64,000 bases of DNA, taken from the IMG/VR virus record IMGVR_UViG_3300035703_000020, positions 1 to 64,000 of that record; one strand, 5' to 3'. The notes beneath the pieces are model-generated. The model saw only the letters and a program-made list of their open reading frames with translations, was not told where the DNA came from and searched no databases. The DNA is from a virus. Of the stretch, positions 1-64,000 are shown piece by piece; within the stretch, counting starts at the first letter, position 1, and each line of letters begins with the position of its first letter. A program made the position numbers and the translations under genes.

Positions 1-771
1 AATTGGACCCCTCAGGCGAGCTGGAACATCGACAAGCTCGACGGCACTGGCCCCTCCGGCGTGACGCTGAACCCACAGACCCTCAACATCTTCCAGATCA
101 GTTTCCGCTGGCTCGGGGCAGGGGAGATGAGATTCGCCATCGAAGATCCCTCAACCGGGGACATGATCTTCTTCCATCACATCCACTACTCCAATGCCAA
201 CACGACGGTCCACCTGGACAACCCGTCCCTGAAGATAGGGTACGTGGCGGCCGACCTCCTGGGCAGCGGGACCGGTACCGTGACAGCGTCCGGAGCGTCG
301 ATCCTGGGCGCCATCGAGGGGGTCATCCAGACGACTAAGTGGCCGGTGGCGGCGTCGGGGTCGAGGACCACGGTCATGAACTCCGGGTCCATCTACCACG
401 TCCTGTCGGTCCGAAACGATACTGTTGGAGCTAACAAGATCAATACGAGGGAGATCATCCTCAAGAAGCTAGCGATAGGCGCGACGGCCGCGTCCTCCGC
501 GTCGTGCTTCGTCTACCTCTACATCACGCCCACCCACTCTGTCGCGCCTTACTACACGGCCGTCACCGGATTCTCGAGCCAGTCCACCACAGAAGCTACG
601 CTCTCAGGCACGCCCATAGCGGTATTCACAACGACGACCGGGGCCCCAAACACATTTGACCTCGAGGACCTACGGATAGTTCTGCCGGCCGGGACTGATC
701 TCGGAATCGGTATCTCCTCGACCGCAAACTTGCAACGAGCCGACGCGGCTCTGACATACATTGAGGACTAA
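1..771 (+). CDS. Virion structural protein, 5'-truncated by the window edge
   Basis: Frame is open from base 1 (NWTPQASWNIDKLDGTGPSG...WLGAGEMRF). Ser/Thr-rich beta-type composition next to fibre-like genes. Confidence 0.55.
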   Translation, partial: NWTPQASWNIDKLDGTGPSGVTLNPQTLNIFQISFRWLGAGEMRFAIEDPSTGDMIFFHHIHYSNANTTVHLDNPSLKIGYVAADLLGSGTGTVTASGASILGAIEGVIQTTKWPVAASGSRTTVMNSGSIYHVLSVRNDTVGANKINTREIILKKLAIGATAASSASCFVYLYITPTHSVAPYYTAVTGFSSQSTTEATLSGTPIAVFTTTTGAPNTFDLEDLRIVLPAGTDLGIGISSTANLQRADAALTYIED

Positions 772-812
772 GGCCAAAATGGCGGGTAAGACGTAGGTTC
801 GCGGCGAGGCCC

Positions 813-1175
813 ATGTACGGACACTTCAACGAGAAAGTCATCAGCCTGCTCGACCTGATGAGGGCGGAGGACAAGAAGTTCCGCGACGCCCTCACGAAGA
901 AGACCCGCGAGCCCGACTCCGACATCGCCTACGACGTCGAGCGCGGCGAGAGGGGCATCCACGCGTCGATGGGCCGCGACAAGTCCTCCCGCGAGGACTT
1001 CCAGCGGGCGCGCCTGGGCCGCGAGTGGGCGCGCGAGTCTGAGCACGCGCACAAGGGGTACCCCGACTGGCACCCGAAGGAGATCGAGACCCCGGGCGTG
1101 CAGAAGCTCAAGCCCGGGCGGGGCATCGGCTTCTTCCCCGGCATCAAGGGCAAGGGCTTTCGCTCAGGCGGTTAA
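813..1175 (+). CDS. Hypothetical, possibly an internal head protein
   Basis: Charged ORF preceded by GGGTAAG at 784. N-terminus MYGHFNEKVISLL resembles that of 32495. Confidence 0.5.
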   Translation: MYGHFNEKVISLLDLMRAEDKKFRDALTKKTREPDSDIAYDVERGERGIHASMGRDKSSREDFQRARLGREWARESEHAHKGYPDWHPKEIETPGVQKLKPGRGIGFFPGIKGKGFRSGG

Positions 1176-1205
1176 AGACGACAATCACCACACACGGACA
1201 GCACA

Positions 1206-1475
1206 ATGAACGAAGAGCAGGAGCTCGCCGCCCTGGAGGCGGAACTGGCGGCGCTCGAGGCGGTCGCGAAGGGTCGGACCGAGGAGGCCGCGCCAGCGCC
1301 GGAGCCCGAACCCGAACCGACCCCGGTGGCCGAGGCGCCAAAGCCCAAGAAGCAGAAGAAGGCCGAGCCCAAGGCGGCCGAGGTCAAGCCCCCGGCCGAC
1401 CCGAAGGCCGAGGCAGTCCGGCTGTACGGCGCCGCGCGCCTGCACGCCAAGCGCCGGGCCAAGGGGCTCCGCTGA
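1206..1475 (+). CDS. Hypothetical Ala/Glu/Pro/Lys-rich protein
   Basis: ATG ORF with phage-like codon bias and low complexity. Confidence 0.5.
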   Translation: MNEEQELAALEAELAALEAVAKGRTEEAAPAPEPEPEPTPVAEAPKPKKQKKAEPKAAEVKPPADPKAEAVRLYGAARLHAKRRAKGLR

Positions 1476-1550
1476 GCCCGTATATACCCTGAAAAACTCG
1501 CGGGGCGCACAGGTAAGAACGCCCCGTAGAGGACGACCCACGAGAATGAC

Positions 1551-2519
1551 ATGCCTCTGAAGACCAACGGCGGGATCATCGGCCCGACCATCACTCCAAC
1601 CGGGTCGGCGGCGTCCGGCCGCTGGACCACCCCCGAGCAGTACAAGTGGCGTAAGAACAGCTCCTGGCCTGGCCAGACGCCTGTGGCCACCGGCGGCACC
1701 GAGACCACGATCACGGGTTACAAGGTCCACACCTTTACGACCAGCGGCACGTTCACCGTCAATAGCGGCGCCTTCAACGTTGAGTACCTGGTGATCGCCG
1801 GCGGCGGTGCCGGCCCTGGCGGCGCGTACCACGGCGGCGGCGGCGGCGCCGGCGGCTTCCGCACGAACCAGCCCGGCAACCCGAAGACGTCCGGGGCGAC
1901 CTTCCCCGTGACCCCGGGCCCCTACCCAGTCGCGGTCGGCGCCGGCGGCGCCGGGGGCCCTAGCTCATTCGGCGGCGCCGGGGGCGCCGGCCAGGCCTCG
2001 AACTTCGGGACGATCCCGTCCGCCGGCGGCGGCTACGGCGCCGTATACTCGTGGACCTCGGCCGGCAGCGGCGGCAGCGGTGGAGGCGGCGGGGAGATCC
2101 CCGGCGGCGTTAACACCGGCGGGCAGGGCAACGTCCCGCCCATCTCGCCGCCGCAGGGCAACCCGGGCGGCAGCTTCATACCGAGCTTCTGCTCGGGCGG
2201 CGGTGGTGGTGCGAACGCCGCGGGCTCTGACGGCAACCCAGCAATCGCCCAGGGCGGCCCAGGCGGGGCGGGCCTGGCCAGCAACATCTCCGGCTCCCCG
2301 GTGACCTACGCCGGCGGGGGCGGCGGCAGTGGTTACTCAAGCGAAAATGGCGGGGCCGGCGGGTCCGGCGGCGGCGGCGCGTCCCCGCCGAGCGGCGGCT
2401 CCAGCGGGCAGGCTGGCGGCACGAACACCGGCGGTGGGGGCGGCGCGGCCAAGTCCCACACGGCGGGCATCGGCGGAAATGGAGGCAGCGGCATCGTCAT
2501 CGTCCGCTATGCCGCCTGA
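1551..2519 (+). CDS. Glycine-rich virion/fibre protein, copy 1
   Basis: ATGGTETTITGYKVHTFTTSGTF, VEYLVIAGGG, C-terminal GGNGGSGIVIVRY. Confidence 0.75.
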   Translation: MPLKTNGGIIGPTITPTGSAASGRWTTPEQYKWRKNSSWPGQTPVATGGTETTITGYKVHTFTTSGTFTVNSGAFNVEYLVIAGGGAGPGGAYHGGGGGAGGFRTNQPGNPKTSGATFPVTPGPYPVAVGAGGAGGPSSFGGAGGAGQASNFGTIPSAGGGYGAVYSWTSAGSGGSGGGGGEIPGGVNTGGQGNVPPISPPQGNPGGSFIPSFCSGGGGGANAAGSDGNPAIAQGGPGGAGLASNISGSPVTYAGGGGGSGYSSENGGAGGSGGGGASPPSGGSSGQAGGTNTGGGGGAAKSHTAGIGGNGGSGIVIVRYAA

Positions 2520-2568
2520 CGCAGGCCCAGAGAATTCACCCCCCATACCGCATTCACGCTAAGATCAG

Positions 2569-2964
2569 ATGGCCCACCACGCTTTCATCGACGAGAACAA
2601 CATCGTCATCGACGTCCAGGTGATCACCCGGGACGTCATCGACACCGGCGAGTTCGGAGACCCCACGCGCTGGATCAAGACCTCGTACAACACCCGCGGC
2701 GGCGTCCACTACGAGCCCAACTCTTGGACGCCCTCCCCGGACCAGTCGAAGGCCCTGCGGAAGAACTACGCCGGCGTCGGCTACACGTACGACCCAATCC
2801 TCGACGCGTTCTACGAGCCCAAGCCGTACCCCTCCTGGATCCTCGACCCCGACACCTGCTACTGGGAGCCCCCGGTGCCGCGCCCGCCGGTCCGCGAGGG
2901 CTACACGCAGGAGTGGGACGAGGCCGCCCAGGAGTGGGTGGAAGTGCCCATGAACCCAGCCTGA
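2569..2964 (+). CDS. Conserved partner of Gly-rich fibre proteins (fibre assembly-like)
   Basis: MAHHAFIDENNIV...WIKTSYN...LRKNYAGVGYTYDP...DAFYEPKPYPSW; lies between the two Gly-rich paralogs. Confidence 0.65.
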   Translation: MAHHAFIDENNIVIDVQVITRDVIDTGEFGDPTRWIKTSYNTRGGVHYEPNSWTPSPDQSKALRKNYAGVGYTYDPILDAFYEPKPYPSWILDPDTCYWEPPVPRPPVREGYTQEWDEAAQEWVEVPMNPA

Positions 2965-2974
2965 GGAGACTGAC

Positions 2975-3916
2975 ATGAGGGATAACGGAAACATCCTCGG
3001 GGTGGCGAACATACCGTCCACGGCTAGCGCCAAGGGCGTGTGGCGGCTGGACGAGGCATACCAGGCCCAGCGCGACGGCAAGTGGCCGACGACCACCATC
3101 ACGCCGGTCGCAACGGGCGGCACAGAGACGACCATCTCCGGATACAAGGTCCACACCTTCACCACCGGCGGGACCTTCACGGTCAACACCGGGGCGTTCA
3201 ACGTCGAGTACCTGGTGGTCGCCGGGGGCGGCTCCGGCGGCGGCTCGGGCAGCACGAACGTGTACGGCTCCGGCGGCGGCGGCGCGGGCGGGTACCGCAC
3301 CAACCAGCCGGGGAACCCGCTGGCAAGCGGCGCCACGTTCCCCGTCACGCCAGGCCCTTACTCGGTCAGTGTCGGCGGCGGCGGCGCCGGCAGCAGTAAC
3401 TCCGGCACCAACGGCCAGGCGTCGGTGTTCTCTTCCGTCCCGTCCGCCGGCGGCGGCCGCGGCGGCTACTATCCTGGCACCCCGGGCTTGGCCGGCGGGT
3501 CCGGCGGCGGCGGCGAGTCCTACGGCGGCACCTTCGGCCAGGGTAACGTGCCGCCGGTGTCGCCGCCGCAGGGCAACCCCGGGGGCACGGCCCTCTCGCC
3601 GTACGGCGGCGGGGGCGGCGGCGCCAACGCGGTCGGGCAGAACGGCCAGCCCACCAGGGGCGGCTCCGGCGGCAACGGCGTGGCCAGCAACATCTCCGGC
3701 TCGCCCATCACTTACGGCGGCGGCGGCGGCGGCGGTGACATCTCTACTGGTGGCCCGGGCCCAGGGGGCACAGGCGGCGGCGGCGCCGGCGGGGCCCAGA
3801 ACAACGGGCAGGCCGGCGGCACGAACACCGGCGGCGGCGGCGGGGGTGTCGGCGGCAGCCTGCACACGAGCGGCAACGGCGGCTCAGGCATCGTCGTCGT
3901 CCGCTACGCCATCTGA
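2975..3916 (+). CDS. Glycine-rich virion/fibre protein, copy 2
   Basis: Paralog of 1551-2519 with the same motif order. Confidence 0.75.
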   Translation: MRDNGNILGVANIPSTASAKGVWRLDEAYQAQRDGKWPTTTITPVATGGTETTISGYKVHTFTTGGTFTVNTGAFNVEYLVVAGGGSGGGSGSTNVYGSGGGGAGGYRTNQPGNPLASGATFPVTPGPYSVSVGGGGAGSSNSGTNGQASVFSSVPSAGGGRGGYYPGTPGLAGGSGGGGESYGGTFGQGNVPPVSPPQGNPGGTALSPYGGGGGGANAVGQNGQPTRGGSGGNGVASNISGSPITYGGGGGGGDISTGGPGPGGTGGGGAGGAQNNGQAGGTNTGGGGGGVGGSLHTSGNGGSGIVVVRYAI

Positions 3917-3926
3917 GGCCGGCGCC

Positions 3927-4181
3927 ATGTCACCGCACCTCGTCCACAGCTTCGCCAGGCACCGCGGCGTCCGCGGCGTCCACTTCTACGACGGCGGCGG
4001 GTGCGAGTTCTTCCGGTGGGACGACCTCCTCGCCACCCTGGGGAGGTCGGACTTCCCGGAGGTCTTCCGCGACAAGCTCGTGGAGGCCGTGGCGAACTAC
4101 GACCCGGACGCCGAGTTCATAGCTGTCTCGGCCGGCGGCGGGCAGCTGACCATCGAGATGTTCAAGGCGCTCACGGTGTGA
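3927..4181 (+). CDS. Hypothetical protein, weak resemblance to the CcmS C-terminus
   Basis: ATG at 3927; ends NYDPDAEFIAVSAGGGQLTIEMF. Confidence 0.45.
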   Translation: MSPHLVHSFARHRGVRGVHFYDGGGCEFFRWDDLLATLGRSDFPEVFRDKLVEAVANYDPDAEFIAVSAGGGQLTIEMFKALTV

Positions 4182-4247
4182 GCGTGCGGCCGGGGAACCG
4201 GCACGGGGGTCCGACCGATCGGGCCCCCGATCTTGTATGATGGTCTC

Positions 4248-4745
4248 ATGACAAAGACCAAGTACGACCTAGCCGTGACCTTCGGCCGCTTCAACCTCCT
4301 CCACCGCGGCCACGTCGACATGTTCGAGCGCATGGCCGACCTGGCGCTCGACTGCCTTATCGGTGTGTCGACGGGTCCCGGCAACCTGCCCGCCGACCAG
4401 CGCGTGGCGGTCATCGAGAAGGCGATAGGCATCAACGGCATCGTCGCCGAGGTCATGGGCTCCGTGTACGACACGGCGAAGGCCGGCAACCCGTTCGCCT
4501 TCTTCGAGTACGTGACCGCCGGGCCCGGCCGCGTCGTGCTCGTCCTGGGCGAGGACCAGGAGGGCCTGGCCAAGGCGGCGGAGCGCGTGCTCGGGTGGGA
4601 CTACCACCTCGTCAGGCGCCTCGGCAGCAGCACCGAGGTTCGCTCGCTGATCGACAACGAACAATGGGACCGGCTGGTAGACGTCGTCCCAGCCGAGATA
4701 CTCGGCGACGTCTGCCGCCTGAGAGCCCTCGAATTGAAGAAGTAA
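4248..4745 (+). CDS. HIGH-motif cytidyltransferase-like nucleotidyltransferase
   Basis: TFGRFNLLHRGH and SSTEVR motifs. ATG lies 6 nt after TATGAT. Confidence 0.75.
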   Translation: MTKTKYDLAVTFGRFNLLHRGHVDMFERMADLALDCLIGVSTGPGNLPADQRVAVIEKAIGINGIVAEVMGSVYDTAKAGNPFAFFEYVTAGPGRVVLVLGEDQEGLAKAAERVLGWDYHLVRRLGSSTEVRSLIDNEQWDRLVDVVPAEILGDVCRLRALELKK

Positions 4746-4879
4746 CATGGCCATCGACAAGCCCAAGAACAACCTCTACAAGATCCCGCACCTCTCGACG
4801 ATGACCTACGAGGACATCAAGGCGTTCGAGCAGAACGGGATCACCCCCCGCAACCCGAACAGGATCAAAGGAGGATCCG

Positions 4880-5041
4880 ATGGACAGCGAGAACAACAAG
4901 CGGCGGGACAGGATCCCGTCGGGTGACGTAAAGCCCTGCGGCTGCCCGGTCGAGGACGAGTGCGACCACGTCTTCTCCGGCTTCAGGGACTATTGCAAGT
5001 ACAATCCGGGCGCGCCTGAATGCAAGATCTTCGACCTGTAG
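4880..5041 (+). CDS. cp12: CP12-like protein, 53 aa (absent from the ORF track)
   Basis: Translated by hand; ends FRDYCKYNPGAPECKIFDL, the CP12 C-terminal Cys pair. AAAGGAGG ribosome-binding site upstream. Confidence 0.75.
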   Translation: MDSENNKRRDRIPSGDVKPCGCPVEDECDHVFSGFRDYCKYNPGAPECKIFDL

Positions 5042-5610
5042 AGCGACACGAGAACTTCCTGGGCCAGGACGGCGCCGCGCGGCTGCGCGAGCTGCTCCTG
5101 GGCCGCGACTTCCCGTGGTACTACAACCCGATCGCAAACTACCAGAGCGAGGACGAGGCGCCGCCGGCCGGGCTCGAGGCGTTTGAGGACTGCTTCCAGT
5201 TCACCCACGCCTTCGTCAATAATATGGGCGAGGTCAACTCCGCCCTGTGCGACTTCGTCCTCGAGGGCCTGGGCGTGCTCAGGGCGGCGAGGGCCGCGGG
5301 CGCGGGCGGGGACCTCCTCAGGGCGAAGGCCAACCTGCTGACGAGGCGCGGGGCCGAGCAGGTGACGCAGCCGCACGCGGATCTCACCGAGGAGGCCACG
5401 TCCGTGATCGTCTACGTCAACGATAGCGACGGGGACACGGTCTTCTTCAACAAGCAGTACGGCGACCCGGACCTCTCCGATCTCACGGTCGTCGACAGGG
5501 CGCAGCCCGCGGCCGATACGGCGGTGGTCTTCGACGCCAGGCAGTACCACGCCGGGTCGCTGCCCGTCCGCTCCAAGGTCAGGGTCGTGATCAATCTGCT
5601 CTTCAAATAG
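5020..5610 (+). CDS. 2OG-Fe(II) oxygenase
   Basis: PHAD...IVYVNDSDGDTVFF...FDARQYHAG...RVVIN. Confidence 0.75.
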   Translation: MQDLRPVERHENFLGQDGAARLRELLLGRDFPWYYNPIANYQSEDEAPPAGLEAFEDCFQFTHAFVNNMGEVNSALCDFVLEGLGVLRAARAAGAGGDLLRAKANLLTRRGAEQVTQPHADLTEEATSVIVYVNDSDGDTVFFNKQYGDPDLSDLTVVDRAQPAADTAVVFDARQYHAGSLPVRSKVRVVINLLFK

Positions 5611-5637
5611 GAAAGCCGCCCCGGAGGGCGGCGTTTC
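5611..5637. terminator. Hairpin between convergent genes
   Basis: GCCGCCC-CGGA-GGGCGGC flanked by GAAA and TTTC. Confidence 0.6.
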
Positions 5638-5652
5638 AGTATCTGGGCGCGG

Positions 5653-6048
5653 TCAGCCGAGGTCCTCGACCGTCACGGCGACCGTCTTGGCCTGCCGCTT
5701 GGGGATGCTGAGGGTGAGGAGCCCGTGCTTGACCGAGGCCGACGCGTTGTCGCCGTCGACCCGCGCGCCGATCGTGAAGTACGCGTTGCCGCGCGGCGTC
5801 TCGACGTGGATGGCGCGGCCCTCGACCCGGACGCTGATGTCCTTCGGGTCGACACCGGGGACGTCCACCTTGGCGTAGACCGCCTCGTCGTCGGAGTCGA
5901 TCTCGTAGCTCAGGCCGCGCGTCTGGCGGCCGTAGTTGTAGCCGTTTCCGAAGAGGTTGTCGAGGTGGTCGAACATCCGGTCGACGCTGGTCGTCGGGAC
6001 GCCGTCGCCGCGGAGGGTGAGTGTGTGGAGGCTTGGGATGCTGGTCAT
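5653..6048 (-). CDS. Small heat shock protein (Hsp20)
   Basis: DVPGVDPKDISVRVEG...ASVKHGLLTLSIPK alpha-crystallin motifs. Confidence 0.85.
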   Translation of the reverse strand: MTSIPSLHTLTLRGDGVPTTSVDRMFDHLDNLFGNGYNYGRQTRGLSYEIDSDDEAVYAKVDVPGVDPKDISVRVEGRAIHVETPRGNAYFTIGARVDGDNASASVKHGLLTLSIPKRQAKTVAVTVEDLG

Positions 6049-6164
6049 GTCGATCTCCTGAGGATCCGTGATGGATTAAGGGTCAGGCGAAGGCTTGCGT
6101 TGCCTTCACAATTTTTATACCCTGCCGCGGACCGAGTATAATCCGCCCAGACTGCGGAGATGGC

Positions 6165-6713
6165 TTGGAGCTAGCGGACTACATCAAGGTCTACAACGTG
6201 GGCGGAGACATCTGCGACAGGATCCTCGACGGCAAGACCGACCCCGGGCTGTGGTCGCCGCACTGCTGGAACGACTACGGCTCCGGCGAGTTCACGACCC
6301 ACGAGGAGAAGGAGCTCGACGTCCTCTTCCTACAGGAGGGCGACACCTCCCTCGCCATCACGGCTCAGGTCACCCGCACGCTGCTCCAGGCCTACTGCAT
6401 GCAGCACCCGGCGGCCGCGGTCTCGGAGTTCAACGACGCGCGCCTCAACCGCTACCTGCCCGGGACCGTCATGCGCAGGCACGTCGACCACATCCACACG
6501 ATCTTCGACGGGCAGGCCAAGGGCATCCCGATCCTCACCATCCTGATGAACCTCAACGACGGGTACGAGGGCGGCGGGCTCATCGTCTGCGATCGGGAAT
6601 ACAATCTGAACAAGGGCGACGTCATCATCTTCCCCTCCTGCTTCCTGTTCCCGCACGAGGTAAGGGAAGTAACGTCAGGCGTCCGCTTCTCAGCGGTGTC
6701 CTGGGCCTGGTAA
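6165..6713 (+). CDS. 2OG-Fe(II) oxygenase (prolyl-4-hydroxylase-like)
   Basis: HVD...LNDGYEGG...FPSCFLFPHEV...GVRFS. Confidence 0.85.
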   Translation: MELADYIKVYNVGGDICDRILDGKTDPGLWSPHCWNDYGSGEFTTHEEKELDVLFLQEGDTSLAITAQVTRTLLQAYCMQHPAAAVSEFNDARLNRYLPGTVMRRHVDHIHTIFDGQAKGIPILTILMNLNDGYEGGGLIVCDREYNLNKGDVIIFPSCFLFPHEVREVTSGVRFSAVSWAW

Positions 6714-6736
6714 GCGTTAAACACAGCGGAAACGAC

Positions 6737-7345
6737 ATGGCATTCCAGACGATGTGGTACCACACCGATCTCCCGGACGGGATAGTGGACACCATGGTCA
6801 AGGACCTGGAGAAGTACAACGAGCGGATGGACGTGTCCAAGCTCTACAACGGCGGGATGGACCTGGACCGGCGCAACAGCAAGAACACGTGGGTCCCGAC
6901 CGCCAGCTGGATCGGGGCGTTCTGCCTGTCCTACGTGGAGCGCGCCAACCGGGAGAACTTCCTCTACGACATCGAGGGCTTCGACGGGGAGAACCTGCAG
7001 TACACCCAGTACGGTGAGGGCGAGTTCTACCAGTGGCACGTCGACGGCGGCCTGGCCAACGCGTTCAAGCCCGGCTGCCAGCACGAGACCTGGGGCAACG
7101 ATTACGTGCAGTCGCGCTCGGAAAAGGTGCGCAAGCTGTCATTCGCCCTGCAGCTCTCGGGCTCGGACGAGTACGGCGGCGGCGAGTTCCAGTTCCAGGA
7201 CGACAACGGGAACTCCTACTTCGCCCCGAAGAAGCGGGGGACCATCATCATCTTCGACAGCCGCGCCAGGCACCGCGTGAAGAAGGTCACGCGCGGTGTC
7301 CGCAGGTCCATAGTCGGCTGGGTCATGGGACCCCGCTGGAAGTGA
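6737..7345 (+). CDS. 2OG-Fe(II) oxygenase
   Basis: WHVD...RKLSFALQLS...YGGGEF...HRVKKVTRGVRRSIVGW. Start placed at ATG 6737. Confidence 0.85.
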   Translation: MAFQTMWYHTDLPDGIVDTMVKDLEKYNERMDVSKLYNGGMDLDRRNSKNTWVPTASWIGAFCLSYVERANRENFLYDIEGFDGENLQYTQYGEGEFYQWHVDGGLANAFKPGCQHETWGNDYVQSRSEKVRKLSFALQLSGSDEYGGGEFQFQDDNGNSYFAPKKRGTIIIFDSRARHRVKKVTRGVRRSIVGWVMGPRWK

Positions 7346-7355
7346 GGGGACGGGC

Positions 7356-7928
7356 ATGATCGACAAGGACTGGCACGCCATCCCCGTGAAGGGGATGATC
7401 GACCCCGCGCCCTACACGCAGGGCCCGCCGAAGGAGAGGGGCAAGCTCAACTACGACAAGCGCGGCGAGCTGACGCACCACGAGCACACCGAGATGCAGG
7501 TCAACGGCAGCGTGGCGCGGTACGGCATCCCGCTGCTGAGGCCCGCCCATCAGGACATCCAGCAGGCGGTGCAGAAGATCATCGGCGAGAAGCTCTACCC
7601 CACCTACTACTACGACAGGTTCTACTTCAGGGGCCAGGAGCTCGCGCGCCACACCGACCGCGGCGCGTGCGAGATCAGCGTCACCGTCAACATCTCGCAC
7701 AACCTCGACTACGACTGGCCGATCTACTTCGAGCTCCCTGGCGGCGAGGTGAGGGAGTTCGTCATGCAGCCAGGTGACGGCGTCATCTACCACGGCATCA
7801 CGCTGCCGCACTGGCGCGAGCCGATGAGGGGTGGGGCCGACTCCTACTTCCACCAGTGCTTCTTCCACTACGTGCGGGCCGACGGTGACTTCCTGCAGCA
7901 CGCCTTCGACATGGGCGGGCCGGGCTGA
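7356..7928 (+). CDS. 2OG-Fe(II) oxygenase-like
   Basis: HTDRGACEISVT...PGDGVIY.G...HWRE...FFHYV. Confidence 0.75.
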   Translation: MIDKDWHAIPVKGMIDPAPYTQGPPKERGKLNYDKRGELTHHEHTEMQVNGSVARYGIPLLRPAHQDIQQAVQKIIGEKLYPTYYYDRFYFRGQELARHTDRGACEISVTVNISHNLDYDWPIYFELPGGEVREFVMQPGDGVIYHGITLPHWREPMRGGADSYFHQCFFHYVRADGDFLQHAFDMGGPG

Positions 7929-7964
7929 CCGGGTAAGATGCCTCGGAAGACGTTCGGAAACACG

Positions 7965-8381
7965 ATGAACCCCGCGCTAGCCGCCGCGCTGCTCAAGGCG
8001 CAGAATGACCTCGTCATCGCGGCCCGCCTGTCCCACTGGAACGTGCGCGGGATGAACTTCTACGAGTCCCACCTGCTGTTCGGCCGCGTGTACGAGACCG
8101 CCTCGGACAAGGTGGACTCGCTGGTCGAGGTGCTGCGCGGGCTGGGCTACGACCCGACGTTCGAGGAGTTCTCCGGCCCGGGCGGCGCGCTGCAGTCCTA
8201 CAGCTGCCAGGACCTCGTGCGCATGCTGATCGGCTACGCCACGACCTACTACGCCGCGGTCATCTCCCTCCGCAACGCGGCGCGGGACGACGACATGGCC
8301 GCCGGGCTCGTCAACCTGCTCGAGGAGCTCGCCCAGGACTGCACCGGCCTGCTCTACCTGCTATCATCTGCGCAGGTCTGA
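7965..8381 (+). CDS. dps: Dps/ferritin-like protein
   Basis: HWNVRGMNFYESHLLF...YE signature. Confidence 0.75.
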   Translation: MNPALAAALLKAQNDLVIAARLSHWNVRGMNFYESHLLFGRVYETASDKVDSLVEVLRGLGYDPTFEEFSGPGGALQSYSCQDLVRMLIGYATTYYAAVISLRNAARDDDMAAGLVNLLEELAQDCTGLLYLLSSAQV

Positions 8382-8389
8382 GGCGGCAC

Positions 8390-8593
8390 TTGGAGACGTT
8401 CACGCAGACATCGGACGCGCCGTACAACCGGCACTACTACGTCCTCCACCTGGAGGGCGGCGGGACGTCGGTGTGGGAGGACTACGAGGAGGTCCGTGAC
8501 CACTGGATGCTCAGGCAGGGCTGGGGCATGACCCACATCGAGGTGATGACCAAGCCCAAGCCGAAGAGGAAGGCGGAGCCAAAGGGCTTCTAG
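8390..8593 (+). CDS. Small cyanophage-type hypothetical protein
   Basis: FTQTSDAPYNRHYY...KGF terminus. Confidence 0.5.
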   Translation: METFTQTSDAPYNRHYYVLHLEGGGTSVWEDYEEVRDHWMLRQGWGMTHIEVMTKPKPKRKAEPKGF

Positions 8594-8656
8594 GCCGGTC
8601 AAAAAAGCGTCATGAGGGGGGCTCCCGAGGGGCCCCTCTTCTGGTATGATGATCGC

Positions 8657-9238
8657 ATGAACAAAGTCCTCTGCCAGATCAACGACGTCGGCTTCACGAG
8701 CAAGCCGACCGACGTCCGCTTCATGGGCAAGCTGCGCGACAAGATGATCCAGCGCGGCTGGGTCCAGCTCCACGACCACGAGTTCGTCCGCAAGGTCACC
8801 GAGGAGGGCACGGCCTTCTACGGCTGCCTCTTCAACGGCCGCGACCTCATGGAGACCGGCCAGCAGCGCCTCTGCTGGCGCATGCAGACCCTGGTCGGCG
8901 CCGACTTCGACCACTGTCCCGTCTCCCCAGAGGAGATGGTCCGCGTCTACGCCGACGCCGGCCTGCGCCCGTGGCTCGCCTACCCGACCTTCTCGGACGG
9001 CACCGAGCCAGGCCTCCGCTCCTACCGCCTCGTGTGGAAGTGCGAGGCCGACCTCAACGAGTCCTACGAGCGCTGGGCGTCGGCGATCCGGGCCCTCAGC
9101 GAGTTCACGCCCTACGGCGACAAGCACGCCCGCGACTGCTCGCGCATGTGGCAGGGCGGCCTGCGCGGCTTCACCCACTACGATGCCAACTCACCCCTCG
9201 TCGGAGTAGACCATGTTCTCGAAAGAACTCAAGCATGA
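8657..9238 (+). CDS. Primase-polymerase-like (AEP-related) domain protein
   Basis: DFD, YPTFS, YRLV and D..ARDCSRMW motifs. The His expected after TFS is Asp. Confidence 0.45.
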   Translation: MNKVLCQINDVGFTSKPTDVRFMGKLRDKMIQRGWVQLHDHEFVRKVTEEGTAFYGCLFNGRDLMETGQQRLCWRMQTLVGADFDHCPVSPEEMVRVYADAGLRPWLAYPTFSDGTEPGLRSYRLVWKCEADLNESYERWASAIRALSEFTPYGDKHARDCSRMWQGGLRGFTHYDANSPLVGVDHVLERTQA

Positions 9239-9463
9239 GGTCCTGCGCGAGATCGAGCGCAAGGCGTACGAGCTGCAGATCAAGGCCGGACTGGCCCAGA
9301 ACGACAAGATCAGCGTGCCCGAGCTGCTGGCCATGGAGAAGGCGCTCCATCACGAGATAAAGCGCCTGCGGAAGCTCATCCGCCAGTACGAGCAGGCGGA
9401 GAAGCGGAAGAAAAGGGACGAGCTCGAGGCGCTCATCAGCGCCGAGCTCAACCACGGGATAAA

Positions 9464-10744
9464 CTAGTCGACGACGACCGCCCAGCCGTCGCTGTCGCCG
9501 TACACCGTCCAGCGCGAGTCGAAGAGACCGTACGAGTAGTGCAAGCCCTTCCCGTTTGTGCTGATGTACTGGCCGGACGCGTGGTCGATCTCGCCCCACG
9601 GGTCGTGCACGAAGAAGCCCTTGTCGTCGTAGCCGATCACGATGATCCAGTGGCCGCCGCCGGTCGGCCCGCTGGCAGGCCCCTTGTGGAGGATCCCCAC
9701 CGGCACGGGCTTGTTGCGGTCGATCTGCTCGACCAGCTTCTTGTTGTTGAGGTTCTGCACGTAGCGCGCGTTGATCCCGAGGGACCGCAGGCACGCCACC
9801 TGGGCGTTGGGGTCGGTCGAGTCGCCGAACCGCTGGCGCCGCCTGATGTAGTCGTCGTCGCCCTTGATGCAGCCGGGCTTCACGTAGCTGGCGAGCATGG
9901 CGCAGCTCGAGCTGAAGCACGTGCGCGTCCAGTTGTCGCTGCCGGACGTCACGTTATCGCGCTGGGAGTAGTAGGGCACGTCGAGGACGCGCTTGCCGGG
10001 CTGCTGGGGGACCTGGTTGTGGGCGGGCTCGGACGCGCCGAGGCCGGACCAGTGCGGGGCGTAGATGAACCAGTTGCCCGCGCCGTACGCCAGCGAGACC
10101 TTCACGTGGCCGTCGGCCTCCTTGCCCTGCCACACGATGTCGTAGGCCTGGCCCACCGGCACCGCCACCTTCTCGTCCTTCGAGAGCTCGGCGGCGGCGA
10201 TGGGCTCCTTCTTGAGGTACGTGCCGACCCTGGCGATGATCCGGGTGCGCTCCGACTCGGGCATCGCGCCCGCCTTGCGCCCGTCCTTGAAGAAGAGGGC
10301 CATCTCCGCGTCGCGCCTGCGCACCAGCCCTGGAAGCACGCGGCCGCCGCCCTTGTTCCACACCAGCAGCTGCTGCCCGGCCGCCTCGTAGTTGCCGGCG
10401 TTCAGCATGCGCAGGAGCGTGGACTCCGAGAGCGCCCCGACCCCTACGTTGTAGGCGAACGAGATCAGCGCGTCGAACATCGACTGGGTCAGGGGCACCT
10501 TCACGAGCTTCTCGACGGCCGCCGCCTTGCCGGAGACCTCGTGCATCAGGTACTCCGTGCACTGGGCCTCGGTCCGCTCGTCGCCGAGGCGCACCGGCTT
10601 GCCGTCCGGGTAGCGGATCGTCCCCCACCCGATCGTTGGGATGTTGACCGGGTCGAGGTAGGCGGCCGCGCCGCCGTCTGGCAGGCGCTTGTGGTAGCCC
10701 TCGAAGCTCTTGATCAGGTCGAGGCAGGCTGCGCTCGGTTTCAT
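9464..10744 (-). CDS. Endolysin: GH24 lysozyme plus C39-like peptidase
   Basis: FEG...YLDPVNIPTIGWG...FAYNVG...GLVRRR; then VPYYSQRDN...CFSSSCAM...GHW...HDPWG. Confidence 0.9.
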   Translation of the reverse strand: MKPSAACLDLIKSFEGYHKRLPDGGAAAYLDPVNIPTIGWGTIRYPDGKPVRLGDERTEAQCTEYLMHEVSGKAAAVEKLVKVPLTQSMFDALISFAYNVGVGALSESTLLRMLNAGNYEAAGQQLLVWNKGGGRVLPGLVRRRDAEMALFFKDGRKAGAMPESERTRIIARVGTYLKKEPIAAAELSKDEKVAVPVGQAYDIVWQGKEADGHVKVSLAYGAGNWFIYAPHWSGLGASEPAHNQVPQQPGKRVLDVPYYSQRDNVTSGSDNWTRTCFSSSCAMLASYVKPGCIKGDDDYIRRRQRFGDSTDPNAQVACLRSLGINARYVQNLNNKKLVEQIDRNKPVPVGILHKGPASGPTGGGHWIIVIGYDDKGFFVHDPWGEIDHASGQYISTNGKGLHYSYGLFDSRWTVYGDSDGWAVVVD

Positions 10745-10823
10745 GTGGGTTGACGGTGCTCGTGGTCCGCTCTTACCCGGAAGAGGTATAATCTATGGCT
10801 GCCGTCCGTTTGGAACGCTTTCG

Positions 10824-11165
10824 TTGACCATCTCCCGCCACATCATCGCCGACATAACGTCGGAGGACCCGTTCCTCTTCGATGACGTGACGTTGATCCT
10901 CGAGACGCTGACGGTGGCAGCGAAGGAGGCCAACGCCACGATCATGAAGACGGCGTACCACCAGTTCGCGCCGCACGGCGTGACCGCCTTCCTGCTGCTC
11001 TCCGAGAGCCACATCAGCATCCACACGTGGCCGGAGCTCAACAAGGCCGCGCTCGACATCTACACCTGCGGGGACCACACCGACCCGGAGGCCGGGCTCG
11101 AGGCGATACTGCTGAGGCTCAAGGCCCGCTGCCTCTCCAGGCAGACGATCCAGCGGCAGGTGTGA
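10824..11165 (+). CDS. speD: S-adenosylmethionine decarboxylase-family proenzyme
   Basis: FAPHGVT...LSESHISIHTWPE...DIYTCG. TTG start is inferred. Confidence 0.85.
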   Translation: MTISRHIIADITSEDPFLFDDVTLILETLTVAAKEANATIMKTAYHQFAPHGVTAFLLLSESHISIHTWPELNKAALDIYTCGDHTDPEAGLEAILLRLKARCLSRQTIQRQV

Positions 11166-11751
11166 CAGTAGAGGAAGCATCACACAGGGGCGGTCTTCGG
11201 GCCGCCCCTTCCCGTATGATAGTCGCATGCAAACAACCGCCAGAACCAACCGGATCAAGACCTCGGAGCTGCTCCGCACCAAGGGCGCTCTGACGGGCAA
11301 CTTCGGCCGCGCCAAGGTGCGGGCCGGCAGCGCGCTCGCCGACCTCGGGGAATCCGACCGCGAGAGCGTGGGAAACCTCCCGACGCAAGATGAGTACCTA
11401 CGACGCCTACAGGCGGCGCTTGGAAAGACTGATGACCCTCGGCTCGCCGGCTTCATCCTCTCCGAGATCCGCAAGTTTCAATCCAGGAAGATCAAGCAGA
11501 ATGACCGCATCAGCAACCCAGCAGGCCCCTACTGCGACATCCGCAGCCGAGAGCGGTTTGCGTGCCGTTAGGCTGGCCGAGCACATCCGCTACCTGCACT
11601 GCGACGGCGACAACCAGGCCGGTGGCCACGGCGTGCTGATCTTCGACAATCCCAACGGCTCCAAGATCGTCACCGACGTCGAGACCCGCGACCAGATGCG
11701 CGCGGAGCTCTCGGCCTTCATGGCGCTCGAGGCGGCCTTCTACAACCGCGC

Positions 11752-12888
11752 ATGACAAAGCTCCTCCTCGTCGACTTCTACGCCCTCTTCCACCGCAGCC
11801 GCAACGCGCTGATGCGGGCGACGGGCGGGCTGTCGACGTCCTACGGCCGCCCGACGACGGGCACCTACGGCTTCACGAACAACCTGCTGTCGGTCATCGA
11901 CGCCGAGCGCCCGTCCCACGTGGCCGTGTGCTACGACGCCGGCGGCAACTGGCGCAAGGAGGCCGATGCCGAGTACAAGGCCAACCGGGCTAAGGACGAC
12001 GGCCCCGAGGCCGACTCGTTCAAGGCCGAGGCGCTCGCGCTGATGGACGAGGTGCTCCCGGCCCTCGGGCTGCCGCTCGTCGGCGTCCGGGGCTACGAGG
12101 CGGACGACTCAATCTACACGCTCGCCCGCAACGCGATCGAGTTCGACGAGGTCGTGATCCTCACCTGCGACCAGGACATCCTGCAGTGCGTCACGGACAA
12201 GGTGTCGGTCGTGCTGTTCAACTCCGCCAAGAAGATCGCCCGCATGGGCGTCGCCGAGGTGGTCGAGAAGTGGGGCGTCCAGCCGCAGCAGATCCCGCTG
12301 ATCAAGGCGCTCGCCGGCGACTCGTCGGACAACATCGCCGGCATCAAGGGCCTGGGCCCGAAGACCGCGCTGAGGATCGTCGAGGCCGCCGGCGGGTCGT
12401 TCGACCGCGTGCTCGAGGACAAGAAGGTGGCGCCCTTCGCCGACCTCGTGCGCGACAACATGATGCTCACGACCTCCACGTACGTGCCGGAGCTGCAGGA
12501 CCTCGACTACTCCGAGTTCCTCCTCGGCAGCGGCACGGTGCAGGAGGCGAAACGCACGTTCGAGGCCTACGAGTTCAGCGCACTCGGGAAGCGGCTGAAG
12601 AAGATAGGCGAGGCCCTCAAGCTCAAGATCCAACTGGCGCCGCCGGGCGAAGTGCCCTACGCCGCCGCGCTCAAGCAACTCGAAGAACAACAGCAATGTC
12701 AGAAACAGCCCAGCTCCAAATCAAGAGCCCGCAAGCGTACGCCCTCGACGTCGACACAATCAAAGACCTCGAAGACGTCAAAGCGATCTTCGACGGGCTC
12801 GGCCTCGTCTGCAGCGACACCGCGCCGAAGTTCGAGCAGCTCAAGAGGTACTTCACGCAGCCGGTCTTCCAAGACTGAGGAGTCATGA
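11752..12888 (+). CDS. 5'-3' exonuclease / flap endonuclease (Pol I N-terminal type)
   Basis: YKANR, GYEADD, DQD, GDSSDNIAGIKGLGPKTA. Confidence 0.9.
   Translation: MTKLLLVDFYALFHRSRNALMRATGGLSTSYGRPTTGTYGFTNNLLSVIDAERPSHVAVCYDAGGNWRKEADAEYKANRAKDDGPEADSFKAEALALMDEVLPALGLPLVGVRGYEADDSIYTLARNAIEFDEVVILTCDQDILQCVTDKVSVVLFNSAKKIARMGVAEVVEKWGVQPQQIPLIKALAGDSSDNIAGIKGLGPKTALRIVEAAGGSFDRVLEDKKVAPFADLVRDNMMLTTSTYVPELQDLDYSEFLLGSGTVQEAKRTFEAYEFSALGKRLKKIGEALKLKIQLAPPGEVPYAAALKQLEEQQQCQKQPSSKSRARKRTPSTSTQSKTSKTSKRSSTGSASSAATPRRSSSSSRGTSRSRSSKTEES
12696..12878 (+). CDS. Small hypothetical protein inside the exonuclease 3' end
   Basis: MSETAQLQIKSPQAYALDVDTIKDLEDVKAIF...; A-rich leader and normal codon bias in this frame. 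Confidence 0.55.
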   Translation: MSETAQLQIKSPQAYALDVDTIKDLEDVKAIFDGLGLVCSDTAPKFEQLKRYFTQPVFQD

Positions 12889-13088
12889 CCAAGGACCCGA
12901 TCACAGGCACCACGACCGTCGAGGAGGACCCCATCTCCGGCGAGCTCTACATCACCTTCCCCGACGACGTCGCGCAGGCCGTCGGCATGAACGACTGGGA
13001 GTACGTCCACTGGGAGGACAACGGGGACGGCACCGTGACGATCACGAAGGCCGACCCGGCCGGCGGGGACGAGGCGGACCACTTCTAG
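12885..13088 (+). CDS. AbrB/MazE-like small protein
   Basis: GELYITFPDDV...VHWEDNGDGTVTITK. Confidence 0.6.
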   Translation: MTKDPITGTTTVEEDPISGELYITFPDDVAQAVGMNDWEYVHWEDNGDGTVTITKADPAGGDEADHF

Positions 13089-13165
13089 GAGCGCACACCG
13101 ATCCAGCCGCGGGCCCCCGGTCCGCGGTACGATTGACTCATCAACCGAACGAACCAAGGAGTTCC

Positions 13166-13987
13166 ATGCAGATCGCAACCCAGGCCAGCCTCGACTGGAA
13201 CGTGCTCGCCTGCCCCGTGAGCGTCACGCTGCCCGACGGCACCAGCCGCCAGGTCCCCAACCGCAAGGTGCTCGTCCGCGACGACAACTTCGCCCAGGTC
13301 GGCGTAGTCGGCGGCCGCTACGAGATCGTGCAGAACAGCGTGATCACCAACCTCGTCAGCCCCCTCGTCTCCGAGGGCCTGCTCGAGGTGGTCAACCAGG
13401 GCTACATCGGCGCCGGCTCGAAGGTGTTCATCCAGGCGCAGATGACCGAGGCCTACGAGATCGCGGGCGAGGAGCACCACGCCATGCTCACGCTGCTCAA
13501 CAGCCACGACGGCACGTCGCCGCTGGCCGCCGGCGTCACCGACACCCGCGTCGTCTGCCAGAACACCTTCGCGATGGCGATGGAGGGCATGTCCACCCGC
13601 CTGCAGCACAAGCTCGGGGTGAACGAGCAGGCCCTGCGGATCACCGAGACGCTCGACTTCGTCAACGAGCGCATGCGCCGCTACTCCGAGGCCGCCCAGG
13701 TGCTCGCCTCGACCAAGGCCACCGTTGGCCAGGTCGACCGCATCATCCTGCAGGCCTACGGCAAGAAGGAGGGCGACACGGTGCGCAACCGCGACGAGAT
13801 CGTCAACCGCTTCTTCGCCGGCCGCGGCAACGAGGGCGCGACGCTCTGGGACGCCTTCAACGCCATCACCGAGTTCAACACTCACGCGTCCGGCAAGACG
13901 GCCGACGCCCGCTTCGGCTACGCCAACTTCGGCACCGGGGCCAGCGTCGCCCGCCGCGCCATCGACGCGGCACTCGCGCTCGCCTGA
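13166..13987 (+). CDS. DUF932-family protein
   Basis: VVGGRYEIVQN, LLNSHDG, RVVCQNT, TLWDAFNAITEF. Confidence 0.8.
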   Translation: MQIATQASLDWNVLACPVSVTLPDGTSRQVPNRKVLVRDDNFAQVGVVGGRYEIVQNSVITNLVSPLVSEGLLEVVNQGYIGAGSKVFIQAQMTEAYEIAGEEHHAMLTLLNSHDGTSPLAAGVTDTRVVCQNTFAMAMEGMSTRLQHKLGVNEQALRITETLDFVNERMRRYSEAAQVLASTKATVGQVDRIILQAYGKKEGDTVRNRDEIVNRFFAGRGNEGATLWDAFNAITEFNTHASGKTADARFGYANFGTGASVARRAIDAALALA

Positions 13988-14355
13988 GCCAGATGGGAGG
14001 ATACTTCGGCCCCGAGGCCATGTTCCTGCTCGCGCTGGAGCCTAACCAGCGCGACTACCTCACAGACGCCGTGGAGGAAGCCCTCAGGATGAGGGCCGAG
14101 GGGCTGACCGACGACGAGATCGCCGGCCGCCTCGCCCACGCAATCCTCGCGATAGAGGGCTGGACCAACACGCCGCGCATCGTGCGCCAAATCATCCTAG
14201 GGAAGATAGACGATGGGGAAGCACTTTCCTGACGGGCCCGTACTGTTCACCCTGATCGCGATTCTGACCGTCGCGGGCCTGGTGTCGCTCGCCTTCGACC
14301 GCGGCGGCGATAATCAGGAGCGAGAGCGACAAGGCCAAACCACGCAGATCGTAGT

Positions 14356-14883
14356 ATGATCGGAAACCTCTTCACAGTCAAGTACGTCTCCGTCCAGACC
14401 GAGGACTGGGACCGCAAGAAAGCCGAGCTGGGGACGCTGCTCCGCGATAGCGAGTTCGAGCGGCGGGACTTCGCCAGATTCCTCACGGACCGGCACCAGA
14501 ACTACAACAGGTACGCGCAGCAGTTCTGCAACATCTTCGACCAGGAGCTGAACCGCTTCGGCATCGACATTGGGGCGAGCACCCTGAAGATCTCAGCGAT
14601 CTGGGCCGTGCGCTACGAGCGCGGCGACTACCACACCGTGCACAACCACCGCTCGACCGGGTACAGCGGCATCCTGTACGTCGACTACGACGGGGACGTG
14701 CACACGCCCTCCGTCCACGTAGCTCCGTGGAACGACCCGCTGACCGACGCGACCGCCCTCGCCGCCCCGTCCGTGCGCGAGGGGACCATGATCTTCGTCC
14801 CGAGCAGCGTCCTGCACTACTGCCGCCCAAACGAGTCCGACAAGCTGCGGCAGATCGTGGCGTTCGACATGGAGGTGCGATGA
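14356..14883 (+). CDS. Putative 2OG-Fe(II) oxygenase
   Basis: HTVHNH..GYSGILY...FVPSSVLH...RQIVAFD. Confidence 0.75.
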   Translation: MIGNLFTVKYVSVQTEDWDRKKAELGTLLRDSEFERRDFARFLTDRHQNYNRYAQQFCNIFDQELNRFGIDIGASTLKISAIWAVRYERGDYHTVHNHRSTGYSGILYVDYDGDVHTPSVHVAPWNDPLTDATALAAPSVREGTMIFVPSSVLHYCRPNESDKLRQIVAFDMEVR

Positions 14884-15503
14884 AGGTAGAGCACACCATC
14901 CACAAGCTCTTCCCAGTCCCGGTCTTCCAGTTCCAGATCGGGGACGACGGGTTCAACGCCAGGCAGCTGGCCCTGCTCGAGGAGCAGGAGTTTACGGCGA
15001 AGGCGGAGGGCAAGGTGCTGACGACCTCGGGCGACCTGCACGCCAGGCCGCGCTTCTCGGAGCTCAACACGATGCTCCGGAGCTGCCTCGAGCACGTGCG
15101 GCAGGCCTATTCCTACCAGTGCAAGGAGTTCGAGGTCAACTGCATGTGGGGCAACAAGACGATGCCCGGCGACAATCACCACCACCACTACCACCCCAAC
15201 GCGTACTTCTCCGGCGTGTATTCGCCGGGCGACGTGAGCGAGAGCATTGTGTTCCGCGACCCGTCGATGCAGCTCAAGCAGAGCGCGCTCGGGATCCCCA
15301 ACGGCGAGTCGGAGCACCTCGACGCGTTCAGCTGCGCGCGGCAGGCCCAGCAGCAGGCCGGCTCCGTCTACATTTTCCCGTGGTACCTGCAGCACCAGGT
15401 GGCCGCCAACCCCGGCCCTGGGCCGCGGTACACGATCGCCTTCAACGCCGTGCCGCGCGGGCCGCTCGGCTCGCTCGAGAACCTTACCTTCCTCGCCCTG
15501 TGA
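14880..15503 (+). CDS. Putative 2OG-Fe(II) oxygenase
   Basis: LFPVPV...HYHPNAYFSGVY...IFPWYLQHQV...RYTIAFN. Confidence 0.8.
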   Translation: MKVEHTIHKLFPVPVFQFQIGDDGFNARQLALLEEQEFTAKAEGKVLTTSGDLHARPRFSELNTMLRSCLEHVRQAYSYQCKEFEVNCMWGNKTMPGDNHHHHYHPNAYFSGVYSPGDVSESIVFRDPSMQLKQSALGIPNGESEHLDAFSCARQAQQQAGSVYIFPWYLQHQVAANPGPGPRYTIAFNAVPRGPLGSLENLTFLAL

Positions 15504-15947
15504 CGAAGTTCCGGCGCAAGCGCGAGATCGACAGGACCATCGCGAAGTTCACCTGCCCCTACTGCGGCCAGCTGGTCGGCTGCGACGAGCTAGGCAGGCC
15601 GGGGATGTACTCACTCAAGATCCACAACCGCCATGTTCAACGCTGCCAAGAGGTCCTTGAAGCTGCTCGCTCGGGCGACGCGCCGGCGGCGGCGAGGGCC
15701 AAGGCCAGACTGCTCCGAATTCATGCAGGTGACCACGACGGAGGGCTGGGTCCCGAGGATGGTGGCGATGTGGGGCGAGGAGACGGACCTGGGGATGATG
15801 GAGTATATTGAGATCGTCCCAGTCCCGGGCTACAACTACTCGGTGATCTATAAGTTCGAGCGGTGCGTACGCACCGGCCAGTGAGGCCGGTCGGGAAAGC
15901 GCATACCATCCGCCCCGCGGGACCCCGTGGGGCGTTATAGTATCTGC

Positions 15948-17508
15948 ATGAACGAAACCAAGAACTTCCTGGCCGCCGAGCTGCTCCGCCAAGCGGAGGC
16001 CCTCGCGATCGAATCCTACGGCTGCGACCTCGACCGCCTCGACCCCTCCGAGGTCGAGTACTACACCGACCGCGTGACCGCCGGCAACTTCGACGACTAC
16101 GTCTCCGACCTCGCCCACTGCGCATGGATGGCAAACTGATGGAAGCGACCGCTACCAAGCCCGTGGACCAGGCCCGCCTCGCGCGCCTCACGGCCGCGAA
16201 GATCAACGACTGGCTCTACGAGGAGCAGCTCGACGCGCTCCACGACATCTGCTACGAGCTCGTGCAGGCCGAGCACCCGGAACTCCCCGAGGACGAGCTC
16301 TGGGAGCTCCTGCCCGACGTCTTCGAGCGCATCAACCCCTTCACCGCATCCTGACATGACCGACAGCACCGTGCCCACCGACGCACTCTTCGTCCAGTAC
16401 GACATCGACGGCTGCTCCATCTGGGAGGCCTTCGGCGAGATCTGCCTGCAGCTACCCGTCGACGACGACTCGATGATCGTGACAGCCGCCAACGGCGGCA
16501 CCGCGCCCAACGGCTGCGGGATCCTCGAGGTCCAGTTCGGCAACCTCGACATCGCGAAGGGCTTCACGGCCGTCTACCTCGGGGCCGCCGACGCGGACGA
16601 CGCTGAGGTCCTCGAGTACCTCGGGGTCGGCGACCTCGGGCAGGAGGCCGCGTGACGGTCGGGGCGCCGCACACCCTTTCGACCGCGGGGCCCCGATCTA
16701 CGGTACGATACTTGTATCGAAACGAATGAGTCACATGTCCGCTAAGCCCACCGTCTCCAGCATCAAGGCCGGCTTCAAGGTCCAGGCCGGCTACAAGCGC
16801 CGCGGCGCCGCCCTCCTCGACCCCCAGCAGTTCCTCGGCTTCAAGGTCGACGGCGCATGGTTCGCGAACCTCCAGCAGCTGAAGCAGTTCTTCGGCGTGC
16901 GGAACCTCCGCGAGGTCGAGTTCGAGGCCGAGCGCCTGAACCTCGGGTCGGTGACCGCCGAGTTCCGCGATGTCGACGGCGAGTTCCTGTGGGGCGCCTA
17001 CCTGTGGGAGGGCTCCTTCCGCGTGGGCACCTCCGCCGACCGCCTCGTGCTGGCCGCGTGACGGTCGCCCTAGCGCACGCTCTTTTGACCGTAACGCCCC
17101 AGAGGGCGCTATGATACTTGTATCGAAACGAAAGCAACCATGAACAAAGCGCAAGCCGCCGCCCTCAACGCCGACCTCAAGGCCGCCATCGACGCCGTCC
17201 TCGAGCAGCACGGGCTGCAGAAGAGCAAGCAGAACCTCAGCTTCACCGCCAGCGGCGAGATCACCCTCAACGTGAAGGCCGCGACGAAGGAGGCGAAGCA
17301 GTCCAACGTCAAGATGTTCGCGACCTTCGTCAACGTCAGGGAGGAGGACATCGAGCGCGTGTTCACCCTCGGCGGCAAGGAGCTGAAGCTCGCCGACTAC
17401 AACGCCCGCGCCCGCAAGATGCCCTGGGTGGCCGAGGAGCCCTCCACCGGCAAGCGCTACAAGCTGACCGACGAGCAGGTCCAGCGCGCCTTCGCCAAAT
17501 TAGCCTGA
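15948..17508 (+). CDS. Run of five small early hypothetical genes (15948, ~16139, 16356, 16726, 17140)
   Basis: Compact ORFs with strong codon bias, three of them behind the repeated promoter motif. Confidence 0.6.
16656..16726 (+). promoter_or_regulatory. Representative of the repeated early-promoter family
   Basis: CGGTC-N20-GACCG-N18-TACGAT-ACTTGT-ATCGAAACGAA; similar copies at 17062, 24461, 29133 and 33470, and a partial copy at 44895. Confidence 0.75.
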
Positions 17509-17707
17509 GGGACATGACAGAAAAGAACAACCTCGCGCGCAGCACGCAGATACCAATTAAGCTCGCGCTTATGGCAGTCTGGCCGCTGGTGATCGCGTTC
17601 CTGCTGGTCACGATCCTGCTCGTCATGATCCCGGCCTGGGCCCTGATCCCGTTCGGGCGGCTGAGGCGCAAGCACGACGGCGAGATCACGATGGACTTCC
17701 CCTGGAG

Positions 17708-20700
17708 ATGACTATGGCTGACTTCAAAGCAACAACTGAGCAGTGGGACGCGCTGGAGGCGTGCAGCCACGCATGGCCCGGCGCATGGGGCCCTTGCATC
17801 CTCGAACTCCGTGCCAGGATCGAGGCGCTGGAGGCTCGACCCGCACCGCGGGAAGTGTTTGTTCAGCGCCCACCGGATCCCGCGCTTCGTGACTTCGTTG
17901 CAAAGCTGAACGAACGAGTGGAGGCCTTGGAGTTGGAGACTGCGCAGCAGCCAACTACCGAGCGATCTTCGGCAGCGGCCCCCGCCGGCTCGCTGGTGGA
18001 GCGGGTGCGCGGCATCATCGGGCTCGACCCGGTAGGTGACGGCAAAGCCCGCGCCGCGATCCGCGAGGTGGCGGCTGCCGCTCTGGCCAAGGATCTCAAC
18101 GGTCAGGCGGTCTTCTGCCCGACGTGGAAGATGGTCGCTCAGTGGCTTGAGCAGGAGGCCGAGCGATGAGCAGCGCCACCGCCACCAACTCCAACGACCC
18201 CTACTCGCCCAACACGCGGCGCGTGGCCGACGCCTTCTGGCGCGCGTGCCTCGGCGAGCCGCAGACGTTCAGGAGCGACATGAAGGCGCTCGCGGCCGCC
18301 CTCAGGCAGGTCGTGCACACATACGGCACTAGCCGCGAGGACGAGTGGCTGGTCGACGCCAACGACCTACTCGATATCGCCGACGAACTGGAGGACAACG
18401 CCAACAAGGAGAATGACACCGATGACTAACCCTACCCCCACCGACTGGCGAGCGCTATGCGAAGAGATGCTTCTTTGCATGGATCAGGACGCTGCTCTTG
18501 TAGCGCTAAGGGGTGTTGCAGAGGGAGAACCAGCAGATGGGCCTTGGAGGCACACCGTCCGTGAGCGCGCCCGCGCCGCCCTGGCCCAACCCGAGCCGGA
18601 GGGGCTACCGCCGGGTTACATCGACGCTGAGCACACTGGCCACGATCGGGGACTGCTGGACACGTTTTACCAAGCGTGCCGATCAGAGGGTGGCACTGCT
18701 GACGAAATCAACCTGCGCGGGCTGAAGGCGGTACTGGCCCATGTCCACCAGGTCCAGCCCGAGCCGGAGGGGCCGACGGATGAGGAGCTGAATGAACTCA
18801 TGGACTCATTTGACTGGCAGGGTTATCCGAATCTTTGGGGGCGCAAGGTTGCCCGCGCCGTTCTCGCCCGCTGGGGTCGCCCTACGCCGCAGCCAGCCGA
18901 TGGCGAGGTAGCGGAGTTGGTGGACAAGTGCATAGCCACCTACGCAGAGGATCCAAGCATCATCACCTCGGGCTCATACATGCTGATCGACGACGGCAAG
19001 GTCAGGGCCGACCTCCTCTCAAGCCTGAGCCCGCCGCAGCCCATCCCGGTGATCGTGCGCCTGCCGGGGCCGGGGGATTGTGATGCGGAGGGGAGGTGTT
19101 GGTGGGGACGCGCCGAATCGGATGACTGGTCCGCTGACTGGACCCTGGCCACCCCTGAGTCCGTCGCTGAGTTCTGCGAGTTCTCTCCACAAGTTGTCTG
19201 GCTCCCCGCCCACGCCCTGCCGCTACCAAGCGCATCAATCTGAGCCCCACTACCCAAGAACGCTAATCACCATGAGAGATAGATTTAGCACCTTTCTTTT
19301 TGGTTTTTTTGTTGGCGGCACAACCGGCATCGTAATTCATGCCTATTTGACGAATACTCTTTTTTCCTCTTAGTTCCCCGCACTACTCACCATGACTGAA
19401 CAACACCCGATCACCCCACCGCCTGAGTTGGTGATGCAAATTGCGTGCGAGTGCCAGAGCGCTCAGCAAATGGTCACTGCCGCCTACCGCGCTGGCGCCG
19501 ACCAGGAGCTGGAGGCGTGCTGTGAGTGGCTGGAAGCATACGATTACGACGAAGTGGGACGGCAACTGGCTGAGCTACTCCGCGCCGCCCGCCGCCCCAA
19601 GCCGCCGACCTTGAAGGAGCAGGCGCTGGAAGCGTTGAACTCAGCCAGCTATCAACCGGGATCGGACTTCAAGCAGATCGACCCAGCTCGCTCAGCGGTC
19701 ATCCGCCGCGCACTGGAGCAGCTCGATGACTGACCGAAAATACCTCAAAGCCGGCGACGTTTGGCGGCATCCGAGCTTCGGGAATCTCTACGTTACTGAC
19801 GACATCTCCGAGAAAGAGGCCAAGAAGTGGCCTGGCATGTTCAAGTGCTACTGGAGCAGCGGCGGCAATCCCAACGCACCGTGGACCTTCCTGGCGCCTG
19901 ACAACTCCCTGGCCGAGCGGATGACTCTCGTCTCAGAGATCGCTCCCCGAAGACACTGCTGCCTAAAACCACAAGTCGCCATGACTGACATCTCCCCCGC
20001 CGCCAACGCCGTCTGGGAAGCCTTCAACCAAGACGAAGCTGGCGTGTTCGTGGACTACGGCGACAAGCTCGCCGCCGCCCTGCGAGCTGCTGTGGATCAG
20101 GTGGTGCCTGAACAGTTGCCGATGCTGGATCATGCCGGTTTGCGACAGAACCGCCTACGTCATGAATTGCTTGCCATCGCCGACGAGCTGGAGGCACTGC
20201 CTAATGACTAACCTTTCACCCGCCGCGGAGGCGGTGCTGAATGCCGCCAACGCTGCATACGACGATGCTGCAACTGTTGCACAGGGAACCGCCGCCGCCT
20301 TACGTGCTGCTGCGGATCAGGTGGTGCCTCAATGCAGTCAACCTAGCTACGCCGATGATTTTGCGCATGGAGCCTGGTTCACGCGTGACGACGTGCGTGA
20401 TGACCTGCTTCGCATCGCCGCCGAGCTGGAGAACTTCAATGACTGACCTTTCACCTATGGCGCAAGCGGTGCTGGACGCTTACTTTTCGTCATTGCATAA
20501 AACACCCCATCAAAGTGTCGCCGCCGCCCTGCGAGCTGCTGCAGTTCAACTGACCAGCGCAAAAGCCAGCGATCAACTTCGTGCCATCGCCGCCGAGCTG
20601 GAAACCTCTACCTCTGAAAACCGATGACTGACTTCCGAGCGCTGTGCGCTGAGCTGCTGGCCGCCTGGTTGAAGGGCGTTGACATTTCTGGGCCGATGCA

Positions 20701-21906
20701 ACGTGCCCGCGCCGCCCTGGCCCAACCCGATTCGGAAGGGCCGACGATCATGGAGATCATCGAACTGCACACCTGGCTAGAGGACGAGTGGCGAGCAAAC
20801 AACGATGGCGAAGACCTGCCGATTGTTGACTTCGCCCGCGCCGTCCTCGCCCGCTGGGGCCGCCCCGCCATCACCCCCATCCCGGTGAGCGAGCGGCTGC
20901 CGGGGCCGGAGGATTGCGATGCGGAGGGGAGGAGTTGGTTTGGCGGTAAGCGTGGGATTTGGATGCTGATGACTTCTAAGTACGCCATGGCGGATTCGTT
21001 CTGGCTCCCCCACCACGCGCTGCCGGTGCCGCAGCGGGGGGCTGAGGGGTGATCCGGCTACTAGAGATAGACACCAAGTCAGCCTCACTGTGGATTTCAC
21101 TCTCCGATTCCTGGACTGAAAACGGCAAACCAGTGAGATTCCGGCTACGGAAACTGCGAAGCCCGCTTGATCCTTCCGTCAAAGCGATCTCCTTCATCAT
21201 TGGACCGATATCGGTGAAGTTCGGATGGATTGCCAACACCCACAAGTGATTTTATCTACTCACCCATGACTGAACTATCACCACAAGCGCAGGCGGTGCT
21301 GGATGCCTACATAGATGAAGACCGTGCAGGCCGCCTAGCTGTTGCCGCCGCCACCCTGCGAGCTGCTGCGGATCAGGTGGTGCCGGAGCATCCGATGGTT
21401 GTACCGGGTGGTCGTTCTTACGAAGCCGCTTGGAGCGCCACTGTTCAAGACGATATTCGCGCCAGCCTTCTCGCCATCGCCGCCGAGCTGGAAACCTCTA
21501 CCACTGAAAACTGATGACTGACCTCTCCCCCGCCGCGCAGGCTGTGCTGAATGCGGCCGACTCCACATTCGACCAAGCCGGAACGACTCGCCAAGGACTC
21601 GCCGCCGCCCTGCGCGCCGCGGCCGACTGCGTCGTGCCGTGGAAGCCGGAACCCACGGAGAACTCCGTCGGGCCGACCGTCGACTTCGGCTACGCATGGG
21701 CGCTGTTCAGCAAGGCGAACGACATCCGGCAGGAGCTGATCGCCATAGCCGATGAGCTCGACGGCCACGAGCAGATCAGCGAGGAGGAGAACGAGGTGCG
21801 CTTCAAGGCGTGCATGGGGGCGATCAGCGACCTCAAGCACGGCGAGATCACGGAGCTGATGGGCGAGGCGTTCATGGAGGAGTTCAAGCGAGTGTCACAA
21901 CGATGA
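17708..21906 (+). repeat. Array of coupled small paralogous ORFs built from recurring modules
   Basis: Repeated MTDLSPAAQAVL / AAALRAAADQVVP / LLAIAAELE, RARAALAQP, ARAVLARWGRP and PIPV..RLPGP.DCDAEGR. 48/50 nt direct repeat at 20583-20632 and 21473-21522. Confidence 0.85.
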
Positions 21907-22366
21907 AGACAATGACGATCGAGCCCGAAAAGAAGGACGGGAAGCCGCGCCGCAGGCTGCAGGTGATCAACGAGCGGTACCCCTACCGCTACGTGATCGC
22001 GGGCGAGCTGGAGAACGGCCAGCCCGACTACAGGCTCCAGAAGCTGCACGAGTGGTCCAACCGCTACCGCGACATCTACCTGTTCGACAACGGGATGCAG
22101 TGCGACATCGCGATGGAGGACATAGAGTACACAAAATGGCTCGATAACGATGAGAGAGTCAGCGCCTACCGCCACTGGGACTGAGGTAACATGAGCAACG
22201 AGACCAAACTGCTGTACAACGAGGCGCTCCGCAGCGCCTACATGGACGAGATCAAGGGCCTCTTCGCCACCTGCTTCGACTCGTACACCGCCAACCCCGT
22301 CAGCGCGGTGCAGTCGTTCGAGTCCGGAGCCGCCAAGGCCGAGAACCTCCTCGGGAGGCTCCTCAA

Positions 22367-23242
22367 GTGACCGCGCTCGACCTCCGCAGGCCGCGGTACA
22401 GCGTCCGCTGGGACTGCCCGCACTGCGGCAACAGCCACAACTGGTGGTGGGAGGACGAGTTCGAGGCACACGACGACGGCGAGTGCGACATGATCTGCGA
22501 CCGCTGCATGGAGCCCTCCAAGTGCGTGGGCGACGGCGCCGGGTTCTACAAGGCGATCGCGCCGGACGAGCTGAAGTCCGGGCCCGGCATCGAGCGGCGC
22601 GTCTCCGACCTCGAGAGCCTCGAGGAGGATCTCCATAACTACGTGCGGGAGCTCGAGGACAAGGTCAATGAGCTCTACACCGCGGTCAACTCGCTGGCCA
22701 AGCACGTCCAGCGGGCGGAGGGCAAGGCCGACGAGCACCGCTCGGAGCTCGACAACCTCGGGCGGAGGACCACCGAGGCCGAGCTGGCCGTGTGGCGGCT
22801 CGAGAACGACATCAAGACCCCCGGCGCCGCCAAGCTCGGCCCGCAGCACGTCGAGCTGGCCAAGGAGAAGGAGAGGAGCTTCCTCGACCTGATCACCGGG
22901 GAGAAGCCGCCCTTCCACGCGCGCATCCGCGAGGGCTGCGAGCTCGACAGGGCGAGCGTGCCGCCCGACAAGCTGGCGTCGATACTGCGGTTCGTCGCGG
23001 TCGAGGTCCAGCGCATGACGGAGCGGGACATGGGCGGGTCGTTCACGATCTCCAACCTCAAGGTGGCCGAGCGCCTGCGGGAGCTGGCCGACGAGGCGCA
23101 GGTGGAGGACTACAACGGCAAGGACGAGGAGAAGCTCATAATCCCGCTCGTTGGCGACATGCGCATCGACGATGCCGACCCCATGGTGATGCTAGTCTAC
23201 GACGGCGAGAACTGGGTCGAAATGCGGAGGGACAATGACTGA
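22367..23242 (+). CDS. Zn-finger plus coiled-coil protein
   Basis: CPHC...CDRC followed by a heptad-rich region. Confidence 0.55.
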   Translation: MTALDLRRPRYSVRWDCPHCGNSHNWWWEDEFEAHDDGECDMICDRCMEPSKCVGDGAGFYKAIAPDELKSGPGIERRVSDLESLEEDLHNYVRELEDKVNELYTAVNSLAKHVQRAEGKADEHRSELDNLGRRTTEAELAVWRLENDIKTPGAAKLGPQHVELAKEKERSFLDLITGEKPPFHARIREGCELDRASVPPDKLASILRFVAVEVQRMTERDMGGSFTISNLKVAERLRELADEAQVEDYNGKDEEKLIIPLVGDMRIDDADPMVMLVYDGENWVEMRRDND

Positions 23243-23605
23243 CAAGGAGCGCGCGGACACCTACTGCCGGTTCCTGAACCGCCTCTACGCGTACCGCAAC
23301 ATCACGATGGACGGCGGGCGCATCGAGCGCTGGCTGGCGAAGCTCGACGCCTGGGGGCGCGCGGCGGACGACCAGATGATCGACGACGACGAGTGGGAGG
23401 AGATCATGGCCTCGCTGCGCGCCCCGGAGACCGTCTGACTCCTTCGCCGCCGGCGAAGTTTCACAATCTGCGAAAAAGGCCTAAACATCAAAATTCCCGC
23501 GATCCTGTCCGCGCTGCTCGGGGTAACAGCCTCGCTCCTCGGCCCGCCGCGGCAAAAAGCTATAACACAGATGGGTAACAGTATTATGGTTATTGGTACT
23601 ATCTT

Positions 23606-24187
23606 ATGGAAGAAATTTGGGCTCCGATATGCGGTTGGGAGGGACTATATGAGGTATCAACCTTAGGCAGGGTACGTAGTTTGGACAGACTGGTTATAGA
23701 GAAGACCGGGAAGACCCGCCGAAGAAAAGGCCGGGTGATGGCCGCTGTCAAATCTGGAAAATACTTCGGTGTCACTCTTTCAAAGGGCGGTTGCGAAGTG
23801 AGACTGTATTTACATAGACTTGTAGCTGAGGCTTTTATTCCAAATCCGGAGAGCAAAGCCTGCGTTAATCATATTGACTTCAACAGAAGCAATAACGCAG
23901 TGGCCAATCTCGAATGGGTCACCTACGCTGAGAATAGTGCCCATGCCTTCGCCAATAAAAATTGGGAGAGTGCGGCGCCAAAGGGTTCCAACTGTAATTC
24001 AGCCAAATTGACTGAGGCTCTTGTGTATGAAATTCGAAGCAACTATGCGCCAAACAAAGCACTTGAACTCGCTGAAAAATACGGTCTCACGCGCGGCACA
24101 ATTTACCACATCATCAGCGGCCGCACTTGGGCTCATGTCCCTTTCCCTCCCGATTATCAATACTCAATCCGCCCACGCAAGCGGTAG
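23606..24187 (+). mobile_element. Free-standing NUMOD4-HNH homing endonuclease
   Basis: EIWAPICGWEGLYEVSTLGRVRS; HRLVAEAFIPNP...VNHIDFNRSNNAVANLEW. Clearly lower GC than the flanks. Confidence 0.9.
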
Positions 24188-24452
24188 ATATGTCACGGCT
24201 ACCGTCTATCATCAGATGTTCCACGGGAGGACAACGTACTGCGGTGGGACGTACTCCGACCACCGAGTGTCGGCCGCCCACCCGTGGCTAGCCTGCGGAA
24301 CGCGCGTCCTGGTGCAGCACAGGGGCAGGAGTCTCGTCGTCCCGATCACCGACCGGTGCGAATGCACTAGTATCGACCTGTCCTACGAGGCGGCCCGCCG
24401 GCTCGGGATTCCTACGGACGGGATCGCGACGGTCCGGATCCGGGAGCTCTAG
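24045..24452 (+). CDS. RlpA-like DPBB (lytic transglycosylase-like) protein
   Basis: ATVYHQMFHGRTT.CG...SAAHPWLACGTRV.V...ITDR...IDLS..AA..LG. Start uncertain (24027, 24045 or 24135). Confidence 0.75.
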   Translation: MRQTKHLNSLKNTVSRAAQFTTSSAAALGLMSLSLPIINTQSAHASGRYVTATVYHQMFHGRTTYCGGTYSDHRVSAAHPWLACGTRVLVQHRGRSLVVPITDRCECTSIDLSYEAARRLGIPTDGIATVRIREL

Positions 24453-24536
24453 GGTCGGGACGGTCGGGGGAGTGCACACTGATCCGACCGTCGAGCCCCG
24501 TGGTGCCGTATATTTGAAGGATGAGACCGGAGGAGA

Positions 24537-24716
24537 ATGAAACCGAAGACGAGAGTCATCCTCGAGATGGCCATCGAGCAGGGCGTCCGGCGCGGCTACG
24601 CCCGGGCCCACAAGCACGTCGAGAACCCGACCGAGGGCGCGATCATCGAGCACATCGAGGACTGCGTGATGGGCGAGATCTACGAGTACTTCACCTTCGA
24701 GGAGGACGACATCTGA
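24537..24716 (+). CDS. Small cyanophage-type hypothetical protein (absent from the ORF track)
   Basis: GGAGGAG then MKPKTRVILEMAIEQGVRRGYARAHKHVENP... Confidence 0.6.
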   Translation: MKPKTRVILEMAIEQGVRRGYARAHKHVENPTEGAIIEHIEDCVMGEIYEYFTFEEDDI

Positions 24717-25107
24717 TGAAACTAGCACTGACGAGCAAGACCCTGAGGACGGCTCGGGCATACATCCTGTTCTGGGCCGCGATGGCCGGCGCCTTCAGCC
24801 TGATCGTCGCCTTCCCGGTCGCGAGCCGCGCGGCGCTGCTGATCGTCTGCGGGGTGTTCATCCTCATCACGTCCTGGAAGCTGGTGGAGACGTACATCAA
24901 TGACTAACAAGAAGACGAAGCTCCTGGCGTCTGTCGCCGGCGTCATCGCATCGCAGGACGAGCGCGGACTGACGGACGAGGAGCTCGCCCAGGAGGTCAT
25001 CGACACGGTGGCGGACTGGTTCGAGGACGTCCTCGAGAACGTCGGCATGCAGCCGACCGTCATCCCCACCCTCCTGCGATGGCAGGCGCACCAGCACGAG
25101 TACCTCA

Positions 25108-25467
25108 ATGACTGAAGTTCCGATGAGCGAACACCCCATCACCCCACCGCCGGAGCTGGTGCAGCAGTGGGCATCAAACCAGGACTACAGCATTGCCCCC
25201 GCATGGATGCTCAATGACCTCGCCACCCGCGCCGCCCAGTGGGGCGCCGACCAGGAGCTGAAGGCGTGCTGTGAGTGGATGGTAAACGTGCCAGATTTTT
25301 ACACGGGCTCAGAAATCGACCTCCGCGCCGCCCGTCGCCCCAAGCCGCCGAGCTTGAAGGAGCAGGCGCTGGCCCTGATCGACGGCTGCACCAATCCAGA
25401 AGGCGACTACTTGGACGACAACGTTCTGTCCACCATCCGCCGCGCACTGGAGGCGCTGCCCGAATGA
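25108..25467 (+). CDS. Paralog of 19392-19733
   Basis: HPITPPPELV, GADQEL.ACCEW, LRAARRPKPP.LKEQAL, IRRALE. Confidence 0.7.
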   Translation: MTEVPMSEHPITPPPELVQQWASNQDYSIAPAWMLNDLATRAAQWGADQELKACCEWMVNVPDFYTGSEIDLRAARRPKPPSLKEQALALIDGCTNPEGDYLDDNVLSTIRRALEALPE

Positions 25468-27100
25468 CAGACCCAGCGACGATCAACGTGATCAAGGAGA
25501 CACTGCCCGAGTCGCCCGTCTATGACGACGCGTTCACGGTCAAGCGGCAGCGGTGGGGGACCTTCGTGTCCTACGACCTCGAGGGCAACGGGATCATCAC
25601 GTCCCTGACCGAGGAGCTGTGCATCAGCGCGACCCGGTGGTACCTCAAGGCCAGGCAGGAGGGCTTCCCCGAGGCCAGCACCAAGTACGAGGGTACCGTG
25701 GGGGGCAAGCTGTGAGAGCCGCTATCTTCGCGCTCGCGGCCATCATCATCGGCAACGCCGCGCTCGCCCAGCAGCAGTGCACCTACTCCTTCTGGGTGTG
25801 GCAGGGCGGCGAGCGGGTCAAGGTGTGCTGCAACCAGCAGAACTTCTGCGTCACGAAATTCGGAATCTACAACCAGTGATACTACCGCTCCTCCTGGCTA
25901 CGATAGTCCAGTATGACTTCCTCGACAGACCAGTTCCTGAGGCGGTTGCGCGACAGTGCGCGGCCGACGTCGGGATCCCCTACGCCTCCGACAACTTCAC
26001 CGACACCGAGTGGCGGGAGTTCCAGCGGTGCGTCATCCACCGAATCAACCACTGAGAGCATGACCAAGCGAATCCTGCCCACGATCAACGGCGTCCAGTA
26101 CGAGTGGTCCGAGGCGATCGGCGTCGCCCTCGGGCTGGTGATCGGCGGGCTGCTGTCAGCGCTGATCGGCGCCTGGTTCATCCACCTCGTCCTCGGGTGG
26201 ATCGGCGTCGGCGCTCTGACGTTCAAGCAGGTCTTCGGCCTGCTCCTGGTCTGGGAGTACATCAAACCACGCACGGAGTCCAAATGAGCAACGAAGAGCG
26301 CTACACTTTCACCTACGAGTACGGCGACGTCGGCGTGACAATGAGCGTCGGCATGGGTCTCAACGTCGAGGAGATGCTCGAGCAGTTCGAGAACTTTCTC
26401 CTCGCGACCGGGTACCGCCTGCACGAGGGCCAGAGCGTCGGCCTGGTCGATGATGCGGCGGAGACCGCGCCGGAGTCGAAGGTCGACGGTTACATCGGCG
26501 GCCTGTTCGACGACCACTCGGGCAGCGTGCTCAAGTTCGACGGGGCCGCGGCGTGGGCGGCCGGGGCCGACTATCTGCACTTCGACGGCGGCGACGCGCG
26601 CGCGGCTGCCACGGCGCCGAAGCCCTCCTACGACGACGTGATCTCGTTCGGCTGATGGAGCAACTCACGCCCGAGCAGGCCAAACTCGTCCACCGCGCGG
26701 TGCGGTACTACCAGATGAACGGCACCGTCGCCGGCTCGCCGGAGTACCGCAAGTGCGACCCCATCCTCGACGCGCTGTTCGACAGGATCTACGAGCGGGA
26801 GAAGGCCGGGCAGGCCGAGTGTGACATCTAGGTGACCGGCACGGGGTCGGGCGCGCAGCCCGGCCCCTCGCTGTATGATGGACCCATGGACAACCTTCTA
26901 CACAGGGCGAAGGCCCTATTCGACAAGGGCTCGCGCGAGGGCATCCTCGCCTTCCTGCAGGAGATCGACCCCAACGGGTCGTGGACCGACGCGGCGTCCG
27001 TCGCCGACGGCCTGGAGCCGCTCACGTTCGACGAGGCCCTGATCGAGCTGCAGGACGCGATCGACGAGCTCGAGATTGAACAACGCACCGCGCAACCAGC

Positions 27101-29089
27101 ATGACCGAGAACGCGAACATCACCCCGGTCGGCCTCGTCTCCGAGATGAAGACGGCCTATCTCGACTACAGCATGGCCGTGCTCGTCGGGCGCGCCATCC
27201 CCGACCTGTACGACGGCCTGAAGCCGGTCACCCGCCGCGTGCTCACGGCCATGAAGTGGCTCGGGCTGCGGCCCGAGGCCCGCTACATGAAGGCGGCCAG
27301 GATCGAGGGCGAGACGATGGGTAAGCTGCACCCCCACTCCGGTTCATACGGGGCGATGGTGACGGCCGCCGCGTGGTGGACCAACAACAACCCATTGATC
27401 GACGGGTGGGGCAACTGGGGCTCCCCGACCGACGGCCCTGCGGCGCCCCGATATACTGAAGCCAAACTAACGCAGTTCGCCTGGGACGCGCTGCTCCAGG
27501 ACTCGGACACCTGGGTCACCCGCGACAACTACGACGGCAGCCTGCAGGAGCCGGTCCAGCTGAACGCCCGCCTCCCCCTCCTCCTGCTCAACGGCGCCGA
27601 GGGGATCGGCGTGGGCTACGCGACAAAGGTCCCGACCCACAACCTCCGCGGAGTCGCCAAGGCCCTCCGGTCGCTGGTCGACGACGATATAATCGCGGCC
27701 AAGAACGCTTTGGCGCCCGACTTCCCCACCGGCTGCGACATCGTCAAGGACGGGGGGCTGGTCGAGTACCTGAACACCGGCCGCGGGCAGATCCGCATGC
27801 GGGCCGTCTGCGAGCGGGAGAAGATCGACTACGGCAAGCGGTCTAAGCGCGACGCCCTCGTCTTCACCAATCTGCCGCTCCACATCAATACCGAGCAGGT
27901 CGGCGAGCAGGTCAAGGACGCGCTCGAGAAGGGGAAGATCACGACCGTCGCCGACATCCGTGACGAGACCGACAAGACCGGCGTGCGGCTGGTCGTCGTG
28001 CTGAAGGCAGGCGCCGACGCTGACCAGGCCGAAGCCGAGCTGTTCCACCACACGTCGCTCGACACGAAGTTCTCCGCCCAGAACCTCGCGATCGACGGCC
28101 TCAAGCCGGTGCAGCTGCCACCCCACGAGATGCTGATCAGGTGGGCGGGGTGGCGCGACGGCCGCCTTGTCGAGTCCCTGAAGGCGGAGCTCGGCAAGCG
28201 CCGCGAGCGGCTGGAGGTCGTGCAGGGCATGATCTCCGCGATGCTCGTCATCGAGGACATCATCGACGCCGTCCGCCAGTCCAAGGACCGCGCGACGGCG
28301 CGGGCGAGGATCGTCAAGATGGAGTTCTCGGAGCTGCAGGCCGACGCCATCCTCGACATGCGGCTGGCGCAGCTGACGAAGCTCGACGACAAGCAGCTGC
28401 AGGCCGAGGCGAAGGAGATCCAGGCGCGCATCAAGGAGATCATCACCCTGACGTCGTCCGAGAAGAAGCGCCGCGAGTACATCGTCTCCGAGGTGGAGGC
28501 GCTGGCCGAGCGGCACGGGAACGCCCGCCGCTCGAGGGCGATCGACGAGCCCAAGTCCCTCGCGGTCGAGACCGTGAAGGTCGGCAGGAAGACCGTGAAG
28601 GTGGCGGCCGCGGGGCCGAAGACCCGCTTCGTGCTGGTCGACGAGGAGAAGGGCATCCTCACGCAGCTGAAGGGCCCCCGGGGCGCGAATCTGTCCGTGC
28701 AGGACGACCAGGAGGTCGTGGTCGCGTGCGGGAACGGCCTCTTCTACAAGCTGTCGGCGAAGCACAAGGGCCCGGTGGCATCGGAGCCCACGAAGGTCCT
28801 GGCCCGGGCTACAACGGCGAAGTTACCCGCGAAACCGCTCGTGGCCGTGTGGAAAACCCCGGACGGCGTGTTCGGGAACGTGATCCCGTGGGAGACCATG
28901 GTCAAGACCACGTCGCGTGGCAAGCGGTGGCTGCCCGAGGGCGCCGAGCTGCTGCACCTGGGCGATACGTACACACTGCCGATGAGGGGCCGGAAGAAGG
29001 ACAAGGTCGTGGGCATCAACTCGATCAAGGCGCGCCCGGTCGGAGGGGTGGGGACCAAGCTGGCCAAGCTCGAGGACGCTGACGTGTGA
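27101..29089 (+). CDS. Type IIA topoisomerase subunit A (GyrA/ParC-like)
   Basis: RAIPDLYDGLKPV, HPH, AAPRYTEA (catalytic Tyr), GIGVGYAT, QADAILDMRL. Confidence 0.92.
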   Translation: MTENANITPVGLVSEMKTAYLDYSMAVLVGRAIPDLYDGLKPVTRRVLTAMKWLGLRPEARYMKAARIEGETMGKLHPHSGSYGAMVTAAAWWTNNNPLIDGWGNWGSPTDGPAAPRYTEAKLTQFAWDALLQDSDTWVTRDNYDGSLQEPVQLNARLPLLLLNGAEGIGVGYATKVPTHNLRGVAKALRSLVDDDIIAAKNALAPDFPTGCDIVKDGGLVEYLNTGRGQIRMRAVCEREKIDYGKRSKRDALVFTNLPLHINTEQVGEQVKDALEKGKITTVADIRDETDKTGVRLVVVLKAGADADQAEAELFHHTSLDTKFSAQNLAIDGLKPVQLPPHEMLIRWAGWRDGRLVESLKAELGKRRERLEVVQGMISAMLVIEDIIDAVRQSKDRATARARIVKMEFSELQADAILDMRLAQLTKLDDKQLQAEAKEIQARIKEIITLTSSEKKRREYIVSEVEALAERHGNARRSRAIDEPKSLAVETVKVGRKTVKVAAAGPKTRFVLVDEEKGILTQLKGPRGANLSVQDDQEVVVACGNGLFYKLSAKHKGPVASEPTKVLARATTAKLPAKPLVAVWKTPDGVFGNVIPWETMVKTTSRGKRWLPEGAELLHLGDTYTLPMRGRKKDKVVGINSIKARPVGGVGTKLAKLEDADV

Positions 29090-32000
29090 GACCCCTCTCG
29101 CGAGGGGGGCGTGTGTGTACACTCTCGCGTGACGGTCAGAGGGGCGCACACCGTTTCAACCGGAGGGGCGCCCCGGGGCCCATAATACATTCATGAACGA
29201 AACGAACTTCCGGATCCGCCCCACCGCCGTCACCTACGACCGGGTCGAGGTCCTCGCCTTCTCCGACGGCACCTACGGCAAGCACTGCGTGAAGCAGTAC
29301 GTGAGCACCCCCAGCCGCCACGCGCTGCCCCAGCCGAGCTGGTCCCACGTCGCATCCTGGCGCGAGATCAACCCCGAGATCGTCGGCGTGCGGTTCGAGT
29401 ACATGAACCCCCGCTGCGAGATCTTCGTCCCCAACCGCTGAAACAACGATGAAACTCTACAACCCATCCGTCCGCATCATGGTCGACTTCTACCCGATCC
29501 GCGCCGGCTACGGTGAGCCCGTGGTCAAGGGCAAGTTCCTCAAGGTCGTCGACCTCGACGGCATGACCTCCAAGCGCGTCGTCAGCCAGCGGGAGATGAA
29601 CAACGAGATCCGCGAGCGCCTGAACAACGACTACGCTGTCATCGACTTCAACACCGAGGCCGAGGTCCACAACCCGATGTGGGGCGCGTGCTGATGAACT
29701 GGCGCACGGAGCTAGAGCGGACGCTGCAAGACATGGAGGACGAGCTCGAGGTGCTCGTCATCAAGGCCCAAGGGCGCCCGATGGCGCCCACGGCCGTGCC
29801 CATCGACCACCCGGTCTTCGACCGCGAGTTCGACGGAGGCTTCGGCGGCTCAGAGGGCTGCCACTTCACCGCCTGGGGCGGCAAGTACGTCTACTTTCCG
29901 GCCGTGTACGACGGCTCGGAGTGGATCGACTTCGTGCCCCCGCAACCCCTGCCTGCAAGCCACGTCCCACATCGGAGGAGAATGACCATGGCAAAGTACA
30001 CTATCTGCACATTGCTGGCCGTCTCGGCTGTCATCGGATACAACGCCTTCTTGATCCAGCGCGACGCCAAACTGTTCGACGCGGCAGCGCATGCGCGCGC
30101 CTGTGAGCAGGTGAAAACCTTCCATCCGGACTGCAAATGATGGAGGGGGAGCGCGACTGGAGGCACTACGTGACCCTCATCGGCCTCGCGATCGAGGACA
30201 CGATCCCGAACCCGTCGGAGATCGAGACGCTCGACGCGGTAAAACTGCTGGTGAGGGAGAACAACGCGCTTCGCCGCGCGGTCGGCCTCCCATCATACGC
30301 CGAGATGGCAGCACTCGAGGAGAGGGAGCGCTATGGGGAGACCCTGTGACCGCGAGCCCCGCATCATGCGGGAGGAGCTCGGTACCTCACAACTGATCAC
30401 CGACTACGGCGCGCTCGACCGCGCCATGGCGGCGAAGAACGACCCGGCCCGCATCCGCAACGCGGAGGACTACGACGACTGGGAGTACGGAACCGAGCCC
30501 ATCCCGCACGACCACACGTGGACGAGAAAACGCAGCACATAGAGGCCATCTGCGACTGGGCCGAGGCGCGCATGGAAGCCCTCCTCAACGAGGGGAAGAT
30601 CCAGGAGGCGCTCGACATCGGCCGCGAGTTCCACGAGTGGATGAGGGCGCCCCCGGGGTTCGACCACGACCTCGAGCACCCGCCGTGACGCCTGGCGGAC
30701 CGCACACCCAGGCCTGACGGCCGGCCCCTGGCGCGGTAGAATCAAGGAAACGACCCGACACATGACCGAGACAGACAACCTCGCCATCGCCCGCATCGAG
30801 CACCTCGTCGACCGGGCCGCCCACCACGCCAAGCTCGGCGACGACCGGCTCAAGGAGTTCCTGCTCGCCGAGGCCAAGATCCAGGCGATGGTGATGGACG
30901 GCGCCGACCGGGTGTTCCAGATGCGGTACCACCGCTACGCCTCCGACTCCTTCGGCGTCGACTTCGAGGTCACGCACGGCGACGAGGAGCTCATGTTCGG
31001 GGGCGTGTGATGTTTGCGCGCGGGCCCCTAGCCGGGATTCACAGCGGATTCTGGTGGTGCGGGCAGTGCTTCGAGGCGTGGCTCCACCTGATGAGGGAGA
31101 GCGAGGACGTCGACTACAACTGCTGGGACTTCTTCTACCATCTCAGCTACTGGTATCCAGACCATGAGGGAAGATGAATCTAGGGCAATGGACGAGTTTC
31201 TGGCAAGGGTTCGAGGGGCTTGCAGTTGCGTTCGGGTGGTGGCGCTTTCTGTTACGCCTCCCCCAGTCGTGCGACTACTCGATCGAGCGGGTGGAGCTCT
31301 GGGAGGAGCTGAGCTGCGGGTGGATGAGAGAGTACATCTGGCCGTACGACGACTGGTACGAGCCGCGCGTAAGCGAAGAACGTAAGCTGAGGCTGGGACG
31401 ATGACCAAACTGCAGGCGACGGGCGGGTTCAACCCGGACGACGGCTACTCCCTCGGCATCTGCGCCGGCGAGGAGAGCCCGTTCGTCACGATCTCCAACC
31501 TCGAGCGGTCCGACCTGGTCTACCTCCGCGACCTGCTCGACTGCCTCATCTGGAAGGAGGAGGACACCGACTACGGGTCCGTCAAGGGGCGCGTGCAGGT
31601 CGTGCTCGACGAGTACGTCGCCCTGCAGCTGGTCGAGGAGGCCGCCGACCGGGTCATCCACGCGCTGAGGGACATCATCCTCACGCAGGTCGACTTCACG
31701 GAGGACGTGCGCGGCCTGGTGCGCTGGGACGTGCTCGAGCCGATGATAACGCGACCGCTGGAGGACTGAGGTGACCGTGCCCGACGAGAAGACCTTCGAG
31801 ATCCTGCACTTCTCCGCGAGGTACCCGCGCGGCGTCTCGCAGTACCCGTACTTCATCCACAACCTGGTGTGGCGCGCGCTCGACCCCGAGTTCAAGTCCA
31901 TCTGCGACGGCATGGCCGACGAGTGGATGGAGACCGAGGTCGTCTTCGACAGGGAGCTCGCCGACGAGTACATCAACGGGCTCGACTTCACATGCACCGA

Positions 32001-32494
32001 GGTCGAGAACCAGTTCGGGTTCGGCATGTGCGAGATCGTCCAGAAGGAGGGGATCAGGCGCGACGCGGTGTACCACAGGGGCTGGCAGAGGCAGTTCCCA
32101 TTCGTGTACTACATCGAGAAGTTCGACTGCTTCCGCGCGTGGGGCTACACCGAGTCCAACGCGATCACGCAGGCGTGCATCCACGAGATCAAGATGCTGC
32201 AGCTCAACGAGCGGATGTACGGCGGGAGGTTCGTGCCCTGGTGCCACCTCCGCCGCGTGATCGAGACCCTCGACCGATTCTGGGATTGAACCATGTGGAG
32301 TAACCCGACCGTTGACGCGCTCGAGGCGCGGATCAAAGCCCTGGAGGAGGAGAACGTCGCGACCACCAACGCGCTCTACGAGCTCGAAACTCGGCTGCAA
32401 TCGCAGCTGGACGCGCTCATCACCTACACGATGTTCGAGCCGAACGACGTCTTCTGACGGGTAAGCCCACGCCGTACGGTACCGCCGAGAGACG

Positions 32495-40314: not shown

Positions 40315-41403
40315 ATGAGAAACGAATCCGTCCTGTTCCTGGAGTCGTGGCTGAACCGCCACGGGCTGCCCGCCCTGGCCGAACACGGCGTCCGCGTGAC
40401 GTCCGACGACCGCTACCCCGGCCTCTACTGCCTGAAGTACGGCCCGACGGCCGACAAGTCCTCCGACATCGTGCGGGTCTGCCGCGGCGCGGTGGTCGAG
40501 CTGAGCGAGGCCGACGGCCACCGCGTGGTCGCCTACGCGTTCGACCGCTTCTTCAACGCCGGCGAGCAGCAGGCGGCCGAGATCGACTGGGAGTCCGCCC
40601 GCGTGTTCGAGAAGCACGACGGCAGCCTGATCAAGCTGTTCCACCTCGACGGCCGCGGCTGGATCGTGTCCACCTCCGGCACGGTCGGGGCCGACATCCG
40701 CTTCGGCGAGATGGGCATGACGTTCGAGCAGCTGTTCTGGCGTGCGTTCAAGGCCAACTACGGCGACCCCGGCGAGAAGCTCGACCCCGGAGTCGTCTAC
40801 GTCTTCGAGCTGTGCACGCCCGACAACAAGGTCGTGGTCGACCACAAGTTCGACTACCTGCCGCTGCTGGCGGCGCGCGACGCCGCGACGATGGAGGAGA
40901 TCTACGTCGAGTCGTTCTCAGGCCAGTTCGCGATCGCGACCGAGTACGGCCACTGGTCGGACATCGGCCGCCTGATCGAGTGGGCCAACGAGCGCAAGGG
41001 CTCCGAGCACGAGGGCTTCATCGTCGTCGACAAGCACTGGAACCGCATCAAGGTGAAGGGCGAGTCGTACGTCCAGATGCACCGCGTCAAGGGCAACGGC
41101 GATCCCAGCTTCTTCGAGCTGTGGCGGAACGACGACCTGGTCGAGTTCTGGACCTACTTCCCCGAGTACAAGGAGCGGTTCCAACGCAGGCTGGCCCGCA
41201 TCGAGGACACGGCGTTCTTCGTCGAGGGCTTCGTGCGCGAGTACTCCCACATGGACCAGAAGCAGTTCGCGGCCCAGGTGCTGCAGCGCCACCCCAAGGT
41301 GAGCGGCGCCATGTTCTCGATCCGGTCCGGCAAGGCCGACGGGTTCGTCGGGTGGCTGATGCAGCAGAATGAGAAGAAGTTCGAGGAGATCTTCGGTGAG
41401 TGA
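40315..41403 (+). CDS. T4 Rnl1-like RNA ligase
   Basis: CRG, FDRFFN, EKHDGSLI (motif I), FEL, EGFIV, RIKVK. Confidence 0.85.
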   Translation: MRNESVLFLESWLNRHGLPALAEHGVRVTSDDRYPGLYCLKYGPTADKSSDIVRVCRGAVVELSEADGHRVVAYAFDRFFNAGEQQAAEIDWESARVFEKHDGSLIKLFHLDGRGWIVSTSGTVGADIRFGEMGMTFEQLFWRAFKANYGDPGEKLDPGVVYVFELCTPDNKVVVDHKFDYLPLLAARDAATMEEIYVESFSGQFAIATEYGHWSDIGRLIEWANERKGSEHEGFIVVDKHWNRIKVKGESYVQMHRVKGNGDPSFFELWRNDDLVEFWTYFPEYKERFQRRLARIEDTAFFVEGFVREYSHMDQKQFAAQVLQRHPKVSGAMFSIRSGKADGFVGWLMQQNEKKFEEIFGE

Positions 41404-41783
41404 AGTCAACGTGCCCGACCTCTGGGGAAACAAACCAGAAGTGAACGAGAGCATCGCCCTGCAGCCCGAGGTCAACAGCTGGCAACCGACCAGCAGCTCG
41501 TTCAACATCAGTGTCCCGCAACACGTCGGTCATTGGGTCATCTCGGGTAACTTCCACGTCTATGTCAAGAAACGTCCCAACCGCCTCAACCGCTTCATGA
41601 CAAGGGTGCTGCTCGGGTGGGAGTGGGCAGACGCGTGACTGAAGACCTGAAGTCTGAACCTAAAGTCACTAGGGTTGAGGTCATCGACCACGAAGGCCGA
41701 TCCTATGTCAACTGGGACGAGCGTAACAGGGTCGAACTCTCGTACCAGGATGATGGACGCACACTCAAGATCTTCATAAGCCG

Positions 41784-42413
41784 GTGACGACTGTCCGCTT
41801 CATCGGGGACGTCCACGGAAAGTGGACTCGCTACAAGAAACTCATCAAAAGCTGCCCAAGGTCGATCCAAGTCGGTGACTTCGGAGTAGGATTCTACAAC
41901 CCGCGCACGGAGTCCTACAGCCGTCCGCCGTACGACTCGATGTGCAAGGGCGACCACAAGTTCATCAGAGGCAACCATGATAACCCCACGCAGTGCCGTT
42001 CTCATCCGTTTTGGATCGCTGACGGCTCGCTTCTCGACGGCCGCGTGTTCTGCGTTGGCGGCGCTATGTCGATCGACAAGCACCTCCGCACGGAAGGCTG
42101 GGACTGGTGGCCGGACGAGGAGCTCAGCTACGCCCAGTTCCTCGAACTCATTCAGGCGTACGAGGAGGCCCGCCCGAGCGTGGTGGTCTCGCACGAGTGC
42201 CCGGAGACCGTCGTGAACCATGTGCTCGCCGCCAAGGGCAAGTACAAGTACGACATCCCGAGCATCACCCGGCAGTTCTTCGACAACCTCCTCCACGTCC
42301 ACAAACCCGAGCTGTGGATCCACGGCCACTGGCACTTCGACCACCACACCGTGTTCGACGGGGTCGAGTTCGTGGGCCTCGGGGAGCTATCCCACCTGGA
42401 CCTGGAGGTCTGA
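41784..42413 (+). CDS. Metallophosphoesterase
   Basis: GDVHG, GDFG, GNHD, SHECP, HGHWH. Confidence 0.85.
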   Translation: MTTVRFIGDVHGKWTRYKKLIKSCPRSIQVGDFGVGFYNPRTESYSRPPYDSMCKGDHKFIRGNHDNPTQCRSHPFWIADGSLLDGRVFCVGGAMSIDKHLRTEGWDWWPDEELSYAQFLELIQAYEEARPSVVVSHECPETVVNHVLAAKGKYKYDIPSITRQFFDNLLHVHKPELWIHGHWHFDHHTVFDGVEFVGLGELSHLDLEV

Positions 42414-42657
42414 TGGACACCATCCACAAGGCGATCTACGCCGTTGACCACTATCAGATGACACGCAAGCAGCAGCTCTGGGGCGACGTCTACCGCTGCG
42501 CCTTCTACCGCTGGAAGGCCTCCGACTACCGTTCCGAGGGCGACTACGCCACGATGGTCGCCGCCCTCGGCCTCGGGGACCGGTTCTGGGAGTGACACGG
42601 AGCACCCCTCACCGCCCCGGCGCCAGAAGCACAATACACCAAGAGAAAACCAACACC

Positions 42658-43056
42658 ATGCGAAGCAACGAGTCCCAGGGCATCGTCATCATCGGCCTGC
42701 TGGGCGCGATCGTCGTCGGCGGCCTCGCGTTCGGCCTGCCCCAGTACGGCGTCTACACCAAGACCCTGAACGGCAAGGCCCAGCTGCAGGAAGCCGAGTT
42801 CACCCGCCAGGTGGCGGTGCTCGAGGCCAAGGCCAAGCTCGACTCCGCGAAGGAGCTGGCCCAGGCCGAGGTCGAGCGCGCCAAGGGCGTCGCCCAGGCC
42901 AACCAGATCATCGGCGACAGCCTCAAGGGCAACCGCGAGTACCTCCAGTACCTCTACATCACCGGCCTCGAGGAGGGCAGCCAGAAGGGCAACGTGACGA
43001 TCTACGTGCCGACCGAGGGCGGCATGCCGGTGCCCACCCTCCAGATGAACAAGTGA
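42658..43056 (+). CDS. Membrane-anchored coiled-coil protein (SPFH-like)
   Basis: N-terminal TM helix, EVERAKGVAQANQIIGDSL, IYVPTEGGMP. Confidence 0.6.
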   Translation: MRSNESQGIVIIGLLGAIVVGGLAFGLPQYGVYTKTLNGKAQLQEAEFTRQVAVLEAKAKLDSAKELAQAEVERAKGVAQANQIIGDSLKGNREYLQYLYITGLEEGSQKGNVTIYVPTEGGMPVPTLQMNK

Positions 43057-43673
43057 GGGACCTCGAGATAGCGGCCCGCCTGGCTTCACCCCGGAGGAGT
43101 TCGAGAAGCTTCTCGAGGAACACATCGCGAAGGCCATGTTCGACGCGATCGTCTCCTACCTGAAGAAGACCGCCGACATCATGGACGAGACCGGGCTGAG
43201 GGCGATGACGGCGGACGACCTCCGCCGCGTCGCGCTGGAAATGTCAGTACAAGGCTACGAACCGCAATGACTGGATACACATTCGAGGTGTGGGCCGACC
43301 ATACCATGTCGGGGGCGGACGGCAGGGCCGTCTACGTCGCGCGGGTTGCCGATCCGTTCGGGCTCGTGATAGGCGAGGTGAGGAGCCTCTCCGAGGACAC
43401 AACGCTGAGGCTGGCAAATGAGCTTAAGAAGGGGGACAAGGGGCGCTACGCCGCTGACCACGGTCTCTGCGCCTGAGATGACCCGCATGCAGGAGCTCTG
43501 GGATGTCATGAACGACGTCGGGATCGCCAGTATGACGGTCAACGAGCTCGAGGAGTGGTCGTACCTGATGGCCAAGAGCCTCGAGGGCAAGGGCGACCCC
43601 ACCCACGACGTGCCAGTCAAGTAAGCGCACGCCAAATGACCGGAGTCCCGCGCGAGCGCGGTAGAATTCGGCT

Positions 43674-44420
43674 ATGAGACTGAGAGATCAAACCAACAAG
43701 ATGCCGATCCCAATGGGACCAGCCCCGCCGCGCGAGCAGCGGGGCATTTTACTTACGGACCACCGGCTCGACGAGCGCTCGGTGGTCGTCATCGGCGACG
43801 TGCACGGCTGCGCGCAGGCGCTGCGCGACCTGCTCGTCGACGTCGTCAACACCGGCTGCCAGGTCGTCTTCGTGGGCGACCTGATGGACAGGGGCACCCA
43901 CTTCAAGTCGGTGCTCACGATCGTGCACTCGATGTGCACTGACCCAGAGAAGTGGGGCGTCAGCCGCGCCACGTGCCTGATGGGCAACCACGAGCGGATG
44001 ATCCTCGACGCCTACTCGAACTCGTGGGACGACGGGTGGAGGCTCTGGATGCGGAACGGCGGGCTCGTCGAGGACTTCCAGTACATCAGCGATTCCGGCC
44101 GCTGGGGCTGGCTCAACGGCCTCCCGCTCTGGTACGAGCACGAGAAAAGGGTGGAGTGGGAGGGGGAGGCCTTGCAGCTGCTGGTCACCCACGGGTCGGT
44201 CGAGCCGGGGAAGCCCTTGCGGCAGCAGGACCCGGAGACGCTCTACTGGGGCCGTGCCATCCGCGGCTACTCCCGCGACCACCTGACCGTCCACGGCCAC
44301 ACGATCTGCCACGGCGGCGAGCCGATGCAGTACGACACCGAGACCGGCAAGGTCGTCCGGATCGACACCGGCTCCTACATGACCGGCATCGTGACCGGGC
44401 TGGCGCTGAGGGAGGCGTGA
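43674..44420 (+). CDS. Ser/Thr phosphatase-like metallophosphoesterase
   Basis: GDVHGC, GDLMDRG, GNHE, HGHT, IDTG. Confidence 0.88.
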   Translation: MRLRDQTNKMPIPMGPAPPREQRGILLTDHRLDERSVVVIGDVHGCAQALRDLLVDVVNTGCQVVFVGDLMDRGTHFKSVLTIVHSMCTDPEKWGVSRATCLMGNHERMILDAYSNSWDDGWRLWMRNGGLVEDFQYISDSGRWGWLNGLPLWYEHEKRVEWEGEALQLLVTHGSVEPGKPLRQQDPETLYWGRAIRGYSRDHLTVHGHTICHGGEPMQYDTETGKVVRIDTGSYMTGIVTGLALREA

Positions 44421-44890
44421 TGTTCGACCTCTCGCGCTACGAGCTCATGTGCGAGCTCACGCCCGACGGCGGTAAGCTGCGGCCGTCGTGGGACCGCGCC
44501 TTCTGGGCCAAGAAGGTCCTCAGCAAGCCGCGCTCCGTCGTGTACGTCATCACGATAGGCGACGAGGTGTACAAGATCGGGATGACCGACTGCAACGTCT
44601 CGATGATCATCAACGGCTACTGCAAGAGCGACTTCCTTAGGGACCGGGCCGCGCACCGCGAGGTCCTGGCCGCGGCGGTCGCCGCCGGCGTGCCGGTGCG
44701 CTTCCACGGCTACCTCGTCGAGATGCCCCCGGTGGCCGTCACGCTCCCGAGCGGCGAGACCGCGCAGGTCAGGCCCAGGTGCGGCGGGGAGCTGGAGAGG
44801 GACGCCCTGAGGGCCTACGAGGCGGCCCACGGCGAGCTCCCGAGGGGCAACCACTTCGAGCGGGCGCCCAAGGGCCGGCGTGCCAATTGA
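44420..44890 (+). CDS. GIY-YIG-like nuclease resembling T4 endonuclease II
   Basis: VVYVITIGDEVYKIGMT...ELE...LPRGN. The usual catalytic Arg is not evident. Confidence 0.5.
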   Translation: MFDLSRYELMCELTPDGGKLRPSWDRAFWAKKVLSKPRSVVYVITIGDEVYKIGMTDCNVSMIINGYCKSDFLRDRAAHREVLAAAVAAGVPVRFHGYLVEMPPVAVTLPSGETAQVRPRCGGELERDALRAYEAAHGELPRGNHFERAPKGRRAN

Positions 44891-45159
44891 CGAGGTGCAC
44901 ACCTTTTTAACCGGAGGGTCCCCGGGCGGCCTATGATACTTGTATCGAAACGAATGAGACAAGTGAACGCCATCCAGATCCCCGCCCACGTCAAGAACGC
45001 CCGCCGCGCCGAGAAGCTCGCGGCCGACGAGTTCTGGGCCTACCACGCCGAGATCGCGGGCAAGAAGCCCGTCGACGCCAAGTACAATGCGCTCTTCGAG
45101 AGCATGAATGCCGCGCGCGTCCGCCGCGTCGAGGCCGTCCGCCAGTTCACCCTGGGGCT

Positions 45160-45600
45160 GTGATGCTGATCGCCCACGTGATGATCGGGGCCCCGGGCTC
45201 CGGCAAGTCGACCTCGGCCTCGACGCTGGCCGCGATGTTCGACTCCGTCGTCGTGTCCACCGACGCCGTCCGCGCCGAGCTGTGGGGCGACGAGTCGGTC
45301 CAGGGCGACTGGGCCGAGGTGTCCCGCGAGGTTAACCGGCGCATACGCTGCGCAGCCGCCGCCGGCCGCAACGTCGTGCTCGACGCCACCCACGCCAAGC
45401 GCGCCTACCGCCGCCGCGCGGTCGAGATGCTCCGCGATTCGGGCTACGAGTCCGTCGTGCCCATGCTGGTGCACCCGCCCCTCGAGACGTGCCTGGGCCG
45501 CAACGAGCGGCGCGATCGCGTCGTCCCCGCCGACGTCGTCGAGCGGATGTGGCGCGCGATCGAGCAGAACAAGAACGATATTCAACAGGACTTCGAATGA
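45160..45600 (+). CDS. Polynucleotide kinase-like P-loop protein
   Basis: GAPGSGKST, STDAVR, VLDATH, CLGRNERRDRVVP. Confidence 0.82.
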   Translation: MMLIAHVMIGAPGSGKSTSASTLAAMFDSVVVSTDAVRAELWGDESVQGDWAEVSREVNRRIRCAAAAGRNVVLDATHAKRAYRRRAVEMLRDSGYESVVPMLVHPPLETCLGRNERRDRVVPADVVERMWRAIEQNKNDIQQDFE

Positions 45601-46292
45601 TGACCGAGACATTCCTCATAGGCGACGTGCACTCGCAGGCCGACAACCTCGAGCGGGCCCTGGCGCACGTGCTGAACAGCGGCGGCGAGAGCGCGCGCGT
45701 GATCTTCCTCGGCGACCTCTTCGACTCGCGCTGCGCGACGTCCCAGTCCGCGGAGGTGTACGGCATCGTCCGCTCCTTCCAGGACGCCTACGGCGCCACG
45801 GTGCTCAACTCGAACCACCAGGACAAGCTGCGGCGCTACCTATCCGGGTCGCCGGTGCGGGTCGACCTCGTGCCCGAGCTCGGGCGCACCATCCGCGAGT
45901 TCGAGGAGACCAACATCGACCGCGACGAGCTGCTGGGCTGGCTCGAGTCGTGCCCCTACGGCTACGTCTTCAACGACAGCTCGGGCCGCGAGTACCGCTG
46001 CGCCCACGCCTACTTCCCCAGCTGGGTCGAGCCCGACGGCGCCGTCGTGACCGGCGAGGGCCTGCCCCGCAAGGCGAGGGACCTCATGCTCTACGGCAAG
46101 CGCGACCACGAGACCAAGCAGCGGGTCCGCTGGTGGGAGCACGAGAGCCGCGTGCCCTGGACCCGCGTGTCCGGCCACTACCACTGCGTGCACCTCTCGG
46201 AGCGTTCGCTCGTCCTCGATGGGCAGTGCGGCAACGAGGGCGGCCAGCTGCCGGTCTACGAGGTGAACGCTGGACGCCTCACGTACTTCTGA
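45597..46292 (+). CDS. Metallophosphoesterase (Pnkp phosphatase-like)
   Basis: GDVHS, GDLFD, SNHQDKL.R.L.G, AHA, GHYH. ATGA-coupled to the kinase. Confidence 0.78.
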   Translation: MMTETFLIGDVHSQADNLERALAHVLNSGGESARVIFLGDLFDSRCATSQSAEVYGIVRSFQDAYGATVLNSNHQDKLRRYLSGSPVRVDLVPELGRTIREFEETNIDRDELLGWLESCPYGYVFNDSSGREYRCAHAYFPSWVEPDGAVVTGEGLPRKARDLMLYGKRDHETKQRVRWWEHESRVPWTRVSGHYHCVHLSERSLVLDGQCGNEGGQLPVYEVNAGRLTYF

Positions 46293-46924
46293 TCCGCGTA
46301 AAATCAAAGGAGGAGCCCAGGCCGACCATGGAAACAAAGCAGATCATCTACCCCACGGAGCGGCTACTCGCGAACCCGAGGATCTTCATGGCCATCGCCA
46401 GGGAGTTCGACGGTCCCGACTGGGAGACCATCGCAGGGGCGTTCTACGACCTGATCGAGCACGACATCCTCCACGAGGAGGACCCCGAGGACGTGGCGTT
46501 CAACGCACCAGAGGTGTGCTTCCGGCTGAAGCCGGGGGCGGAGGAGGTTGTACAGATCATCCTACCCGACGGCAACGCGGTCGAGCTGCACCCCACCGCC
46601 TCGTCCACGGAGGACGGCGAGGAGTACTACGCCGCCGTGAAGACGGAGGAGGACTTCGCGATCACGTCCACGATCAACGCCAGGCTGATCAGGGCGATCG
46701 AGGAGGCAGCGCCCGAGGTCGCGGGCGACGTCGCCCTGTGCGAGCCGCCGACGCCGGCCAACGAGTTCCTGCGCGACTCCTCCGATGACTGCTTCCGCGG
46801 GCAGTTCCACCTGCTGTCGGACCCGGATCGGGTCTTCGACTTTCGCGTGGAGGTCGTCGATCTGAACACCGACGAGCTCAGGGCGCAGGTGCGCCCGATA
46901 AAATGACCAGGCGGAGCAAGTTCG

Positions 46925-47563
46925 ATGTCGGAAACCAACCACGACCAGACGAATTCCTCCAGTCCCTACGTGTACGGGGGCTGGCTGATACAGGAGCAAC
47001 TACCAACCCAATGGCACCTACTAGTAGCGGCAATCCTCCTAAACCAGAGCAAAAGGTCCCCGGCCTGGGACCTGTCGCTCTCCGAGCTGTTCTCGCGCTG
47101 GCCCAGCCCCTCCGCCCTCGCATCCGCTGACGGGTCGCTGGAGGAGCTGCTGACCCCGCAGGGGTTCGGCAACGTGAAGGCAAAGCGCCTCAGGCGCATG
47201 TCGGAAGATTACCAATCCTGGGACGGCCAGGACCCGAGAGTCCTCTACGGTTGCGGGCAGTACGCCTACGACTCGTGGAGGATCTTCGTCAGGGGCGACC
47301 GCCCCGCGCCCGAGGAGGTCAACGACGGGGTGCTTGTAAAATTCCTCGAGAGATGCCGTGAGGGATGGCGAATTGGACTACCTCTACCACAGGTGGTCGG
47401 GGATAGCGTGGGAGCGTGGTCTGCTGAACGAGTTCGAGACCCGCTACCGCCACTACAGACAGAGATGCTGGTCGAGAAGAGAGTGTATTCTCGCCGCGGC
47501 AACAGAGCTGAACCTACCGGGCTGGCCCTGAGCGCACGATCGTTGAAACCACTGCGAGAATGA
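46925..47563 (+). CDS. MBD4-like HhH-GPD DNA glycosylase
   Basis: LIQEQL...WHLLVAAILLNQ...RWPSP...LYGCGQYAYDSWRIF with the catalytic Asp retained. Confidence 0.78.
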   Translation: MSETNHDQTNSSSPYVYGGWLIQEQLPTQWHLLVAAILLNQSKRSPAWDLSLSELFSRWPSPSALASADGSLEELLTPQGFGNVKAKRLRRMSEDYQSWDGQDPRVLYGCGQYAYDSWRIFVRGDRPAPEEVNDGVLVKFLERCREGWRIGLPLPQVVGDSVGAWSAERVRDPLPPLQTEMLVEKRVYSRRGNRAEPTGLALSARSLKPLRE

Positions 47564-48423
47564 ACCACCTAGTCGACGCCGAGCTGCGCCGCCTCGCGCG
47601 GCAGAAGGACCTCCTCATGGAGGGTGTACGGGACATGGAGCTGGACTTCCAGGCCAAGATCCGCAAGATCGAGGAGGCCTCGGCCAAGCTCGACGAGATG
47701 CAGGACCGCGTCGCGGTGGCCCTGGACACGTTCAAGTACCGCATCGAGCGCACGGCCAACGCCGAGCTCAAGCGGTCGCAGAAGCGCGTCAAGGAGCTCG
47801 AGGCCAAGCTGGCCGAGGTCGGCGACGTGCAGGCGCGCAGGGCCGTCGACCACGAGATCGTGTCCAGGGCGAAGACGATTGCCATCTTCGACGCGATCCT
47901 GTTCAACATCTGCAACTGGTCGACGGCGGGCGACACGGCCCCGGACTTCGAGCTGGCTTCGCAGGCGATCCTCTTCCCGGCCGTCTACGAGCGGGTGATG
48001 AAGGGCGACGAGGAGGCCTACATCCTCGACGAGGTCCCGCCCAGCGCCATAGAGGTCGTCAGGCGCGGCCGCGAGTGGGTGAGGTACTTCCGCTCGGCGA
48101 TGGAGCTGTCGCTCGTCGACCCGTCAGTGTGGGAGCGCAGCATCGACGAGGTGGCGAAGTGGTGGACGTCTGATGCCCTGCCGCTGATCTACGGGTCGCG
48201 CGACCCCGACTGGGACCACGACGAGCCCTACTCGCTGTCGGAGATGATCGCGTGGCGGGACTACCCCGCGAACCGCGCGCTGTCCTTCCCGCTGATCTTC
48301 GACGGGATGGAGGCGGTCAACAAGCACTCCGACCGGATTCGCGAGGAGAGCGGGCTGCCACTATTCAACCAGCGAGCGGTGAGGACGCGGCTGGACCCGG
48401 ATGAACGACATCAGGAACCTTGA
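47560..48423 (+). CDS. Coiled-coil hypothetical protein
   Basis: Long ORF with N-terminal heptads. Confidence 0.6.
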   Translation: MNHLVDAELRRLARQKDLLMEGVRDMELDFQAKIRKIEEASAKLDEMQDRVAVALDTFKYRIERTANAELKRSQKRVKELEAKLAEVGDVQARRAVDHEIVSRAKTIAIFDAILFNICNWSTAGDTAPDFELASQAILFPAVYERVMKGDEEAYILDEVPPSAIEVVRRGREWVRYFRSAMELSLVDPSVWERSIDEVAKWWTSDALPLIYGSRDPDWDHDEPYSLSEMIAWRDYPANRALSFPLIFDGMEAVNKHSDRIREESGLPLFNQRAVRTRLDPDERHQEP

Positions 48424-49207
48424 GAACTGGGCGGCCGAGACCGTCAGCGAGAACCGCCGGCTGGGCGAGCTGAAGATGCAGGCCGGGCACGCCATCGTGG
48501 ACGCGCTCGAGTCCTATTACGCGCAGTGGCAGACGAAGCGCACCGACCGCGTGCGCAACGAGTACATGAAGTGGCGCGTCCGCCTGCACCGCAAGTGGAA
48601 CGACCACCCCGAGTTCCTCGAGGAGCTCAACGAGGCCTTCGACATCGGGCTCGACGACGACACCATAGGTAAAACACTCTGGGACATACCCGCGGAAGAC
48701 TCTGTCAACCTCTCTAATGGCTACAATTGGCGCCGAGACTCGGGCTACGCCCTCCGCGGAAGAAGCCGCCGGACGGCTGGAGCCGGTGCTCAAGATCTGG
48801 CGCAGTGAGCACGTTGACCAGTACCGCTGGGTCATGACGTTCGGCCCCGACGCCGAGCGCGATGTATTCCACGGCAACGCCACGACCCTCGAGCAGGCCA
48901 TGAGGGACGTCGAGCACTGCCGGCGGATCCACGAGGGCGCGGTCCCCGAAGCGCACGCCGGCTGAGCCGGTCGGGGCCGGCCCGCGTTAGGATAGATTGT
49001 CCTCACGGGTCACAATGGACTACATCGACACGGCCATCGACCGCATCCACTACCTCGTGGAGCGGGCAGAGGAGCTCTATGGCCACGGCCTACAGACCGA
49101 GGCCGCGCTGCTCCTGGAGCAGGCGTACGAGATCTCGCAGTCCATCAAGCAACCCACGCGCACCCCGGCACTCGCCGGCTAGAATACAGTTGAGCAAAAC
49201 CTATCAG

Positions 49208-52117
49208 ATGGCAACGTCTATGAAGCTGAACGAGCAAGGCTACCCCGTCCTCGAGGACGTGCTGCACAAGAAGCTCTTCGGCTCGGCACGCCGCCCCGCC
49301 CCCAAGAGCTCCACGCTCGAGAGGACGAGGCGGCTTCTCAGTAGGTTCGACATCCCGACCCCGGTCGACTACCCGGATGGGATGTACGACGGCGACCTGC
49401 CCTTCCCCGAGCTGACGGGCGGCTCCATCGAGTCGCACTTCGAGGCCATGGCGGCCGAGTTCGTCGACGACTACAAGGCGCTGGCGGAGGCGTTCGCGAC
49501 GGCGTCCCTGCCGGAGGCCCCGGGCTACGACGACTTCGTATTCCAGCCGGGCTGGACCCGCTATACCAAGGCCGGCGGCAAGTGGAAGACCGAGCTGGTG
49601 CCGCACCCGCTCGAGCGCGCGTTCACGTACGACACCGAGACCTTCGTGACCGCGGGCGCCTTCCCGGTGATCGGCACAGCCCTGTCGGCCGAGGCCGCGT
49701 ACGTGTGGCTCGCCGCCGAGATGTGCGACCCCACGCTGCCGGTCGAGGAGTGGACGCAGCACGACCTGATCCCCCTCGGCAGGGGCAACTTCGTCGTCGG
49801 ACACAACGTCTCCTACGACCGGGTGCGGGCGCGCGACGGCTACACGCTCGCCGAGACCGAGCCCGAGAACTTCTACTTCGACACGCTGTCGGCCCACATC
49901 GCGGTGTCCGGCCTGGCGTCCGGCCAGCGCTGGCTGTACGTGCTCGCCGGCAAGGACCCCGACTCGTTGACCGAGGAGGAGAAGAAGAAGCTGCGGTTCC
50001 GCCCGCGCTGGGCCGACGAGGGCGCGACCAATTCGCTGGTGAACGTCTACAACTTCCACGTCGCGGCCGTGCGCGAGTACTTCGGCGAGGAGGTCCACCG
50101 CATGCAGGACGCCGACAAGGAGATCCGGGACGTCTTCGTGAAGGCGACCGAGATCCACCAGCTCGCCAACCGCCGCGACCTGCTCGAGTACGCCATGCTC
50201 GACGCCTTCTACACCACCGAGCTGTTCCAGGCCATCTGGCCTAAGTACCTCGACTCGACCCCGTCGAAGGTGGCGCTGGCGGGCCACATGTTCCTCAACG
50301 GCTCCCGCATCCCGGTGCCCACCGACTGGCCCAAGTGGATCGAGCAGGCCGAGGAGGTTTTCGCCGAATACAACCGCGAGATGTCCGACATCTGCCACGG
50401 GCTGATCCGCAAGTACGTCGACGAGTGGCGCGCCCTGCTCGACGAAGACATCGCGGCCGTGCAGGCGGCGCTGGACGGCGACGAGCGTGTCAACATCATC
50501 GCGGCCGCCGGGCTCGAGAAGAAGAAGACCATCAAGATCACCGACGTCCTCAAGGGTCTCGACAAGAACGCCGACTTCCCGTGGAGGCACGAATCCAACC
50601 GCTGGGCCGAGCAAGACCCCTGGATGCGCCAGCTCGACTGGACCCCGAGGGCTTACGCAGGCAAGTACGCCTACATGCCCAAGTGGGCCAGCAAGTACCT
50701 GGCCGACGACTCCGAGCGCATCACCAACAAGGCCAACGTGTCGCACCTGCTGCTCAAGCTGAAGTGGGAGGGCTCGCCTGTCATCCTCACCAAGGGCGAC
50801 GGCTGGTGCTACCACAACGAGGAGGGCAAGCTAGAGAAGATCCCGCACCCGAAAGGCAATGGGGATAATGTGGGCGTGTTGCTGTCGAAGGATTTTTTGG
50901 TGGACATGGAGGTGGGGAGGCTAAGTAGCGACCTCCCCGAGGCTAAGCGCGCGCTCGACATCGCCAACGCCACGTCCTACTGGACGTCGGTCCGCAAGCG
51001 GGTCCACGACCGGATCTTCATGGACGTGGAGAACCCCCACGGCGAGGGCTGGTGCATGATGATGCCGGAGATCATCGCCCACGGCGCGGTGACCCGCCGC
51101 ACGGTGGAGTCACTGATGGTCACGATGTGCTCGACCAAGGGGCACCGCATCGGCACCGAGCTGAAGACTCGGATCCAGTGCCCGCCCGGCTGGAAGATCG
51201 TCGGAGCCGACTTCGACGGCCAGGAGCTGCAGATCGCGAGCATCTACGCCGACGCGTGGGAGGGCGGGTTTATCGGCGCCTCGCCAATGGCGCACACCGT
51301 GCTGTCCGGCTCGAAGGAGAAGGGCACCGATGCCCACACGAAGCTCGCTAAGGCCATCGACACCAACCGCGACGTCGCTAAGGGCGTCGGCTTCGCCATG
51401 CTCTACGGCGCCGGCGTGCGGACGATCGCCAACACGATCAAGAAGACGTACAAGGACCGGAGCGCGACCGAGCTGAGGCAGTTCGGCAACCGAGCCCTCG
51501 CCTTCAAGAAGGGCAAGAAGTCGCCCGACGGGTACTACGAGGGCGGCAGCGACAGCGGCTGCTACAACTACATGGAGGGCATCGCCCTGCGGACCAAGTG
51601 CCCGACGCTGCCCTGCCTTGGGACCAAGATCTCGACCGCCCTGCGGCCCTCCGCCGTGGGGGACGACTTCCACACCGGCCGCATCAACTGGACGATCCAG
51701 TCGTCCGGCGCAGAGATGCTCGCCGTGATCCTCACGGCCACGCACTGGCTGGCCCGCCGGTTCAAGATCCCGGCCCAGTTTATCCTCAGCATCCACGACG
51801 AGCTGTGGTGGATGGTGCCCGAGCGGTACGCCGAGAGCTTCTGTGTCGTCTTCCAGATGGCGCACCTGTACTCGTGGGCCCGCTTCCAGGCGAGCGTGGG
51901 CATGTGCGACGTGCCGCTCAGCCGCGCCTTCTTCTCGTCCGTCGCCATCGACGAGCGGCTGAGGAAGTCCGTGCACGAGTGCACCAAGACGCCGTCCAAC
52001 CCGGGCGGGGCGGACGAGCCCGACGGGGCCGAGTACTCGATGGCCCAGATGGCTGAGCTGGGCTGGATCAAGAAGCTCCGGACGCGGGGCGAGATGATCA
52101 CCAAGGGGCTGATTTGA
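49208..52117 (+). CDS. Family A DNA polymerase, mitochondrial Pol-gamma-like
   Basis: YDTET, VGHNVSYDRVR, DTLSAHIAVSG, VGADFDGQEL, RDVAK...YGAG, RINWTIQSSG, SIHDE. Confidence 0.92.
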   Translation: MATSMKLNEQGYPVLEDVLHKKLFGSARRPAPKSSTLERTRRLLSRFDIPTPVDYPDGMYDGDLPFPELTGGSIESHFEAMAAEFVDDYKALAEAFATASLPEAPGYDDFVFQPGWTRYTKAGGKWKTELVPHPLERAFTYDTETFVTAGAFPVIGTALSAEAAYVWLAAEMCDPTLPVEEWTQHDLIPLGRGNFVVGHNVSYDRVRARDGYTLAETEPENFYFDTLSAHIAVSGLASGQRWLYVLAGKDPDSLTEEEKKKLRFRPRWADEGATNSLVNVYNFHVAAVREYFGEEVHRMQDADKEIRDVFVKATEIHQLANRRDLLEYAMLDAFYTTELFQAIWPKYLDSTPSKVALAGHMFLNGSRIPVPTDWPKWIEQAEEVFAEYNREMSDICHGLIRKYVDEWRALLDEDIAAVQAALDGDERVNIIAAAGLEKKKTIKITDVLKGLDKNADFPWRHESNRWAEQDPWMRQLDWTPRAYAGKYAYMPKWASKYLADDSERITNKANVSHLLLKLKWEGSPVILTKGDGWCYHNEEGKLEKIPHPKGNGDNVGVLLSKDFLVDMEVGRLSSDLPEAKRALDIANATSYWTSVRKRVHDRIFMDVENPHGEGWCMMMPEIIAHGAVTRRTVESLMVTMCSTKGHRIGTELKTRIQCPPGWKIVGADFDGQELQIASIYADAWEGGFIGASPMAHTVLSGSKEKGTDAHTKLAKAIDTNRDVAKGVGFAMLYGAGVRTIANTIKKTYKDRSATELRQFGNRALAFKKGKKSPDGYYEGGSDSGCYNYMEGIALRTKCPTLPCLGTKISTALRPSAVGDDFHTGRINWTIQSSGAEMLAVILTATHWLARRFKIPAQFILSIHDELWWMVPERYAESFCVVFQMAHLYSWARFQASVGMCDVPLSRAFFSSVAIDERLRKSVHECTKTPSNPGGADEPDGAEYSMAQMAELGWIKKLRTRGEMITKGLI

Positions 52118-52504
52118 CCAAGCTGGAACGAGCCATAGACGCCCTCTACCGCGGGCGCTGCAACCTGATCCAGGCGTGCCAGCTGGCCGAGATCGACCAG
52201 GAGACGATGAAGCGCCTCCTGCTCGACAAGGTCCGATGCGCGCCGTCCCACCCCATCCAACTGACCTTTGACCTCCGGAGCGACGACCAATGAGCAAGAA
52301 GAAGGCCTGCTTCTACACCATCCACCAACTGGCCGCGAACCGCCCGTACGTGACCATCGAGTTCTACGACCACAAGGAGCGGCGCATGCTCAGCTCCGTG
52401 GACGTCGTGCTCAACCTGGAGTACCATGACGATCACCAGATCGGCTCGTTCGTGACCTCACGCTGAGCGCCCGCGAGCACAATAGACCCAGGAAAAACCG
52501 CACC

Positions 52505-53074
52505 ATGCTCATCATCGTCTCCGGCCCCGACCGCGTCGGCAAGTCGACCCTGATCAACGCCATGGCCGAGGAGCTCGGCCGCGACATCACCTACGTCGCC
52601 CACCACGGCCCGCCGCCAAAGACCAACGACAACATCTTCGACGTCTACCGCGACACCATCCAGGACTGGAAGTGGTCCGGCAAGCCGTACGCGATCTTCG
52701 ACCGCGCGTACCCCTGCAGCTACATCCTCGAGCAGCACCGCCGGCGCAACGCGGGCCACTTCGAGGACGTCATCGACTTCGAGATCGAGCTGATGGACGC
52801 CGTCGACTCCGTCGTGCACCTCGGCGTCTTCCGGCCCTGGCACTGGTCGGCGCCGCTGCACGTCGAGGAGGTCCGCGAGGAGAACCCCGGCGCCGCCCCG
52901 TGGCTGATCCGCGACGAGTACATCGCCCGCATGCAGGAGCACCAGATCTACACCGAGCAGCTCCTCAACTTCTACGACAACATCTCGATGTTCCCCAACG
53001 CCCGCATCGAGAACGAGGAGACGGTCGGGTCGATGGCGCTCGCCCGCTGCCGCGAGGCGCTGCGGAGGTCCTGA
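52505..53074 (+). CDS. dNMP/thymidylate kinase-like P-loop protein
   Basis: IIVSGPDRVGKSTL, IFDR. Confidence 0.7.
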   Translation: MLIIVSGPDRVGKSTLINAMAEELGRDITYVAHHGPPPKTNDNIFDVYRDTIQDWKWSGKPYAIFDRAYPCSYILEQHRRRNAGHFEDVIDFEIELMDAVDSVVHLGVFRPWHWSAPLHVEEVREENPGAAPWLIRDEYIARMQEHQIYTEQLLNFYDNISMFPNARIENEETVGSMALARCREALRRS

Positions 53075-53291
53075 TGCCCTTCCCGATGCCGCAGGACCCG
53101 GGATTCCTGCTCGAGTACTGCCGGGAGTGGATCGACGACGCCAACGAGCGATACGACAAGGGCATGAGAGCCATGGCCCAGGAGAGCATGCGCTCGGCCG
53201 CCCAGCTCTACATCCAGCTCCCCCGCGGCTACAGCAACCCCGAGCTGGAAAAATACTACCAGGAGACCCTCAAGAAGGTGTACGGACAAGT

Positions 53292-54194
53292 ATGATCATC
53301 CGCGAAATGAGCAAGAAACCCGCGCACGTCGTCCACTTCGGCGATCACGTCATCAAGAGCGAAAACTGGGACTACGTCTATGGCGAGTACCTGTTCGACA
53401 TCATGACCCACGGCGAGCAGTTCGTCGGACGCAACGGCGAGACGAAGGCCGCCTTCGGCTGCTCGGCGCGCGTCGACCTGCGCTGCGGGTTCCCGCTCAC
53501 CAGGCTCCGCAAGATGCCGTGGAAGAACCTCGTCCGCGAGTTCCTCTTCGACGTCGGCTTCAACACCAACGTCGAGGCGCTCGGCCCCGCCAAGCACTTC
53601 TGGGACTTCCTCGCCGACGAGAACGGCGAGCTCGGCGCGTCGGCCTACTGCAGGCAGTGGCGCCAGTGGCCGCCCTCTGCCCAGGGCGCGGAGGTGCCCA
53701 ACGAGACGCTCGAGACCGGGCGGCCGGTCGACCAGCTCCGGGACGTCGTCCACCTGCTGAACAACCACCCCAACTCCAGGCAGGCGACCGTCATCACCCA
53801 CAACCCCACCGCGATCGACCCCGCCTGCCCTCCCTGCCACATCGCGATGCAGTTCGCGCCGTCCAAGGACGGGTGGCTCGACCTGATGGTCCCGGCCCGC
53901 TCCAACGACATGGTGGTCGGCTTCCCGCTGGACATCGCCCGCTACGCGCTGATCCTCAAGGCGGTCGCGATGATGACCTGCAAGGCGGCCCGCTACGTGT
54001 ACATGCCGAGCGCCAACTCGCACATCTACGAGAACTGCTACGATCTCGTCGACGAAATGATCGAGCGCGAGCCCAAGCCGGAGTGCCAGGTGCGGCTGAC
54101 CCACGCGCCGCTCAGCTTCAAGGAGCTGACGCTCGACAGCTTCGAGCTGACGGGCTACGACCCGCACCCGGCCATCAAGGTCGCCGTCAACTGA
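53292..54194 (+). CDS. Thymidylate synthase-family enzyme with Asp at the base-specificity position
   Basis: PPCH, RSNDMVVGFPLDIARY, HIYEN, YDPHPAIK. Confidence 0.88.
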   Translation: MIIREMSKKPAHVVHFGDHVIKSENWDYVYGEYLFDIMTHGEQFVGRNGETKAAFGCSARVDLRCGFPLTRLRKMPWKNLVREFLFDVGFNTNVEALGPAKHFWDFLADENGELGASAYCRQWRQWPPSAQGAEVPNETLETGRPVDQLRDVVHLLNNHPNSRQATVITHNPTAIDPACPPCHIAMQFAPSKDGWLDLMVPARSNDMVVGFPLDIARYALILKAVAMMTCKAARYVYMPSANSHIYENCYDLVDEMIEREPKPECQVRLTHAPLSFKELTLDSFELTGYDPHPAIKVAVN

Positions 54195-54202
54195 GCCCCC
54201 CG

Positions 54203-54209
54203 GGGTAAG
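54203..54209 (+). promoter_or_regulatory. Representative GGGTAA(G) putative late promoter
   Basis: Same motif a few tens of nt before ATG at 784, 7931, 10772(-), 23573, 32459, 34210, 38247, 61896. Confidence 0.6.
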
Positions 54210-54241
54210 ACCGGATCACCAGGGAACAAACCCGATACAAC

Positions 54242-54595
54242 ATGGAAGAGCAGACCAACCCACGAGTCAAAGTGATGCGCCAGGGCGACGCCCAGCCCGG
54301 CCCTGAGCCAGCGATGTACGAGCAGGAGGACCAGGCCTTCGGCACCACACTCACCAGCGGCCGATACGTCGAGCTGCGGGAGATGAACGCCGGCGACCTG
54401 CTGTACCTGGAGAAGACGCTTGGCAACGTCGGCGACATGGAGCGCTCGATGAAGCTGGCCTCGCGGCTCTCGACGCAGAACGGCAAAATCACGTTCGAGG
54501 AGCTGCAGAAGCTCAAGATGAAGGACCTGAAGAAGGTCACAGGCCTGCTCGGCAAGGCCGGCGGGACCGACGAAGACGAAGAGGACCCAAACTGA
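54242..54595 (+). CDS. Tail assembly chaperone (short form)
   Basis: VELREMNAGDL...LKMKDLKKV; acidic end followed by C CCA AAC TGA. Confidence 0.65.
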   Translation: MEEQTNPRVKVMRQGDAQPGPEPAMYEQEDQAFGTTLTSGRYVELREMNAGDLLYLEKTLGNVGDMERSMKLASRLSTQNGKITFEELQKLKMKDLKKVTGLLGKAGGTDEDEEDPN

Positions 54596-55041
54596 TAAGG
54601 GTCACCTCCCTGGAGGACTTCAAGTACGAGGTGGTCGTCGGTGGCGGCCGCCTCGCTTTGACGTTCAGGGAGCTGACCCCGCGGGACTATTACTTCTTCA
54701 ACCTCGTCGAGAACGACTACAAGGACATCACGCAGACCCACCTCTCGCTGCTGATCCTGATGCGCCTGGGCGACCTGGACGAAACCGACCTGGACCTCGT
54801 CCCGGCGAAGTACGTCAAGCCGATCACCGACTGGATCGGCCCGGAGCTGCTGCAGGAGAAGATCATGAAGGTCGAGCAGTGGCTCGAGATGGCCTTCCAC
54901 TTGTGCAAGCAGCGCTGGGACCAGTCGATCGACTGGCTCGAGCGCCAGCCGGTGTCGAAGATCCTGCTGATGGCGCACCTGCAGTCGCAGTTCGTCGACA
55001 AGCAGAACGAGGAGTCCAAGAAGGCAGCCCGCAGACGATGA
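54586..55041 (+). CDS. -1 frame extension of the tail chaperone
   Basis: The -1 frame is open from the slippery heptamer to 55041. Confidence 0.6.
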   Translation, partial: PKLIRVTSLEDFKYEVVVGGGRLALTFRELTPRDYYFFNLVENDYKDITQTHLSLLILMRLGDLDETDLDLVPAKYVKPITDWIGPELLQEKIMKVEQWLEMAFHLCKQRWDQSIDWLERQPVSKILLMAHLQSQFVDKQNEESKKAARRR

Positions 55042-55433
55042 TCAAGTTCAAGCTCACGGTACCGGCGGTAAGCACCAACTGGTGGGAGCCGTCCAAGAAC
55101 AAGATCGCGGCCATCCTGCTGGAGGAGAACCGGGCCGACTGGGCCGCCGAGCGCGACCCGAACACCGGGTCGAGGTGGGCGCCGCGGAAGCAGCCGACGG
55201 GCGGCTGGCCCATCCTGCGTCGGACGGGCACCATGCAGGACCGCACGCGCATCAAGCCCGGGGGCACCGGCCTGTTCTCGGCCGCGACCGTGAGCTACGG
55301 GCCGTTCCACCAGACGGGCACCAGCCGCATGGTCGCCCGCCCGTGGCTCGGGGTCCCCGACCGCTCCCTGCCGAGGGCCGCCGAGGTCATCGCCCGCAAC
55401 ATCTTCCGAGGCCGCAGCCGGACGTTCTCATGA
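55038..55433 (+). CDS. Mu gpG-like virion morphogenesis protein
   Basis: DPNTGSRWAP...ILRRTG...YGPFHQTGTSRMVARPWLG. Confidence 0.75.
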   Translation: MIKFKLTVPAVSTNWWEPSKNKIAAILLEENRADWAAERDPNTGSRWAPRKQPTGGWPILRRTGTMQDRTRIKPGGTGLFSAATVSYGPFHQTGTSRMVARPWLGVPDRSLPRAAEVIARNIFRGRSRTFS

Positions 55434-55834
55434 CCGCCATTAAAATCTCGAGGCCCGGCGACACCTGGAACGGCGTCGCGTACACCTACTACAACGACTC
55501 GAGAGAGTTCAGGACCATCCTCGGCCTGAACCCCGGATACGACATCCGGAGCTTCCCCGCCCCTGGGCTGCCCATGCAGATCCAGGAGCTTGGAGGTATA
55601 ACTACTACAGGCTCCGCGTCCATCGGATCTCTGATCCAGCAGGACACAAACATCGACCTCCGCGCGGGATCGCCCGCGAACGTGACGCCGGAGAGCATAT
55701 TCCCCTGGAGCACCGTCGAGGCCTACGAGGCCAGGCGGGCGGACTACGTTCCAGCGACCTTGGCCGAGGTTAACAGGCTGAACGGGTTCACGCTTGACAC
55801 CAGTCAGGCTCAGACCGGGAATCAGAGTGGTTGA
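55430..55834 (+). CDS. Tail protein X / LysM-like baseplate protein
   Basis: PGDTWNGVAYTYY...ILGLNP. Confidence 0.55.
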   Translation: MTAIKISRPGDTWNGVAYTYYNDSREFRTILGLNPGYDIRSFPAPGLPMQIQELGGITTTGSASIGSLIQQDTNIDLRAGSPANVTPESIFPWSTVEAYEARRADYVPATLAEVNRLNGFTLDTSQAQTGNQSG

Positions 55835-55912
55835 GCGCCCCTGCGGGGACCACGGGTGGACAGTCCGAAGCCACCAGTCGCTCAAACCCAAAAGAAGGAG
55901 TTGAAACTCTAA

Positions 55913-58900
55913 ATGGCTACCATCACCCTCGGAGGCGCCCGCGGCGGTACTCCGGGAACCTTCATCTACGAGGCCGCCCGCGCCACGCGCACGGCGGCCG
56001 CCAGCTTCAGCACCGTCTACATGCTCGTGGACGCGCCCGAAGCCGCCTCGGTGATCCGGTTCCCCTACAACCGCCCGGTCTTCGTCTCCAGCCTCAACGA
56101 GTACGAGAACCTGATCGGCTCGCTGCCCACCAGCGGCCCAGAGCTGGATTCCTACTTCGCTGTGAAGGCCTTCTTCCAGCAGTGCACGATCGGCGACCTG
56201 CGCGTGACCCGCGTCGGCACCCCGACGAACATCGTCCGCATCGGCTTCGACCCGTCCGCCAACAAGGACAACGGTGCCTCCGCGCCCAGCTCCCTGAAGC
56301 GCGGCGACAAGGTCTTCATCAAGCTCGAGATCAACGGCATCCAGCTTGGCGCTAAGACCCCCGCCGGAGCGTGGCTCGGCGTCGAGGTGACCATCCCCGT
56401 CGACTACATCGCGGGCGACGAGGCCAACAACCTCAAGATCGCCAACGAGATCCGCGATGAGGTGGCCAACGCCATCCGCGCCAACGCCGACATCAACGCG
56501 GGCGCCTACATCCGCGTCGAGGACAGCGTCGGCGAGATCGCCTACTTTGACATCACCGGCCGCGTGTTCAACGCGCCCGTCGAGGTCGTCAACAGCAACG
56601 ACATCACCGGCAACCAGTACATCCTGTCCGCCGCTGGCTACGCCATCGCGCAGGTGACCGAGGCCAACGAGACGGTCTTCGACTGGATCCAGACCGTCCG
56701 CTGCGCGTTCAACGACCCCCAGCTGCCCGCCGGCTATATGATCGCCCCCGCGGCGTTCAAGCAATTCAAGAAGACGCAGCGCGTCAACCTCGGCCAGAGC
56801 ATGGAAGAGGTGTGCAGCGACTTCCTGCACAAATGGATGGCGCTGGTCGACTGCGGCCCGTTCGACGTCACCTCGATCAACGAGTACAAGGAGTTCGTCC
56901 CCCACGACCCCGCCAACGGCTTCGGCGTGGACGAGGAGGTGCTCGTCGACAACGGCATCTACCTCTGGACCGACACCAGCCCGCTGCGCTTCACCGCGGC
57001 CAACTACGAGGCCAACAACCCCGCCGCCTGCGCCAACTCGCTCTACAGCGCCGGCCAGCGCGTCGGCCTGAAGGACGACCAGCAGATCCTCGTTAGCGTC
57101 GCGGCCAACACGACCACCGACGTGATCACCCTGGCCGAGGACTGGCCCGTCGACGCCCTCGGCACCGGCACCGCCATCGTGTTCGAGCTCGGCGACAACC
57201 CCGGCAACTCGCCCACCCCGCCCCTCTACACCGACGTCAACACCGGCGTCACCAACGAGGAGCTCCTGGGCGGCGGCTTCTTCGTGATCGCCAACGACGT
57301 CGACACGAGCCTGGACATCAACCAGATCCGCGTCGCCACCAGCCGCACCCGCGCCTTCTCCAACGAGGCCGTCAACATCGTCACCGCCGGCACCCCGCAG
57401 GGCGGCGTGATGCTGAACGTGACCTACAGCGACCCCGCCTGGAAGTTCGAGGTGGAGATCAAGGGCAAGATCAGCGACCTGGTCGAGGCCGCCAACGGCG
57501 CCGACCCGGCCTCGTTCAACACCCTGCACATCCCCGCGACGTTCCAGGATCCCACCCAGACGTTCGAGTACAAGGCGATCACCCGCCAGATTACCGATCC
57601 ATCCCAGGCGATCGCGACCGGTGGCCTCAAGCTCCTGTACTTCAACGCTGGCGACGTGAACGTCGGCGCCGACCAGATCCTGGTCCCCGCCCACGGCTTC
57701 AGCACCGGCGACGCCGTCCACGTGTCCGCCATCCCGAGCGCCATCGCGCCCGGCGGCCTGACCTCCGGCAATCAGTACTTCGTGATCGTCGTCGACGACA
57801 ACACGATCCAGCTGGCCAACTCGCTGGCTAACGCCAACGCGGGCACCCAGGTGATCCTCGGCGACGCGGGCACCGACTCCGGCACCATCCTCAATCCGCT
57901 CGGCGCCCCCGCCCAGTCGATCATCACGATCGGCGGCGACTGCATGCTGATGATCGCGGACCACGGCCTGCAGACCGCCGACAAGGTGTTCTTCGACGGT
58001 GACATCCTGTCCGGCACGCCCGACTTCATCTTCCGCGGCACGACCGACACCGCGACCACGGTGTACTTCGTCGACCGCGTCGACCGCAACATCATCCGCC
58101 TGGCTCGCAGCTCCAGCGACCTCGCCTCCGGCGCGTTCGTGGACTTCCCGACCAGCGGCATCGCGACGACCACCTCCACCCGCATCTACAAGAAGCTCTC
58201 CTACGCCGTCTCCGGCGGCGGCTTCACCGACGCGGGCGTGCAGCGGTTCATCCGCGGTCGCAAGTACCAGATGGACGTCAACCTCGCCGTCTACGGTGTG
58301 CGCGATGAGGCCAACGTGCAGATCGTCAACGGCCAGACGGACCCCTACGGCGTCCTCTACACCGCCGACATCAGCACCGACATCCGCCTCTCCTACGCTG
58401 AGGTCCCCGGCACCATCGACGTGTACAGCGTCGCGGCGGCCGACGTGGACGCGAGCGGTGACGAGCTCACCGTGACCAACCACGGCTACGTGACCGGCAC
58501 CGAGGTGGTGGTGAACACCGCCGCGCTTGCGACGCTGGCCGCGGGTCTGACCGACTCCGTGCGCTACTTCGTGATCAACACGGGCACGAACACCTTCCAG
58601 CTGGCAGAGACGGCCGCCAACGCCGCCCTCGGCGTGCCGGTGGACATCACGACCGCCGGCGTGGACAACGCCGCGGGCGTCGAGTTCACCGTGACCGCGG
58701 CCAGCAACCCGTTCACCTTCGCCTACACCGAGGACGCGATCGCGAACCCCCTCAACGCCGCGATGGACTTCGCCGGCGACGAGAACTTCTACTGCGTCCC
58801 CCTGAGCGACGGCGGCGATCTGTACGGTGACGAGCTCACCAACACGATCCCCGAGGTGTTCATCCACACCGTGCTGCAGGTCGGAACGACCTTCACCCCG

Positions 58901-59827
58901 CTGTACGGCGCCCAGATCCTCAACGAGTTCCTGGAGCCCTCCGGCGACGTCCCCTCCACCCTGTGGAACTGGGAGTGCGTCAGCTCCGCCGACCTGATCG
59001 GCGAGGCCCTGCGCGGCGTGAACAACGGCGGCATCCCCCAGGTGAAGACCCTCGAGGTCGGCATGGACAACCACAGCCGCCTCTTCGCGGAGTCCCAGTC
59101 GTACTTCACGACCCAGGGCTTCCTCGCCTACTACGCCCCGTACATCAAGAACGACGTCGAGTACTTCATCGCGCCGTCCTCGTTCGCGGCAGGCCTGGCG
59201 ATCCGCCGCTACCGCGACTCCGCCGCCGGCTTCCGCCTGCCGCCCGCAGGCGTCAAGTACAGCCTGGCCGGCGCCCGCGGGTGCCAGATCCAGATCACCA
59301 GCGCCCAGCAGGAGGTCAGCAACCCCGCCGGCATGAACAGCCTGCGGCAGCTGCCCGGCTACAGCACCATCGACCCCGACACCGGCGAGATCTTCGGTCC
59401 CGTCTTCGTCTGGGGCAGCCGCACCCGCGTGAACCGCGGCAACGCGACCCAGGCGCTGTACCAGTTCGTGAACACCCGCGTGATCATGAACGTCATCTAC
59501 CACACGCTGAAGCAGGCCTTCGACGGCCAGATCTTCAACGTGATCGACGGCCAGGCCGTGACGTTCAACCAGATCCGCGCCATCGCGTCGAACACTCTGT
59601 ACGAGCAGTTCTACGTCCCCGGCGCGCTGTTCGGCGCGACGCCGGCAGACGCCTTCCAGGTGATCTGCGACGACCGGAACAACCCCCCGGGCAACCTCGA
59701 CAACGGCTTCGTGAACGTGAAGATCTACGTGGTCCCCGTTCCGACGCTCGAGCGCATCGAGATCGACCTGGTCCGCGTCGGCATCGGCAGCATCCCAGAG
59801 GTGCTGTCCCAGGACGGCTTCGCCTGA
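55913..59827 (+). CDS. Contractile tail sheath with inserted repeat domains (1304 aa)
   Basis: PGTFIYE start; YYAPY, PPAG, VWGSRT, FVNTR, GALFG...AFQVICD..NN...VPVPTLERI. Confidence 0.9.
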   Translation: MATITLGGARGGTPGTFIYEAARATRTAAASFSTVYMLVDAPEAASVIRFPYNRPVFVSSLNEYENLIGSLPTSGPELDSYFAVKAFFQQCTIGDLRVTRVGTPTNIVRIGFDPSANKDNGASAPSSLKRGDKVFIKLEINGIQLGAKTPAGAWLGVEVTIPVDYIAGDEANNLKIANEIRDEVANAIRANADINAGAYIRVEDSVGEIAYFDITGRVFNAPVEVVNSNDITGNQYILSAAGYAIAQVTEANETVFDWIQTVRCAFNDPQLPAGYMIAPAAFKQFKKTQRVNLGQSMEEVCSDFLHKWMALVDCGPFDVTSINEYKEFVPHDPANGFGVDEEVLVDNGIYLWTDTSPLRFTAANYEANNPAACANSLYSAGQRVGLKDDQQILVSVAANTTTDVITLAEDWPVDALGTGTAIVFELGDNPGNSPTPPLYTDVNTGVTNEELLGGGFFVIANDVDTSLDINQIRVATSRTRAFSNEAVNIVTAGTPQGGVMLNVTYSDPAWKFEVEIKGKISDLVEAANGADPASFNTLHIPATFQDPTQTFEYKAITRQITDPSQAIATGGLKLLYFNAGDVNVGADQILVPAHGFSTGDAVHVSAIPSAIAPGGLTSGNQYFVIVVDDNTIQLANSLANANAGTQVILGDAGTDSGTILNPLGAPAQSIITIGGDCMLMIADHGLQTADKVFFDGDILSGTPDFIFRGTTDTATTVYFVDRVDRNIIRLARSSSDLASGAFVDFPTSGIATTTSTRIYKKLSYAVSGGGFTDAGVQRFIRGRKYQMDVNLAVYGVRDEANVQIVNGQTDPYGVLYTADISTDIRLSYAEVPGTIDVYSVAAADVDASGDELTVTNHGYVTGTEVVVNTAALATLAAGLTDSVRYFVINTGTNTFQLAETAANAALGVPVDITTAGVDNAAGVEFTVTAASNPFTFAYTEDAIANPLNAAMDFAGDENFYCVPLSDGGDLYGDELTNTIPEVFIHTVLQVGTTFTPLYGAQILNEFLEPSGDVPSTLWNWECVSSADLIGEALRGVNNGGIPQVKTLEVGMDNHSRLFAESQSYFTTQGFLAYYAPYIKNDVEYFIAPSSFAAGLAIRRYRDSAAGFRLPPAGVKYSLAGARGCQIQITSAQQEVSNPAGMNSLRQLPGYSTIDPDTGEIFGPVFVWGSRTRVNRGNATQALYQFVNTRVIMNVIYHTLKQAFDGQIFNVIDGQAVTFNQIRAIASNTLYEQFYVPGALFGATPADAFQVICDDRNNPPGNLDNGFVNVKIYVVPVPTLERIEIDLVRVGIGSIPEVLSQDGFA

Positions 59828-59845
59828 TCCTGAACGGGGGTCCGC

Positions 59846-60139
59846 ATGCCGAAGGAAGTCATCTCTTTCGAGGTCGATGCGGACCTCCGCCAATCGCTGG
59901 TGGAGGAGGCGCGCGAGCGCGACGTCCAGTTCGAGGACCTGTGCCACGCCCTCCTCTCCGTCGCCCTGTCCGACCACGGTCGGGCGGGGGTTAAAGATCG
60001 GGAGCCGAAGCTCCTGTCGTACGCGCCGCTCACCCTCCTGCGGGACGAGATCCGCCGCGTCGAGTTGGAAAAGCCAGACGGCTGGAAGTCGACACTGGCA
60101 CACCTCAATATGGAAGTCTCGAAGAGGTTCAGGGTCTGA
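59846..60139 (+). CDS. Small RHH-like protein
   Basis: VISFEVDADLRQSL.EEA pattern. Confidence 0.4.
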   Translation: MPKEVISFEVDADLRQSLVEEARERDVQFEDLCHALLSVALSDHGRAGVKDREPKLLSYAPLTLLRDEIRRVELEKPDGWKSTLAHLNMEVSKRFRV

Positions 60140-60492
60140 TGGCGTTCATCCGCGGGCTCACGTATCCGCTGCAGGTTGCGAACGGGCAGCTGGTGCTGAG
60201 CGAGGATAACGACCTCATCGCGCAGCACATCTACTCCGTCCTCGAGACGCGCCCGTACGAGCGCGTGATGCGGGCCGACTACGGCCTGCAGGACCGCACC
60301 TTCGAGACGATGGACCCGACCGCCATCAACGCGAAGATCACCGCCGCGATCAACGACGCCGTCACCGGCATCCAGAACCTGCGCGTCAGCGGATCGTGGC
60401 AGAAGGGGGACTCCGGGCAGTACAAGGTAAGAATAACGTATGACGTCAATGGCGTGCCGCAGCCGCCGCTATCGCTGAGCCTGGTGATCTGA
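60139..60492 (+). CDS. gp25/GpW-like baseplate wedge protein
   Basis: GLTYPL...VLETRPYERVMRADYG. Confidence 0.82.
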   Translation: MAFIRGLTYPLQVANGQLVLSEDNDLIAQHIYSVLETRPYERVMRADYGLQDRTFETMDPTAINAKITAAINDAVTGIQNLRVSGSWQKGDSGQYKVRITYDVNGVPQPPLSLSLVI

Positions 60493-61892
60493 TGGCCAAG
60501 AGATTCGCAATACCGGCCGTGCCCAAGGGCGAGGTCGCCCAGTACACGACCGACCCGTACCTCTGGCCCATCTCGTACGGGCACCTGCCGGTCGAGGGGA
60601 ACTACGGGACGCTCGTGCGCCCGCAGGACGACCTCCTCATGCAGAAGGGGGGCGCCCAGGCCCTCAACATCTACCAGCGGCTGCTGTTCGACTCGAACGT
60701 CCAGGCGGCGTGGCTTAAGGTCACCCAGGAGATCACGTCGCGCGACCTGCTGGTCGAGGCAGCCTCGGAGCTGCCCGGCGACATGGCCGTCAAGGAGTTC
60801 GTCGAGGAGCAGCTGAAGGACCTCGCGATGGACGAGATCTTCCGCGGGCTGCTCGAGGCCTACATCACGGGCTTCTCGGTCGGCGAGGTCATGTGGCGCC
60901 GGACCACCTCGGGCATTAAGGCATTCGACGTGCGCATGCGCGACATCCGCCGCTTCCGCTTCGAGGAGAACGAGGACGCCGACATGGGCTTCTCGATGCG
61001 GATGGTGACCCGCAAGGACATGTACCTCGGCGACGAGCTGCCCGCGCGCAAGTTTGTCACCTTCCGCTACTGGGCGCAGGCCAATGGCGACCCGTACGGC
61101 TGCGGCCTCGGGCGCATCCTCTACCCGCTGGTGAAGTTCAAGCGCCGCGCCCTGGAGTCGCAGCTGCTGTACTCCGACCGCTTCGCCAACCCCACCGCCG
61201 TCGCCACGGCCCCGCTCTCCGCCACGACGCAGGAGATCGACACGCTGTACAACCACCTGTCCAACCTGTCCCAGGAGACCGCGCTGGTACTGCCCGAGGG
61301 CTATCAGCTCGAGTTCATCAACCCCTCGGGCTCGCCCGACACCTTCACGACGATCCGCGACTCCATCATCAAGGAGATCAACGTCCTGGTCACGGGCGAG
61401 GACGAGACGGGCAACGCCGACGCCGGCTCGAGGGCGTCGTCCGAGGTCGCCCTGCAGGTGCGCGAGGTGCGGGCCAAGGAGCTGTCCGAGCTTGTCTGCG
61501 AGACGCTCAACGAGTCGCTGGTCCGCTGGATCGTCGACCTCAACTACGGCACCAGCGTGGTCGCCCCCAAGATCCGCCGCGACTTCAAGCTGGAGGAGGG
61601 CAGCAAGCTGACGATGACGGACGTCGGCACGATGATCGAGAAGGTCGGGTTCCGCCCGACGCGCGACTGGATCCAGGACACCTACAAAGTCGAGCTGGAG
61701 GAGCCCGAGGAGACCGAGGCCCCGCCGGCAGTGGAGCAGGCCGCCCCGGAAATTCCCGCGGAGGCGGGCCCGATGCAGGAGGGCCAGCCGGCCCCCGAGA
61801 TCCCGGCCGGGCAGGCGCCCGAGGCTGGCACCGAGAGCGTGTCCGACGATGAGCTCGACGCGCTGATCGACGAGGTGCTAGGCCTGCAGTAG
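60492..61892 (+). CDS. Mu gp29-like (DUF935) portal protein
   Basis: GFSVGEVMW, DPYGCGL...YPLVKFK, DRFANP, GSRASSEV. Confidence 0.85.
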   Translation: MAKRFAIPAVPKGEVAQYTTDPYLWPISYGHLPVEGNYGTLVRPQDDLLMQKGGAQALNIYQRLLFDSNVQAAWLKVTQEITSRDLLVEAASELPGDMAVKEFVEEQLKDLAMDEIFRGLLEAYITGFSVGEVMWRRTTSGIKAFDVRMRDIRRFRFEENEDADMGFSMRMVTRKDMYLGDELPARKFVTFRYWAQANGDPYGCGLGRILYPLVKFKRRALESQLLYSDRFANPTAVATAPLSATTQEIDTLYNHLSNLSQETALVLPEGYQLEFINPSGSPDTFTTIRDSIIKEINVLVTGEDETGNADAGSRASSEVALQVREVRAKELSELVCETLNESLVRWIVDLNYGTSVVAPKIRRDFKLEEGSKLTMTDVGTMIEKVGFRPTRDWIQDTYKVELEEPEETEAPPAVEQAAPEIPAEAGPMQEGQPAPEIPAGQAPEAGTESVSDDELDALIDEVLGLQ

Positions 61893-61934
61893 TGCGGGTA
61901 AAACGTTACGAGGCTGTCCCCAGCCGAGACTGAG

Positions 61935-64000
61935 ATGATCAAAGAAGTCAACATCTTCAAGGCCGGGACGCAGACCTCGGCCCAGGGGATCACCAGGGAG
62001 TTCACCAAGAGCGACCTGAAGCAGATCGCCGACTCCTACACACCCGACGTCCACGAGGCCCCGATCCGAATCGGGCACGAGGACAACGACAAGGTGCCAG
62101 CGTGGGGCTGGGTTAAAGGTGTCAAGGTGCGGGGCGACGAGCTCTTCGCCGAGATCGAGTTCTCCCCGCTCGCCGAGGAGTACATCAAGAACGGGCTGTA
62201 CAAGAAGGTCAGCGCGTCGTTCTACTCCCCAGACTCTAAAATCAACCCCGAGCCGGGCAAGTGGTCCCTGCGCCACGTGGCGCTCCTGGGAGCCCAGCCC
62301 CCGGCCGTAAAGGGCCTCAAGGGCTTCGCGTACGAGGAGGGTGCCGACGGCGTCCTCGACTTCGCTGTCGCGACGCTCTCGCCCGAAGCCGTGTTCGACG
62401 ACGAGCTCGGACCAACACTCAAGCGGGACGTGGGACCGCTGGAGATCCTTAAAGAAAAACTCGACGAGGCCCGTTCACAAATGACAGCCGAACAGCAAGC
62501 AGCCGCGCCGGAGCAGGAGCTCGAGGCGCAGACCCAACCCGAAGAGGTGACCGCCAAGGAGGAATTCGGCGAGAAGCCCGCCTTCCTGTCGAAGGGCAAG
62601 AAGGTCAAGGGCGAAAAGATGGGCGAGGAGGAGGAGTCCGACGAGGAGGAGGAGGACGACACCATGATGGCGGCCGAGATGGCCGACAGCAAGCTCCCCG
62701 ACGCCCTCAAGAAGAACGCCGCCAAGAAGATGGCCAAAAAGCGCGGGATCTCCGAGGAGGAGGCCATGGAGGAGAAGTCCGACTACGGGTCCTGCGGCAA
62801 GAAGGGCATGAGTTACGAGGAGTCAGACTCCGAGGAGCACGGCGAGTCCGAGGCGATGCACGACGGCAAGGTCAAGGGCCTGAAGGCCCCGGCCGCCAAG
62901 GGCATGTCCGGCATGTCCCCCGAGGAGGTGGACGGCGAGGGCCCCGTGGCCTCGAAGGTCAAGAAGAACGCCAAGTCCGGCGCCTGCGACCCCGAGTGCG
63001 AAGACGACGACAAGAAGTTCGAGGAGCCCACGATGGAGGCCTCCAAGCAGAAGCGCGGCACCGACGGCCTTAACAGCACCGGCGCCGGCGTCAAGGAGAC
63101 CGAGGGCGGCCCGGGCGGCCTGGTCCGCACCCGCTCCACCTCCAAGGGCGTCAACCTCGGCTTCGAGGAGGCCGACGAGCTCGAGGACGACGACGAGCAG
63201 CACGTCGAGACCGACGACAACAACTACGTCGGCAAGACCACCAAGCCCAAGCACGGCCACGACGGCAAGTCCGGCCGCAAGTCCAGCCCCTTCAACGACC
63301 AGTCCGGCCGTGGTGAGGTCGGCAAGGCCGGCGCCGACGGCGAGACCGGCCGCGGCAAGACCGGCAAGGCGCCCGAGATCAACGGCTACCCCGGCGCCAA
63401 GGGCGACGCCAGCAAGGTGGGCAAGGACGACGAGGACATGGAGGAGAACTACCACGGCAAGACCGGGAAGTCCTCCGCCCAGGACGCCGATCGCAAGAAG
63501 GTCGGTAAGCACGGGGACTCCAAGGGCTACCCCGAGAAGTACATGACCACCGGTCACGGCGGCGGCAGCGGCAAGCAGATCAAGGGCGGCAAGGTCCGCG
63601 TCATGGAGGTCAACCACTCCGAGGCCGATGACCGTCTCGGTCAGATGCTCGCCCGACTGGAGGAGCTCGAGGCCGCCAACGCCCGCCTCCGCGAGCAGGC
63701 CGAGTTCGCCGAGCGCCAGGCCAACCGCATGCGCCTGGAGCAGTTTGCCGAGGGTCTCTACGAGGCCGGCAAGCTGACCGAGGCCGTCGTCGGCATGGAC
63801 GAGCTCGTGGACTACATGGAGGGCCTCGAGCACGGCACCCTCGAGTTCGCCGAGGGCGAGAGCGCGGCCACGCCCCTGATCAAGATCCTGAGCAACCTGC
63901 CCTCGCAGGTCTGCTTCGAGGAGCTTGCCGGCGGTGAGGTCGTCGTGTCCGACGAGGCGCTCGACCCGCACGAGAGGGCGCTCAAGATGTCCAAGGAGCA
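61935..64000 (+). CDS. Mu I-like prohead protease/scaffold, 3'-truncated (absent from the ORF track)
   Basis: IFKAGTQT...HEAPIRIGH...AWGWV...YKKVSASFY...LRHVALLGAQPPAVKGL, then a long charged tail. Confidence 0.85.
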   Translation, partial: MIKEVNIFKAGTQTSAQGITREFTKSDLKQIADSYTPDVHEAPIRIGHEDNDKVPAWGWVKGVKVRGDELFAEIEFSPLAEEYIKNGLYKKVSASFYSPDSKINPEPGKWSLRHVALLGAQPPAVKGLKGFAYEEGADGVLDFAVATLSPEAVFDDELGPTLKRDVGPLEILKEKLDEARSQMTAEQQAAAPEQELEAQTQPEEVTAKEEFGEKPAFLSKGKKVKGEKMGEEEESDEEEEDDTMMAAEMADSKLPDALKKNAAKKMAKKRGISEEEAMEEKSDYGSCGKKGMSYEESDSEEHGESEAMHDGKVKGLKAPAAKGMSGMSPEEVDGEGPVASKVKKNAKSGACDPECEDDDKKFEEPTMEASKQKRGTDGLNSTGAGVKETEGGPGGLVRTRSTSKGVNLGFEEADELEDDDEQHVETDDNNYVGKTTKPKHGHDGKSGRKSSPFNDQSGRGEVGKAGADGETGRGKTGKAPEINGYPGAKGDASKVGKDDEDMEENYHGKTGKSSAQDADRKKVGKHGDSKGYPEKYMTTGHGGGSGKQIKGGKVRVMEVNHSEADDRLGQMLARLEELEAANARLREQAEFAERQANRMRLEQFAEGLYEAGKLTEAVVGMDELVDYMEGLEHGTLEFAEGESAATPLIKILSNLPSQVCFEELAGGEVVVSDEALDPHERALKMSKE

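Follow-up and report, generated by a model that had tools for sequence, protein, structure and literature searches.

A thymidylate synthase homolog with a dCMP-type aspartate in a cyanophage is predicted to be a dCMP C5-methylase

Introduction

Which nucleotide does the ThyA-family enzyme of this cyanophage use, and where would its product go? The question arises in a window of 64,000 nucleotides taken from an IMG/VR cyanophage genome (149,878 bp; a relative of S-CBWM1), in which a ThyA homolog carries Asp in place of the Asn that corresponds to Asn177 of Escherichia coli ThyA. A change from Asn to Asp at this position switches thymidylate synthase (TS) to dCMP and correlates with modified-cytosine contigs (PMC8670742, PMC13326640), and Asn-to-Asp TS mutants are cited in PMC8670742 as having lost their preference for dUMP. 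Cognate dNMP kinases are known partners of such TS-homolog enzymes (PMC13326640). The initial annotation proposed that the enzyme makes either 5-methyl-dCMP or 5-hydroxymethyl-dCMP for a Pol-gamma-like polymerase and that the genome is probably cytosine-modified. Here, we examine these proposals by using profile searches, structural models, phylogeny and gene co-occurrence, and we weigh the resulting picture against known dCMP-modifying systems.

Results

The gene belongs to the thymidylate synthase/dCMP hydroxymethylase superfamily PF00303 (Table 1). Its ORF was listed from a GTG at 53127, and the start is most likely the ATG at 53292, which overlaps the stop codon of the small upstream ORF (ATGA). 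The PF00303 match is full-length (E 2.7e-55; profile positions 3-264 of 266), and the comparison with E. coli ThyA gives an E of about 1e-36. The AF2 model (pLDDT 87.7) matches E. coli TS at a TM of 0.89-0.90; the best 49 Foldseek PDB matches listed are all thymidylate synthases, T4 dCMP hydroxymethylase (dCH) not being among them, and the structural matches include 1NJC (N229D with dCMP). Catalytic Cys146, Arg21, Glu58, Tyr94, Arg166, Asp169, His207 and Tyr209 are all present (E. coli numbering). The C-terminus is ThyA-like, as had been claimed (HPAIKVAVN here versus HPGIKAPVAI in E. coli), and this conserved tail, which in TS closes off the active site for hydride transfer, is retained. Such close likeness to TS in sequence, fold and tail speaks for a function in pool metabolism only, in which the DNA stays unmodified, dTMP is made from dUMP or by deamination of 5-methyl-dCMP, and the kinase encoded upstream is a thymidylate kinase; for the reasons given below, we consider this quite unlikely.

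Table 1. Features of the ThyA homolog locus and of the genes discussed with it.
Feature	Coordinates	Strand	Basis
HMUDK_hel (aGPT-Pplase clade 1) protein	38285-39202		PF18723, E 8e-21
MBD4-like HhH-GPD DNA glycosylase, predicted T:G (or hmU:G) repair after modified-C deamination	46925..47563	+	PDB phmmer, tblastn
Pol-gamma-like family A DNA polymerase	49079..52117	+	PF18136 (E 5e-58), PF00476
Pair of short ORFs, 59 and 58 aa, preceding the kinase gene	52114..52466	+	conserved across 10-11 related loci
P-loop protein of 189 aa with TMPK/PPK2-like fold, predicted to be the cognate kinase of modified dCMP	52505..53074	+	AF2, Foldseek, co-occurrence
73-aa ORF separating the kinase gene from that of the ThyA homolog	53074..53295	+	homologs (55-94% identity) in same place in 8 loci
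ThyA-family enzyme, 300 aa, predicted dCMP C5-methylase	53292..54194	+	PF00303, E. coli TS alignment, AF2/Foldseek
C-P-P-C: Cys179 (E. coli Leu143 position) and catalytic Cys182 (Cys146), then His183 (His147)	53826..53837	+	alignment
GAC codon, Asp214 = E. coli Asn177 = T4 gp42 Asp179	53931..53933	+	alignments; invariant in family

The alignment on which the initial annotation relied, RSNDMVVGFPLDIARY against RSCDVFLGLPFNIASY of E. coli, is indeed free of gaps in HMMER and places Asp214 at the Asn177 position, where T4 gp42 has the same Asp. The canonical combination L-H-D-N at positions 143/147/169/177 occurs in 118 of about 160 aligned sequences; here, the Asn177 of dTMP-forming ThyA, which selects dUMP, is replaced. 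Asp214 does not vary among the 18 sequences of the family alignment, and its equivalent stands in every row of a well-supported clade of 28-29 rows (SH-aLRT 98); it is therefore neither a sequencing error nor a chance change, and this invariance across a deep clade, whereas canonical ThyA keeps Asn, argues against a role in pool metabolism, as does the behavior of the Asn-to-Asp mutants cited above. The phylogeny that had been suggested as a check places in this clade the S-TIM5 'ThyA' (gp076, annotated as thymidylate synthase; about 41% identity), which shares the Cys143/His147/Asp169/Asp177 signature; in the literature searched, there is no report of this Asp in the S-TIM5 protein or of tests of S-TIM5 DNA. 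The Xp12 and PaMx74 enzymes fall in a separate clade. Since the tree holds no characterized enzyme within the clade of the ThyA homolog, the predicted product is an extrapolation.

The residues around the active site bear on what this product would be. Asp206, the equivalent of Asp169, is retained and invariant in the family, which argues against a 5-hydroxy-dCMP synthase of the RB69 gp48 type, in which Asn replaces this Asp (PMC13326640); Asp177 combined with a retained Asp169 is instead the pattern of Xp12-type methyltransferases. A dCMP hydroxymethylase like T4 gp42, which would yield 5-hydroxymethyl-dCMP and thereby 5hmC in the phage DNA, draws support from the common Asp177 and the RSND motif preceding it, from a Ser two residues before the Tyr94 equivalent (S117-A-Y119), an element of the hydroxymethylase signature (PMC6400193), and from the water shield of the active site, where three residues are smaller than in canonical ThyA (Leu for Trp83, Cys for Leu143 and Leu for Phe176); the first two positions are also smaller in T4 dCH (Val85 and Asp145; PMC6400193). 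These three substitutions, often accompanied by R127Q, are conserved changes in the folate/active-site pocket of the family. We nevertheless consider a hydroxymethylase unlikely. In T4 dCH, Asp145 activates water, and the D145N mutant yields no 5-hydroxymethyl-dCMP (PMC6400193), whereas here Cys179 precedes the catalytic Cys by three residues, and the clade has C, I, Q, V or L at this position, never Asp or Glu; C179, P180, P181, C182 and H183 are all invariant in the family alignment. T4 gp42 also has Thr in place of His147 and lacks the C-terminal tail (PMC6400193), both of which are retained in the ThyA homolog. Because the hydroxymethylase signature is incomplete at these positions, a 5-methyl product is favored over a 5-hydroxymethyl product.

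A dNMP kinase-like gene had been noted two ORFs upstream of the enzyme, and this arrangement holds, with a single small ORF in between. The AF2 model of the kinase (pLDDT 93.3) gives Foldseek matches to PPK2, thymidylate kinase and NMP kinases, with PPK2 and thymidylate kinases at a TM of 0.55-0.66, and its best viral structural match is a protein of S-TIM5 (TM 0.83). With this protein, every Pfam and NCBIfam model stays below its own cut-off, and PDB sequence searches gave no match at E up to 10. The resemblance to thymidylate kinase is consistent with pool metabolism, and the distribution of the gene ties it to the ThyA homolog: it adjoins the enzyme directly upstream in all 15 close loci and also in a locus of different gene context (L014), and of 18 enzyme-bearing contigs, 17 have it, including TIM5-like ones in which it lies tens of kb away. 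S-CBWM1 lacks both genes. Since S-CBWM1 does have a homolog of the Pol-gamma-like polymerase, the proposed link to this polymerase is not specific, whereas the proposed dCMP-specific role of the enzyme is supported. The 73-aa ORF has no reliable family (one Pfam match, E 0.082, lies far below cut-off, and PHROGs gave none), and the 59- and 58-aa ORFs have no Pfam match.

The genome also encodes a full-length ThyX (E 6.6e-42), which is found likewise in S-TIM5, in a 100%-complete TIM5-like genome and in seven other enzyme-bearing contigs. This makes the ThyA homolog a second TS-family enzyme, one not required for dTMP, and further weakens the case for pool metabolism, although a dCMP-deaminase-family gene 77 kb from the ThyA homolog and the finding that Xp12 derives its thymidine partly from 5mC nucleotides (bioRxiv 10.1101/2024.12.05.627091) would fit such a role. 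In the 149,878-bp genome, no match was found at E up to 1 for DHFR (PF00186), MazG (PF03819), PRA-PH (PF01503) or dUTPase_2 (PF08761; dCTPase type). The lack of a detectable DHFR fits a THF-releasing reaction such as that of a hydroxymethylase; recycling of DHF would otherwise rely on the host because no phage DHFR was found. A search from the phage ThyX toward cyanobacterial host genomes returned no cyanobacteria; as to DHFR on the host side, the one hint is that ThyX and DHFR occur together in a Synechococcus elongatus control genome. That no dCTPase was found is in keeping with unmodified DNA, and for the same reason complete replacement of cytosine, as distinct from incorporation of modified cytosine, is unsupported. 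Neither a glycosyltransferase, which might have accompanied a hydroxymethylase, nor a DNA methyltransferase is among the Pfam matches listed for the 86 ORFs of at least 100 aa outside 55-92 kb. A 'DenA-like nuclease' (44420-44890) was dropped as evidence; Pfam and NCBIfam gave nothing for it, and its sole hit is to a PHROG 'endonuclease' (E 4.4e-4).

A further indication comes from the predicted DNA glycosylase encoded 6 kb upstream. In a PDB phmmer search, it matches 15 MBD4 sequences at about 6e-11 and endonuclease III only at 6e-3; its score against PF00730 (24.4 bits) is just under the 26.2 cut-off. The alignment to MBD4 retains the Asp of the G-x-G-x-Y-x-x-D-S motif, presumably the catalytic residue. 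Among 50,697 phage records searched by tblastn, homologs occur only in Xp12-like 5mC phages, where the gene lies within the TS cluster, and in S-TIM54, a TIM5-like cyanophage; no other record gave a match, those of T4-type phages included. A word-based protein search returned close relatives only, and a pattern scan of viral contigs for distant MBD4-like genes gave five loci only, of which four encode distant IMG/VR homologs (32-38% identity), all adjoining an Xp12-type TS homolog, and the fifth belongs to a close relative of the present phage. Only seven of the 28 related contigs have the gene, although many of these contigs are fragments. That it recurs in unrelated phages as a companion of dCMP-type TS homologs points to a repair function dedicated to 5mC-rich genomes, and pool metabolism would give no role to a glycosylase common to 5mC phages. 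MBD4-type glycosylases are also active on hmU:G, which a hydroxymethylase could accommodate; the absence of the gene from T4-type phages points the other way.

Finally, the enzyme might initiate a pathway of cytosine hypermodification, in which the HMUDK_hel protein and a 2OG-Fe(II) oxygenase, whose gene is the second one upstream and is separated from that of HMUDK_hel by an 80-aa ORF, would process the 5-substituted cytosine and the kinase would act on DNA. PF18723 is also matched by gp55 of M6, from a thymidine hypermodification cluster, and M6 has a 187-aa kinase near its TS homolog. We regard this possibility as very improbable. PF18723 occurs in only one of 28 enzyme-bearing contigs and is absent from TIM5-like genomes, so that the HMUDK_hel gene was dropped as a conserved partner; the genome has no match at E up to 1 to PF18748 (HMUDK_HMUD1, the 5-HMUDK family, which M6 gp54 matches at 7.7e-18) or to PF18724 (amino acid:DNA transferase). 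The kinase was also rejected as a relative of M6 gp54, as BLAST and hhalign gave similarity in the P-loop only. In addition, the hydroxymethylase signature is absent, and M6 gp55 is dispensable in vitro (PMC8989533).

Discussion

The best reading of the ThyA homolog, which we hold with moderate confidence, is that of a dCMP C5-methylase that feeds 5-methyl-dCTP into phage DNA. This folate-dependent TS homolog would take dCMP as its substrate in place of dUMP, the most likely product being 5-methyl-dCMP, which the upstream P-loop kinase would phosphorylate; host enzymes would then produce the triphosphate, and the phage polymerase would incorporate it, such that 5-methylcytosine might replace some or all of the cytosine. 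ThyX would supply dTMP, with the phage dCMP deaminase available for dUMP, and the MBD4-like glycosylase would remove thymine from T:G mismatches that arise by deamination of 5-methylcytosine. Given the dCMP-selecting residue and the paired nucleotide kinase, the phage DNA probably contains 5-methylcytosine. Between the two products considered in the initial annotation, the evidence thus leans toward the methylated one, and the dCMP-specific, non-dTMP role agrees with the conserved Asp, ThyX, the co-occurring kinase and the MBD4-like gene; of the probable cytosine-modified genome, predicted incorporation of modified cytosine stands, and complete replacement is unsupported.

Such a device is already familiar from other phages; for the present lineage, no report of it was found in the literature searched. 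The TS homologs of Xp12 and PaMx74, which are dCMP methyltransferases that form 5-methyl-dCMP, share the PF00303 fold, the catalytic Cys, Asp169 and Asp177 with the present enzyme, and they have the same predicted product and an MBD4-like glycosylase in the genome; the identity is only about 25%, however, and the Xp12 and PaMx74 enzymes have Asn143, Pro147 and a short tail where the present enzyme has Cys143, His147 and a full tail. Furthermore, the verified Xp12/PaMx74 genes cluster with genes for dCMP deaminase, DHFR and pyrophosphohydrolase, none of which adjoins the present enzyme, its partner being a kinase; unlike in Xp12, neither DHFR nor a pyrophosphohydrolase was found in the genome. 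With T4 gp42 and the gp1 dNMP kinase, the present system shares the logic of a TS homolog and a dedicated kinase feeding modified dCTP to the phage polymerase, whereas the dCTPase and glucosyltransferases of T4 have no counterpart found here (for the latter, among the matches delimited above). The scaffold, tail, His147, Tyr94, Glu58 and Asp are those of the engineered dCMP methylases E. coli ThyA N177D and Lactobacillus casei TS N229D, from which the natural family differs by the added pocket substitutions. The genome of S-TIM5 also has ThyX and a kinase homolog, the latter separated from the enzyme gene by about 36 kb rather than adjoining it.

By its sequences, marked by Cys143, His147 and an intact tail, the clade makes up a third lineage of TS homologs predicted to modify dCMP, and because this lineage does not match the published residue rules neatly, it provides a useful test case for them. 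That the Cys143/His147/Asp177 clade goes beyond Xp12 chemistry and starts cytosine hypermodification through the oxygenase and HMUDK_hel protein, both encoded within 37369-39202, is a speculation to which we give very little credence; if true, it would extend to cytosine a toolkit known so far only for thymidine. The cultured relatives S-TIM5 and S-TIM54 make the prediction of 5-methylcytosine directly testable. If this prediction is correct, a widespread cyanomyovirus group, including the marine TIM5-like phages and the freshwater/estuarine relatives of S-CBWM1, would replace cytosine at least partly with 5-methylcytosine. This would bear on the behavior of phage DNA in methylation-sensitive library preparation and analysis, on the escape of these phages from host restriction and other DNA-targeting defenses, and on how much folate and how many one-carbon units infected picocyanobacteria require.

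The ThyA homolog and its predicted product

The enzyme has a near full-length match to PF00303 (E 2.7e-55), and its AlphaFold model (pLDDT 87.7) has TM scores of 0.89-0.90 to bacterial thymidylate synthase (TS) structures; all 49 of the 49 Foldseek matches listed for the model were thymidylate synthases, among them L. casei N229D with bound dCMP. The initial annotation had inferred from a gap-free alignment that Asp occupies the position of E. coli Asn177 and that a ThyA-like C-terminus is kept, and both points held: HMMER pairs RSNDMVVGFPLDIARY with RSCDVFLGLPFNIASY of E. coli ThyA without gaps, codon 53931-53933 is GAC and places Asp214 at the Asn177 position, and the TS-like C-terminal tail is retained. 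Asp214 is also aligned opposite Asp179 of T4 gp42. Conserved residues include the catalytic Cys182 and, in E. coli numbering, Arg21, Glu58, Trp80, Tyr94, Arg126, His147, Arg166, Ser167, Asp169, His207 and Tyr209. Substitutions are found at Trp83 (Leu), Arg127 (Gln), Leu143 (Cys, which creates C-P-P-C-H), Cys168 (Asn), Phe176 (Leu) and Asn177 (Asp).

The residue at position 177 sets the substrate, dUMP with Asn and dCMP with Asp, and MetaGPA found its strongest association with modified-cytosine contigs there (PMC8670742); predicting cytosine modification from Asp177 is established practice (PMC8670742; bioRxiv 10.1101/2024.12.05.627091). Hydroxymethylases carry Asp or Glu three residues ahead of the catalytic Cys (Asp145 in T4, where D145N yields no 5hm-dCMP); they also contain Ser-x-Tyr and have no C-terminal tail (PMC6400193); the Leu143 rule is restated in PMC13326640, according to which 5-hydroxy-dCMP synthases have Asn in place of Asp169. 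In our alignments, Asp stands three residues ahead of Cys in T4 gp42 and M6 gp58, whereas the query has Cys143; the Xp12 and PaMx74 enzymes, for which 5mdCMP production is verified or inferred (bioRxiv 10.1101/2024.12.05.627091), have Asn143 and Pro147, unlike the Cys143 and His147 of the query. With Cys143, His147, Asp169 and an intact tail, the query fails both the hydroxymethylase and the 5hoC signatures and comes closest to a naturally occurring N177D thymidylate synthase, so that a dCMP methylase is indicated. However, Ser117 lies two residues ahead of Tyr119, and the side chains at positions 83, 143 and 176 are all smaller than the original Trp, Leu and Phe, which could admit water; because of these features, we predict a methylated product from the sequence with moderate confidence only. 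The earlier reading of a dCMP-type enzyme and a probable cytosine-modified genome is supported; the refined prediction is that the enzyme is a dCMP C5-methylase served by a cognate nucleotide kinase. The literature searched contained no report of such an enzyme or of cytosine modification in S-TIM5-like or S-CBWM1-like phages.

The putative kinase partner

The kinase-like gene previously noticed upstream of the ThyA homolog was confirmed. Its modelled product (pLDDT 93.3) is similar to PPK2, thymidylate kinases and other NMP kinases; the viral structure that fits best is that of an uncharacterised protein from S-TIM5 (TM 0.83), and the 5-hmdU DNA kinase family gave no match. The kinase is immediately upstream of the enzyme in every close-family IMG/VR locus whose sequence extends upstream (15/15), and directly upstream at one locus of otherwise different gene order. 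Of 18 enzyme-bearing contigs, 17 have a kinase homolog, which in TIM5-like genomes lies tens of kb from the enzyme. This pairing is as expected from T4, RB69 and DLP3, in which the unusual product of a TS homolog requires a kinase dedicated to it. IMGVR_UViG_3300006641_004726, a provirus according to IMG/VR, encodes two kinase paralogs (E 9e-60 and 5e-50) along with a ThyA homolog. The 59-, 58- and 73-aa ORFs around the kinase, whose position and sequence are kept in 8-11 related loci, matched no family reliably and may be part of the module.

Features of the window and of the genome beyond it
Feature	Position	Remarks
2OG-Fe(II) oxygenase	within 37369-39202	PF13759, E 7.7e-21; two genes upstream of HMUDK_hel protein, 80-aa ORF between
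HMUDK_hel / aGPT-Pplase clade 1 protein	38285-39202	PF18723, E 8e-21; ESM Atlas agrees
T4 Rnl1-like RNA ligase	40315-41403	likely RNA repair set
Calcineurin-like phosphoesterases (three)	41784-42413, 43674-44420, 45489-46292	likely RNA repair set
Polynucleotide-kinase-like AAA_33/Zeta_toxin P-loop kinase	45163-45600	likely RNA repair set
HhH-GPD protein	46925-47563	MBD4 glycosylase-domain match, 15 PDB sequences at ~6e-11; endonuclease III only 6e-3
59- and 58-aa ORFs	52114-52466	
P-loop kinase-like gene	52505-53074	
73-aa ORF	53074-53295	between kinase and ThyA homolog
ThyA homolog	53292-54194 (+)	ATG 53292 most likely start, overlapping stop of preceding ORF
ThyX	genome 117146-117880 (L017, beyond the window: 19146-19880)	full length, E 6.6e-42
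dCMP-deaminase-family gene	genome ~131.1 kb	

An MBD4-like glycosylase and other accessory genes

MBD4 excises T or hmU opposite G, and a phage with methylated cytosines would profit from an MBD4-like enzyme. The HhH-GPD protein keeps the Asp of the G-x-G-x-Y-x-x-D-S motif, and among 50,697 phage records its homologs occur only in cyanophage S-TIM54 and in Xp12-like phages, every one of which also carries the Xp12-type TS homolog. All four distant IMG/VR homologs (32-38% identity) lie within ~1 kb of an Xp12-type TS homolog, and the Xp12 gene, gp61, is situated beside a hydrolase and the TS homolog. This confinement to Xp12-type and TIM5-type phages, with absence from the T4 type, tilts the assignment towards 5mC; occurring in 7 of 28 contigs of the query's clade, the gene is accessory rather than a fixed partner. 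Xp12 gp61 itself (L011, the Xp12 locus, 2744-3226; record 46973-47455), annotated as 'hypothetical protein', is MBD4-like with 36% identity to the window protein, and its arrangement next to a hydrolase and the dCMP-methylating TS homolog is repeated in four IMG/VR contigs; it seems to be a standard component of the 5mC gene cluster that has escaped annotation.

The HMUDK_hel gene would suit further modification of cytosine, and its family, PF18723, which M6 gp55 also matches, is part of the thymidine hypermodification toolkit, M6 gp55 being dispensable in vitro (PMC8989533). Neither 5-HMUDK nor an amino acid:DNA transferase was found in the genome, and the gene occurs in 1 of 28 ThyA-homolog contigs; it was set aside as a lead, and a cytosine hypermodification pathway has a low probability in this phage. 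The oxygenase/HMUDK_hel arrangement was also seen on a 5.1 kb Logan contig.

dTMP supply and extent of modification

With ThyX and a dCMP-deaminase-family gene in the genome, dTMP has its own route. ThyX is also carried by S-TIM5 and S-CBWM1, and by 8 of 18 related contigs, including the sole 100%-complete genome, mostly close to contig ends. The phage ThyX is without a close cyanobacterial match among species-representative genomes; its best match (78%) is on a contig that was assigned to a Microbacteriaceae MAG and probably is phage DNA placed in the wrong bin, and the remaining matches (39-47%) are to Chlorobi, Bdellovibrio and Chloroflexota.

In Xp12 and PaMx74, the enzyme is clustered with a pyrophosphohydrolase, a deaminase and DHFR, whereas neither DHFR nor any MazG-, PRA-PH- or dimeric dUTPase-type dCTPase was found in this genome. 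Complete replacement of cytosine is thus not supported, and DHF recycling would fall to the host, which is possible, as ThyX and DHFR occur together in the Synechococcus elongatus control genome.

A distinct clade in a cyanophage genome

The IMG/VR record is 149,878 bp long with direct terminal repeats, the window being its first 64 kb; nearly every gene is on the + strand, and GC is ~65%. Its cyanophage hallmarks are two photosystem reaction-centre genes, PhoH, ribonucleotide reductase, several 2OG-Fe(II) oxygenases and SpeD. The Pol-gamma-like polymerase (PF18136, E 5e-58), which the initial annotation had linked to the modified nucleotide, has 66% DNA identity to that of Synechococcus phage S-CBWM1; this link proved not to be specific, since S-CBWM1 has the polymerase without the kinase or the ThyA homolog. 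A likely RNA repair set occupies 40315-46292, and a bulk Pfam scan of 92-150 kb revealed one gene of the tryptophan-halogenase family (PF04820, E 2.5e-101), one with a protein-kinase domain, two with sigma-70 region 2 and one for a pyrimidine dimer glycosylase.

The ThyA homolog has at least 269 metagenomic homologs (60-91% identity), and its nearest cultured relatives are genes annotated 'ThyA' in TIM5-like cyanophages (41%). Among 1.84 billion representative proteins searched, the closest sequences carry Cys143/His147/Asp169/Asp177, and canonical Leu/His/Asp/Asn ThyA first appears at ~36-39% identity. A quick maximum-likelihood tree of 82 rows, from which fragments and canonical representatives beyond 40 were left out, separated the query's clade from canonical ThyA and from Xp12/PaMx74; T4 gp42, M6 gp58 and Xp12 are long branches whose exact placement is unreliable. 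The query family falls together with S-TIM5 ThyA and a small number of variants with Ile, Gln or Val at position 143 in a single clade of 28-29 rows (SH-aLRT 98), every row having Asp177 and none being a characterised enzyme. The ThyA homolog belongs to a distinct, uncharacterised clade that is common in cyanophages.
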